Shown in pieces: positions 1 through 64,000 of a DNA stretch of 64,000 bases (positions are counted from its first letter, which is position 1; the number at the start of each line of letters is the position of its first letter). The notes beneath the pieces were generated by a model, which made no database searches, was not told where the DNA came from, and saw nothing but the letters and a program-made list of their open reading frames with translations. Origin of the DNA: Escherichia coli (lineage in GTDB: Bacteria > Pseudomonadota > Gammaproteobacteria > Enterobacterales > Enterobacteriaceae); NCBI RefSeq assembly GCF_009931435.1, contig NZ_CP043414.1; one strand, given 5' to 3'. The position numbers and the translations under genes are program-made.

Positions 1-323
1 TGCGCTTTGTGCGTGGCGGTGTGGTTAATCCATTGATGCGTCTGCCGCGCAGTAATCTGCTCACCGTCGGTTACCGCATTCATGACGGTTATCTCGAACG
101 GTTAGCCTGGCCGCTGACCGATGCCGCAGGCAGCGTGAAGCCAACAACGCAAAAGTTGATTCCGGCGGATTCACTTCGTTTGCAGTTTTACGACGGCACT
201 CGCTGGCAGGAAACCTGGTCATCAGTGCAGGCGATCCCTGTGGCAGTGCGCATGACTCTGCATTCGCCGCAATGGGGCGAGATTGAACGCATCTGGTTGT
301 TACGCGGGCCGCAATTATCATGA
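1..323 (+). CDS. gspJ: Type II secretion minor pseudopilin GspJ, C-terminal part (5' end lies outside window)
   Basis: ORF runs from the window edge with no start; position directly upstream of gspK/L/M-like genes; stop overlaps the next gene's ATG (ATGA). Confidence 0.6.
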   Translation, partial: RFVRGGVVNPLMRLPRSNLLTVGYRIHDGYLERLAWPLTDAAGSVKPTTQKLIPADSLRLQFYDGTRWQETWSSVQAIPVAVRMTLHSPQWGEIERIWLLRGPQLS

Positions 324-1297
324 TCACCTCACCACCAAAACGCGGAATGGCACTGGTCGTAGTGCTGGTATTGCTGGCGGTCATGATGCTGGTAACCATC
401 ACGCTTTCCGGGCGGATGCAGCAACAACTTGGGCGAACGCGCAGCCAGCAGGAGTACCAGCAGGCGCTGTGGTATAGCGCCAGTGCAGAAAGCCTCGCGC
501 TGAGCGCACTCAGTCTGAGCCTGAAAAATGAAAAGCGCGTGCATCTGGCGCAGCCGTGGGCTTCCGGCCCTCGTTTGTTGCCACTGCCGCAGGGGCAAAT
601 TGCCGTCACTCTGCGTGACGCTCAGGCCTGCTTTAACCTGAATGCCCTTGCTCAACCAACAACGGCGTCGCGTCCGCTCGCGGTACAACAACTGATTGCC
701 CTGATCTCGCGCCTGGATGTGCCTGCTTATCGGGCCGAACTGATAGCCGAAAGCCTGTGGGAATTTATTGACGAAGACCGCAGCGTGCAGACGCGTCTGG
801 GCCGTGAAGACAGCGAGTATCTCGCCCGTTCGGTACCGTTCTACGCCGCCAATCAACCGCTGACCGATATCAGCGAAATGCGCGTGGTACAGGGAATGGA
901 CGCCGGCCTTTATCAAAAACTCAAACCGCTGGTCTGTGCGCTGCCGATGACCCACCAGCAAATCAACATCAACACCCTGGACGTCACGCAAAGTGTGATT
1001 CTTGAGGCGCTGTTTGACCCGTGGTTAAGCCCTGTTCAGGCGCGGGCGTTATTACAACAACGTCCGGCGAAGGGCTGGGAAGATGTCGATCAGTTTCTTG
1101 CACAGCCGCTACTTGCTGACGTCGATGAACGTACTAAAAAACAGCTAAAAACCGTCCTGAGCGTGGACAGCAATTACTTCTGGCTGCGTTCAGATATCAC
1201 CGTGAATGAGATTGAACTGACGATGAATTCGTTAATTGTCCGCATGGGCCCACAACACTTTTCTGTTCTCAGGCATCAGACAGGAGAAAGTGAGTGA
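320..1297 (+). CDS. gspK: Type II secretion minor pseudopilin GspK
   Basis: 325 aa; N-terminal hydrophobic pseudopilin-like segment (MALVVVLVLLAVMMLVTITL); size and position between gspJ- and gspL-like genes. Confidence 0.75.
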   Translation: MITSPPKRGMALVVVLVLLAVMMLVTITLSGRMQQQLGRTRSQQEYQQALWYSASAESLALSALSLSLKNEKRVHLAQPWASGPRLLPLPQGQIAVTLRDAQACFNLNALAQPTTASRPLAVQQLIALISRLDVPAYRAELIAESLWEFIDEDRSVQTRLGREDSEYLARSVPFYAANQPLTDISEMRVVQGMDAGLYQKLKPLVCALPMTHQQININTLDVTQSVILEALFDPWLSPVQARALLQQRPAKGWEDVDQFLAQPLLADVDERTKKQLKTVLSVDSNYFWLRSDITVNEIELTMNSLIVRMGPQHFSVLRHQTGESE

Positions 1298-2472
1298 GTT
1301 CCATGCTTGAGATTTTTTTCCCGCTTTGCGCCGCTGATTCCATCCGTTGGCAGCGTCGTACCGCCGACGTGGAGTGCGGCATCTGGCCTGACGTTGCTGA
1401 CGAACGTCTCCAGCAATGGCTGCAAACTGATGCGATTCGACTCTACATTCCCGGCGAATGGATCAGCGTCTGGCAGGTTGAACTGCCTGATGTCCCCCGC
1501 AAGCAGATACCAACTATTCTGCCCGCCTTACTGGAAGAAGAGCTGAACCAGGATATCGACGAACTGCATTTTGCCGCGTTGAAAATCGACCAGCAACAGG
1601 CAACCGTGGCAGTGATTCACCAGCAGCATATGCGCAACATTGCGCAGTGGTTGCAGACAAACGGCATTACCCGCGCCACCGTTGCACCGGACTGGATGTC
1701 CATTCCTTGTGGCTATATGGCTGGCGATGCGCAACGGGTTATCTGCCGCATCAATGAGTGCCGGGGATGGAGCGCCGGGCGGGCGCTGACTCCGGTCATG
1801 TTCCGCGCACAGTGCAATGAGCAGGATTTACCGCTTTCGCTAACCGTGGTCGGCATTGCTCCGGAAGAACTGTCTGCATGGGCTGGTGCGGACGCCGAAC
1901 GCCTGACCGTTACGGCTCTGCCCGCCATTACCATTTATGGCGAACCGGAAGGGAATCTGCTAACAGGGCCGTGGCAGCCTCGGGTCAGCTACCGAAAACA
2001 GTGGGCGCGCTGGCGGGTGATGATTCTGCCGATATTGCTGATTCTGGTTGCGCTGGCAGTGGAACGGGGCGTGACGTTATGGAGCATCAGCGAACAGGTG
2101 GCGCAAAGCCGCACCCAGGCGGAAAAAAAGTTCTTAACACTGTTCCCGGAGCAGAAGCGGATTGTGAATTTGCGTTCCCAGGTGACGATGGCGCTGAAAA
2201 AATATCGCCCGCAGGCCGATGATACCCGGCTGCTCGCCGAGTTGTCAGCGATAGCCAGCACCCTGAAATCAGCATCACTTTCCGACATCGAAATGCGTGG
2301 TTTCACCTTTGATCAAAAACGCCAGACGCTCCACCTTCAGTTGCGGGCCGCGAACTTTGCCAGTTTCGACAAACTGCGTAGCGCACTGGCGGCAGATTAT
2401 GTTGTGCAACAGGACGCGTTACAGAAAGAGGGTGATGCGGTTTCCGGCGGCGTAACGTTGCGGAGGAAATAA
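1294..2472 (+). CDS. gspL: Type II secretion inner-membrane protein GspL (K-12 yghE is a remnant of this gene)
   Basis: 392 aa; GTG start overlapping the gspK stop by 4 nt; single internal TM segment (WRVMILPILLILVALAV); followed by gspM-like gene. Confidence 0.75.
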   Translation: MSSMLEIFFPLCAADSIRWQRRTADVECGIWPDVADERLQQWLQTDAIRLYIPGEWISVWQVELPDVPRKQIPTILPALLEEELNQDIDELHFAALKIDQQQATVAVIHQQHMRNIAQWLQTNGITRATVAPDWMSIPCGYMAGDAQRVICRINECRGWSAGRALTPVMFRAQCNEQDLPLSLTVVGIAPEELSAWAGADAERLTVTALPAITIYGEPEGNLLTGPWQPRVSYRKQWARWRVMILPILLILVALAVERGVTLWSISEQVAQSRTQAEKKFLTLFPEQKRIVNLRSQVTMALKKYRPQADDTRLLAELSAIASTLKSASLSDIEMRGFTFDQKRQTLHLQLRAANFASFDKLRSALAADYVVQQDALQKEGDAVSGGVTLRRK

Positions 2473-2473
2473 C

Positions 2474-3010
2474 ATGTTACGCGATAAATTTATTCACTAT
2501 TTTCAGCAATGGCGTGAACGCCAGTTAAGCCGTGGCGAACACTGGCTGGCACAACACCTAGCGGGGCGTTCTCCGCGCGAAAAGGGCATGTTACTGGCTG
2601 CGGTAGTGTTCCTGTTTAGTGCCGGATATTACGTCCTCATCTGGCAACCGCTGAGCGAACGGATTGAGCAACAGGAGACGATGTTGCAGCAACTGGAGGC
2701 AATGAACACCCGACTGAAGCGCGCCGCGCCGGATATTATTGCAGCGCGAAACTCCGCCACAACAACGCCTGCGCAGGTATCGCGGGTCATCAGTGATAGT
2801 GCTTCCGCGCACTCGGTGGTCATCAAACGGATAGCCGAGCGTGGGGAGAATATTCAAGTCTGGATAGAACCTGTGGTGTTTAATGACCTGCTGAATTGGT
2901 TAAACGCGCTGGATGAAAAGTATGCGCTGCGGGTGACACAAATTGATGTCAGCGCTGGTGAGAAGACTGGGATGGTGAATGTGCAGCGGCTGGAGTTTGG
3001 ACGGGGATAA
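2474..3010 (+). CDS. gspM: Type II secretion protein GspM (YghD-like)
   Basis: 178 aa, same length as K-12 YghD; N-terminal TM; immediately after gspL; last gene before pheV. Confidence 0.8.
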   Translation: MLRDKFIHYFQQWRERQLSRGEHWLAQHLAGRSPREKGMLLAAVVFLFSAGYYVLIWQPLSERIEQQETMLQQLEAMNTRLKRAAPDIIAARNSATTTPAQVSRVISDSASAHSVVIKRIAERGENIQVWIEPVVFNDLLNWLNALDEKYALRVTQIDVSAGEKTGMVNVQRLEFGRG

Positions 3011-3120
3011 AGTATCAGGAGATTAATATCAATAAAATTACTCTCGTTAACGTGGCGAGAGTAATTCCCCCAGCCCTTATAAGCTAAGTTTTTTCGTGAA
3101 GGTTATTGTCAGATCCAAAA

Positions 3121-3148
3121 GCAAAAACCCGCCTTGTGGGCGGGTTCT
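3121..3148 (-). terminator. Rho-independent terminator downstream of pheV
   Basis: Minus-strand hairpin ACCCGCC-CACAA-GGCGGGT followed by a T-run, immediately 3' of the tRNA. Confidence 0.55.
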
Positions 3149-3157
3149 TTAGAATAG

Positions 3158-3233
3158 TGGTGCCCGGACTCGGAATCGAACCAAGGACACGGGGATTTTC
3201 AATCCCCTGCTCTACCGACTGAGCTATCCGGGC
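3158..3233 (-). tRNA. pheV: tRNA-Phe (GAA anticodon)
   Basis: Minus-strand sequence GCCCGGATAGCTCAGTCGGTAGAGCAGGGGATTGAAAATCCCCGTGTCCTTGGTTCGATTCCGAGTCCGGGCACCA matches E. coli tRNA-Phe; the CCA end is encoded. Confidence 0.95.
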
Positions 3234-3338
3234 AACGGGGCGCATTAAACCTGATTCGCCTCGTCTCGTCAATCAAATTTCTTCAATTTACTGCAGACTG
3301 CACAATCTATCATCACTTTGCCGCTATTGCACGCATTG

Positions 3339-4046
3339 TCAGGCAAACCAGGCGGTCCAGGCGGCGGAAAGCGGCATTGCCAGAAGCAATGCTGGAAGCA
3401 TGTTGACCACCGGGAACATTTTAATGCCACAAATGCGTAATCCGGTTGCCAGCAGCAATAAACCGCCTACAGCGCTGAAGTCTGCCATCATCGACGGTGT
3501 GGTCAGCGGTAATATCAGCGCGGCAGCCCACGCCAGCGTTAACTGGATGATCAGTAATGGGATACTAATTACCGACACCGCAATACCCAACGAGCAGGCG
3601 AAGATCATCGCCGTAAAGAAATCGAGAAATGACTTGGCGATTAAAATACTCGGATCGCCGGTCATCCCTTCGTTCATCGCCCCGAAGATCCCGGTGCCGC
3701 TGGCGCAAAACAGGACAATAATCGCGACATAATTCTGAATAAAAGATTCATGCGCTGGCTTCTTACGTGAGTGGCGAAACAGATTTTGCGCTTTGGCGAC
3801 CACTGTATTGACGCCTTTTTCCAGCAGACAAATTTCGCCAATTAGAGCGCCAAGTAGCGTAGCTAAAACCATCGCTGGAAGGTTGGCGCATTTCACCACC
3901 AGTAAAATACCAATCCCCAGCGATGCCAGACCAAAAATAGATGTCATGGAAACGCGGATACGTTCCGGTAAACGTTGGCTGAGCAGAGCGCCGATAACGC
4001 CACCCAGTAAGACTGCACTCGCGTTGATAAAAGGGCCGATGACCAC
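3339..4046 (-). CDS. yqgA: Inner membrane protein YqgA (DUF554 family)
   Basis: 235 aa polytopic membrane protein; length and position between pheV and speC as in K-12. Confidence 0.85.
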   Translation of the reverse strand: MVIGPFINASAVLLGGVIGALLSQRLPERIRVSMTSIFGLASLGIGILLVVKCANLPAMVLATLLGALIGEICLLEKGVNTVVAKAQNLFRHSRKKPAHESFIQNYVAIIVLFCASGTGIFGAMNEGMTGDPSILIAKSFLDFFTAMIFACSLGIAVSVISIPLLIIQLTLAWAAALILPLTTPSMMADFSAVGGLLLLATGLRICGIKMFPVVNMLPALLLAMPLSAAWTAWFA

Positions 4047-4438
4047 AAGAGTTCCTGTTAACTGTATTGTTTGATTTTCTTATTATGAACTTTTTGCCTT
4101 GTTGATGGCTTGTTTGGTCGCAAAGTCCTGGCTTGCACGCTTTAGCGAAAGGTGCCATGATTGCGCGAATTTTCTCCTCTCTGTACGGAGTTTGCCCGAT
4201 GCACGCCACCTCCTTACATTCTCTCGCTTATCGCCGTTTCGCGCGAAACTCCTCCCTTTTTCTGCTCATGCGGTGAAGTTAACGCACGCTCACTGCAGGA
4301 CAACAGTAAAATCAGAGCGTTTCTGCTTTTACTGATGTCTGGCGGTCGGAGCTGGTGACCAGTTTGACCCATATCTCGTGGGGCAGGGTTTTTCACCTTG
4401 TCCGGTATTCTTACTTCCCCGAAACGGGTTTTGCGCTT

Positions 4439-6574
4439 ATGAAATCAATGAATATTGCCGCCAGTAGTGAACTGGTATCCCGACTTTCTACTCATCGCCG
4501 CGTGGTGGCGTTGGGAGATACTGATTTTACGGACGTCGCGGCAGTCGTCATTACCGCTGCGGATAGTCGCAGTGGCATTCTTACGTTGCTTAAGCGCACC
4601 GGTTTTCATCTACCGGTGTTTTTGTATTCCGAACATGCTGTTGAATTACCTGCGGGCGTTACGGCGGTAATCAACGGCAACGAGCAGCAGTGGCTGGAGC
4701 TGGAATCCGCAGCCTGTCAGTATGAAGAGAATTTGCTGCCACCGTTTTATGACACGCTGACGCAGTACGTTGAGATGGGCAATAGCACCTTTGCTTGCCC
4801 TGGGCATCAACATGGTGCTTTCTTTAAAAAGCATCCTGCCGGACGCCATTTTTACGATTTCTTTGGCGAGAACATCTTTCGCGCCGATATGTGTAACGCT
4901 GACGTAAAATTGGGCGATCTGCTTATTCATGAAGGATCGGCGAAAGATGCGCAGAAATTCGCAGCCAAAGTCTTTCATGCCGATAAAACCTATTTTGTAC
5001 TGAACGGCACATCGGCAGCGAATAAAGTGGTGACGAATGCGCTATTAACGCGTGGCGATCTGGTGCTCTTCGACCGTAACAACCATAAGTCGAATCATCA
5101 TGGCGCGTTGATTCAGGCGGGGGCGACGCCGGTCTATCTGGAAGCTTCACGCAACCCGTTTGGTTTCATTGGTGGTATTGATGCGCACTGCTTTAATGAA
5201 GAGTATCTGCGCCAGCAAATTCGCGACGTTGCGCCAGAAAAAGCCGACCTGCCGCGTCCGTTTCGTCTGGCGATTATTCAGCTGGGAACCTATGACGGCA
5301 CTGTCTATAACGCCCGACAGGTGGTCGATACCATTGGGCATCTGTGTGATTACATTCTGTTTGATTCCGCGTGGGTCGGTTACGAACAGTTTATCCCGAT
5401 GATGGCAGATAGCTCGCCGCTGCTGTTAGAGCTTAACGAAAACGATCCGGGGATCTTTGTGACGCAGTCGGTGCATAAACAGCAGGCGGGCTTCTCGCAG
5501 ACATCGCAGATCCATAAAAAAGATAACCATATTCGCGGGCAGGCGCGTTTTTGCCCGCATAAGCGGTTAAATAATGCCTTTATGCTCCATGCTTCTACCA
5601 GCCCGTTCTATCCGCTGTTTGCCGCGCTGGACGTTAACGCCAAAATTCATGAAGGGGAGAGTGGGCGTCGGCTGTGGGCGGAGTGCGTTGCGTTGGGGAT
5701 TGAAGCCCGGAAGGCGATTCTTGCGCGCTGTAAGCTGTTCCGCCCGTTTATTCCACCCGTTGTTGATGGCAAATTGTGGCAGGATTATCCGACGTCAGTG
5801 TTAGCCAGCGACCGTCGTTTTTTCAGTTTTGAGCCGGGGGCGAAGTGGCACGGCTTTGAAGGATATGCCGCGGAGCAGTATTTTGTCGATCCGTGTAAGC
5901 TGTTACTGACCACACCAGGTATTGATGCTGAAACCGGTGAATATAGCGACTTTGGCGTTCCGGCGACGATTCTGGCGCATTATCTGCGTGAGAACGGTAT
6001 TGTGCCGGAGAAGTGCGATCTCAACTCCATTCTGTTCTTATTAACGCCGGCGGAAAGCCACGAGAAGCTGGCACAACTGGTGGCGATGCTGGCGCAGTTT
6101 GAACAGCATATTGAGGATGACTCACCGCTGGCTGAGGTGTTGCCGAGCGTTTATAACAAATATCCGGTGCGCTATCGCGACTACACTTTGCGCCAGTTGT
6201 GTCAGGAGATGCACGATCTGTATGTCAGTTTCGACGTTAAAGATCTCCAAAAAGCGATGTTCCGCCAGCAGAGTTTCCCGTCAGTGGTGATGAACCCCCA
6301 GGACGCGCATAGCGCTTATATTCGCGGTGAAGTGGAGTTGGTGCGGATTCGTGATGCCGAAGGGCGAATTGCGGCAGAAGGGGCGTTGCCTTATCCACCA
6401 GGCGTGCTTTGCGTGGTACCCGGGGAGGTCTGGGGCGGGGCGGTCCAGCGTTATTTCCTTGCGCTGGAAGAAGGGGTGAATTTGCTGCCAGGTTTTTCAC
6501 CGGAGCTGCAAGGTGTCTATAGCGAAACCGATGCGGATGGTATGAAACGGTTGTACGGGTATGTGTTGAAGTAA
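4439..6574 (+). CDS. speC: Ornithine decarboxylase, constitutive
   Basis: ORF is 739 aa; trimmed to the internal MKSMNIAASSELVSRL start (711 aa), the K-12 SpeC N terminus; fold-type I PLP decarboxylase. Confidence 0.93.
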   Translation: MKSMNIAASSELVSRLSTHRRVVALGDTDFTDVAAVVITAADSRSGILTLLKRTGFHLPVFLYSEHAVELPAGVTAVINGNEQQWLELESAACQYEENLLPPFYDTLTQYVEMGNSTFACPGHQHGAFFKKHPAGRHFYDFFGENIFRADMCNADVKLGDLLIHEGSAKDAQKFAAKVFHADKTYFVLNGTSAANKVVTNALLTRGDLVLFDRNNHKSNHHGALIQAGATPVYLEASRNPFGFIGGIDAHCFNEEYLRQQIRDVAPEKADLPRPFRLAIIQLGTYDGTVYNARQVVDTIGHLCDYILFDSAWVGYEQFIPMMADSSPLLLELNENDPGIFVTQSVHKQQAGFSQTSQIHKKDNHIRGQARFCPHKRLNNAFMLHASTSPFYPLFAALDVNAKIHEGESGRRLWAECVALGIEARKAILARCKLFRPFIPPVVDGKLWQDYPTSVLASDRRFFSFEPGAKWHGFEGYAAEQYFVDPCKLLLTTPGIDAETGEYSDFGVPATILAHYLRENGIVPEKCDLNSILFLLTPAESHEKLAQLVAMLAQFEQHIEDDSPLAEVLPSVYNKYPVRYRDYTLRQLCQEMHDLYVSFDVKDLQKAMFRQQSFPSVVMNPQDAHSAYIRGEVELVRIRDAEGRIAAEGALPYPPGVLCVVPGEVWGGAVQRYFLALEEGVNLLPGFSPELQGVYSETDADGMKRLYGYVLK

Positions 6575-6577
6575 GAA

Positions 6578-6613
6578 TAAAAAAACGGGTCACCTTCTGG
6601 CGACCCGTTTTTC
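6578..6613. terminator. Bidirectional intrinsic terminator between convergent speC and nupG
   Basis: Hairpin ACGGGTC-N-GACCCGT flanked by an A-run on one side and a T-run on the other. Confidence 0.5.
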
Positions 6614-6622
6614 TTTGCGTAA

Positions 6623-7879
6623 TTAGTGGCTAACCGTCTGTGTGCCTGTCGGGACACGAACGTGTTTATATTTGAACATCGCCATGAACGCGAAGGCCAG
6701 AACCACGGAGTAACCTGCGAAAATCAGCCATACGGTCTGCCAGTCGGTAATGCCGTTTTGGGTGTACATCTCAACCACTTTACCGCTCACGATGCCGCCG
6801 AGGATACAGCCGAAGCCGTTAGTCATCATCAGGAACATCCCCTGCGCACTGGCGCGAATTGCCGGGCTAACTTCTTTTTCGACAAACACCGAACCAGAGA
6901 TGTTGAAGAAGTCGAATGCGCAACCGTAAACGATCATCGACAGTACCAGCAGCACGGTACCGAACGGAGTCGGGTCGCCGTAAGCAAACAGCGCAAAACG
7001 CAGGATCCACGCCACGATACTGATCATCATTACGTTCTTAATACCGTAGCGGCTTAAGAAGAACGGGATGGTCAGAATGAACAGGGTTTCAGAGATCTGC
7101 GAAATCGACATGATGATTGACGCATGCTGCACGATGAAGCTGCTGGCAAACATCGGATCTTTGTCGAAGCTGTGCAGGAAGGTGTTACCGAACATGTTGG
7201 TAATCTGCAGTTCCGCGCCCAGCAGCATTGAGAAGATGAAGAAGATTGCCATACGCTTGTTTTTAAACAGCGCGAATGCATCGAGGCCCAGCAGGGTTGT
7301 CCAGCTCTGATTCGCTTGTTGTTTAGCAACCGGAATATGCGGCAGAGTCAGGGTAAACAGAACCAGAACGGCGGAAAGAGCTGCGCCAATATACAGCTGC
7401 ATGTGGCTTAATTCGAAGCCAGACAGGCTCACCACCCACATTGCCATGATAAAGCCGATGGTGCCCCAGATACGGATTGGCGGGAAGTCAGTAACGATAT
7501 CCATCCCGGCATTTTGCAGGCGATAGTATGAGATGGTGTTGATTAACCCAAGCGTTGGCATATAAGCAAACGAGTTAATCAATATCACAAGGAACATCGC
7601 CTCCGGCGTCGTGACCTGTGCTGCCATGAACAGCGTGATAGCGCCAATGGTGTGGCAAATGGCATATACCCATTTCGCACTTAACCATTTGTCGGCCACA
7701 ATCCCCAGCAGCGCAGGCATAAAGACCGCGGCGATACCCAGTGAGCTATAAACTGCGCCAATAGAAGCACCGTCAAACTTCAGGGTAACAAACATATAGG
7801 AACCGAGGGTCGTCAGCCAACTTCCCCACAGACAGAACTGCAGAAAAGAGAGGATTTTCAGCTGCAGCTTAAGATTCAT
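6623..7879 (-). CDS. nupG: Nucleoside:H+ symporter NupG (MFS)
   Basis: ORF trimmed to MNLKLQLKILSFLQF start (418 aa); 12-TM profile. Confidence 0.9.
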   Translation of the reverse strand: MNLKLQLKILSFLQFCLWGSWLTTLGSYMFVTLKFDGASIGAVYSSLGIAAVFMPALLGIVADKWLSAKWVYAICHTIGAITLFMAAQVTTPEAMFLVILINSFAYMPTLGLINTISYYRLQNAGMDIVTDFPPIRIWGTIGFIMAMWVVSLSGFELSHMQLYIGAALSAVLVLFTLTLPHIPVAKQQANQSWTTLLGLDAFALFKNKRMAIFFIFSMLLGAELQITNMFGNTFLHSFDKDPMFASSFIVQHASIIMSISQISETLFILTIPFFLSRYGIKNVMMISIVAWILRFALFAYGDPTPFGTVLLVLSMIVYGCAFDFFNISGSVFVEKEVSPAIRASAQGMFLMMTNGFGCILGGIVSGKVVEMYTQNGITDWQTVWLIFAGYSVVLAFAFMAMFKYKHVRVPTGTQTVSH

Positions 7880-8026
7880 GTTAATTTCCTCACATCGTGA
7901 TGCGGATGAGTGTTTGAAAAAGCACATTTGACCGTGCGAGATGATGCGATTCTATCAACTTCGCAGACTGGTTTTTTGTTACCTGTGGCAAATAATTGCA
8001 AACATTCCCAATTTGCAAAACGAAAT

Positions 8027-8042
8027 TGTGATGTGGATAACA
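8027..8042 (-). promoter_or_regulatory. Candidate CRP-binding site upstream of nupG
   Basis: TGTGA-N6-TAACA close to the CRP consensus TGTGA-N6-TCACA, about 150 bp upstream of the nupG start; nupG is CRP/CytR-controlled in K-12 (from memory). Confidence 0.3.
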
Positions 8043-8080
8043 TTTTTGCCCCTGAGCATCGTCAGGGGCGGTTAGTGGAA

Positions 8081-9187
<1,107 letters not shown>

Positions 9188-9224
9188 TTATGCAAGTTGC
9201 CGGAGACGTGCTCCGGCACTGTTT

Positions 9225-9503
<279 letters not shown>

Positions 9504-9527
9504 TCATCCTCTTTATCGACTCACGCG

Positions 9528-10580
9528 CTAAACCGGCGCGCCAGTGCGTAACTGCTGTAACAAACGCTCCACGGGAGCCGCCAGGCCAACTGACGGCGGT
9601 TGCGCTAAGTTATACCAGAGCGCATTGCCTTCATCCATGCAGCCGGTGAATGACGACACGGGAAGCCACATAGGCACAATATCTAAGTGGAAATGGCTGA
9701 AGGTATGCCGAAACGCGGTCAGTTGCGTCAGGTTATCGGCAGAAATCTGCCGTTGCGCCAGCCACTGCCGCAAACTTTCTTCATCGGCAAACTGCGGGAA
9801 ACAGTATAAACCGCCCCACAATCCGCTCGGCGGACGCTGCGCCAGCAATACTTCATCTTCGTGCTGTAACAGCAAAAAGTAGCCGGTGCGCTCCGGTAGC
9901 GTCTGTTTCGGTTTTTTGCCCGGATAAAGCGACCAGCTATTGTTGGCGGCGGCAATACATCCGTTTTGTAGCGGACAGAGCGAACATTTCGGCTTAGAGC
10001 GCGTACAAATCATCGCGCCCAAATCCATCATCGCCTGGTTAAACCGTTCCACGCCAACCGCGGGCGTCACCTGCTCGCTCAAACTCCATAGTTTATTCTC
10101 GACCTCTTTTTTCCCAGGCCAGCCGCTTACAGCATAGCAGCGCGCCAGCACGCGTTTGACGTTACCGTCGAGAATCGGAAAGTGCTTACCCAGAGAAAGC
10201 GAGAGAATCGCGCCTGCGGTGGAACGCCCGACGCCCGGTAACGCGGCAACCTCATCAAAGGTTTCCGGGAATTTACCGCCGTGTAAGGTGGCAACTTGCT
10301 GTGCCGCTTTATGTAGATTGCGCGCGCGGGCGTAATAGCCCAGTCCGGTCCACAAGTGGAGAACTTCGTCCAGCGGCGCATTGGCGAGATCGGTCACCGT
10401 CGGGAAGCGCGCCATAAAGCGTTCAAAATAGGGGATAACGGTCGCAACCTGAGTTTGTTGCAACATCACTTCTGAGAGCCATACTTTGTAGGGCGTCTTG
10501 TCAATTTGCCAGGGCAGAGTTTTTCGCCCGTATTTATCGTACCAGTCCAGAACCTGAGCTGAAAATTGCGACGCTTGCAT
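9528..10580 (-). CDS. mutY: Adenine DNA glycosylase MutY
   Basis: ORF trimmed to [25 protein letters not shown] start (350 aa); HhH-GPD fold with C-terminal Cys cluster ([17 protein letters not shown]). Confidence 0.9.
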
Positions 10581-10740
10581 GGTCACCGAATTAACTGTTG
10601 TTGGGGGCAAGATTGCAGCACAGCGACGGCAGGGTGTAAACCGGAACTTTCCGCAGCCACGGCCTTATCATGCTTGCATCCGGCAACTAACTTTGGATAA
10701 TGCCCGTTTTCAGAACACTTTCACAAGCGACTAAATCTTT

Positions 10741-11460
10741 ATGAAAAACGACGTCATCTCACCGGAATTTGATGAAAACGGCCGCCCACTGCGCCGTATC
10801 CGTAGTTTTGTGCGCCGCCAGGGGCGACTGACCAAAGGCCAGGAACATGCGCTGGAAAACTACTGGCCGGTGATGGGCGTTGAGTTCAGCGAAGATATGC
10901 TGGATTTCCCTGCGCTTTTTGGCCGTGAAGCGCCAGTGACGCTTGAGATTGGTTTCGGCATGGGGGCGTCGCTGGTGGCAATGGCTAAAGATCGCCCTGA
11001 GCAGGACTTCCTCGGCATTGAAGTGCATTCACCAGGCGTTGGTGCGTGCCTGGCTTCTGCGCATGAAGAGGGCTTAAGCAACCTGCGCGTGATGTGTCAC
11101 GATGCGGTTGAAGTGCTACACAAAATGATTCCTGACAATTCATTGCGCATGGTACAGCTCTTTTTCCCTGACCCGTGGCACAAAGCGCGCCATAATAAAC
11201 GCCGTATCGTTCAGGTGCCGTTTGCCGAACTGGTAAAAAGCAAACTGCAACTGGGGGGCGTATTCCATATGGCGACCGACTGGGAACCTTATGCGGAACA
11301 TATGCTTGAAGTGATGTCTTCGATTGACGGTTATAAAAACCTGTCAGAGAGCAATGATTACGTACCGCGTCCGGCATCACGTCCGGTGACGAAATTTGAA
11401 CAACGTGGTCATCGTCTTGGTCACGGAGTATGGGACTTAATGTTCGAGAGGGTGAAATAA
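10741..11460 (+). CDS. trmB: tRNA (guanine46-N7)-methyltransferase
   Basis: 239 aa; divergent from mutY as in K-12. Confidence 0.9.
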
Positions 11461-11786
11461 TGGCAAAGAACCGTAGCCGTCGTCTGCGTAAAAAAATGCA
11501 CATCGACGAATTCCAGGAATTAGGATTTTCGGTGGCATGGCGATTCCCGGAAGGTACATCGGAAGAACAGATTGATAAAACCGTTGATGACTTTATTAAC
11601 GAGGTTATCGAACCGAACAAACTGGCCTTTGACGGCAGCGGATATCTGGCCTGGGAAGGTCTGATCTGCATGCAGGAAATCGGCAAATGCACCGAAGAAC
11701 ATCAGGCGATTGTGCGTAAGTGGCTGGAAGAACGCAAACTGGAAGAGGTACGCACCAGCGAACTTTTCGACGTTTGGTGGGACTAA
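11460..11786 (+). CDS. yggL: DUF469 protein YggL
   Basis: ORF trimmed to [18 protein letters not shown] start (108 aa); ATG overlaps the trmB stop by 1 nt. Confidence 0.85.
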   Translation: MAKNRSRRLRKKMHIDEFQELGFSVAWRFPEGTSEEQIDKTVDDFINEVIEPNKLAFDGSGYLAWEGLICMQEIGKCTEEHQAIVRKWLEERKLEEVRTSELFDVWWD

Positions 11787-11814
11787 GAAAGCATACGGGC
11801 GATGACAAATGCAA

Positions 11815-11905
<91 letters not shown>

Positions 11906-11969
11906 CATGTACTTTGTTATCAATCTGGGGCCAGCAAATGCTGGCCTGATTTGTTCTTGAGGGAAGACT

Positions 11970-23737: not shown

Positions 23738-23813
23738 AGCGGCAGAGGATAGAGCGAAGAAAAGATGACTGCAAGAGGTGGCTTCCTCCGCGACGGGAGG
23801 AAGCCAGAGGAGA

Positions 23814-25208
23814 TTAATCGTGAGCGCCGATTTCGCGCAGTTTACGACCTTTCATCAGATTACGTTCAATATGTTCCAGCGAAACGTGTTTGGTTTCCGG
23901 TACCAGCCACAATGTCAGCAGAATAAACAGTACGTTCAGAGCCGCATACACCCAGAAGGTGTTGGCGTTACCCAGCGTGTTGAGCATGGTCAGGAACGTT
24001 GCGCCAACGATCATGTTGGCAATCCAGTTGGTGGCGGTGGAGCAGGTGATGCCAAAATCGCGGCCTTTCAGCGGCTGAATTTCGGAGCACAGTACCCAAA
24101 TCAGCGGACCGGCACTCATGGCAAAGCCGACAATAAACATCAGCAGCATGGCGATAGCGAAATACTGCGCCGACGGAGAGTGGATACCGATATGCATCAT
24201 TGTACCGAGTACGCCCATGCCAGCAGCCATCACCAGGAAGCCCAGCGTTAGCGTTGGTTTACGTCCCCAGCGGTCAACAAGGCCTATTGCGATAAAGGTG
24301 GCGAGTACGTTGGTGAGACCGACGATCACTGTCCCCCACATTTGCTCGGTGGTGTTGGTATAACCCGCCAGTTCGAAGATTTTCGGCGCGTAATACATGA
24401 TGACGTTCATCCCGGTGAATTGCTGCATTACCTGCAACAGTACGCCAAGGAACACCGCGCGGCGGAAGTTGCTGTTCTCTTTAAACAGCGCCCAGCCACT
24501 CTGTTTAACCTGCAAACTTTCACGGATTTCATCCAGTTCGCGTTTCGCTTCCGCACTGGTGTCGCGCAGGCGCAGCAGCACGCGCTCGGCATCAACAAAA
24601 CGGCGTTTGGCAGCAAACCAACGTGGGCTGTCTGGCAGGAAGAAAACACCAATCAGCAGCAAAATTGCCGGGATGATAATCACACCCAGCATCCAGCGCC
24701 ATGCACCAGTGTAGCTAAAGGCGGTATCAGAAAGATAAGCACCGAGGATCCCGATAGTGATCATCAACTGATACATCGAGATCATACTGCCGCGAATTTT
24801 TTCCGGCGCAATTTCAGAGAGATACAGTGGTGCGGTATAAGAGGCCACACCCACCGCCAGCCCCAGCAGAACGCGGGAAAGAATCAGTACTTCAACGTTT
24901 GGCGCAGCCGCAGAGAACAGTGAACCGGCAACAAACAGAATTGCGCCGATCATCAGGCTCTTTTTGCGCCCGAGTTTAAAGGAGAGCCAGCCGCTACCCA
25001 CCGCACCGACTGCCGCACCGAACATCATGGAGCTTACGACCCATTCTTGCGTGTGCGAAGTAATCTGGAATTCATCAGCAATAAACGGCAGTGCGCCAGC
25101 AATTACACCGATATCCAGGCCAAAGAGTAATCCCGCCAGAGCGGCAAGGAAGCAGACGAAAAACGTCATTGCCTTGTTTGACCGCCCCTGTTTTTTAGCG
25201 TCAGGCAT
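23814..25208 (-). CDS. galP: Galactose:H+ symporter GalP (MFS sugar porter)
   Basis: ORF trimmed to [24 protein letters not shown] start (464 aa). Confidence 0.95.
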
Positions 25209-25551
25209 GATGCCCTCCAAAATGGTTATTTTTTATTGTGAATTAAGATAGGTGAGTACGACGTAAAAAGATGTGAAGCAAATCACATCAGTGTAATCGC
25301 TTACACTAACATTTATCTTAGTTATGATTTAAGTGCATGAAAATAATTGAGTTATATCATCATAGATTAAACGCAGTTATCTGCAATTAAGACTTTACTG
25401 AAAAGAAATGTAACAGCTGTGAAAACTGAATAATAATATGAAAATATTACAAATATTTGGCTGGTGTGGTGGGTGTAATCGGTTTCAGTCGTGGTGATGA
25501 TTTGCGGTAAAACGTGTTGAGGAAGAATGATGTTATTGCGGGCGGTTTTTT

Positions 25552-25626
25552 GCCGGATGTGGCGTGAACGCCTTATCCACTTACATGTGACAGCGGTTGT
25601 GGGCCTGATAAGCGTAGCGCATCAGG
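25552..25626. repeat. REP pair (BIME-like)
   Basis: GCCGGATGTGGCGTGAACGCCTTATCC and GCCTGATAAGCGTAGCGCATCAGGC in the metK-galP gap. Confidence 0.55.
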
Positions 25627-25640
25627 CATTTCTCTGGAAA

Positions 25641-25672
25641 AGAAAAAGGCCAGCGCGAGGCTGGCCTTTGAA
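25641..25672 (-). terminator. Intrinsic terminator of metK
   Basis: Minus-strand hairpin AAAGGCCAGCCTCGCGCTGGCCTTT followed by a T-run. Confidence 0.5.
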
Positions 25673-25688
25673 AGCAGGTGAAGAAAGA

Positions 25689-26843
25689 TTACTTCAGACC
25701 GGCAGCATCGCGCAGCAGCTGCGCTTTGTCGGTTTTTTCCCACGGGAAATGTTCACGACCAAAGTGACCGTATGCTGCGGTTTCTTTGTAGATCGGATGC
25801 AGCAGATCCAGCATCTGAATCAGACCATATGGACGCAGGTCAAAGAACTCACGTACCAGCAGAGTCAGTTGTTCAGAAGGCACTTTCTCGGTACCGAAAG
25901 TTTCCACCATGATGGAGGTCGGTTCAGCCACGCCGATTGCGTAGGAAACCTGAATTTCACAACGATCGGCCAGGCCAGCCGCAACGATGTTTTTCGCGAC
26001 ATAACGTGCTGCGTACGCTGCTGAACGGTCCACTTTTGATGGATCCTTACCAGAGAATGCACCGCCACCGTGACGCGCCATGCCGCCGTAGGTATCAACG
26101 ATGATTTTACGACCAGTCAGACCGCAGTCACCCATCGGGCCACCGATAACGAAACGACCGGTCGGGTTGATGAAGAATTTGGTGGCAGAAGTCAGCCATT
26201 CAGCGGGCAGAATCGGCTTGATGATCTCTTCCATTACCGCTTCTTGCAGCGATTTCTGGTCGATCTCTTCAGAGTGCTGGGTGGAAAGTACTACAGCATC
26301 GATGCCAACGATTTTGCCGTCGTCATACTGGAAAGTCACCTGGCTTTTCGCGTCCGGGCGCAGCCACGGCAGAGTGCCGTTTTTACGTACTTCAGCCTGA
26401 CGCTGAACCAGACGGTGTGCATAGGTGATAGGTGCTGGCATCAGCACGTCGGTTTCATTGGTTGCGTAGCCAAACATCAGACCCTGGTCGCCCGCGCCCT
26501 GTTCCAGCGGATCGGCACGATCAACGCCCTGGTTGATGTCAGGAGATTGTTTGCCGATAGCGCTCAGGACCGCACAGGAGTTAGCGTCAAAGCCCATGTC
26601 GGAATGTACATAGCCAATTTCGCGAACGGTGTTACGGGTGATCTCTTCGATGTCTACCCAGGCGCTGGTGGTGATTTCACCGCCAACTAAAACCATGCCG
26701 GTTTTTACGTAGGTTTCGCAAGCAACACGTGCTTTCGGATCCTGTTCGAGGATCGCGTCTAAAACGGCATCAGAGATTTGGTCAGCAATTTTGTCAGGAT
26801 GCCCTTCAGAGACGGACTCGGACGTAAAAAGGTGTTTTGCCAT
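25689..26843 (-). CDS. metK: S-adenosylmethionine synthetase
   Basis: ORF trimmed to [22 protein letters not shown] start (384 aa). Confidence 0.95.
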
Positions 26844-26883
26844 ATTTAATATCACCTAAAGAGAATTTGGTTAGCTCAAACTG

Positions 26884-27150
26884 TTGTGTGGATTTTCTGT
26901 GGTAGCGGATCCTACCACGACTCTGCAGGTTAAAAACACTGGCAGTCTGAGTGTTAATCGGTATGGATGGATTAACATCTGGATGGCTATTTTAGGTCAG
27001 TTCTTCACCCAATTTCCACTTTTTTTTGAATCGTGTCTCATTCTGTTAAAAACGTGGCTGGAAATTTTTCCTGACAATGCTGGCATTCTGCGTATTTATC
27101 TTTTGCAATTTTCTGCCATTGTGGGGTATAAAACGCGGCGCGCGGCTTAA
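26884..27150 (+). CDS. Small uncharacterised ORF at the K-12 yqgD position
   Basis: 88-codon ORF in the metK-speA gap; only position and approximate size support it. Confidence 0.3.
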
Positions 27151-27362
27151 ATAAAAAGCACACGACGTTTCTTTCGTGTTGCCACTTCCAGCCGGGTTGA
27201 AATCAGAGTTTTGGCTTGTGGGTTCGTCTTAACAGGCGGCCGTGGAGGTGATACGAAATAATGAACCGTTGTCTGCTGCTTAACCTGTCTCACCGTTCTG
27301 GTGAAGATTCGTTCCCCGCACTCTGCATCTCTGCTTTGCATACCTGCCGATGTTATACCCAT
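27147..27362 (-). CDS. Small uncharacterised ORF at the K-12 yqgC position
   Basis: 71-codon ORF, matching the remembered length of K-12 YqgC; positional evidence only. Confidence 0.3.
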
Positions 27363-27497
27363 CTCGGCGCTTCTCAGGATTCAAGAGCTGGTTACAGTTA
27401 CTGAGGACTGAACAAGGGCGCTCTTGTAAAAACAAGAGTTTTCTCGTGGTTTCGCCGAACTGTCACACTTACGTTCGGTTATGTGTTTAATAATGTT

Positions 27498-27629
27498 ATG
27501 AAAAAGAAACCGGTTGCGCAGTCGGAGCGTCAGCATACTTTGCTGGAAAATCCGTGTGCTTATGGGTTGTTATCGCAGTCCCAGGCTGCGATAGTCGTTA
27601 ACTGTTTTACACTTAATAAAATAATTTGA
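27498..27629 (+). CDS. yqgB: Small protein YqgB (43 aa)
   Basis: Translates to [43 protein letters not shown]; ends 8 nt before the speA ATG; below the 60-aa track threshold, read directly from the sequence. Confidence 0.7.
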
Positions 27630-27637
27630 GGTTCGCT

Positions 27638-29614
27638 ATGTCTGACGACATGTCTATGAGTTTGCCTTCGTCAGCGGGCGAACACGGTGTACTACGCTCC
27701 ATGCAGGAGGTTGCAATGAGCTCCCAGGAAGCCAGCAAGATGCTGCGTACTTACAATATTGCCTGGTGGGGCAATAACTATTATGACGTTAACGAGCTGG
27801 GCCACATTAGCGTGTGCCCGGACCCGGACGTCCCGGAAGCTCGCGTCGATCTCGCGCAGTTAGTGAAAACTCGTGAAGCACAGGGTCAGCGTCTGCCTGC
27901 ACTGTTCTGTTTCCCACAGATCCTGCAGCACCGTTTGCGTTCCATTAACGCCGCGTTCAAACGTGCGCGGGAATCCTACGGCTATAACGGCGATTACTTC
28001 CTCGTTTATCCGATCAAAGTTAACCAGCACCGCCGCGTGATTGAATCCCTGATTCATTCGGGCGAACCGCTGGGCCTGGAAGCCGGTTCCAAAGCTGAGT
28101 TGATGGCGGTACTGGCGCATGCTGGCATGACCCGTAGCGTCATCGTGTGCAATGGTTATAAAGACCGCGAATATATCCGCCTGGCATTAATTGGCGAGAA
28201 GATGGGCCATAAGGTCTATCTGGTCATTGAGAAGATGTCAGAAATCGCCATTGTGCTGGATGAAGCAGAACGTCTGAATGTCGTTCCTCGTCTGGGCGTG
28301 CGCGCGCGTCTGGCGTCTCAAGGTTCTGGCAAATGGCAGTCTTCTGGCGGGGAAAAATCGAAGTTCGGCCTGGCGGCGACTCAGGTACTGCAACTGGTTG
28401 AAACCCTGCGTGAAGCCGGACGTCTCGACAGCCTGCAACTGCTGCACTTCCACCTCGGTTCGCAGATGGCGAATATTCGCGATATCGCCACGGGCGTTCG
28501 TGAATCCGCGCGTTTCTATGTGGAACTGCACAAGCTGGGCGTCAATATTCAGTGCTTTGATGTCGGCGGCGGTCTGGGTGTGGACTATGAAGGTACTCGT
28601 TCGCAGTCCGACTGTTCAGTGAATTACGGCCTCAATGAATACGCCAACAACATCATTTGGGCGATTGGCGATGCGTGTGAAGAAAATGGTCTGCCGCATC
28701 CGACAGTAATCACCGAATCAGGTCGTGCGGTGACTGCGCATCACACCGTGCTGGTGTCGAATATCATCGGCGTGGAACGTAACGAATACACGGTGCCGAC
28801 CGCGCCAGCAGAAGACGCACCGCGCGCGCTGCAAAGCATGTGGGAAACCTGGCAGGAGATGCACGAACCGGGAACTCGCCGTTCTCTGCGTGAGTGGTTA
28901 CATGACAGCCAGATGGACTTGCACGATATTCATATCGGCTATTCTTCGGGCACCTACAACCTGCAAGAACGCGCGTGGGCTGAGCAGCTTTATCTGAGCA
29001 TGTGTCATGAAGTGCAAAAGCAGCTGGATCCGCAAAACCGCGCACATCGCCCGATTATCGACGAATTGCAGGAACGTATGGCGGACAAAATGTACGTCAA
29101 CTTCTCGCTGTTCCAGTCGATGCCGGACGCATGGGGGATCGACCAGTTGTTCCCGGTTCTGCCGCTGGCAGGGCTGAATCAAGTTCCGGAGCGGCGCGCC
29201 GTGCTGCTGGATATTACCTGTGACTCTGACGGTGCCATCGACCACTATATCGATGGTGATGGTATTGCCACGACAATGCCTATGCCGGAGTACGATCCAG
29301 AGAATCCGCCGATGCTCGGTTTCTTTATGGTCGGCGCATATCAGGAGATCCTCGGCAACATGCACAACCTGTTTGGTGATACCGAAGCGGTTGATGTGTT
29401 CGTCTTCCCTGATGGTAGCGTAGAAGTGGAACTGTCTGACGAAGGCGATACCGTGGCGGACATGCTGCAATATGTACAGCTCGATCCGAAAACGCTGTTA
29501 ACCCAGTTCCGTGATCAAGTGAAGAAAACCGATCTTGATGCTGAACTGCAACAACAGTTCCTGGAAGAGTTCGAGGCAGGTTTGTACGGTTATACCTATC
29601 TTGAAGATGAATAA
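27638..29614 (+). CDS. speA: Biosynthetic arginine decarboxylase
   Basis: ORF trimmed to [21 protein letters not shown] start (658 aa). Confidence 0.95.
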
Positions 29615-29759
29615 TTAAGATTATTCCGCTATCGGGTCGATTTATTTACGTAAATCGGCCCGCTTTCTTTTTATATATTCTTAAAAATAATTTAGCTGCT
29701 TTCCTTATTGAATAATCTCCCTACAATCGCTGCATTAATTAAATGCAGAGGGAACGGTT

Positions 29760-30491
29760 ATGAAAAAATGGAAAGTACGTAGCGCGTTGGTGGCATTAGT
29801 CGTGCTGTTGGCCGGTTGTTCCAGTAATGCGCAGTATAATAGCAGTGCATCGGGCAATGTCGGCACCGCCTGGGGTGGGGATGTGCACTCAACGGTTCAG
29901 GGCGTATCTGCTGAACGAGCCTGGCGCGATCCGGCAGAGATGATCGTTATTAGTTATTCGACTAATGTTCCTTCCGGCTACGACCGCGTTTATAGCATTC
30001 GTATTAACGAACTTGAATATGCTATTCGCGATGGTAATTTTAATTCTCTACCTATTACGCGGGTTTATAATTCATCAGGTAAAGAACTACGCTATATAGT
30101 CCATGCCAGAGTAGGAATGAATTACCAATTATATGTCCGCAATTACAGTCGTAACACCAACTACGAGATCGTTGCGACAGTTGATGGCCTGGATGTTCTC
30201 AATGGTAAACAAGGTTCCCTGAATAACAACGGCTATATTGTGAATGCCGGGGATTCGTTGGCGATTAAAGGATTCCGCAAAGATAAACATACCGAAGCGG
30301 CTTTTCAGTTCGCCAACGTTGCGGATTCCTACGCAGCCAATTCGGCGCAAGGCGATGTGCGTAATACCGGTGTAATTGGCTTTGCAGCTTTCGAATTGCA
30401 AGGCCCGGCGCAAAACACGCTGCCGCCGTGCTCTGGACAAGCCTTCCCGGCAGATAACAATGGCTATGCGCCGCCACCGTGTCGGAAATAG
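29760..30491 (+). CDS. Predicted lipoprotein of unknown function (not present at this position in K-12 as far as I recall)
   Basis: 243 aa; signal peptide with lipobox LAGC; N/S/Y/G-rich; AT-rich coding sequence with rare ATA/AGT/AGA codons; preceded by an AT-rich gap. Confidence 0.7.
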   Translation: MKKWKVRSALVALVVLLAGCSSNAQYNSSASGNVGTAWGGDVHSTVQGVSAERAWRDPAEMIVISYSTNVPSGYDRVYSIRINELEYAIRDGNFNSLPITRVYNSSGKELRYIVHARVGMNYQLYVRNYSRNTNYEIVATVDGLDVLNGKQGSLNNNGYIVNAGDSLAIKGFRKDKHTEAAFQFANVADSYAANSAQGDVRNTGVIGFAAFELQGPAQNTLPPCSGQAFPADNNGYAPPPCRK

Positions 30492-30626
30492 TAACCTCGC
30501 TTGATGCCTCGCCCATTTAAGGCGATAATTAGCACAAAATTGTGTTTCGCAAATCCAACCCTTCCTCGTCGGGCCTAACGACGCGGAAGGGTTTTTTTAT
30601 ATCGACTTTGTAATAGGAGTCCACCC

Positions 30627-31547
30627 ATGAGCACCTTAGGTCATCAATACGATAACTCACTGGTTTCCAACGCCTTTGGTTTTTTACGCCTGCCGATGAA
30701 CTTCCAGCCGTATGACAGCGATGCTGACTGGGTAATTACCGGCGTGCCGTTCGATATGGCCACTTCTGGTCGTGCGGGTGGACGCCACGGTCCAGCGGCG
30801 ATCCGTCAGGTTTCGACGAATCTGGCCTGGGAACACAACCGCTTCCCGTGGAATTTCGACATGCGCGAGCGTCTGAACGTGGTGGACTGTGGCGATCTGG
30901 TGTATGCCTTCGGCGATGCTCGTGAGATGAGCGAGAAGCTGCAGGCGCATGCTGAAAAGCTGCTGGCTGCCGGTAAGCGTATGCTCTCCTTCGGTGGTGA
31001 CCACTTTGTCACGCTGCCACTGCTGCGTGCTCATGCGAAGCATTTCGGCAAAATGGCGCTGGTACACTTTGACGCCCACACCGATACCTATGCGAACGGT
31101 TGTGAATTTGACCACGGCACTATGTTCTATACCGCGCCGAAAGAAGGTCTGATCGACCCGAATCACTCCGTACAGATTGGTATTCGTACCGAGTTTGATA
31201 AAGACAACGGCTTTACCGTACTGGACGCCTGCCAGGTGAACGATCGCAGCGTGGATGACGTTATCGCCCAGGTGAAACAGATTGTAGGTGATATGCCAGT
31301 TTACCTGACTTTTGATATCGACTGCCTGGATCCTGCTTTCGCGCCGGGCACCGGTACGCCGGTGATCGGCGGCCTGACCTCCGATCGCGCCATTAAACTG
31401 GTACGTGGCCTGAAAGATCTCAACATTGTTGGGATGGACGTAGTGGAAGTGGCTCCGGCATACGATCAGTCGGAAATCACCGCTCTGGCAGCAGCGACGC
31501 TGGCGCTGGAGATGCTGTATATTCAGGCGGCGAAAAAGGGCGAGTAA
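30627..31547 (+). CDS. speB: Agmatinase
   Basis: 306 aa [43 protein letters not shown]; arginase-fold metal ligands. Confidence 0.95.
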
Positions 31548-31805
31548 TTCGCTAAATATTTCCCGGTGTGCATAGTCATGCCGGGAAACATTCATCAGTG
31601 CGATATATGTTTTTATATTTCTACGCGACTTTTTCTTAGCTCTGTTCACCTGCCTGGTTGTTTCAGAACATAAGTAATATTTAAAACACGAATATTCAGA
31701 AACCAGATTGTCACAAGGAATATTAATTCTTCCCGGTAGTTCTCATTCTTACGTTTACAAATAGTGTATGTTCTGAACAACTATTGTTTTTTAAGCGGTA
31801 AAGAA

Positions 31806-34604
31806 ATGAGACGGATTGATGTTATTTGCAAGGAGCTGGAGCGACTGACGTATGGGCTGGAACTGTCTGATTTAGCGAAGGAGAAAGCATTTACTGCTGA
31901 GGCGATTGGTTTTAACCTTGGGCTGGCACGTAACTCGGTTAGTAAAGATCTTAATCAATTATGGAATGAAGGCCTGGTGGTAAAAAGTCAGGGACGTCCT
32001 GTTTTTTTTCTACATCGTCACGCACTAGAATTGCTCATTAATCGAAAACTGGATGATTGCGAATGCATAGTTCATTCAGTGGCTAGTTTATTGCCAAAGA
32101 AAGAAAAATATACAGATGATGATCCGTTTTCCGGACTTATCGGATACGACCGTAGTCTCCGTGATGCGGTAGAAAAAGGCCGCGCAGCGGTGCTCTATCC
32201 CCACGGACTGCATGTGCTGTTAACCGGGGCATCTGGTGTTGGCAAAACATTCTTTGCTGAGTTAATGCATTGCTTCGCTTGTAAGCACACCATAGGTTCG
32301 CCACCTCCGTTGGTTTACTTTAACTGTGCCGAATATGCTCATAATCCGGAGTTGCTTTCCTCTCATCTGTTTGGTCACCATAAGGGGGCATTTACCGGGG
32401 CAAGCGAGAATAAAACGGGGCTGGTGGAGCAAGCTGACGGAGGTTATTTACTTCTGGATGAAGTGCATCGCCTCCCGTATGAAGGACAAGAGAAGCTCTT
32501 TTCTATTCTCGATAAAGGTGAATACCGCCCGCTTGGTTCAAGTGGGCCAACATATTCAATTTCGGTGCGCCTTATTTGCGCCACCACAGAGTTGGTCAAC
32601 TCCTCACTATTGCGTACCTTCCAGCGGCGTATCCAGGTGTATATCGACTTACCGGGTATTCGCCAGCGTTCGGTCGAGGAGCAACTCGAATTGATTGTCA
32701 GCTTCTTCCAGCGCGAAAGTCGTAAAATTGAACGTACCATAAGCCTTGATAAAACCCTTTTGCACTGGTTGTTAAGTAAACCCCTGGAAGGCAATATCGG
32801 CCAGCTTAAAAGCGATATTCAGTTCTTGTGCGCGCAGGCGTGGGCGTCGGGAATGACCGAGCGCAATGATACACTAGAGTTAGATAAACGACTGGCGGAG
32901 ATGCCGTTTAATACCACGCCGGAGCAGCGCCTGCTGGTCGATGCGTTGTTTGGCGGTAAAGATCGTTTGAACGTGGATGCGCGTACGTTGCCCGCGTTAA
33001 AAAATTCGTTGGCGACCAGCGCGGAAATAGAAGAGAGCGATCTGTTTTACAGTTTCCTGACTCGTGAATATGTCAATCTGCGCAACAGTAACGTGCCGCC
33101 CGCAGAAACGCTGGCTATCCTGAAAAACAAACTCAGTTCGATTTTTGAATACGGTCTCTATAGCCGCCATAGTACGGCGCATCCACCGCGCTATGGCGAT
33201 CAAATTGAGGAGCGGGTGACGTTGCTGATCGGTTACGTGGAGCAGGTATTAGGATTTACGTTGCCAGAAAACCTGGCGAACCCGTTACGTAAACACTTTC
33301 TTGCGCTGATTGGCTATGTGCGGCGAGGGCTTATACCTCAACTCTATTCCTCCAGCTTGATTCTGGATCGCTGTAAAGATGAGTATGACAATGCCACGCT
33401 TCTGTGCCGCAAAATCAATGAGCTGCTGCATATTCAGTGCCCGGCGATGGAGGTGGTCTGGCTGTGCCTGTTCCTGAAAGAGTGTCGCCACTACCGCCAG
33501 CGCATCGACACCAGCCCGGATTGCGGCGTGATTCTAATCGCTCACGGTGCGACCACCGCAACGAGCCAGGCGCAATATGTGAATCGGGTGCTGGAGCGCG
33601 ATCTGTTCTACGCAATTGATATGCCATTTGAGCAGTCGGTGCATGACACCCTGGAAACCCTGACCCGGATGATTCAGGACCGGTGCTGGCAGCGGCTGAT
33701 ACTGATGGTGGATATCGGATCGCTGGTTCATTTTGGCAGCACCATCAGCAAGCTGTTCCAGATTGACGTTCTGTTGTTGCCAAATATCACTCTGACCAGC
33801 CTGCTGGAGGTGGGGCTGGATTTAAGCTACGAAACTGGGGATCTATCGCAATTGGCTGTGCTTATGCAGAGTAAAAATATCCCTTGTCGGCTCTGCACGC
33901 CGCAGCAAGAGAGCGGTGGCAAAGTGCTGGTTATCTCATGTATAACCGGAATGGGGACGGCAGAAAAGATCAAAAAAGTGCTGGAGGAGAGCTTTGGCGA
34001 GCTGATGTCGCAGGACACGCGTATGGTGATTCTCGACTATAACGAGGTGCGCAGCCTGGAGCGTATTCAGCAGGCGCTTAATGCCAGTGAACGGCTGGCA
34101 GGGATCGTCGGCACCTTCCAGCCGGGACTGCCGGATATTCCGTTTATCTCGCTGGAGGAACTGTTTTCCGAGCAAGGGCCGGAGCTGGTGCTTAGCCTGC
34201 TGACTCCGGATCTCTCAAGCAGCGAGCGCCGACTGGAGATGGAGCGCAGCGCCATGCGCTTTATCAGCGCGCTGACCATGGAGAGCATCATCAACCATAT
34301 TTCGGTGCTCAACCCGCAGCGAATTCTGAAAGAGATCGAGGACGTTCTGAACCACTTAACCAACACGCTCTCCCTGAAACCGAGCCGCCAGGTGACACTA
34401 CGTTTTCTGATCCATTGCTGCTGCATGGTCGAGCGTATCGTGATTAACCGCAAACCGTTACAGATGGCGCTGGAAAACCGGCTTGATCTGGACGCTCGTG
34501 CCTTTAGCGTCATCAAATCCTCCTTTTTGCCGATTGAAGAGGCTTACGCTATCCGTTTATCGGACGCAGAATATTTTTATATCTACGAACTGCTCTACAG
34601 CTGA
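31806..34604 (+). CDS. Sigma-54-dependent LevR-type transcriptional activator with PTS regulation domains (DgaR-like)
   Basis: Start chosen at MRRIDVICKELERL (ORF extends 14 codons further upstream); Walker A GASGVGKT; GAFTGA motif (HHKGAFTGASENKTG); about 930 aa, a size that accommodates PRD/EII-like regulatory domains. Confidence 0.8.
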   Translation: MRRIDVICKELERLTYGLELSDLAKEKAFTAEAIGFNLGLARNSVSKDLNQLWNEGLVVKSQGRPVFFLHRHALELLINRKLDDCECIVHSVASLLPKKEKYTDDDPFSGLIGYDRSLRDAVEKGRAAVLYPHGLHVLLTGASGVGKTFFAELMHCFACKHTIGSPPPLVYFNCAEYAHNPELLSSHLFGHHKGAFTGASENKTGLVEQADGGYLLLDEVHRLPYEGQEKLFSILDKGEYRPLGSSGPTYSISVRLICATTELVNSSLLRTFQRRIQVYIDLPGIRQRSVEEQLELIVSFFQRESRKIERTISLDKTLLHWLLSKPLEGNIGQLKSDIQFLCAQAWASGMTERNDTLELDKRLAEMPFNTTPEQRLLVDALFGGKDRLNVDARTLPALKNSLATSAEIEESDLFYSFLTREYVNLRNSNVPPAETLAILKNKLSSIFEYGLYSRHSTAHPPRYGDQIEERVTLLIGYVEQVLGFTLPENLANPLRKHFLALIGYVRRGLIPQLYSSSLILDRCKDEYDNATLLCRKINELLHIQCPAMEVVWLCLFLKECRHYRQRIDTSPDCGVILIAHGATTATSQAQYVNRVLERDLFYAIDMPFEQSVHDTLETLTRMIQDRCWQRLILMVDIGSLVHFGSTISKLFQIDVLLLPNITLTSLLEVGLDLSYETGDLSQLAVLMQSKNIPCRLCTPQQESGGKVLVISCITGMGTAEKIKKVLEESFGELMSQDTRMVILDYNEVRSLERIQQALNASERLAGIVGTFQPGLPDIPFISLEELFSEQGPELVLSLLTPDLSSSERRLEMERSAMRFISALTMESIINHISVLNPQRILKEIEDVLNHLTNTLSLKPSRQVTLRFLIHCCCMVERIVINRKPLQMALENRLDLDARAFSVIKSSFLPIEEAYAIRLSDAEYFYIYELLYS

Positions 34605-34668
34605 TCCCCTGATTTACGGGGCTTAAGGCCTCATCCAATCTCTTTTCCTCTGAGCGTGACACAAATTC

Positions 34669-34683
34669 TGGCACGTCCTTTGC
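34669..34683 (+). promoter_or_regulatory. Sigma-54 (RpoN) -24/-12 promoter for the PTS operon
   Basis: TGGCAC-GTCCT-TTGC matches the TGGCAC-N5-TTGC consensus exactly, about 40 nt upstream of the EIIA start and just downstream of the activator gene. Confidence 0.7.
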
Positions 34684-34722
34684 TCCTGACGAAATGTAAA
34701 CACTGGAGCAAAGGAGGCTATT

Positions 34723-35151
34723 TTGACCACAACTGTATCTATTCATCCGTTACCTGAAATTTTGCTGCTAACTCACGGCGGCTGGGGGCTGCAGCTCTGC
34801 AACAGTCTGCGCATGGTGATGGGCGAAATCGAAGGCGTGACGGAAATCGCGCTGATGCCTGTCGATACGCTGGGCGAGTTTTACCAGCGCGTCGAAGCCG
34901 TGGTGAAAACCATGCCAGAAGGTTCGCTTATCGTGACCGATTTTATCGGCGGCACCACCTCTAACGTGGCGGCGCGGCTGAGCGCCGATTATCCGGTGGC
35001 GGTGATCTCCGGGCTTAATGCCTCGCTGCTGCTGGAGGCGCTGGACAAGCGCGAACATGGCCCACTGACCGCCTGCGTGGCCGATCTGGTGGAAGCTGGG
35101 CGCAACAGTTGCCTGGACGTCGTCTCCCATATTCGTCAATTACAACAGTAA
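34723..35151 (+). CDS. PTS mannose-family EIIA component (DgaA-like)
   Basis: 142 aa; TTG start 5 nt after AAGGAGG; EIIA-Man-like N-terminal region (LLLTHGGWG) with candidate phosphorylatable His. Confidence 0.75.
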   Translation: MTTTVSIHPLPEILLLTHGGWGLQLCNSLRMVMGEIEGVTEIALMPVDTLGEFYQRVEAVVKTMPEGSLIVTDFIGGTTSNVAARLSADYPVAVISGLNASLLLEALDKREHGPLTACVADLVEAGRNSCLDVVSHIRQLQQ

Positions 35152-35161
35152 GGAAAATCGT

Positions 35162-35647
35162 ATGGCAAACATCGTGTTATGTCGCATTGACAGCCGTCTT
35201 ATCCACGGACAGGTGGTGACGAAGTGGGTGGGGCAATCCCAGGCCAACCGTATTGCGGTGGTCAGCGACGAGCTGGATGCCGATCCGTTTATGAAAAATA
35301 TCTACCTGATGGCCGCGCCGCCGAATATCAAAGTGGACTGCTTCAGCAACCAGAGCTTCGCGGCCGCGTGGAAAGACAACCAGCTGGGCGACGGCAACGT
35401 GCTGGTGCTGTTCCCGTCGCTGGCGGCGATTCAGGAAGCGGTGCAGCAGGGCTTTGACGTGGCTGATATTCAGGTTGGCGGCTTAGGCGGCGGGCCAAAC
35501 CGTAAAGCGGTGTTCCAGAACATAACTCTGGATGAAAAAGACGTTGGCATTCTTAACGATTTGAAAAGTCGCGGCATTAAGGCTGTTTTCCAGACCATCC
35601 CGGAAGATAAGCCGCAGTCGCTGGACGATATCCTGAAAAAATTCTGA
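35162..35647 (+). CDS. PTS mannose/sorbose-family EIIB component (DgaB-like)
   Basis: 161 aa; MANIVLCRIDSRLIHGQVVTKW is the EIIB-Man N-terminal signature including the phospho-His. Confidence 0.8.
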   Translation: MANIVLCRIDSRLIHGQVVTKWVGQSQANRIAVVSDELDADPFMKNIYLMAAPPNIKVDCFSNQSFAAAWKDNQLGDGNVLVLFPSLAAIQEAVQQGFDVADIQVGGLGGGPNRKAVFQNITLDEKDVGILNDLKSRGIKAVFQTIPEDKPQSLDDILKKF

Positions 35648-35672
35648 CCCTCTGAACATGGGATAACAAATT

Positions 35673-36422
35673 ATGGATACCTTACTTTTTGCAAGCCTGA
35701 TGGGGCTGTATTACTGGTTTGCCCGGTTGCGCCTTGGCTATACCTTCTCCGCCATGCTGTTACAGCCAGTGGTGGTGGCGGTCTTTGTCGGCCTGCTGCT
35801 CGGCAACATGCCTGCGGCGATGATTATCGGCGCGGGGATGCAGTTGGTATATCTGGGTGTGACCTCAACGCCAGGCGGCAATGTGCCGTCAGACCCGGCG
35901 CTGGCGGCCTGTATCGCCATTCCTATCGCCGTTAAGGCCAATATGGACCCGAACCTGGCGATTGCACTGGCGATTCCATTTGGCGTTATCGGCGTATTCC
36001 TCGACCAGTTGCGTCGCACGCTAAATGCGGCCTGGGTGCATATGGCCGATAAACACGCGGAAACGGCCAATATGTCAGCCATTATGCGCTGCGCCTTTCT
36101 CTACCCGGCGCTGCTGGGGCTGGTGCTACGTTTCCCAGTGGTGTTCGCCGCCAACTACTTCGGCCAGAACGTAGTGGAAAGTTTCCTCAAGCTGATGCCG
36201 CACTGGCTGACCCACTCGTTTGAAATCATGGGCGGGATTCTCCCGGCGCTGGGCTTCGCCATCACCATTATGGTGATTGGTAAAAAGAGCCTACTGCCGT
36301 GGTTTATCGGCGGATTCTTCGCGGTGCTGTACCTCAAGGTGGACATCATGGCGATGGCGATTTTCGGCACCTGCGTGGCCTTCCTGATTAAAGGCCTGGC
36401 GAAAAATGAAGGAGCGGCATAA
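35673..36422 (+). CDS. PTS mannose-family EIIC component (DgaC-like)
   Basis: 249 aa polytopic membrane protein in EIIB-EIIC-EIID order. Confidence 0.8.
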   Translation: MDTLLFASLMGLYYWFARLRLGYTFSAMLLQPVVVAVFVGLLLGNMPAAMIIGAGMQLVYLGVTSTPGGNVPSDPALAACIAIPIAVKANMDPNLAIALAIPFGVIGVFLDQLRRTLNAAWVHMADKHAETANMSAIMRCAFLYPALLGLVLRFPVVFAANYFGQNVVESFLKLMPHWLTHSFEIMGGILPALGFAITIMVIGKKSLLPWFIGGFFAVLYLKVDIMAMAIFGTCVAFLIKGLAKNEGAA

Positions 36423-37279
36423 TGAGCGGCGGCGTAATGCAGCATGAACTGGTGGAGCGCGCGCGGGAGTCCGGGGCGCTGACCAAAGCGGATATCACCA
36501 AAGCGTGGTTTATCTACTGGCTTGGCGCGGAAGTTTCCAGCTCCTATGAGCGTTTACAGAGCCTGATTTTCTGCGCCTCGATGACGCCGATTATTAAAAA
36601 GCTCTATCCGCAAAAGGAGGAGCAGGTGGAGGCGTTAAAACGCCATCTGAACTTCTTCAACTCAGAGCAGACGTTTGGCGCGGTGATCCAGGGGATCTCC
36701 ATCGCCATGGAAGAGCAAAAGACCCGCGGCGAGGCGATTAACGATGCCTCTATCACCGGGATTAAAACCGGCCTGATGGGGCCGCTGGCCGGAATGGGCG
36801 ACTCCATCATCTGGGCGGCCGTGATGCCGCTGTTGATTGCTATTTTTATCCCGTTCGCCGCCAATGGCAGCGCAATGGGCGGTATTTTGCCGCTGATTCT
36901 CTACCCGGCGATTACGCTGGCAATCAGCTACGGCATGGTGCACAAGGGCTATACGCTAGGGCGCGATTCGATTATCAGCCTGCTGCAGGGGGGGCGCATC
37001 AAGGAGCTTATCTACGGCGCTAACGTACTGGGGCTTATCATGATGGGTGCGCTATCCGCGAGCTTTGTCAAGATAACCTCACCTTTAAAAATTAGCGCAC
37101 TGAAAGGCTCTGAAGTGGTGGTACAGCAGATTCTTGACTCCATCGCGCCCGGCCTACTGCCGCTGGCGGCAGTGTTCGCGATCTACTTCTATCAGGTGAA
37201 AAAGGGACCGCGTTACACCACGATTTTGCTGTCAATTGTGGCGTTGAGCGTGGTCTGCTCGCTGCTGGGAGTGCTGTAA
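36422..37279 (+). CDS. PTS mannose-family EIID component (DgaD-like)
   Basis: 285 aa; start shares one nt with the EIIC stop; soluble N-terminal part then membrane helices, typical of EIID-Man. Confidence 0.8.
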   Translation: MSGGVMQHELVERARESGALTKADITKAWFIYWLGAEVSSSYERLQSLIFCASMTPIIKKLYPQKEEQVEALKRHLNFFNSEQTFGAVIQGISIAMEEQKTRGEAINDASITGIKTGLMGPLAGMGDSIIWAAVMPLLIAIFIPFAANGSAMGGILPLILYPAITLAISYGMVHKGYTLGRDSIISLLQGGRIKELIYGANVLGLIMMGALSASFVKITSPLKISALKGSEVVVQQILDSIAPGLLPLAAVFAIYFYQVKKGPRYTTILLSIVALSVVCSLLGVL

Positions 37280-37282
37280 GCC

Positions 37283-38392
37283 ATGACGCAGAATATCTAT
37301 CAACAACTGGGGCTGAAACAAGTGATTAACGCTTGCGGTAAGATGACGATTCTCGGCGTCTCCAGTGTCGCGCCGGAGGTGATGCAGGCCACCGCGCGTG
37401 CGGCATCCTCTTTCGTGGAGATTGATCAGCTGGTGGACAAAACCGGCGAGCTGGTCTCTCGCTTTACCGGGGCGGAGGATAGCTACGTTACCTCCTGCGC
37501 CTCGGCAGGGATCGCCATCGCTATCGCCGCCGCCATTACCCGCGGCGACAAGGCCCGGGTGGCGCTCATGCCGGATAGCTCCGGCATGGCCAATGAAGTG
37601 GTGATGCTGCGCGGCCATAACGTCGATTACGGCGCATCGATCCTCAGCGCGATCCGCTTAGGCGGCGGGCGCGTGGTGGAGGTGGGGTCAAGTAACCTGG
37701 CGGCTCTCTGGCAGCTGGAGAGTGCCATTACCGACGCGACCGCCGCGCTGCTGTATGTGAAGTCGCATCACTGCGTGCAGAAGGGGATGTTGAACATCGA
37801 GGACTTCGCCCAAGTCGCGCAGATGCACAACCTGCCGTTGATTGTCGATGCCGCCGCCGAAGAGGATTTACGTGCCTGGGTGGTGAGCGGAGCGGATATG
37901 GTGGTCTACAGCGGCGCAAAAGCCTTTAACGCGCCTACCTCCGGGTTTATCACTGGTAAAAAAATCTGGATTGCAGCCTGTAAAGCGCAGCATTACGGCA
38001 TTGCCAGGGCGATGAAAATCGGCAAGGAGAACATGGTTGGGCTGGTTTACGCGCTGGAGAATTATCACCAGGGGCAGGCAATCATCACCGCGGAACAGCT
38101 CCAGCCAGTGGTTGAAGCGATTTCTGCGATTCACGGGTTAACGGCTGATATTGAGCAGGATGAAGCCGGGCGTGCAATCTGGCGTATTCGTATTCGGGTA
38201 AATGCGCAAGAATTTGGAGTTGCCGCTCGCGTCGTCGAAGCGCAACTGCGTGGTGGCGATATCGCGATTTATACACGGCGGTATAACCTCCACCAGGGCG
38301 TTTTTAGCCTTGATCCGCGTACGGTGGCGGATGGGGAGATGGCGCTTATCGTGGCGCGACTGAAGGAGATTGCAGATCATGCAAAAGATTAA
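37283..38392 (+). CDS. SelA-like PLP-dependent enzyme, putative sugar-acid-6-phosphate ammonia-lyase (DgaE-like)
   Basis: 369 aa; Gly/Ala-rich fold-type I PLP-like core (SCASAGIAIAIAAAI, SGAKAF with candidate PLP lysine); follows the PTS genes. Confidence 0.65.
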   Translation: MTQNIYQQLGLKQVINACGKMTILGVSSVAPEVMQATARAASSFVEIDQLVDKTGELVSRFTGAEDSYVTSCASAGIAIAIAAAITRGDKARVALMPDSSGMANEVVMLRGHNVDYGASILSAIRLGGGRVVEVGSSNLAALWQLESAITDATAALLYVKSHHCVQKGMLNIEDFAQVAQMHNLPLIVDAAAEEDLRAWVVSGADMVVYSGAKAFNAPTSGFITGKKIWIAACKAQHYGIARAMKIGKENMVGLVYALENYHQGQAIITAEQLQPVVEAISAIHGLTADIEQDEAGRAIWRIRIRVNAQEFGVAARVVEAQLRGGDIAIYTRRYNLHQGVFSLDPRTVADGEMALIVARLKEIADHAKD

Positions 38393-39122
38393 TTTCTATC
38401 ATAATCGTGTGGCAATTAATGTGCTGGCGAAAGATATCGCCAATGCCCGTGAAATCTATGACGCCGCCGAAGGCCACGCGGTGATTGGCGTGCTTTCCGC
38501 GCAGTTCTCCTCGGTGGATGAGGGGATCCAGGAAGTTAAACGTTGGATGGCGGAAATACCGTCCATTTCAGTAGGTCTGGGGGCGGGTGACCCGGCGCAG
38601 TATTACAAAGCTGCGATGATTGCGGCGCAGATTCATCCAGCACACGTTAACCAGACCTTTACCGGTTGTGGTTTCGCGGCAGGCGCGCTTGCGACGACGG
38701 GCGGTGAGCAGACCCATGTCAACGCGCTGGTTAGCCCGACGGGAACGCCGGGCGAAGTGCTGATTTCCACTGGCGTTAGCAGCAGCCAGGGTACGCCTGC
38801 CCGCGTATCCTGCGATACGGCAGTGCGAATGATGCTAGATATGGGCGCACACGCGGCGAAGTTCTTTCCGATGGGCGGCGAGAAGTCGCTTCCGGAGCTA
38901 TACGCGCTGGCGACCACGGCGGCGCGCAATGGTATGACGCTGATTGAGCCAACCGGCGGGATTGATTTGGATAACTTCAGTGTGATTCTAAAAACTTGTC
39001 TGGAGGCGGGTGTGCCGCGCATTATGCCGCATGTTTACAGCTCGATTATAGACCCTGATACGGGATATACCCGACCGGATGATGTAGCCGTTTTGCTGAA
39101 TAAAGTGAAATCACTACTCTGA
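38379..39122 (+). CDS. Putative KDGP/KDPG-type aldolase (DgaF-like), family assignment tentative
   Basis: About 247 aa from ATG at 38379 (the track ORF starts 9 nt earlier at a TTG); overlaps the end of the preceding gene; last gene of the operon. Confidence 0.55.
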   Translation: MQKINFYHNRVAINVLAKDIANAREIYDAAEGHAVIGVLSAQFSSVDEGIQEVKRWMAEIPSISVGLGAGDPAQYYKAAMIAAQIHPAHVNQTFTGCGFAAGALATTGGEQTHVNALVSPTGTPGEVLISTGVSSSQGTPARVSCDTAVRMMLDMGAHAAKFFPMGGEKSLPELYALATTAARNGMTLIEPTGGIDLDNFSVILKTCLEAGVPRIMPHVYSSIIDPDTGYTRPDDVAVLLNKVKSLL

Positions 39123-39177
39123 TCGGGGATTCAGGCGTTACCGACCTACAATTATGTTGTAGATCGGTATGTCTGAC

Positions 39178-39936
39178 TTATTTTATCCCATCCGCGCTCA
39201 TACGATCGCGAATATGCTGGGCGCGTTCGGCGGATGCCGGATGGTCGTCAAACATTGAGCTTTGGCGGCCTTCTTCCAGTTTCGCCAGTTTTTCAAAGCT
39301 GGTGGCAAGACCAGCCGGGCTGATGCCGCGTTGGCGCAGAAGATCGTAAGAATAATCATCGGCTTCTGCTTCCTGGCGCTGGGAGAATTGCGAATTGACT
39401 AATTTCTCGCCCAGATCACCAAGTTGCGATTGCGATAAACTGCCGACAATCCCGCCCGCAGAGGCTGCCGCGACTCTCACGGCGTTGGTACCTAATGCAA
39501 CTTGCATCCCTTTCTTCACATGGCCTAACGCGACGTGCCCCATTTCGTGACCGATCACCGCTTCGACTTCGTTATCCGTCATCATATCCATTAGCCCGCT
39601 ATAGACGCGGATACAGCCGTTAGCCATTGCAAAGGCGTTCACATCCTTCGCCATATACACTTTGTAATTCACCGGCTGACCGTTGATATTGTTGCCTAGC
39701 GCATTGGCAATAGTTGTCAGACGTTTAGCGTATTCGCTATTGGCTGGCGCAATCGTCGCCTTGCTGTCCATCTCCTGACATGCCTGATCGCTCAGGGCTT
39801 TCACCTGCGCATCACTCAAACTGTAAGCCTGAAAAGCTTCCGCTCCTGATGAGAGCAGTCCGTTGGAGTCCATATTCTGGCAACCGGTCAGTACCGTTGC
39901 CACGCTCATTGCTACCAATAAGGCGCGAATTTTCAT
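39178..39936 (-). CDS. loiP: Periplasmic/outer-membrane M48 metalloprotease LoiP (YggG)
   Basis: ORF trimmed to MKIRALLVAMSVATVLTGC start (252 aa); HEMGH zinc motif. Confidence 0.9.
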   Translation of the reverse strand: MKIRALLVAMSVATVLTGCQNMDSNGLLSSGAEAFQAYSLSDAQVKALSDQACQEMDSKATIAPANSEYAKRLTTIANALGNNINGQPVNYKVYMAKDVNAFAMANGCIRVYSGLMDMMTDNEVEAVIGHEMGHVALGHVKKGMQVALGTNAVRVAAASAGGIVGSLSQSQLGDLGEKLVNSQFSQRQEAEADDYSYDLLRQRGISPAGLATSFEKLAKLEEGRQSSMFDDHPASAERAQHIRDRMSADGIK

Positions 39937-40213
39937 GTTTTCTCTTCCGCACAAGGTCAGGATTATTCTAAAAATGCGCCGTTTGCAGGTGAATCGACGC
40001 TCAGTCTCAGTATAAGGAAAAGCGCAGCGGACGGGCGAGCAGATTGCGCAACATGCGAGCATGATCCAGAGATTTCTGAAGCGGCAAAAGGATGTTCCAT
40101 GTACATGACGCGCGGCTTGCGGTAAATTGTTGGCAAATTTTCCGGCGTAGCCCAAAACGCGCTGTCGTCAAGTCGTTAAGGGCGTGCCCTTCATCATCCG
40201 ATCTGGAGTCAAA

Positions 40214-42205
40214 ATGTCCTCACGTAAAGAGCTTGCCAATGCTATTCGTGCGCTGAGCATGGACGCAGTACAGAAAGCCAAATCCGGTCACCCGGGTGCC
40301 CCTATGGGTATGGCTGACATTGCCGAAGTCCTGTGGCGTGATTTCCTGAAACACAACCCGCAGAATCCGTCCTGGGCTGACCGTGACCGCTTCGTGCTGT
40401 CCAACGGCCACGGCTCCATGCTGATCTACAGCCTGCTGCACCTCACCGGTTACGATCTGCCGATGGAAGAACTGAAAAACTTCCGTCAACTGCATTCCAA
40501 AACTCCGGGCCACCCGGAAGTGGGTTACACCGCTGGTGTGGAAACCACTACAGGTCCGCTGGGTCAGGGTATTGCCAATGCAGTCGGTATGGCGATTGCA
40601 GAAAAAACGCTGGCGGCACAGTTTAACCGTCCGGGCCACGACATCGTCGACCACTACACCTACGCCTTCATGGGCGACGGCTGCATGATGGAAGGCATCT
40701 CCCATGAAGTTTGCTCTCTGGCGGGTACGCTGAAGCTGGGTAAACTGATTGCGTTCTACGATGACAACGGTATCTCTATCGATGGTCACGTTGAAGGCTG
40801 GTTCACCGACGACACCGCAATGCGTTTCGAAGCTTACGGCTGGCACGTTATTCGCGGCATCGACGGTCATGACGCGGCATCCATCAAACGCGCAGTAGAA
40901 GAAGCGCGCGCAGTGACTGACAAACCGTCCCTGCTGATGTGCAAAACCATCATCGGTTTCGGTTCACCGAACAAAGCCGGTACGCACGACTCCCACGGTG
41001 CGCCGCTGGGCGACGCTGAAATTGCCCTGACCCGCGAACAGCTGGGCTGGAAATATGCACCGTTCGAAATCCCGTCTGAAATCTATGCTCAGTGGGATGC
41101 GAAAGAAGCAGGCCAGGCGAAAGAATCCGCATGGAACGAGAAATTCGCTGCTTACGCCAAAGCTTATCCGCAGGAAGCCGCTGAATTTACCCGCCGTATG
41201 AAAGGCGAAATGCCGTCTGACTTCGATGCCAAAGCGAAAGAATTCATCGCTAAACTGCAGGCTAATCCGGCGAAAATCGCCAGCCGTAAAGCGTCTCAGA
41301 ATGCGATTGAAGCGTTCGGCCCGCTGTTGCCGGAATTCCTCGGCGGCTCTGCTGACCTGGCACCGTCTAACCTGACCCTGTGGTCTGGTTCTAAAGCAAT
41401 CAACGAAGATGCTGCGGGTAACTACATCCACTATGGTGTTCGCGAGTTCGGTATGACCGCGATTGCTAACGGTATCTCCCTGCACGGTGGCTTCCTGCCG
41501 TACACCTCCACCTTCCTGATGTTCGTGGAATACGCACGTAACGCCGTACGTATGGCTGCGCTGATGAAACAGCGTCAGGTGATGGTTTACACCCACGACT
41601 CCATCGGTCTGGGCGAAGATGGCCCGACTCACCAGCCGGTAGAGCAGGTCGCTTCTCTGCGCGTGACCCCGAACATGTCCACATGGCGTCCGTGTGACCA
41701 GGTTGAATCCGCGGTCGCGTGGAAATACGGCGTTGAGCGTCAGGACGGCCCGACTGCGCTTATCCTCTCCCGTCAGAACCTGGCGCAGCAGGAACGCACT
41801 GAAGAGCAGCTGGCAAACATCGCGCGCGGTGGTTATGTGCTGAAAGACTGTGCCGGTCAGCCGGAACTGATCTTCATCGCTACCGGTTCTGAAGTTGAAC
41901 TGGCGGTTGCTGCCTACGAAAAACTGACTGCTGAAGGCGTGAAAGCGCGCGTGGTTTCCATGCCGTCTACCGACGCATTCGACAAGCAGGATGCGGCTTA
42001 CCGTGAGTCTGTACTGCCGAAAGCGGTTACTGCACGCGTTGCGGTGGAAGCTGGCATTGCTGACTACTGGTACAAGTATGTTGGCCTGAACGGTGCTATC
42101 GTCGGCATGACCACCTTCGGTGAATCTGCTCCGGCAGAGCTGCTGTTTGAAGAGTTCGGCTTCACCGTTGACAATGTTGTTGCGAAAGCAAAAGAACTGC
42201 TGTAA
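40214..42205 (+). CDS. tktA: Transketolase 1
   Basis: ORF trimmed to [35 protein letters not shown] start (663 aa). Confidence 0.95.
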
Positions 42206-42213
42206 TCGGTAAG

Positions 42214-42420
<207 letters not shown>

Positions 42421-42423
42421 TTT

Positions 42424-43332
42424 TTACTTAGTAGAGATAAACGGAACTGTACTGCCGGGGATCATGGTATCGGGTAGCTTACCGTCCCAACGCTCAGCAG
42501 TGGTGAGGGCAACAAGTCCGGGATTATCCCGCAGAGCTTCACCGCGCAGGCGGATCGCTTCTGCTTCAGCCGCACTTTTTAAACGAATAGTTTCAGCCTC
42601 TGCCGCGCCTCTTACGCGAATAGTCTCAGCTTCTGCTTTGGCTGCCGCCAGTTTACTGTCTGCTTCTGCCTGGGCCTGAGTTACCGCTATTTGCGCCTGG
42701 ATTTTCTCTGTTTCCAGATTTTGCTTACGTGTGGCAATGGCGACTTCTGCTTTCATTCGATCTTCAATCGATTTTTCATAAGCGTCAGAAAAATCAATAT
42801 TTTCAATCTGGACACCATCAATCACCACCGGGCCAACAACGGCTTTACGCATTGCATTTTGCAGATCCTGAACCAGTTTTGTACGATCCTGTACCGCGCT
42901 GATGGCGGTATATTGGCCGAAAACGTTCTCCAGTTGGGTTGGCAGCTGGCGGACGATCAGACGCTCTTTTAAAGATTCAATGGTGTTGTAGGTTGTATAA
43001 ACTGCGCCAGCTTCTGAAGGCTTAATATGAAAACTAACCGACACGGTCATTTGTGCCGGTTGCTGGTCGCGGCTGTAGGCCTGTAATCCCTGATAAACCA
43101 CAGCCTGATTACGCGTGGAAATTTTCTCTACGCTTTCCATAAAAGGGATCTTAAAACCCAGACCCGGCTCGGCAACTTTTACGATTTTTCCGTAGCGCAG
43201 CAAAATGCCGCGTTCACCTTCATTAACGGTGTAATACGAGAGAAATGGCAGCACAACCACGGTAAGCACGCCAATGGCGATAGCAATAGATTTTTGTGGG
43301 CGAAATGAGGTTATTGAAACAGGCGCTTTCAT
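42424..43332 (-). CDS. SPFH/band-7 (HflC/prohibitin-like) membrane protein (not a K-12 gene at this position, from memory)
   Basis: 302 aa; N-terminal TM (IAIAIGVLTVVVLPFL), then SPFH-like core and Ala/Glu-rich coiled-coil repeats (AEAETIRVRGAAEAETIRLKSAAEAEAIRLRGEA). Confidence 0.75.
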   Translation of the reverse strand: MKAPVSITSFRPQKSIAIAIGVLTVVVLPFLSYYTVNEGERGILLRYGKIVKVAEPGLGFKIPFMESVEKISTRNQAVVYQGLQAYSRDQQPAQMTVSVSFHIKPSEAGAVYTTYNTIESLKERLIVRQLPTQLENVFGQYTAISAVQDRTKLVQDLQNAMRKAVVGPVVIDGVQIENIDFSDAYEKSIEDRMKAEVAIATRKQNLETEKIQAQIAVTQAQAEADSKLAAAKAEAETIRVRGAAEAETIRLKSAAEAEAIRLRGEALRDNPGLVALTTAERWDGKLPDTMIPGSTVPFISTK

Positions 43333-43707
43333 GAGAATCTTCCTTGAGTAAAGTGTGGGAATATGTCACATGAGGTGAGGAGAAAACAGCCAACAGGTGA
43401 GAATTCAGAATCTATAAAGGGGGAGAGCGAAAAACATCGGCTAAAAAAGTATGTTTTCGAACATTCAATAGATAAATAGAGATATGCATCACAAATACAT
43501 AGGCAGATAAAACATTGGTTTTGTGATAAACATAACAAACACAAACTTGACTTTATAAGTATAAATTTCATGTTGTTGTTATTTAACATTTTATTATTTT
43601 GGTTCATGTTTTTTTTCTTCTCGCGTGCCCAATTGCTTTCATTAAATCGCACGAGTATTTTATTTTTACCGCCGGACGGTACCCTAAAAATAAAATAAGG
43701 ATAATTT

Positions 43708-44151
43708 ATGCGGCTTATTGATTATTTTCCAGAATCATCAATCTCAGTTATACATTCAGCAAAAGATTGGCAGGAAGCTATCAATTTCTCGATGGCATCA
43801 TTGCTGGATAAAAACTATATCAGCGAGAATTACATTCAGGCTATTAAAGATTCCACCATTAACAATGGCCCTTATTATATTCTCGCACCAGGCGTGGCAA
43901 TGCCTCATGCGCGACCGGAATGTGGGGCGCTTAAAACCGGGATGTCTTTGACGTTACTTAAACAAGGCGTTTATTTTCCGGGGAATGACGAACCGATTAA
44001 ATTACTTATCGGTCTTTCTGCTGCCGATGCCGATTCGCACATTGGCGCTATTCAGGCGTTAAGTGAATTGCTGTGCGAAGAAGAAATACTTGAACAACTC
44101 TTAACTGCAACATCAGAAAAACAATTAGCGGACATTATCAGCCGCGAATAA
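43708..44151 (+). CDS. cmtB: Cryptic mannitol-type PTS EIIA
   Basis: 147 aa, same size as K-12 CmtB; immediately upstream of a mannitol-family EIICB. Confidence 0.85.
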   Translation: MRLIDYFPESSISVIHSAKDWQEAINFSMASLLDKNYISENYIQAIKDSTINNGPYYILAPGVAMPHARPECGALKTGMSLTLLKQGVYFPGNDEPIKLLIGLSAADADSHIGAIQALSELLCEEEILEQLLTATSEKQLADIISRE

Positions 44152-44178
44152 TGACTCTCTCCTCTACAGGATAATATT

Positions 44179-45567
44179 ATGGAAAACAAGTCTGCTCGTG
44201 CAAAGGTCCAGGCTTTTGGGGGCTTTTTGACGGCAATGGTCATCCCCAATATTGGTGCTTTTATTGCCTGGGGTTTTATTACTGCATTATTTATTCCTAC
44301 TGGTTGGCTGCCTAACGAACATTTCGCCAAAATTGTCGGCCCGATGATTACCTATTTATTGCCCGTAATGATTGGTTCTACCGGTGGCCATTTAGTCGGC
44401 GGTAAACGCGGCGCAGTCATGGGCGGAATAGGGACAATTGGTGTAATCGTCGGCGCAGAAATCCCGATGTTCCTTGGTTCAATGATCATGGGACCGTTAG
44501 GTGGGCTGGTCATAAAATATGTCGATAAGGCACTGGAAAAACGCATACCTGCTGGTTTTGAGATGGTTATCAATAACTTCTCATTAGGTATCACCGGGAT
44601 GCTCCTTTGTCTGCTGGGTTTTGAAGTTATCGGCCCGGCGGTGTTAATTGCCAATACTTTCGTCAAAGAGTGTATTGAGGCGCTGGTACATGCGGGCTAT
44701 CTGCCTTTGCTGTCAGTCATCAATGAACCGGCGAAAGTGCTTTTCCTCAATAACGCGATAGATCAGGGCGTCTATTACCCGTTGGGGATGCAACAGGCTT
44801 CAGTTAACGGTAAATCCATCTTCTTTATGGTGGCGTCCAACCCTGGGCCTGGCTTAGGACTGCTGCTGGCGTTTACTTTGTTTGGTAAAGGGATGAGTAA
44901 ACGTTCTGCGCCCGGGGCGATGATTATTCACTTCCTCGGTGGGATCCACGAACTGTATTTCCCGTATGTGCTGATGAAGCCGCTGACCATTATTGCCATG
45001 ATTGCCGGCGGTATGTCTGGCACCTGGATGTTTAACTTACTGGACGGTGGTCTGGTGGCTGGTCCAAGTCCGGGGTCTATCTTTGCTTACCTTGCACTGA
45101 CGCCGAAAGGCTCGTTCCTGGCGACAATTGCCGGTGTTACGGTAGGTACCCTGGTGTCCTTTGCTATCACTTCCGTAATACTGAAGATGGAAAAAACGGT
45201 GGAAACGGAGAGCGAAGATGAGTTTGTGCAGTCCGCCAATGCGGTTAAGGCGATGAAACAAGAAGGTACATTCTCGTTAAGCCGGGTTAAGCGTATCGCC
45301 TTTGTTTGCGATGCGGGAATGGGCTCTAGCGCGATGGGCGCAACCACCTTCCGTAAGCGCCTGGAAAAAGCGGGGCTGGCAATAGAAGTAAAACATTACG
45401 CGATAGAAAACGTGCCTGCAGATGTGGATATCGTCGTTACTCACGCTAGTCTGGAAGGGCGCGTGAAACGTGTGACGGATAAACCGCTGATATTGATTAA
45501 TAACTATATTGGCGATCCCAAACTCGACACTTTATTTAATCAATTAACCGCTGAACATAAAAACTGA
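44179..45567 (+). CDS. cmtA: Cryptic mannitol-type PTS EIICB
   Basis: 462 aa; polytopic EIIC then C-terminal EIIB with CDAGMGSSAMG phospho-Cys motif. Confidence 0.85.
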   Translation: MENKSARAKVQAFGGFLTAMVIPNIGAFIAWGFITALFIPTGWLPNEHFAKIVGPMITYLLPVMIGSTGGHLVGGKRGAVMGGIGTIGVIVGAEIPMFLGSMIMGPLGGLVIKYVDKALEKRIPAGFEMVINNFSLGITGMLLCLLGFEVIGPAVLIANTFVKECIEALVHAGYLPLLSVINEPAKVLFLNNAIDQGVYYPLGMQQASVNGKSIFFMVASNPGPGLGLLLAFTLFGKGMSKRSAPGAMIIHFLGGIHELYFPYVLMKPLTIIAMIAGGMSGTWMFNLLDGGLVAGPSPGSIFAYLALTPKGSFLATIAGVTVGTLVSFAITSVILKMEKTVETESEDEFVQSANAVKAMKQEGTFSLSRVKRIAFVCDAGMGSSAMGATTFRKRLEKAGLAIEVKHYAIENVPADVDIVVTHASLEGRVKRVTDKPLILINNYIGDPKLDTLFNQLTAEHKN

Positions 45568-45581
45568 TTGCCGAGGTAAAA

Positions 45582-46859
45582 ATGAAAACCAAAGTTGTTG
45601 CTATTTATGGCAAGCGGGATGTCCGTCTGCGCGAATTTGAACTGCCCAAAATTACCGATAATGAACTGCTGGTGAGTGTAATTTCTGACAGTGTGTGTTT
45701 ATCGACCTGGAAAGCGGCGTTACTCGGTAGCGAACATAAACGCGTGCCCGACGATTTAGAAAATCATCCGGTCATTACCGGGCATGAATGTGCCGGGATT
45801 ATTGTTGAAGTGGGGAAAAATCTTACCGACAAATATAAAAAAGGCCAACGTTTTGTATTGCAACCGGCGATGGGGCTACCAAGCGGGTATTCTGCGGGAT
45901 ACAGCTACGAATATTTTGGCGGTAACGCCACCTATATGATTATTCCAGAGGTAGCCATTAATTTGGGCTGCGTATTACCGTATCACGGATCTTATTTTGC
46001 TGCGGCGTCGCTGGCAGAGCCGATGTGCTGCATTATTGGCGCTTATCATGCCAATTATCACACCACGCAATATGTTTATGAGCATCGCATGGGCGTCAAA
46101 CCTGGCGGCAATATTGCGCTGCTGGCGTGTGCGGGCCCGATGGGGATAGGCGCTATCGATTACGCTATTCACGGCGGCATACAACCGTCGCGGGTAGTGG
46201 TGGTCGATATCGACGACAAACGCCTGGCACAGGTGCAGAAGCTGCTGCCGGTGGAGCTGGCGGCCAGCAAAGGCATTGAGCTGATATATGTGAATACCAA
46301 AGGAATGGCCGATCCGGTACAGAAGCTGCGGGCGCTGACAGGAGATGCTGGGTTCGATGACATTTTTGTTTATGCGGCGGTGCCTGCTGTCGTTGAGATG
46401 GCTGACGAATTACTGGCGGAAGATGGCTGCCTGAACTTCTTTGCCGGGCCGACGGATAAAAACTTCAAAGTGCCGTTTAATTTCTACAACGTCCATTACA
46501 ACAGCACGCACGTCGTCGGTACATCGGGTGGTTCAACGGACGATATGAAAGAGGCGATTGCCCTGAGCGCCACGGGGCAGTTGCAACCGTCGTTTATGGT
46601 GACGCATATCGGTGGCCTGGATGCAGTGCCAGAAACCGTTCTCAATTTACCGGATATCCCCGGTGGTAAAAAACTCATTTACAACGGCGTTACCATGCCG
46701 CTCACCGCCATTGCCGATTTTGCCGAAAAAGGCAAAACCGATCCGCTGTTTAAAGAGCTGGCGCGGTTAGTTGAGGAAACGCACGGCATCTGGAATGAAC
46801 AGGCCGAGAAATATCTGCTGGCACAATTTGGCGTTGATATCGGGGAGGCCGCGCAATGA
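45582..46859 (+). CDS. yggP: Zinc-type alcohol dehydrogenase-like protein YggP
   Basis: 425 aa MDR-family protein; position after cmtA. Confidence 0.8.
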   Translation: MKTKVVAIYGKRDVRLREFELPKITDNELLVSVISDSVCLSTWKAALLGSEHKRVPDDLENHPVITGHECAGIIVEVGKNLTDKYKKGQRFVLQPAMGLPSGYSAGYSYEYFGGNATYMIIPEVAINLGCVLPYHGSYFAAASLAEPMCCIIGAYHANYHTTQYVYEHRMGVKPGGNIALLACAGPMGIGAIDYAIHGGIQPSRVVVVDIDDKRLAQVQKLLPVELAASKGIELIYVNTKGMADPVQKLRALTGDAGFDDIFVYAAVPAVVEMADELLAEDGCLNFFAGPTDKNFKVPFNFYNVHYNSTHVVGTSGGSTDDMKEAIALSATGQLQPSFMVTHIGGLDAVPETVLNLPDIPGGKKLIYNGVTMPLTAIADFAEKGKTDPLFKELARLVEETHGIWNEQAEKYLLAQFGVDIGEAAQ

Positions 46860-47821
46860 TGTCCCTGGCGTGGCCATTATTTCGCGTTACGGAGCAGGCA
46901 GCGTTGGCTGCCTGGCCGCAAACCGGATGTGGCAACAAAAATAAAATTGATGGCCTGGCGGTCACCGCGATGCGCCAGGCATTAAACGATGTCGCTTTTC
47001 GTGGGCGAGTGGTTATCGGCGAGGGAGAAATTGACCATGCGCCGATGCTGTGGATTGGCGAAGAGGTGGGCAAAGGCGATGGGCCAGAAGTCGATATCGC
47101 GGTTGATCCCATTGAAGGTACGCGGATGGTGGCGATGGGGCAGAGCAATGCGCTGGCGGTCATGGCTTTCGCCCCTCGAGATAGCCTGTTACACGCGCCC
47201 GATATGTATATGAAAAAACTGGTTGTTAATCGGCTGGCGGCGGGCGCGATTGATCTGTCTTTGCCTCTGGCGGACAACTTGCGCAACGTGGCGAAAGCGT
47301 TGGGCAAACCGCTGGACCAGCTACGTATGGTTACGCTAGATAAACCGCGCCTGAGAGCCGCAATTGAGGAAGCGACACAACTGGGCGTGAAGGTTTTTGC
47401 CCTGCCGGATGGCGATGTCGCCGCCAGCGTGCTGACCTGCTGGCAAGATAATCCTTACGACGTGATGTACACCATCGGTGGCGCGCCGGAAGGTGTTATT
47501 TCTGCCTGTGCTGTTAAAGCATTGGGTGGGGATATGCAGGCCGAGCTGATTGATTTTTGTCAGGCAAAAGGGGATTACACGGAAAATCGGCAGATTGCAG
47601 AGCAGGAGCGCAAGCGTTGCAAGGAAATGGGCGTTGACGTTAACCGTGTGTACTCGCTCGATGAACTGGTGAGGGGGAACGATATCCTCTTTAGCGCTAC
47701 GGGCGTGACGGGCGGTGAGTTGGTGAACGGTATCCAACAGACGGCGAATGGGGTGCGGACGCAGACATTACTGATCGGCGGCGCGGACCAAACGTGTAAT
47801 ATAATAGACTCCCTGCATTGA
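46856..47821 (+). CDS. yggF: Class II fructose-1,6-bisphosphatase (GlpX paralogue) YggF
   Basis: 321 aa; overlaps the yggP stop by 4 nt. Confidence 0.85.
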   Translation: MMSLAWPLFRVTEQAALAAWPQTGCGNKNKIDGLAVTAMRQALNDVAFRGRVVIGEGEIDHAPMLWIGEEVGKGDGPEVDIAVDPIEGTRMVAMGQSNALAVMAFAPRDSLLHAPDMYMKKLVVNRLAAGAIDLSLPLADNLRNVAKALGKPLDQLRMVTLDKPRLRAAIEEATQLGVKVFALPDGDVAASVLTCWQDNPYDVMYTIGGAPEGVISACAVKALGGDMQAELIDFCQAKGDYTENRQIAEQERKRCKEMGVDVNRVYSLDELVRGNDILFSATGVTGGELVNGIQQTANGVRTQTLLIGGADQTCNIIDSLH

Positions 47822-47842
47822 TGGTGATCTATCGGAAGACCA

Positions 47843-48352
47843 ATGGCGACGCTGACAGAAGATGATGTGCTTGAGCAACTGGACGCACAGGACAATTTAT
47901 TGTCATTTATGAGAACTACACATGTCATTTTGCTCCAGGGGATACGCCAGTTTCTGCCGTCGCTGTTTGTCGATAATGATGAAGAGATCGTGGAATATGC
48001 AGTGAAGCCGTTACTCGCTCAAAGCGGCCCGCTTGACGATATTGATGTTGCGCTACGTTTGATTTTTGCGCTGGGGAAAATGGACAAATGGCTGTATGCC
48101 GATATCACGCACTTTTCCCAGTTCTGGCATTACCTGAATGAACAGGATGAAACGCCCGGATTTGCCGATGACATTACCTGGGATTTTATCAGCAACGTCA
48201 ATAGCATAACCCGCAATGCGACGCTCTATGACGCGTTAAAAGCGATGAAGTTCGCTGATTTCGCCGTCTGGTCAGAGGTGCGTTTTAGTGGGATGGTCAA
48301 AACGGCGCTGACGCTGGCAGTAACGACCACCTTAAAGGAATTAACGCCGTGA
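47843..48352 (+). CDS. yggD: MtlR-family regulator YggD
   Basis: 169 aa; position between yggF and yggC. Confidence 0.8.
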   Translation: MATLTEDDVLEQLDAQDNLLSFMRTTHVILLQGIRQFLPSLFVDNDEEIVEYAVKPLLAQSGPLDDIDVALRLIFALGKMDKWLYADITHFSQFWHYLNEQDETPGFADDITWDFISNVNSITRNATLYDALKAMKFADFAVWSEVRFSGMVKTALTLAVTTTLKELTP

Positions 48353-49062
48353 AAATCGAACTGACGGTGAATGGATTGAAGGTACAGGCGCAGTACCCGA
48401 ACGAAGAGATTGAAAATGTGCATAAACCGTTGCTGCGTATGCTGGCAGCCTTACAGACGGTAAATCCGCAGCGGCGTACCGTGGTTTTTCTTTGCGCTCC
48501 GCCGGGGACGGGTAAATCTACCCTAACCACTTTCTGGGAATATCTCGCGCAACAAGACCCGGAACTACCCGCTATTCAGACGCTGCCGATGGATGGTTTT
48601 CACCATTACAATAGCTGGCTGGATGCGCATCAATTGCGCCCCTTTAAAGGCGCACCAGAGACATTCGATGTGGCAAAACTGGCGGAAAATCTGCGCCAGG
48701 TAATGGAAGGGGATTGTACGTGGCCGCAGTACGATCGACAAAAGCATGATCCTGTTGAAGATGCGTTGCACGTTACCGCACCACTCGTCATCGTCGAAGG
48801 AAACTGGTTGTTGCTGGATGACGAGAAGTGGCGCCAGCTTGCGCAATTTTGTGATTTCTCGATCTTTATCAACGCGCCAGCTACTGCGTTGCGGGAACGA
48901 CTGGTGGGGCGCAAGCTGGCGGGAGGGTTATCGCTGGCAGACGCAGAAGCCTTTTATGACCGTACCGATGGGCCGAATGTTCGCCGGGTGCTGGAAGAGA
49001 GTCTGCCTGCAAATTTGACCTTAATGATGACCGCTACGGGTGAATATCGTCTGGTGGATTAA
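48349..49062 (+). CDS. yggC: P-loop kinase-like protein YggC
   Basis: 237 aa; Walker A GTGKST (LCAPPGTGKSTL). Confidence 0.85.
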   Translation: MKIELTVNGLKVQAQYPNEEIENVHKPLLRMLAALQTVNPQRRTVVFLCAPPGTGKSTLTTFWEYLAQQDPELPAIQTLPMDGFHHYNSWLDAHQLRPFKGAPETFDVAKLAENLRQVMEGDCTWPQYDRQKHDPVEDALHVTAPLVIVEGNWLLLDDEKWRQLAQFCDFSIFINAPATALRERLVGRKLAGGLSLADAEAFYDRTDGPNVRRVLEESLPANLTLMMTATGEYRLVD

Positions 49063-49711
49063 CGTTCCTGATTACACCATCTTCCAGTCGCACCACACGA
49101 GAGAAATGACGCCGGGTAAATGCGGCGTCATGACTGATTGCTACGACGCTCGTGCCTCGCTGGCGGCACTTTTCCAGCCAGCTTTCAAACACGCTCATCC
49201 AATTTTCGTCAAAATCCCGACTCGGCTCGTCCAGCAGCAATAGCGGCGGAGAGAGTGCTTCCAGGCAGGCGACGGCGACCATCCGTCGCTGCGCACTATG
49301 CAGATCTAACGGATGCGCGCTGGCAGTGTCTGCTAACTGACAGCATTGCAGGGCAGCATTGGTACGTTGAGTGATTTCATCCGCCAGGCATTTTTGCAGT
49401 TTCAAACCAAATGCGATCTCGTCAGCGACGGTGCTGTGAAAAAGCTGGTTTTCCGCTTCCTGAAACAGTACGCCAATCTTTGCTGCACGTTGGCGGTTTT
49501 TCAGGTTTTTCATCGCCTGTTGTTGCAGCATAACCGTACCGGCTGTGGGCGTAAGAAGACCTGCCATTACTCGTAACAGCGTCGATTTTCCCGCGCCATT
49601 GTCGCCGGTCAGCGCCAACCATTCACCTTGTTTGAGTTGCAGAGAAATGTCGCAAAGACAATCCGTTGCCGCGCCAGGCCAGCGATAAGACATCTGATTT
49701 AACGTTAACAT
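49034..49711 (-). CDS. ABC-type ATPase, second ATPase of an ECF-type transporter, with degenerate signature motif
   Basis: Walker A GDNGAGKST; Walker B LLLLDEP; H-loop ISHD; signature position reads LHSAQ instead of LSGGQ. Start ambiguous: 49711 (MLTLNQMSYRW) or 49744. Confidence 0.65.
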   Translation of the reverse strand: MLTLNQMSYRWPGAATDCLCDISLQLKQGEWLALTGDNGAGKSTLLRVMAGLLTPTAGTVMLQQQAMKNLKNRQRAAKIGVLFQEAENQLFHSTVADEIAFGLKLQKCLADEITQRTNAALQCCQLADTASAHPLDLHSAQRRMVAVACLEALSPPLLLLDEPSRDFDENWMSVFESWLEKCRQRGTSVVAISHDAAFTRRHFSRVVRLEDGVIRNVNPPDDIHP

Positions 49712-50388
49712 AGTGGCTGGAGCGCTCCGTTTTGCAATTGCCACGCTTGCTGGCAGTAGTTCAGGAAAGGTGTGCGATGACGTTCAAAAAGAATAATCAG
49801 CGAACCACGTTCAAACGCCCAGTGTTGTAAGCGCTGCAACAGCATTTCGCTGGCCTGCGGCGTCAGGCGACTAAAGGCTTCATCAAGAATTAATAGTTTT
49901 GGCTGCATCGCGATGGCGCAGGCGATGACCACGCGCTGTGTCTCTCCACCGGAGAGTGTTGCCGGGTGACGATGGCGCAACGGCTGGCACTCGGTCAGAG
50001 TCAGGGCAGCATCAATCCGCGCCATAATCTCCTCTTCAGCAAGACACAGATTTTCTGGCCCAAAGGCAACTTCTTCTTCCACGCTAAAGGTACAGCCGGA
50101 GAGCTGCAAATAGGGCGATTGCTGAACGAGCTGGATGGTGGCGGATTGTTCATTAAGCGGGAGATACCCAATGGGCGTACCGAGAAGCGTCCCCGTGCCG
50201 GTTATCTCTCCTGGCAGAAAGTCCGGATACCAGCCCGCCATCAGTTGCGCCAGCGTACTTTTGCCACTGCCGTTGTCACCAAAGATGGCGACTATCCCCG
50301 GTTTGACATAGTGAAAGTCATAACAGAACGGAGGGTGCGTTGAGTGTGTCGGGCAATAGCGAAACTGTTCTAACGTAACCATATCCAC
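49705..50388 (-). CDS. ABC-type ATPase, first ATPase of an ECF-type transporter
   Basis: Walker A GDNGSGKST; Q-loop; canonical signature LSGGETQRV; Walker B LLILDEA; about 227 aa. Confidence 0.75.
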   Translation of the reverse strand: MDMVTLEQFRYCPTHSTHPPFCYDFHYVKPGIVAIFGDNGSGKSTLAQLMAGWYPDFLPGEITGTGTLLGTPIGYLPLNEQSATIQLVQQSPYLQLSGCTFSVEEEVAFGPENLCLAEEEIMARIDAALTLTECQPLRHRHPATLSGGETQRVVIACAIAMQPKLLILDEAFSRLTPQASEMLLQRLQHWAFERGSLIILFERHRTPFLNYCQQAWQLQNGALQPLC

Positions 50389-51077
50389 GCTCCGAATTCT
50401 GCCAGCATCAGCAAGATCATGGCGTAACGTGCCACTTTTTCCAGGTTACTGTCAGGCGGTGCCCATAACGTAGTGCGCCGGTTGTGGATCCGAAATGCCC
50501 GCATATCCAGCGCCGCACCACGGATAGCCAGATCGTTTAGCGCATTGTGTGTTAGCGGAATAATTAGCGCGGGTATAGCACGTAAACGCTGATACCAGCC
50601 CTCATCCAGCGGCACCCCACGGGCGCGCTGCGCTTCATGAATAATCGCTAATTGCCGTTTTAACTGCTCAACGACCAACAAAGGCCCAGCGAACAGATAA
50701 GCGACGCCCGGCGGCAGGCGAGAAGCAAACAAAGCGCGGATAAAACGTTGCACTGGGACGAATTGCATCCACAACTGCGAGGTTGAAACAATCGCCAGAA
50801 TCCGCAACCAGAGCGTAATAGCATGCGTCCACCGTTCTGGCGAGCGTGGCGTGCCGCTTAGCCATTCTGTCAGCCAGCCACCGTGTACCAGCCACAGTCC
50901 AGCCCCCAGCGAGAACATCAGCCAGACAACATATTTTACCCGCCGCCGCGTGGCCTTTAGCGCAATAAGGCAGAAAAAGGTCGCCGCGCTATAGAATGGC
51001 AGTATTGTCTGTGTGGGCAGGATAAGCGTGGTGCAGGCCGCCAGCGCCCACAGCGTTAGGGATGTAAACGGATGCAT
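50370..51077 (-). CDS. ECF transporter transmembrane T component (EcfT/CbiQ-like)
   Basis: 235 aa polytopic protein with Arg-containing coupling motif (EAQRARGVPLD); start codon abuts the stop of the upstream gene. Confidence 0.65.
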   Translation of the reverse strand: MHPFTSLTLWALAACTTLILPTQTILPFYSAATFFCLIALKATRRRVKYVVWLMFSLGAGLWLVHGGWLTEWLSGTPRSPERWTHAITLWLRILAIVSTSQLWMQFVPVQRFIRALFASRLPPGVAYLFAGPLLVVEQLKRQLAIIHEAQRARGVPLDEGWYQRLRAIPALIIPLTHNALNDLAIRGAALDMRAFRIHNRRTTLWAPPDSNLEKVARYAMILLMLAEFGAWIWLR

Positions 51078-51656
51078 TTAGCGCACGGCAGCCATTGCCG
51101 GAAAATGGCGCGTGGTGCGAATCGGCAGCTGACGCAGTAAAAGCCAGACAATCACCGCTGTAAGAATTTTATCGACCAGGTTTGCGCCTATCACCGTAAT
51201 CGCCACCGACTCCACCAGGTTTTGCCCCATAGAGTGCATCCAGGCAACGAACAAATCGGCTCCGCTACCGGTGACACCGCCGAACAGCGCAGTACGCAGC
51301 GGTACAGCGACGACCGTTACTGCAAGCGTAATAATCACGCCGCTGACAACGACTTTTGGCAGGGTGCGAAACCAACCCGCTCGCGCCAGCCAACCGGCGA
51401 CCAGGCCAATAACCATCGCCACGGGGGCAAAGGCGGCGGCGATCGGGTCGGTGAGCAATCCCCAGAGTAAATTGGTCAGTAAGCCGGTCAGCATCCCGAT
51501 CACCGGACCAAGCAGTACCGCGCTAATAAGTGTGCCGATGGAGTCGAGAAATATAGGTAATTTGACCATGCTGGCCAGTTGCCCGCCAATCATATTGATG
51601 GCGATAGAGATAACAATCAACACCAGTGCTTGACTGGAAAAGTGGCGACGCGCCAT
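51078..51656 (-). CDS. Putative ECF transporter substrate-capture S component
   Basis: About 190 aa small polytopic protein (start chosen at MARRHFSSQALVLIVISIAINMIGG; ORF extends further); LDSIGT-like motif; first membrane gene of the module. Confidence 0.5.
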   Translation of the reverse strand: MARRHFSSQALVLIVISIAINMIGGQLASMVKLPIFLDSIGTLISAVLLGPVIGMLTGLLTNLLWGLLTDPIAAAFAPVAMVIGLVAGWLARAGWFRTLPKVVVSGVIITLAVTVVAVPLRTALFGGVTGSGADLFVAWMHSMGQNLVESVAITVIGANLVDKILTAVIVWLLLRQLPIRTTRHFPAMAAVR

Positions 51657-51678
51657 AAGAAAACCTCTCTGAAAGTAG

Positions 51679-52110
51679 TTATTTAACGGGGGAAATATGC
51701 AATTCGTCGTAACCAGAAAGCGCGCAAGGTTGGCGGCTAAACGCCAGCTCCTCAAGGCAGCCGATCACCAGTTCAAGCGTGGTCCGCACGGTACAGCCGG
51801 GCATCATATGACCGCCAAGCATCGTGCCGTGTGGATCGGAAACGCAGAGATGAAGATGTTCACCACTCTGTTCCAGTGTGCCGTTCAATGCGATGACTTC
51901 GAACTTACCGCTTAGTAGGGCCGTGTTTTCTTGCCCGGCATAGCGTAAGGCGACGTCAGTCAGACTGCCGGTACAACCTGCAATCCACGCGGCGTGGAGT
52001 TGTTGTTGCTGCGCGAAGGCGCGTAATTGGGAGAGAACTTCCTGCCCTGGGAGCAGGCGCAGCGCGTAAAAGCGTGCGGAGGAAGAATATGGGTAGGGCA
52101 ATGTCATCAT
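51679..52110 (-). CDS. Small cytoplasmic protein, possibly PPC/DUF296 domain
   Basis: 143 aa soluble protein; first gene of the minus-strand operon, divergent from epd; domain call by resemblance only. Confidence 0.45.
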   Translation of the reverse strand: MMTLPYPYSSSARFYALRLLPGQEVLSQLRAFAQQQQLHAAWIAGCTGSLTDVALRYAGQENTALLSGKFEVIALNGTLEQSGEHLHLCVSDPHGTMLGGHMMPGCTVRTTLELVIGCLEELAFSRQPCALSGYDELHISPVK

Positions 52111-52481
52111 TGGAGTACTCCGAAACTCGGACGTATTGCGGATAATATCGACGCTGCATCAGTCATATTCTGATATAAGTCAGGGTTTGTGACGGCACAA
52201 CGAAAAGATTTTGCTACGCTTATTCGTGATTCTGCAAAGTGGAATAAATTCCACAGGGGCGGGGATGAAAACGTGACGTAAGTCAGATAATTGTCTTCTT
52301 TGACTGGACAATCATTCCTTTTATTCCACGTTTCGCTTATCCTAGCTGAAGCGTTTCAGTCGATTAAATGTTCGACAATTAACCAATCAGTCGCAGTTTG
52401 CGACAGGTAAGGTTTCCCCGGACGATTTGCTGGATTACTCTGTCTGGCAAATTTGCTCAGGGAAAACCTTGCAGGAGATCT

Positions 52482-53501
52482 ATGACCGTACGCGTAGCGA
52501 TAAATGGCTTCGGTCGCATCGGGCGTAATGTGGTTCGTGCTTTGTATGAATCCGGACGCCGGGCGGAAATTACCGTGGTGGCAATCAACGAACTGGCGGA
52601 TGCTGCGGGCATGGCGCATTTGTTGAAATATGACACCAGTCATGGCCGTTTTGCATGGGAAGTACGACAGGAACGCGATCAACTTTTTGTTGGTGATGAC
52701 GCCATCCGCGTATTGCATGAACGTTCACTGCAATCGCTCCCATGGCGTGAACTGGGCGTCGATGTGGTTCTCGACTGCACCGGCGTATATGGCTCCCGCG
52801 AGCATGGCGAAGCACATATTGCCGCCGGGGCCAAAAAAGTGCTCTTTTCACATCCTGGCAGTAACGATCTCGATGCGACCGTTGTTTACGGCGTCAATCA
52901 GGATCAACTTCGTGCGGAACACCGCATCGTTTCTAACGCTTCCTGTACCACGAATTGCATAATTCCCGTCATCAAATTGTTAGATGATGCGTACGGTATT
53001 GAGTCCGGCACTGTGACCACAATTCACTCCGCCATGCACGATCAACAGGTTATTGATGCATACCATCCTGACCTGCGTCGCACCCGGGCAGCCAGCCAGT
53101 CGATCATTCCGGTCGATACTAAACTGGCCGCCGGTATCACACGATTTTTTCCGCAATTTAACGATCGCTTTGAAGCGATTGCGGTACGTGTGCCAACCAT
53201 AAATGTGACGGCAATCGATTTAAGCGTGACGGTGAAGAAACCTGTAAAAGCCAATGAAGTCAACCTGTTGCTGCAAAAAGCAGCACAAGGTGCATTTCAT
53301 GGTATAGTTGACTATACGGAATTGCCGTTGGTCTCTGTAGATTTTAACCACGATCCGCACAGTGCCATTGTCGATGGCACCCAAACCCGGGTCAGTGGCG
53401 CACACCTGATCAAAACGTTGGTCTGGTGCGATAACGAATGGGGCTTTGCTAACCGAATGCTCGACACGACGTTAGCTATGGCTACTGTTGCTTTCAGGTA
53501 A
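52482..53501 (+). CDS. epd: D-erythrose-4-phosphate dehydrogenase
   Basis: ORF trimmed to [25 protein letters not shown] start (339 aa); SCTTNC active-site motif. Confidence 0.95.
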
Positions 53502-53550
53502 GACGCAAGCAGCGTCTGCAAAACTTTTAGAATCAACGAGAGGATTCACC

Positions 53551-54714
53551 ATGTCTGTAATTAAGATGACCGATCTGGATCTTGCTGGGAAACGTGTATT
53601 TATCCGTGCGGATCTGAACGTACCAGTAAAAGACGGGAAAGTAACCAGCGACGCGCGTATCCGTGCTTCTCTGCCGACCATCGAACTGGCCCTGAAACAA
53701 GGCGCGAAAGTGATGGTAACTTCCCACCTGGGTCGTCCTACCGAAGGCGAGTACAACGAAGAATTCTCTCTGCTGCCGGTTGTTAACTACCTGAAAGACA
53801 AACTGTCTAACCCGGTTCGTCTGGTTAAAGATTACCTCGACGGCGTTGACGTTGCTGAAGGTGAACTGGTTGTTCTGGAAAACGTTCGCTTCAACAAAGG
53901 CGAGAAGAAAGACGACGAAACTCTGTCCAAAAAATATGCTGCACTGTGTGACGTGTTCGTAATGGACGCATTCGGTACTGCTCACCGCGCGCAGGCTTCT
54001 ACTCACGGTATCGGTAAATTCGCTGATGTTGCGTGCGCAGGCCCGCTGCTGGCAGCTGAACTGGACGCGCTGGGTAAAGCACTGAAAGAACCTGCTCGCC
54101 CGATGGTGGCTATCGTTGGTGGTTCTAAAGTATCTACCAAACTGACCGTTCTGGATTCCCTGTCCAAAATCGCTGACCAGCTGATCGTGGGTGGTGGTAT
54201 CGCTAACACCTTTATCGCGGCACAAGGCCACGATGTGGGTAAATCCCTGTACGAAGCTGACCTGGTTGACGAAGCAAAACGTCTGCTGACCACCTGCAAC
54301 ATTCCGGTTCCGTCTGACGTTCGCGTAGCAACTGAGTTCTCTGAAACTGCACCGGCTACCCTGAAATCTGTTAACGATGTGAAAGCTGACGAGCAGATCC
54401 TGGATATCGGCGATGCTTCTGCGCAGGAACTGGCTGAAATCCTGAAGAATGCGAAAACCATTCTGTGGAACGGCCCGGTTGGCGTGTTCGAATTCCCGAA
54501 CTTCCGCAAAGGTACTGAAATCGTGGCTAACGCTATCGCAGACAGCGAAGCGTTCTCCATCGCTGGTGGCGGTGACACTCTGGCAGCAATCGACCTGTTC
54601 GGCATTGCTGACAAAATCTCCTACATCTCCACTGGCGGCGGCGCATTCCTCGAATTCGTGGAAGGTAAAGTACTGCCTGCAGTAGCGATGCTCGAAGAGC
54701 GCGCTAAGAAGTAA
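53551..54714 (+). CDS. pgk: Phosphoglycerate kinase
   Basis: ORF trimmed to [25 protein letters not shown] start (387 aa). Confidence 0.95.
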
Positions 54715-54722
54715 AAAATCAC

Positions 54723-54745
54723 AGGGCAGGGAAACCTGCCCTTGT
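54723..54745 (+). terminator. Putative attenuating hairpin between pgk and fbaA
   Basis: AGGGCAGG-GAAA-CCTGCCCT hairpin right after the pgk stop; weak T-run. Confidence 0.35.
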
Positions 54746-54928
54746 TGCAGCGCGCTTTTAGAGCACGCATTTTTTCATACTCTAAATAATTCGAGTTGCA
54801 GGAAGGCGACAAGAGAGTGAATCCTCAGGAGCTTACATAAGTAAGTGACTGGGGGGAGCGAACGCAGACGCAGCACATGCAACTTGAAGTATGACGAGTA
54901 TAAGGCCCGACGATACAGGACAAGAGAC

Positions 54929-56008
54929 ATGTCTAAGATTTTTGATTTCGTAAAACCTGGCGTAATCACTGGTGATGACGTACAGAAAGTTTTCCAGGTA
55001 GCAAAAGAAAACAACTTCGCACTGCCAGCAGTAAACTGCGTCGGTACTGACTCCATCAACGCCGTACTGGAAACCGCGGCTAAAGTTAAAGCGCCGGTTA
55101 TCGTTCAGTTCTCCAACGGTGGTGCTTCCTTTATCGCTGGTAAAGGCGTGAAATCTGACGTTCCGCAGGGTGCTGCTATCCTGGGTGCGATCTCTGGTGC
55201 GCATCACGTTCACCAGATGGCTGAACACTATGGTGTTCCGGTTATCCTGCACACCGACCACTGCGCGAAAAAACTGCTGCCGTGGATCGACGGTCTGCTG
55301 GACGCGGGTGAAAAACACTTCGCAGCTACCGGTAAGCCGCTGTTCTCTTCTCACATGATCGACCTGTCTGAAGAATCTCTGCAAGAGAACATCGAAATCT
55401 GCTCTAAATACCTGGAGCGTATGTCCAAAATCGGCATGACTCTGGAAATCGAACTGGGTTGCACCGGTGGTGAAGAAGACGGCGTGGACAACAGCCACAT
55501 GGACGCTTCTGCACTGTACACCCAGCCGGAAGACGTTGATTACGCATACACTGAGCTGAGCAAAATCAGCCCGCGCTTCACCATCGCAGCGTCCTTCGGT
55601 AACGTACACGGCGTATACAAGCCGGGTAACGTTGTTCTGACTCCGACCATCCTGCGTGACTCTCAGGAATATGTTTCCAAGAAACACAACCTGCCGCACA
55701 ACAGCCTGAACTTCGTATTCCACGGCGGTTCCGGTTCTACTGCTCAGGAAATCAAAGACTCCGTAAGCTACGGCGTAGTGAAAATGAACATCGATACCGA
55801 TACCCAATGGGCAACCTGGGAAGGTGTTCTGAACTATTACAAAGCGAACGAAGCTTATCTGCAGGGTCAGCTGGGTAACCCGAAAGGCGAAGATCAGCCG
55901 AACAAGAAATACTACGATCCGCGCGTATGGCTGCGTGCCGGTCAGACTTCGATGATCGCTCGTCTGGAAAAAGCATTCCAGGAACTGAACGCGATCGACG
56001 TTCTGTAA
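54929..56008 (+). CDS. fbaA: Fructose-bisphosphate aldolase class II
   Basis: ORF trimmed to MSKIFDFVKPGVITGDDVQKVF start (359 aa). Confidence 0.95.
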   Translation: MSKIFDFVKPGVITGDDVQKVFQVAKENNFALPAVNCVGTDSINAVLETAAKVKAPVIVQFSNGGASFIAGKGVKSDVPQGAAILGAISGAHHVHQMAEHYGVPVILHTDHCAKKLLPWIDGLLDAGEKHFAATGKPLFSSHMIDLSEESLQENIEICSKYLERMSKIGMTLEIELGCTGGEEDGVDNSHMDASALYTQPEDVDYAYTELSKISPRFTIAASFGNVHGVYKPGNVVLTPTILRDSQEYVSKKHNLPHNSLNFVFHGGSGSTAQEIKDSVSYGVVKMNIDTDTQWATWEGVLNYYKANEAYLQGQLGNPKGEDQPNKKYYDPRVWLRAGQTSMIARLEKAFQELNAIDVL

Positions 56009-56027
56009 GATATTCCTTTCTGCTTAC

Positions 56028-56230
56028 CTCAAGGCCCGCTCTGCGGGTCTTTTTTTCGCCAAAAGCAAAATTGCCTGATGCGCTACGCTTATCAGGCCTA
56101 CATGTATCCTGCAATATACTGAATTTACAGGCTTTTGTAGGCTGGATAAGGCGTTCACGCCGCATCCGGCATGACAAAGTGCACATTGATATCTGTCTGA
56201 GCCCCGCTCTGCGGATCTTTTTTCACCATA
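56028..56230. repeat. REP/BIME cluster bounded by duplicated terminator-like hairpins
   Basis: CCCGCTCTGCGGGTCTTTTTTT (56037-56058) and CCCGCTCTGCGGATCTTTTTT (56206-56226) flank REP units GCCTGATGCGCTACGCTTATCAGGCC and GGATAAGGCGTTCACGCCGCATCCGGC. Confidence 0.6.
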
Positions 56231-56365
56231 AGCAAGGTGATGCAGATGAGAAATCTGTGATCTATTTGGCAAAATTATGCTTTATTGTTTACCCTTGTCA
56301 GACTGCCCGTCATAAGGCGGCGGAGTGTATTTCTCCATTTTGAGTCAGTTGAAAAGGAATATTGA

Positions 56366-57226
<861 letters not shown>

Positions 57227-57364
57227 TCAACGCTGAGGCCAGATAATACTCTCTGGCCTCTCTCTTATTAGTTTTTCTGATTGCCAATTAATATTATCAA
57301 TTTCCGCTAATAACAATCCCGCGATATAGTCTCTGCATCAGATACTTAATTCGGAATATCCAAC

Positions 57365-58000
57365 GTGTTTTCTTATTATTTTCAAGGTCTTGCACTTGGG
57401 GCGGCTATGATCCTACCGCTCGGTCCACAAAATGCTTTTGTGATGAATCAGGGCATACGTCGTCAGTACCACATTATGATTGCCTTACTTTGTGCTATCA
57501 GCGATTTGGTCCTGATTTGCGCCGGGATTTTTGGTGGCAGTGCGTTATTGATGCAGTCGCCGTGGTTGCTTGCGCTGGTCACCTGGGGCGGCGTAGCCTT
57601 CTTGCTGTGGTATGGTTTTGGCGCTTTTAAAACAGCAATGAGCAGTAATATTGAGTTAGCCAGTGCCGAAGTCCTGAAGCAAGGCAGATGGAAAATTATC
57701 GCCACCATGTTGGCAGTGACCTGGCTGAATCCGCATGTTTACCTGGATACTTTTGTTGTACTGGGCAGCCTTGGTGGGCAGCTTGACGTCGAACCAAAAC
57801 GTTGGTTTGCGCTCGGGACAATTAGCGCCTCTTTCCTGTGGTTCTTTGGTCTGGCTCTTCTCGCAGCCTGGCTGGCACCGCGCCTGCGCACGGCAAAATC
57901 ACAGCGCATTATCAATCTGGTAGTGGGATGTGTTATGTGGTTTATTGCCTTGCAGCTGGCGAGAGACGGTATTGCGCATGCACAAGCCTTGTTCAGTTAG
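57365..58000 (+). CDS. argO: Arginine exporter ArgO (LysE family)
   Basis: 211 aa [31 protein letters not shown]. Confidence 0.9.
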
Positions 58001-58092
58001 GCGCTATCTGATGGAAAAATAAAACAGAGGCGCTAAGCTTGCCTCCAGAGGTCCTGAATTTTGGGCAAGTCAATTAACACGGAGAGACTAAC

Positions 58093-58833
58093 GTGAAGTT
58101 CAAAGTTATCGCCCTGGCGGCATTAATGGGTATTAGCGGGATGGCAGCGCAGGCTAACGAATTGCCGGATGGACCGCATATTGTCACCTCCGGTACGGCA
58201 AGCGTGGATGCGGTGCCAGACATTGCCACTCTTGCGATTGAAGTCAACGTGGCCGCGAAGGATGCCGCTACTGCCAAGAAACAGGCGGATGAGCGCGTCG
58301 CACAATACATTTCCTTCCTTGAACTCAATCAGATCGCGAAAAAAGATATCAGCTCAGCGAACTTACGCACCCAGCCAGATTATGATTATCAGGATGGTAA
58401 AAGTATCCTGAAAGGCTACCGTGCTGTGAGAACGGTGGAAGTCACGCTCCGTCAGTTAGACAAACTGAATTCCTTGCTGGATGGTGCGCTGAAGGCGGGT
58501 CTTAACGAAATTCGTTCTGTATCGCTGGGCGTGGCGCAGCCGGATGCCTATAAAGACAAAGCGCGTAAGGCAGCGATTGATAACGCGATTCATCAGGCGC
58601 AGGAACTGGCGAACGGCTTTCATCGTAAACTAGGGCCGGTATATAGCGTGCGCTACCATGTTTCCAACTATCAGCCCAGCCCAATGGTGCGGATGATGAA
58701 AGCCGATGCCGCGCCGGTCTCAGCCCAGGAAACTTACGAGCAGGCTGCTATTCAGTTTGATGATCAGGTCGATGTGGTCTTCCAGTTAGAACCTGTGGAT
58801 CAACAACCCGCTAAAACACCTGCCGCACAATAA
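58093..58833 (+). CDS. yggE: DUF541 periplasmic protein YggE
   Basis: 246 aa, GTG start, signal peptide MKFKVIALAALMGISGMAAQA. Confidence 0.85.
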   Translation: MKFKVIALAALMGISGMAAQANELPDGPHIVTSGTASVDAVPDIATLAIEVNVAAKDAATAKKQADERVAQYISFLELNQIAKKDISSANLRTQPDYDYQDGKSILKGYRAVRTVEVTLRQLDKLNSLLDGALKAGLNEIRSVSLGVAQPDAYKDKARKAAIDNAIHQAQELANGFHRKLGPVYSVRYHVSNYQPSPMVRMMKADAAPVSAQETYEQAAIQFDDQVDVVFQLEPVDQQPAKTPAAQ

Positions 58834-59000
58834 TACTTGTAGCCCGACGTATTGGTCGGGCTAATGCCTTTACCCGATATTGCCTCCTTTTTCTGTAATT
58901 TTCTGTAAAACCATGACGTAATCACCTATCTTTGCTCGCGGTTTCATCAAGGATAGGCTAACTGAAACGGTTAAGCGGACAAGGATGCGGGGGAGCTGGG

Positions 59001-59897
59001 ATGGACATTTTTATTTCGAAAAAGATGCGCAATTTCATTTTATTAGCGCAAACTAATAATATTGCCCGGGCGGCAGAAAAAATCCATATGACGGCTTCGC
59101 CATTTGGCAAAAGCATTGCCGCGCTGGAAGAACAAATTGGCTATACGCTATTTACCCGCAAAGATAATAATATCAGCCTCAATAAAGCCGGGCAGGAACT
59201 GTATCAAAAACTGTTCCCGGTTTATCAACGGCTTTCTGCGATTGATAATGAAATCCATAACTCAGGACGTCGTTCACGAGAAATTGTGATAGGCATAGAT
59301 AATACTTATCCGACCATTATTTTTGATCAGTTGATTAGTCTCGGAGATAAGTACGAAGGCGTGACCGCCCAGCCAGTTGAGTTCAGCGAAAACGGCGTTA
59401 TCGATAATCTTTTTGACCGTCAGTTAGATTTTATAATCTCCCCACAGCATGTATCTGCACGAGTTCAGGAACTGGAAAATCTGACTATCAGTGAACTACC
59501 ACCGCTGCGATTGGGCTTTCTCGTTTCTCGCCGTTATGAAGAGCGACAAGAGCAAGAGTTGCTTCAGGAGCTACCCTGGCTACAAATGCGCTTTCAGAAC
59601 CGGGCCAACTTCGAAGCAATGATTGATGCGAATATGCGTCCTTGTGGGATCAATCCCACCATTATTTATCGACCTTACAGTTTTATGGCCAAAATCAGCG
59701 CCGTGGAGCGCGGACATTTTCTGACGGTGATCCCGCATTTTGCCTGGCGACTGGTGAATCCGGCAACGCTGAAATATTTTGATGCGCCGCACAGGCCGAT
59801 GTATATGCAGGAATATCTTTATTCAATCAGAAATCATCGTTATACCGCCACGATGCTTCAGCATATTGCTGAAGATCGTGACGGGACGAGTCATTAA
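59001..59897 (+). CDS. ygfI: LysR-family transcriptional regulator (K-12 ygfI position)
   Basis: 298 aa; N-terminal HTH region; divergent from the scp operon. Confidence 0.75.
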   Translation: MDIFISKKMRNFILLAQTNNIARAAEKIHMTASPFGKSIAALEEQIGYTLFTRKDNNISLNKAGQELYQKLFPVYQRLSAIDNEIHNSGRRSREIVIGIDNTYPTIIFDQLISLGDKYEGVTAQPVEFSENGVIDNLFDRQLDFIISPQHVSARVQELENLTISELPPLRLGFLVSRRYEERQEQELLQELPWLQMRFQNRANFEAMIDANMRPCGINPTIIYRPYSFMAKISAVERGHFLTVIPHFAWRLVNPATLKYFDAPHRPMYMQEYLYSIRNHRYTATMLQHIAEDRDGTSH

Positions 59898-61372
59898 CCC
59901 AGCATCGAGCCGGTTGCAATTAAATTACGGTGTAAATCGAAGACGTGGCTAAGATCGTGGTGAATATGTCCGCCGGGCGCATTTTCCAGATAGCGATGCA
60001 GATAATCCCGATACATAGGATGTGCACAATTATCAATGATGGTGCGGGCGCGTTGAAGCGGGGAAAGACCACGCAGATCGGCGATCCCTTGTTCGGTGAT
60101 GATCACTTTGACGCTGTGTTCGCTGTGATCAACATGGCTGCACATTGGCACGACGGTTGAGATCTTGCCTTCTTTAGCAATCGACGGGGCCATAAAGATC
60201 GACAGATACGCGTTGCGTTCAAAATCACCGCTGCCACCGATGCCGTTCATCAGATCGACCCCGGCTACGTGCGTTGAGTTGGCATGCCCGTAAATATCAA
60301 ACTCCAGGCCGACGTTCAGAGCGATGACGCCCAGACGACGGATGATTTCCGGGTTATTGGAAATCTCCTGCGGACGCAACACAATGCGGCTGGCAAAGTA
60401 ATCCATATTGTCGTAAATCTTGCGCAGGGAATCGGCCGAGATAGTCAGGCTGGAGGCGCTGGCCCCGCTGATTTTGCCCGTTTCCAGTAAATGCACCACC
60501 GATTCCTGTAGCACTTCCGAATACATCATGAACGGAGGAATTTCCGGGTTTTCCCCTAGTCGCGCCATGACTGCATTATTGATATTGCCCACGCCACTTT
60601 GCAGCGGCAGAAATTCCGGCGGAATACGCCCATGCGCCATTTCCTGCAACAAGAACGTGACCACGTTATCGGCAATCTGCTGGCACATGGGATTTTGCTT
60701 ATCCAGCATATTACCGGCGTCGGGCAAGTTGGTTTCCACGACGGCGACAATCTTTTTCGGATCGATTTGCACATAGCGGGTACCGACGCGATCCATTGCA
60801 TGGAAGATCGACACGCTATTGCGCCGCGGTGGCGCGCCAGGAATCACAATATCCGCCAGTTCTGCAACGCGCGGATCGTGATAGTGATTGAGTTCAATGA
60901 TCACTTTCTTCGCCCGCAGCAGCCAGGTCGGCGCATTACCGATCCCGCTGGTTAACCAGACTCGACCATCCGGTGCCAGTGCCGATGCTTCAATGACGGC
61001 AACATCAATTTCGCCGAAGAAACCGTAATTGACCATTTGCGCCACTTCGCTCAAATGCAGGTCAACGAAACTCACCGCGCCCTGATTGATCTTTTTACGT
61101 AAACCGGACGATGTTTGATATGGCGCACGCCAGGAAACAGCATCGGCGTCAGAAAGTACATCGTCAGCGGCGGCGCTGATTGACGCCCCCGTCAGTAGGC
61201 GGATTTGATACGGCTTTTTGGCCTCATGCTGTTCGTTAGCTCTGCGGGCAATGGCGGTGGGAAGGGCTTTCGGCGAACCCGCCGGGGTAAAGCCGCTAAA
61301 TGCCACCATGTCGTTATGCTGGATAATTTCTGCCGCTTCATCGGCGGTCATCCTTGTCCACTGAGTTTCCAT
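59894..61372 (-). CDS. scpC: Propionyl-CoA:succinate CoA-transferase
   Basis: 492 aa acetyl-CoA hydrolase/transferase family; last gene of the sbm operon. Confidence 0.9.
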   Translation of the reverse strand: METQWTRMTADEAAEIIQHNDMVAFSGFTPAGSPKALPTAIARRANEQHEAKKPYQIRLLTGASISAAADDVLSDADAVSWRAPYQTSSGLRKKINQGAVSFVDLHLSEVAQMVNYGFFGEIDVAVIEASALAPDGRVWLTSGIGNAPTWLLRAKKVIIELNHYHDPRVAELADIVIPGAPPRRNSVSIFHAMDRVGTRYVQIDPKKIVAVVETNLPDAGNMLDKQNPMCQQIADNVVTFLLQEMAHGRIPPEFLPLQSGVGNINNAVMARLGENPEIPPFMMYSEVLQESVVHLLETGKISGASASSLTISADSLRKIYDNMDYFASRIVLRPQEISNNPEIIRRLGVIALNVGLEFDIYGHANSTHVAGVDLMNGIGGSGDFERNAYLSIFMAPSIAKEGKISTVVPMCSHVDHSEHSVKVIITEQGIADLRGLSPLQRARTIIDNCAHPMYRDYLHRYLENAPGGHIHHDLSHVFDLHRNLIATGSMLG

Positions 61373-61395
61373 TTTTACTCCTTCGTTCGCAGGGA

Positions 61396-62181
61396 TTAAT
61401 GACCAACGAAATTAGGTTTACGTTTTTCGAGGAAAGCGTTCATCCCTTCCTGGTAATCTTCGCTGTCATAAACCGCGCGGCGCATCCCCTGAATACGTTC
61501 AAATTCATCGGAGTTCATGGTGTGCGCTTCGCCCAGTACACGCAGTTCTTCTTTGATAACGGCAATGGCTAACGGCGCTTTCTCAGAGATGTGGTGCGCC
61601 ATTTGTAAGGTGAAATCTTCCAGTTCTTCCACTTCCACAACATGGTTGAGGATGCCGACAGCCAGCGCGCGCTGGGCTGTGATTGGCGAAGCGGTAAAAA
61701 TCAGCTCTTTGACAATGTGGAAGCCCGCGTCGCGGGTCAGGTTGTGAATGCCGACCAGGTTATACGGGACGCCGAGGTTTACAGGCGTCATTGAGAAGGT
61801 TGAGGTACTGGCGGCGATGATCAGATCGGAACTCATGATCATTTCAAATGCGCCCCCCCAAACACTACCTTCCACCATCGAAATGATCGGTTTCGGGAAT
61901 TTTTGGATCATGCGGGTGATTTGACGCAACGGATCATCATAGGAGAGCGGATCGCGACCGCCAGACGGCAGTTCGTGAATATCGTGACCTGCGGAGAAGA
62001 CTTTGGATCCACTCGGCGCGCGCAAAATGATACAGCGAATTTCCGGCCGGTTGAGATCGCTTAATGCCTGCATAAGATCATCAATAAAGACTTTACTTAA
62101 GGCATTAAGTTTTCGGCCATAGTTAAACTCAATGACCGCCACTTTGTTGATAGTGACAACGTTCACATACTGATAAGACAT
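61396..62181 (-). CDS. scpB: Methylmalonyl-CoA decarboxylase (crotonase fold)
   Basis: ORF trimmed to MSYQYVNVVTINKVAVIEFNYGRKLNALS start (261 aa). Confidence 0.9.
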   Translation of the reverse strand: MSYQYVNVVTINKVAVIEFNYGRKLNALSKVFIDDLMQALSDLNRPEIRCIILRAPSGSKVFSAGHDIHELPSGGRDPLSYDDPLRQITRMIQKFPKPIISMVEGSVWGGAFEMIMSSDLIIAASTSTFSMTPVNLGVPYNLVGIHNLTRDAGFHIVKELIFTASPITAQRALAVGILNHVVEVEELEDFTLQMAHHISEKAPLAIAVIKEELRVLGEAHTMNSDEFERIQGMRRAVYDSEDYQEGMNAFLEKRKPNFVGH

Positions 62182-62191
62182 AAAAATTCCT

Positions 62192-63187
62192 TTAATCAAA
62201 ATATTGCGTCTGGATAAATTCACTGAGCTGTCGCAGGCCGGTGCGCGGTGAGAGCGTATTGTTTTTGACCGCTAAAAGCGTCTGGCGGTAATAGCGATCG
62301 AAATCTTCATTCGCGAACAGGTGATTCAGTACTTCTTCTTCGGTTTGTTTACGCAGCCATTCCACCGATTGTTGTTGCCGCACTTGCTGTAAACGACCAC
62401 TGGCAGTTAGCGCGGTTTTGAAGTCGATGATGGCGTGCCAGATCTCATCGATTCCACGTTTTTCCAGTGCGCTACAAGTCAGAACTCGTGGCTGCCATTC
62501 GTCGTATTTACGTCGCAGAATATGCAGGGCACTCTCGTACATATGCCGGGCAATGGCGACATTGGTATGGTTATCGCCATCGTCTTTGTTGATAACGATC
62601 AGATCTGCCACTTCCATCAGCCCCTTTTTAATCCCCTGCAGATCATCGCCGCCACCGGCAATTTGCAACGAGATAAAACAGTCCACCATGCGGGCGACTT
62701 CCGTTTCCGACTGTCCGACGCCAACCGTTTCGACAATCACTACGTCATAACCCGCCGCTTCGCATAACAGCATTAATTCCCGCGCTCGCTGACTGGCACC
62801 GCCCAGATGGCCGGAGGATGGTACCGGGCGAATAAACGCCGCCTCGGCACGCGCCAGGTCATTCATGCGGGTTTTATCTCCGAGAATGCTACCGCCAGTG
62901 ACCGGGCTGCTGGGATCGACCGCAATAACTGCAACCTTTAATCCCTCACGAATCAACAACATGCCAAAGGCTTCAAGAAAGGTGCTTTTCCCCGCACCGG
63001 GTGTGCCAGTAACGCCCAGTCGCAGGGCGTTACCGCAGTACGGCATAATGGCATCAAGTAGTTGCGTACTTAGCGCCTGATGACGCGGGTGACGGCTTTC
63101 CACCAGCGTCATGGCCTGGGCGAGCGTGGCACGCTCACCCTGACGTAAGCGGCGAATACTTTCTGCCAGCGTGGCTTCATTAATCAT
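62192..63187 (-). CDS. argK: Methylmalonyl-CoA mutase-associated GTPase (MeaB/ArgK)
   Basis: 331 aa; P-loop GVTGTPGAGKST. Confidence 0.9.
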   Translation of the reverse strand: MINEATLAESIRRLRQGERATLAQAMTLVESRHPRHQALSTQLLDAIMPYCGNALRLGVTGTPGAGKSTFLEAFGMLLIREGLKVAVIAVDPSSPVTGGSILGDKTRMNDLARAEAAFIRPVPSSGHLGGASQRARELMLLCEAAGYDVVIVETVGVGQSETEVARMVDCFISLQIAGGGDDLQGIKKGLMEVADLIVINKDDGDNHTNVAIARHMYESALHILRRKYDEWQPRVLTCSALEKRGIDEIWHAIIDFKTALTASGRLQQVRQQQSVEWLRKQTEEEVLNHLFANEDFDRYYRQTLLAVKNNTLSPRTGLRQLSEFIQTQYFD

Positions 63188-64000
63188 GATGCTGGCTTAT
63201 CAGATTCAGTACGTCGCGCACGCTGTCGAGCATAGGCGTACCTGGACCATAAATCGCCGCCACGCCGCGCTCCTGCAGGAAGGCGTAATCCTGCGGCGGA
63301 ATGACGCCACCCGCGACCACGCAGATATCTTCGCGTCCCCATTTTTTCAGCGCTTCGACCAGTTCCGGGATCAGCGTTTTATGACCGGCAGCCAGTGAAG
63401 ATGCGCCCACTACGTGAACGTCGTTTTCTACTGCCAGGCGAGCGATCTCTTCAGGTGTAGAGAACATCGGGCTTAAATCTACGTCGAAACCGAGATCGGA
63501 ATAGGCGCTGGCGATCACTTTCGCGCCGCGATCGTGCCCATCCTGGCCCATTTTGGCGATCAGAATGCGCGGGCGACGACCATTGTCGGCAAGGAACTGC
63601 TCCGTTTGCGCAACAATAGCATCGAACTCGGAGGCCGATTTCTCAGACTGATGATAGCTTTGCGCAATCACGCCGGTAACACACTGGCTTGGCACCAGAT
63701 AACGGTCGAAAGCGGCTTCCAGCGCATCGGAAATTTCACCCAGGGTGGCGCGAACGCGAGCGGCATTAACAGCGGCAGCCAGCAGGTTTTCGTTATGCTG
63801 TGCGGCGTGAGTCAGGGCGTTCAACGCGGCGGTTACGGCGGCATCATCACGGGTGGCGCGAATGCGTTCCAGCGAAGCAATTTGCTCGTTACGCACCATC
63901 ACGTTGTCGATCTCAAGTACATCGGTTTCGTCTTCGTGATCCAGTTTGTACTTGTTGACACCAACGATGACACGCTTGCCCTGGTCGATCAACGACTGTT
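63180..64000 (-). CDS. scpA: Methylmalonyl-CoA mutase, C-terminal B12-binding part (5' end lies beyond window)
   Basis: ORF runs to the window edge; C-terminal cobalamin-binding region (MGQDGHDRGAKVIASAYSDLGFDV) is present. Confidence 0.9.
   Translation of the reverse strand, partial: QSLIDQGKRVIVGVNKYKLDHEDETDVLEIDNVMVRNEQIASLERIRATRDDAAVTAALNALTHAAQHNENLLAAAVNAARVRATLGEISDALEAAFDRYLVPSQCVTGVIAQSYHQSEKSASEFDAIVAQTEQFLADNGRRPRILIAKMGQDGHDRGAKVIASAYSDLGFDVDLSPMFSTPEEIARLAVENDVHVVGASSLAAGHKTLIPELVEALKKWGREDICVVAGGVIPPQDYAFLQERGVAAIYGPGTPMLDSVRDVLNLISQHHD

Follow-up and report, generated by a model that had tools for sequence, protein, structure and literature searches.

The convergent genes yggC and the terminal ATPase gene of an ECF-type ABC transporter module share their last 29 bp in the window (the whole stretch of Escherichia coli DNA that was analysed, 64,000 nucleotides in length). 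Comparison with other enteric bacteria makes it likely that this is an ancient, vertically inherited convergent overlap of the ordinary sort, with transcripts that may be ended by Rho, and that in K-12 the corresponding segment has been replaced. The type of overlap is already known: it is the textbook convergent kind, shown by public annotation in thousands of genomes. The overlap matters little in itself; its modest use would be in settling the ECF module as an old resident of the interval between yggC and epd.

The overlapping genes

The 29 bp common to the two 3′ ends are evident from the open reading frame list and the raw sequence (Table 1). Across them YggC (...ATGEYRLVD*) faces the ATPase (...NPPDDIHP*). 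The final codons of yggC are ACG GGT GAA TAT CGT CTG GTG GAT TAA, with the stop TAA at 49060-49062, and the TAG stop of the minus-strand ATPase gene is read as CTA on the plus strand at 49034-49036. Codon position 1 thus lies opposite position 1, 2 opposite 3 and 3 opposite 2. Both gene ends are placed identically by RefSeq/PGAP in O157:H7 strain 7636 and in E. coli 2020CK-00188, whose sequence agrees with that of the window at 99.9% of positions over 4.1 kb; in locus numbering the kinase occupies 1501..2214 (+) and the ATPase 2186..2863 (-), again an overlap of 29 bp. The convergent overlap and the coordinates given for it in the initial annotation are therefore borne out by open reading frames, sequence and public annotation alike. 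Both coding genes are genuine, they share nucleotides and the arrangement is conserved in relatives: of 5,426 complete E. coli genomes, 3,320 carry the 141-bp stretch spanning the junction with an identity of 95% or more. That an antisense frame should stay open for nine codons would be no surprise on chance alone ((61/64)^9, about 0.65); what goes beyond chance is the retention of the same junction phase in 16 species.

Table 1. Features of the yggC-epd interval, in positions of the window.
Feature	Position	Strand	Basis or remark
yggC, nucleoside/nucleotide kinase family, 237 aa	48349..49062	+	ORF, NF006742, PGAP on identical gene
Left breakpoint of the K-12 versus module polymorphism	48832..48833		inside yggC, codon ~161-162
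Tail-to-tail overlap	49034..49062	both	final 9 codons and stop of each gene, phase (123:132)
Terminal ECF-type ABC ATPase, 225 aa (PGAP start)	49034..49711	-	longest ORF to 49744; PF00005 3.5e-27; PGAP
Perfect 9-bp hairpin, ATGACGCCG-N8-CGGCGTCAT	49106..49131	+	in ATPase H-loop codons HDAAFTRRH, 44-69 nt past yggC stop
C-rich, G-poor read-through stretch, candidate Rho loading region	49141..49244	+	C/G 2.1-2.55, +79..+182 nt past yggC stop
ATPase 1	49705-50382	-	PF00005, PGAP
EcfT	50370-51077	-	PF02361 CbiQ (weak), PGAP
ECF S component	51078-51656	-	PF12822, PGAP
PPC/DUF296 protein	51679-52110	-	first gene of the five-gene operon
Right breakpoint of the polymorphism	52240..52260		PPC-epd divergent intergenic region

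YggC closes the co-directional run yggP-glpX(yggF)-fumE(yggD)-yggC and scores 520 bits against the NCBIfam model NF006742 (cutoff 402). A literature search on yggC returned matches that were almost all irrelevant sequence-string hits. The tail motif MTxxGEYRxx is kept in enteric YggC proteins with or without the module.

On the other strand, two ATPases, a T component and an S component lie in one operon behind the PPC gene, which identifies an ECF transporter module, and the PGAP names agree with this assignment; epd-pgk-fbaA follow on the plus strand beyond it. The S component exceeds the PF12822 cutoff (34.6 bits against 30.7), EcfT falls below that of PF02361 CbiQ (21.8 bits against 25), the terminal ATPase matches the ECF_ATPase_1/2 models below their equivalog cutoffs, and no protein of the module reaches an NCBIfam equivalog cutoff. 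Start sites differ between PGAP and the longest reading frame, both for the terminal ATPase (49711 against a GTG at 49744, with no effect on the 3′ end) and for the S component (51656 against a TTG at 51755), so that the mechanical list of open reading frames overstates the 5′ ends of these two genes.

At 225 aa each, the two ECF ATPases are short: the canonical EcfA models are matched up to about position 223-231 of 279, and the usual C-terminal region is missing. A truncation of the terminal ATPase on insertion, which would have removed the C-terminal region of about 50 aa present in EcfA models, was considered and rejected, the upstream ATPase being just as short. In place of the ABC signature LSGGQ, the terminal ATPase has LHSAQ and the upstream ATPase LSGGE, which suggests one degenerate ATP site.

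In alignments of the terminal ATPase, conservation extends to “FSRVVRL..G.I” and is followed by complete divergence (NVNPPDDIHP, DIHPRPSSPA, DTRPLPSSLT etc.). About 8 nt separate the last conserved codon from the yggC stop, and the last ~10 residues, which are encoded antisense to yggC, are unconserved between genera. Within the ATPase gene, the overlap has the lowest synonymous variation (0.12-0.21, compared with 0.50 overall), which fits dual coding dominated by yggC.

Conservation of the junction and the K-12 allele

YggC was searched for in one genome per GTDB species, which yielded 67 loci, followed by tblastn of the module proteins and determination of the exact stop positions. All 16 module-bearing species have the two genes overlapping, by 11-92 bp and without any change of phase. 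The overlap is 29 bp in E. albertii and E. whittamii, 44 bp in six species of the Citrobacter freundii group, 26 bp in Silvania confinis, 68 bp in C. koseri, 41 bp in two Superficieibacter species, 92 bp in Enterobacteriaceae UBA5654 and 11 bp in Phytobacter massiliensis. Every one of these lengths equals 2 modulo 3, meaning that the relative phase has never changed. In Escherichia it is the yggC codons GCT-ACG that create the antisense TAG and so make the ATPase five residues shorter than in Citrobacter. Junctions outside E. coli show graded identity of 70-95%, not near-identical DNA.

The module has a patchy distribution across genera and is missing from C. braakii, C. amalonaticus, Raoultella and Lelliottia. 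Either ancestral presence with repeated loss or an old single insertion followed by spread via recombination in the flanks would account for this pattern. In Buttiauxella sp. B2 (locus 1-884) homologues of the S component and PPC protein lie about 5 kb upstream of yggC rather than between yggC and epd, showing that the module can occupy another position near the same operon. Within the window, the GC content of the module (0.53-0.58) resembles that of its flanks (0.49-0.56). It contains only transporter and PPC genes, with no mobility genes among them and no flanking repeats found, and it does not show the marks of a mobile genomic island or recent insertion (integrase, transposase, repeats, tRNA target or deviating composition).

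These observations can be joined into a sequence of events. The five-gene PPC and ECF operon on the minus strand would long have resided between yggC and epd, both on the plus strand, in the Escherichia/Citrobacter group. As the folded core of the ATPase ends only about 8 nt from the yggC stop, its frame reads on into antisense yggC to the first stop encountered. The C-terminal tail so produced would be unconstrained, and its drift in length between genera would have generated overlaps of 11-92 bp, with the shared sequence presumably dictated by the conserved tail of YggC itself.

The initial annotation had suggested alignment to the K-12 yggC 3′ end and downstream sequence as a check, and this alignment shows that divergence starts inside yggC (~48832), not at the overlap. 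Identity to K-12 yggC per 30 nt is 25-30/30 up to nt 480 and 9-25/30 thereafter, with a sharp step at about nt 484. K-12 YggC also has 237 aa, with frame and length exactly preserved, and its amino acid identity to the window is 97% over residues 1-160 and 62% over residues 161-237. On the far side, K-12 homology restarts at 52261 by BLAST and is weakly visible from ~52240 when the sequences are read by eye. In total about 3.4 kb of the window (the yggC 3′ third, the module and the promoter side of PPC) corresponds to about 300 bp in K-12, where yggC is directly followed by epd after a 284-bp spacer.

The two allele types differ in their relationships. The window-type yggC 3′ third follows phylogeny, with 88-98% nucleotide identity in other Escherichia and about 70-77% in Citrobacter. 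For the K-12-type 3′ third, identity does not exceed 70% in any sampled species except one E. coli-labelled representative at 89%. Blastn against the 67 yggC loci of GTDB species thus revealed no donor, and a protein homologue search with the 77-aa K-12 tail found only seven E. coli-like fragments; with no donor found, it is the sharp identity step by itself that points to a replacement. On this basis K-12 seems to have lost the module not by a clean deletion but by allelic replacement, in which it acquired a divergent yggC 3′ third: a segment of about 3.4 kb (~48832 to ~52250) would have been exchanged, by a crossover in yggC, for about 300 bp from a module-less donor. The comparison favours the view that the module has long resided in the yggC-epd interval and was lost from K-12, and that the K-12 state is derived.

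The K-12 type occurs in 2,089 E. coli genomes (1,706 at least 99% identical, 163 at 95-99% and 220 at 90-95%). Together with the 3,320 genomes of the module type, it accounts for 5,409 of the 5,426 genomes, so that about 38% are without the module. The locus is unusually diverse within E. coli: positions 48349-52450 of the window are 99.9% identical to one strain and only 95-97.5% identical to the other module-bearing genomes, and K-12-type alleles differ from one another by up to about 10%. One or two matches to the region fall on plasmid-labelled records. In E. coli PS3Tanimalfeces2 the match is limited to the 359 bp of the query upstream of epd, and the feature beneath it is annotated as cmtA, which suggests a larger deletion or rearrangement removing yggC and its neighbours.

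With a crossover inside yggC, K-12 YggC would be chimeric: over its last 77 residues it shares only 62% identity with the allele that most E. coli carry. This matters wherever K-12 YggC serves as the reference for the species. The tail of about 77 residues (48832-49062; 2985-3214 of the K-12 locus) is at most 67% identical to that of any sampled species.

Three further independent losses all retain the window-type yggC end. Two are in cryptic-clade Escherichia: strain MOD1-EC7003 is missing window positions 49283-52086 and keeps a decayed ATPase remnant, and strain E1V33 (locus 6900-6990) is missing ~49273-52028, leaving an open reading frame in which the N-terminus of PPC is fused in frame to the C-terminus of the ATPase. 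The E1V33 deletion lies between imperfect direct repeats of about 20 bp, GGAGAGAGTGCTTCCAGGCAGGCG and GGGAGAGAACTTCCTGCCC..GGAGCAGGCG (window 49248-49271 and 52029-52059). In E. coli BS-04 (locus 4055-4110) positions 49034-52208 are replaced by about 51 bp of unrelated filler, TTTTTTTTTAAATAAGAAGACCTGTCTTACTTAACAGCGACGATTTATCCG; this clips yggC at its tail, and annotation lists it as a frameshifted pseudogene, in an assembly that also has indel errors. The overlap constrains such deletions: the scars either keep the ATPase 3′ end, which carries the yggC tail (MOD1-EC7003 and E1V33), or clip yggC into a pseudogene (BS-04).

Transcript ends at the junction

As there is no intergenic DNA, the transcript of each operon must end inside the opposing gene. 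That there is no intergenic terminator, as the initial annotation had it, is correct, if trivially so, given zero intergenic space. A consensus promoter and terminator scan covering 48300-52500 and the spacer between yggC and epd in K-12 gave nothing at the junction, no canonical terminator included, with counts at the shuffle expectation. An Rfam scan of 47500-53000 at E<=1 produced no hit at the junction and two chance-level matches elsewhere. Folding of 48960-49140 was non-significant overall on both strands (z of -0.35 and -0.83), and only one local hairpin stands out.

This hairpin has a predicted free energy of -15.5 kcal/mol on the plus strand and -14.0 on the minus strand. It has the stable GC-rich stem of an intrinsic terminator and lacks the adjacent U-tract: the tails are GACTGATT on the plus strand (3/8 T) and TTCTCTCG on the minus strand (4/8 T), both below the threshold of 5/8 T. 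Each of the 13 distinct sequences from Escherichia and Citrobacter retains all nine pairs on the plus strand, with one compensatory CG to UA pair with G-U intermediates, and G-U cells number 18 on the plus strand against 5 on the minus strand. It is intact in the decayed MOD1-EC7003 scar, with no changes at 18 stem positions, 18 at the 43 positions just upstream and 3 at the 8 loop positions. Synonymous variation at the hairpin is only mildly reduced (0.41 compared with 0.50 overall, rank 30 of 221 windows). The hairpin is absent in Superficieibacter and Phytobacter, and elsewhere its conservation is confounded by the conserved H-loop amino acids. It is a weak candidate for a 3′-end structure of yggC mRNA, where it may define or protect the 3′ end.

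The composition of the read-through RNA is compatible with Rho. Among 78-nt windows taken from both strands of the whole 64 kb, the plus-strand stretch downstream of yggC ranks at or above the 99th percentile for its C/G ratio; beyond the ATPase stop the ratio on the minus-strand RNA reaches 1.6-1.76. The read-through RNA is thus untranslated, C-rich and G-poor, as is expected of rut-like sequence at a Rho-dependent terminator. Rho-dependent termination of antisense read-through is plausible for both operons and would be the most likely route by which their transcripts end.

Alternative explanations and known systems

An annotation artefact, in which one of the proteins ends earlier and there is no true coding overlap, is extremely improbable. 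The unconserved last ~10 residues of the ATPase could be taken to favour it, as could the solved YggC-family homologue 3c8u, which stops at the equivalent of YggC residue ~225 and so marks the YggC tail as an enteric extension, though a conserved one. Neither frame, however, contains an in-frame stop before 49060 (+) or 49036 (-) in the open reading frame list or the sequence, and translation must run to the first stop. GEYR is conserved over about 50 enteric species, and YggC has 235-239 aa in nearly all enterics, whether the module is present or absent. An earlier yggC end and an upstream ATPase stop, which the initial annotation had named as findings that would speak against the overlap, were both looked for; the former does not agree with these lengths, and the latter appears neither in the open reading frame list nor in the species comparison. 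The possibility that the ECF module recently entered a K-12-like backbone, its last gene landing on the yggC end, is largely refuted and can be regarded as very unlikely. It could draw on the many K-12-type E. coli genomes, in which epd follows yggC, and on the module-less arrangement of several genera. Yet junction, phase and gene order are common to E. albertii, E. whittamii, Citrobacter, Silvania, Superficieibacter and Phytobacter with graded divergence, K-12 already differs 230 bp upstream of the overlap, within yggC, and the deletion scars in two cryptic-clade Escherichia and one E. coli strain record losses of the module; mobility genes, flanking repeats and a GC anomaly are all absent. 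The relevance that the initial annotation saw in the overlap for how module and backbone meet accordingly holds in one respect, in that an old resident lost from K-12 is favoured over an insertion, and fails in another, since the overlap is not the joint and the polymorphism begins about 230 bp upstream.

It is also conceivable, but rather unlikely, that the overlap is a selected excludon-like device, in which paired 3′ ends or polymerase collision would let expression of one operon lower that of the other. Consistent with this, the overlap has never been lost in the 16 module-bearing species although both stops move, each read-through RNA necessarily covers the 3′ end of the other gene, and the conserved plus-strand hairpin inside the ATPase gene, with its G-U asymmetry favouring that strand, is retained in a decayed scar. 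There is, however, a simpler cause for the persistence of the overlap: the ATPase core ends right next to the yggC stop, so that any read-on produces an overlap. Substitutions are moreover tolerated in both tails, the scans detected no promoter, sRNA or Rfam signal, and the hairpin evidence is weak. We likewise give only a small chance to the related idea that overlap and hairpin form a selected shared 3′-end module, with yggC transcripts ending in the ATPase H-loop codons and ECF transcripts inside yggC. If true, the sugar-phosphate and transporter operons would be coupled in excludon-like fashion through complementary 3′ ends of about 70-100 nt, and the retention of the hairpin in deletion scars would also be explained. 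An ordinary overlap that has been inherited vertically remains our preferred explanation.

The initial annotation had called the convergent overlap unusual, which does not hold when K-12 is taken as the standard: 75 convergent overlapping pairs have been counted there among 4,131 adjacent pairs (Huvet & Stumpf 2014, PMC4161906), and 58 in another survey (Lillo & Krakauer 2007, PMC2174442). The phase seen here, (123:132), is the commonest among convergent overlaps of at least 5 nt, at 49% (PMC2174442). Such overlaps usually originate by movement of stop codons, and terminators must then sit inside the coding sequence of the partner (PMC2174442, PMC4161906). The yggC-ATPase pair has the same properties, with conserved genes on opposite strands, the commonest phase and a length that drifts by gain and loss of stops. 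There is no essential difference from known convergent overlaps; 29 bp is longer than the very common 4-bp class and well within the range.

Compared with bidirectional intrinsic terminators, the junction likewise has one perfect palindromic hairpin between the coding cores, foldable on either strand. Here, however, it lies inside coding sequence and has a U-tract on neither side, and its use on the minus strand would, unlike in those terminators, stop the ATPase mRNA ahead of its own stop codon. Rho terminates antisense or untranslated read-through transcription in E. coli, and the RNA past each stop of the present pair is of this kind, being untranslated, antisense, C-rich and G-poor, so that Rho may act on it. 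The excludons of Listeria are long antisense transcripts with a demonstrated reciprocal effect. The yggC and ECF operons resemble them in being two functionally different operons with obligatorily overlapping transcripts. Finally, the O-islands and K-islands of the O157/K-12 comparison are strain-specific segment replacements between E. coli genomes. The yggC-epd polymorphism has the same form, in that the module of O157 and most E. coli is exchanged for a shorter, unrelated-looking K-12 segment with breakpoints in conserved flanks; it differs in that one breakpoint is intragenic, with frame and length of yggC preserved.

Follow-up and report, generated by a model that had tools for sequence, protein, structure and literature searches.

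About 1% of the E. coli genome consists of REP/BIME (REPIN) elements, whose mechanism of dissemination is still described as unknown. In the BIME-1 family, a z1 and a y REP are arranged around a long L linker, often with an IHF site (Ton-Hoang 2012), and the REPIN/RAYT systems are likewise based on a REP doublet, for which mobilisation by a single-copy Y1 HUH transposase related to IS200/IS605 is assumed, with rayT present in K-12. Published models of BIME movement invoke single-strand circles and cleavage at C|T, with no target duplication, and the IS200/IS605-type Y1 transposases, to which RayT is related, do not duplicate their targets. The ordered REPIN clusters of Pseudomonas fluorescens SBW25 are built from a repeated unit that includes a non-REP flank; for such tandem arrays of REPIN plus flank an unknown 'second mechanism' has been invoked (Bertels and Rainey 2011, Fig. 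S7).

MITEs such as ERIC and Correia, which like BIMEs are small and non-autonomous and have imperfect terminal inverted repeats, lie between directly repeated copies of their target; the duplication made by MITE/DDE transposases has, however, a fixed length of 2–15 bp. During Cas1-Cas2 spacer integration a repeat of ~28–37 bp, usually palindromic, is duplicated, the two strands being attacked at opposite borders and the gaps then filled.

The subject of this study is the BIME-1 downstream of fbaA in a 64,000-nucleotide stretch of E. coli DNA, referred to below as the window, where the element lies between two copies of the fbaA terminator hairpin (T-BIME-T). The insert shares its REP types, linker, outer flanks and extragenic 3' position with the BIME-1 family, and differs by a truncation at its left end. 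As in the SBW25 clusters, the repeated unit includes a non-REP flank, and this terminator-plus-BIME unit of 167/168 bp is present in ~1.2 copies in the window and in 2.2 copies in Escherichia sp. E1V33. The SBW25 clusters, however, come from one genome and have no empty sites, whereas at fbaA an empty site is known and the flank is a duplicated target terminator hairpin. Comparison of filled with empty alleles gives duplications of 35, 22 and 28 nt at three loci, in contrast to an IS200/IS605-like insertion without duplication. Unlike the MITE footprint, that of BIME-1 is long and variable (22, 28, 35 nt) and follows the structure of the target, and the values of 0–3, 10, 22, 28 and 35 nt found at five BIME-1 loci do not fit the fixed-length duplication of a classical transposon or MITE. 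The likeness to CRISPR adaptation is a geometric analogy only, since the fbaA locus has no array, leader or Cas, and the insert is a genomic repeat of 133–152 nt.

'Excisions of a whole BIME-1' among E. coli strains are reportedly mentioned in a 1997 abstract by Bachellier and colleagues. Neither a hairpin or target duplication nor a fixed-end 152-nt unit defined from empty sites is mentioned in Ton-Hoang 2012, Nunvar 2010, Bertels and Rainey 2011 and 2022, or Nielsen and Hansen 2024, although the older BIME literature may contain it. The element itself is ordinary; the hairpin-duplication footprint appears to be new, with the same reservation about older work, and if that work already has the footprint the fbaA case becomes a well-documented example of it. 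The footprint conflicts with the default view of an IS200-like insertion without duplication. Filled and empty allele pairs also provide a concrete clue to how BIMEs spread, with predictions on target choice (hairpins of the terminator type), break geometry and enzymes. The account that we favour, with moderate confidence, is that a BIME-1 entered at the fbaA terminator with duplication of a 35-nt target and with breaks at the feet of the hairpin.

Organisation of the fbaA–mscS spacer

The FbaA protein of the window has 100% amino-acid identity to K-12 FbaA, and its stop codon is at 56006–56008. The first-pass annotation had described a duplicated hairpin downstream of fbaA that brackets two inverted REP units in the spacer between fbaA and mscS. 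The location holds (Table 1), as does the REP pair, for which core-motif matches are found at 56088–56101 (+) and 56137–56150 (-). The duplication is also real, and at 35 and 34 nt it is longer than first noted. The two near-identical strings given in that annotation, CCCGCTCTGCGGGTCTTTTTTT and CCCGCTCTGCGGATCTTTTTT, are indeed present, at 56036–56057 and 56204–56224 respectively, but the difference between them is one substitution plus a T7 versus a T6, rather than a single position.

Table 1. Coordinates of the features in the window at the fbaA–mscS and tktA loci.
Feature	Position	Strand	Description or basis
fbaA CDS, class II fructose-bisphosphate aldolase	54929–56008	+	ORF list; RefSeq orthologue annotation
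T1, fbaA intrinsic terminator	56031–56056	+	hairpin AAGGCCCGC-TCT-GCGGGTCTT, 9 pairs, then T7
Direct-repeat copy 1, 35 nt	56034–56068	+	GCCCGCTCTGCGGGTCTTTTTTTCGCCAAAAGCAA; repeat search, alignment
Inserted BIME-1, 133 nt	56069–56201	+	alignment with six other BIME-1 copies
Z1-type REP unit (GCCTGATGCGCTACGCTTATCAGGCCTAC)	56073–56101	+	core-motif match, alignment
IHF-consensus-like site ATTCAGTATATTG	56112–56124	-	inside L linker, 56102–56136
Y-type REP unit, inverted relative to Z1	56137–56171	-	plus strand GTAGGCTGGATAAGGCGTTCACGCCGCATCCGGCA; core-motif match, inverted-repeat arms, alignment
Conserved BIME-1 right flank	56172–56201	+	ends ...ATCTGTCTGAG; consensus ...CGCACnTTGTCAnCAATCTGAG; alignment
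Direct-repeat copy 2, 34 nt	56202–56235	+	CCCCGCTCTGCGGATCTTTTTTCACCATAAGCAA; contains T2, a weakened hairpin and T6
mscS CDS	56366–57226	+	ATG at 56366
tktA hairpin copy 1, 22 nt	42226–42247	+	AAGGGCCGCGAAAGCGGCCCTT; no T-run behind; -22.7 kcal/mol
tktA complete BIME-1, 152 nt	42248–42399	-	Z1-to-Y on the minus strand, GAGACTGATGGCAAAGG...CCAATAATCTG
tktA hairpin copy 2 with T-run	42400–42425	+	hairpin 42400–42421, identical to copy 1

Repeat search and alignment show that copies 1 and 2 are identical at 30 of 35 positions and repeat with a period of 168. Copy 1 is composed of GCCCGCTCTGCGGGTC-T7-CGCCAAAAGCAA, in which T7 is the T-run of the terminator and 12 further bases follow it, and copy 2 correspondingly of CCCCGCTCTGCGGATC-T6-CACCATAAGCAA. 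The terminator scan flagged T1, for which RNAfold gives -14.1 kcal/mol, and left T2 (-6.1 kcal/mol) unflagged.

Because REPs are not annotated in the RefSeq record of K-12, they were located by core-motif search. The sequence between the two copies has Z1 and Y REPs in inverted orientation with GTAG/CTAC feet, their arms being 87% complementary, and an L linker with an IHF-like site. That site has one mismatch to WATCARNNNNTTR, and each of the five BIME-1 copies tested has an equivalent candidate site. In the window the insert is present as a single copy, in an extragenic position at a transcription unit's 3' end. It is evidently a bona fide BIME-1 (RIP/RIB), without the first ~19 nt (GAGACTGATGRCAAA...) of the canonical 152-nt element. 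An Rfam search of the locus gave only matches to ES036/CssrF, a family derived from the repeats themselves; these matches fall on the BIME-1 linker and are uninformative for the fbaA locus.

Empty and filled alleles at fbaA

With MscS as the query and one genome per species, 80 enterobacterial loci were collected, and the fbaA–mscS spacer could be extracted from 56. At 51 of the 56 it is 158–218 nt long (mostly 174–194 nt) and contains one hairpin with a T-run and no REP; this REP-free set includes Citrobacter, Klebsiella, Enterobacter, Kluyvera, Kosakonia, Buttiauxella and both GTDB representatives of E. coli. Among the 56 loci, only E. whittamii and Escherichia sp. E1V33 have a REP-filled spacer. 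All of the non-Escherichia genera examined, about 50 in number, have a single terminator and a spacer of similar length, and the orthologous sequence runs unbroken over the insertion site. The bases past the T-run of copy 1, CGCCAAAAGCAA, are orthologous to TTGCCATTTCAA and similar in other genera, which identifies them as native target DNA.

Both states are found within E. coli. The filled allele is present in 3,719 of 5,425 complete genomes, and the remaining ~31% (~1,700) are BIME-free at this site. The empty allele is shorter by 167 bp (one repeat period) and holds the copy-1 sequence exactly once, with copy 1 fused to the right flank of copy 2; the region upstream of mscS (56236–56365) does not change between the two alleles. 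Synthetic queries against the 5,425 genomes gave no match of at least 99% identity to a chimeric short allele, with copy 1 on the left and copy 2 on the right, and no occurrence at fbaA of a terminator–terminator tandem without a BIME. Taken together, the outgroup spacers, the split between alleles in E. coli and the null results with both synthetic queries indicate that the filled form is derived. From these comparisons we conclude that the ancestral spacer had a single terminator and no REP, and that this state still segregates in E. coli. The short fbaA allele is best read as a site that was never occupied, and copy 1, at 56034–56068, is evidently the original target segment.

The filled allele is old, given that E. 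whittamii has it and that its copies have diverged, so that secondary losses could contribute to part of the polymorphism seen today in E. coli. Escherichia sp. E1V33 carries the arrangement T-BIME-T-BIME-T, with three terminators and two BIMEs, and this triplication shows that the repeats, once made, recombine by unequal crossing-over.

The same footprint at tktA and yqeA–yqeB

A parallel architecture had been noted after tktA in the window, and here the repeat is perfect over 22 nt (42226–42247 and 42400–42421). In E. coli TW10598 the tktA site is empty, and the convergent tkt and prohibitin-family genes have a single hairpin between them. A third case is found in K-12 between yqeA and yqeB, where a perfect 28-nt hairpin repeat, AGGCCGGGTGGGTAATACCATCCGGCCA, stands on both sides of a 152-nt BIME-1. 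This site is filled in 1,649 of the 5,425 genomes, most of the others being 180 bp shorter, and in EDL933 it is empty and has a single hairpin.

The elements at tktA and yqeA–yqeB are equal in length and share their ends, reading GAGACTGATG...CAATCT(G/T) in the Z1-to-Y direction. At tktA the duplicated segment is exactly the palindrome, and at yqeA–yqeB it extends beyond the palindrome by one base in each direction. At these two loci and at fbaA, the allele lengths sampled were just those of an empty site or of a site filled with both copies. The allele comparisons show tktA and yqeA–yqeB to be independent BIME-1 insertion polymorphisms with a footprint of the fbaA type, and the duplicated segment at each of the three loci to be locus-specific target DNA.

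Survey of REP clusters

The scan covered 60 REP clusters in a total of 814 kb, including 750 kb of K-12. For each cluster the left flank was scored against the right flank by local alignment, and mismatched flank pairs provided the null distribution. Flank scores were 23 for fbaA in the window, 25.5 for its K-12 orthologue and 22 for tktA in the window, compared with a null mean of 7.4 and a 99th percentile of 11.5 over the 60 clusters; the few null scores above 20 arose where the fbaA locus of the window was paired with its K-12 counterpart. Chance similarity of the flanks is ruled out by this mismatched-flank null.

Long flanking repeats were found at three of ~10 canonical BIME-1 loci and at none of ~47 other REP clusters in the 814 kb, and a hypergeometric estimate from these counts gives p ~0.004 for the restriction to BIME-1. 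The scan that the first-pass annotation had proposed thus shows, over these 814 kb, a pattern restricted to the BIME-1 class and not general to REP clusters; the ~47 non-BIME-1 clusters without flanking repeats rule out a universal property of REP clusters.

The BIME-1 class is itself heterogeneous in this respect. Polymorphic elements include that at cueO–gcd, which lies 3 nt past a hairpin and has at most 3 nt duplicated, and that at yaaX–yaaA, where a 10-nt repeat, ATCCGGCATT, occurs both in the target hairpin and in the Y REP, as part of its outer stem. At three further K-12 BIME-1s a flanking repeat was looked for and none was found. At seven of the 10 BIME-1 loci examined, a hairpin of the terminator type is fused to one end of the element or lies no more than 3 nt from it, and one-sided arrangements of BIME-1 and hairpin are seen on the left at cueO–gcd and on the right at dacB–obgE. 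Two further BIMEs of the window offered no usable filled/empty pair, yggL–yggN being nearly fixed and yggR–ruvX having no clean empty allele.

Transcription termination at the two copies

Published Term-seq data for MG1655 (Adams et al. 2021, Supplementary file 1) allow the two copies to be compared in K-12, in which copy 1 is identical to that of the window. A 'primary' fbaA 3' end is reported at 3070118/9 in LB at OD 0.4, in LB at OD 2.0 and in M63 (Adams et al. 2021), and on mapping to K-12 this position is the fifth or sixth T after copy 1. An 'orphan' 3' end at 3069950, recorded only in stationary phase (LB at OD 2.0), is the last T after K-12 copy 2. Read counts in LB at OD 2.0 are 54,607 for T1 and 44,902 for T2. 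RNA 3' ends thus form at both copies, as the first-pass annotation had proposed to check by Term-seq, and T1 is the main site. The fbaA 3' UTR is also a ProQ ligand.

K-12 copy 1 has the properties of an intrinsic terminator, namely a G+C-rich hairpin, a U-run and 3' ends in vivo, and it is identical in seven of eight sampled Escherichia sequences, the exception being K99B with GGGGC for GGGTC. Copy 2 is variable. It is nearly identical to copy 1 in strain R32_14_1F, whereas K-12 and O157:H7 have CCCCGCTCTGCGGGGA-T6, a different but good stem of -11.6 kcal/mol that pairs in K-12 as CCCCGC/GCGGGG. In the window it is weakened to -6.1 kcal/mol, with two further changes, and in E. whittamii the hairpin is destroyed. 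The conservation of copy 1 and the variability of copy 2 establish copy 1 as the conserved, working fbaA terminator and copy 2 as a redundant by-product. Copy 2 may nevertheless end read-through transcripts that carry the REP pair, and may serve as a back-up terminator in K-12; in the strain of the window it is, to judge from its changes, decaying.

At tktA and yqeA–yqeB the gene-proximal hairpin copies have lost the T-run, so that transcription of these loci probably continues across the BIME and ends at the distal copy. Neither yqeA nor yqeB has an entry in the Term-seq tables, indicating that they are not highly expressed genes. For annotation, the duplication explains the 'double terminators' that some E. 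coli genes have around a REP pair, and the 'orphan' 3' end 169 nt past the fbaA terminator.

Origin of the flanking repeats

The first-pass annotation had offered two origins for the bracketed REP pairs, REP insertion with target duplication and tandem terminators that stabilise the 3' ends of abundant mRNAs. The former is borne out by the ancestral empty site, by an allele shorter by one period, and by the recurrence at tktA and yqeA–yqeB. As a description of these loci we consider it very probable that each arose by a single insertion in which the target was duplicated, an event that has recurred at BIME-1s. How the target would be broken is a separate matter. At tktA and yqeA–yqeB the duplication coincides with the palindrome, and a break at the 3' foot of the hairpin on each strand is the simplest geometry that would give this result. 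According to the model that we propose, a BIME-1, consisting of a REP doublet and a linker with an IHF site, has inserted into the fbaA–mscS spacer at the fbaA terminator. The target hairpin would be extruded as a cruciform, or would be single-stranded at a replication fork, and the two strands would be broken at opposite feet, each at the 3' foot of its own hairpin. Joining of the element to the staggered ends, followed by gap filling, would make the length of the duplication depend on the structure of the target rather than on the enzyme. The candidate catalyst is RayT, the REP-associated Y1 (HUH) transposase, which K-12 encodes according to its annotation. In HUH chemistry a target 3'-OH attacks a 5'-phosphotyrosine-linked end, and this is compatible with breaks at the hairpin feet. 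The IS200/IS605-type relatives of RayT, on the other hand, make no target duplication, which counts against the model.

We put this break geometry forward tentatively and consider it somewhat doubtful. Against it, the fbaA duplication extends 19 nt beyond the hairpin foot, and at both fbaA junctions the target and the BIME are imperfectly homologous (CGCCAAAAGCAAA compared with TGRCAAANGCAAA, TATCTCAAG with AATCTGAG), a pattern that fits homology-guided copying better than cleavage at the hairpin feet. Against an obligatory duplication stand cueO–gcd (at most 3 nt), yaaX–yaaA (10 nt) and the three repeat-free K-12 BIME-1s. A stronger version of the model would make BIME-1 a discrete mobile unit of 152 nt (GAGACTGATG...CAATCTK), integrated at DNA hairpins such as intrinsic terminators by opposite-foot cleavage, perhaps by a RayT dimer, followed by gap filling; we regard this version as unlikely. 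Candidate RayT-type C|T cleavage sites are inconsistent over the fbaA, tktA and yqeA–yqeB sequences, and the orientation of the BIME with respect to the T-run or to replication is likewise inconsistent over these three loci. If true, integration at hairpin feet would be a transposition mode so far undescribed for REP/REPIN elements, and would offer a first handle, at the level of sequence, on their spread.

The main rival to hairpin-foot insertion is a replicative template switch (copy-choice or microhomology-mediated repair), in which a nascent strand, having copied the terminator, would stall at the hairpin, anneal through short homology to a BIME-1 elsewhere, copy it and go back to its first template upstream of the hairpin, so that the hairpin is copied twice with no need of a transposase. 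Stable hairpins do stall polymerases, and the spread of duplication lengths (0–3, 10, 22, 28 and 35 nt) would be natural for such a process. So would the homology at both fbaA junctions, where the element is truncated exactly at the left homology, and the sharing of the yaaX–yaaA 10-nt repeat by target hairpin and Y REP outer stem. The perfect repeats tell another story: at tktA and yqeA–yqeB the elements are full-length, at 152 nt, with identical sharp ends, junction homology is at most 2 nt and the repeat coincides with the hairpin, and no donor flanking sequence has been brought in; such elements look more like a discrete mobile unit than like an arbitrarily copied stretch. We think a template switch rather improbable as the general explanation. 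Formation in two events, either by a terminator tandem into which a BIME-1 came later or by two insertions on opposite sides followed by recombination within the BIME, is less credible still. The sequence CAAGG occurs on both sides of the duplicated segment in the empty fbaA site and could have allowed slippage, and one-sided arrangements do exist at cueO–gcd and dacB–obgE; yet two rare steps would be needed at each of three loci, the terminator–terminator intermediate is found at fbaA in 0 of 5,425 genomes, and every allele length sampled at fbaA, tktA and yqeA–yqeB is that of an empty site or of one filled with both copies.

Two other explanations invert the direction of change or the role of the parts. 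If T-BIME-T were the older form, the short alleles would be deletions by recombination between the terminator copies. The direct repeats, with runs of 18 and 13 identical bases, would permit this, the filled allele is old enough to be found with diverged copies in E. whittamii and in E1V33, and the triplication in the latter shows that the repeats do recombine. The non-Escherichia genera, however, have a single terminator in unbroken orthologous sequence, and the chimeric short alleles expected from crossovers in the hairpin part are missing; these two observations largely rule out deletion as the origin. Even with some losses the first formation of T-BIME-T would be left unexplained, and we give this reading very little credence. 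Least probable of all is that tandem terminators were selected for termination or for mRNA 3'-end stability of fbaA and tktA, the REP pair being incidental. In its favour, both K-12 copies yield RNA 3' ends in LB at OD 2.0, K-12 copy 2 retains a good stem through a different pairing, and the 3' UTR binds ProQ. The copies are, however, duplicates by descent that are always accompanied by a BIME, and copy 2 evolves freely, T2 being weak in the window and destroyed in E. whittamii. Some 31% of E. coli and the other genera examined do with one terminator, loss of the proximal T-run at tktA and yqeA–yqeB worsens termination there, and the footprint is present also at the poorly expressed yqeA/yqeB. 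The proposal of tandem terminators stabilising abundant mRNAs consequently fails as an account of origin.

One feature of the element ends may be mentioned separately. In the fbaA, E. whittamii and cueO copies the trinucleotide GAG is at the right end, whereas in the tktA and yqeA–yqeB copies it stands, as GAGAC, at the left. Such a placement would be expected if a circular or tandem intermediate had been opened at varying positions, and we note it as a lead rather than as evidence.

Duplicated hairpins and the placement of BIME-1

The cleanest case of the hairpin-duplication footprint, in which a copy of the target hairpin lies on each side of the inserted BIME-1, is yqeA-yqeB. Of 5,425 E. 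coli genomes, 1,649 match the filled form at ≥99% identity, so the insertion is a young one. At yhaC-rnpB the inverted 8-mers on the two sides place the BIME-1, on sequence grounds, as though within a hairpin. The dacB-obgE copy is directly followed by the obgE terminator hairpin; lying between stop codon and hairpin, it is therefore inside the 3' UTR.

Positions of BIME-1 copies and associated features
Feature	Location	Strand	Remarks
yqeA-yqeB BIME-1 with its flanking hairpin copies	K-12 NC_000913.3 3012399-3012606 (L103 12399-12606)		BIME-1 of 152 nt between perfect 28-nt hairpin copies
yhaC-rnpB BIME-1	K-12, L106 19715-19821		inverted 8-mers GCGGGTTT / AAACCCGC on its two sides
dacB-obgE BIME-1	K-12, L107 30458-30564		starts 2 nt past obgE stop codon
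Inverted repeat ATATTCCTTT / AAAGGAATAT	window 56010-56019 and 56353-56362		perfect, 10 nt; encloses entire fbaA-mscS spacer
Rfam ES036 (CssrF sRNA) match	window 42312-42354	+	on tktA BIME-1 copy
Rfam ES036 (CssrF sRNA) match	window 56094-56136	-	on fbaA-mscS BIME-1 copy

Variation within and around BIME-1

In Escherichia sp. E1V33 (L014) the fbaA-mscS spacer reaches 527 nt, with three fbaA terminator copies and two BIME-1 copies in alternation (T-BIME-T-BIME-T, where T is the terminator), an array presumably expanded from the 167/168-bp unit by unequal crossing-over. The 10-nt inverted repeat around the fbaA-mscS spacer of the window extends with its second arm into the ribosome-binding region of mscS. 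The short allele has this inverted repeat too, and it may have arisen by chance.

The cueO-gcd BIME-1 of E. coli Rb-3 (L095) contains an additional Y-REP and flank unit relative to L090 38655-38850, making the allele ∼55 nt longer than in K-12; as judged from the sequences, this comparison shows that BIME-1 can expand internally. At tktA in E. coli AHB24 (L005), a deletion adjoining the Z1 REP has shortened the L linker by 12 nt, and both hairpin copies are kept.

The region 3' of tktA is strain-variable (window 42426 onward compared with K-12 L006 857-1170). A convergent prohibitin-family gene lies downstream in the window and in about 1,200 genomes, whereas K-12-type strains have cmtB in its place and a different tktA terminator.

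Each of the two ES036 matches is located in the L linker and REP feet of its BIME-1 copy, and the family probably models part of a dispersed repeat rather than a locus-specific sRNA.
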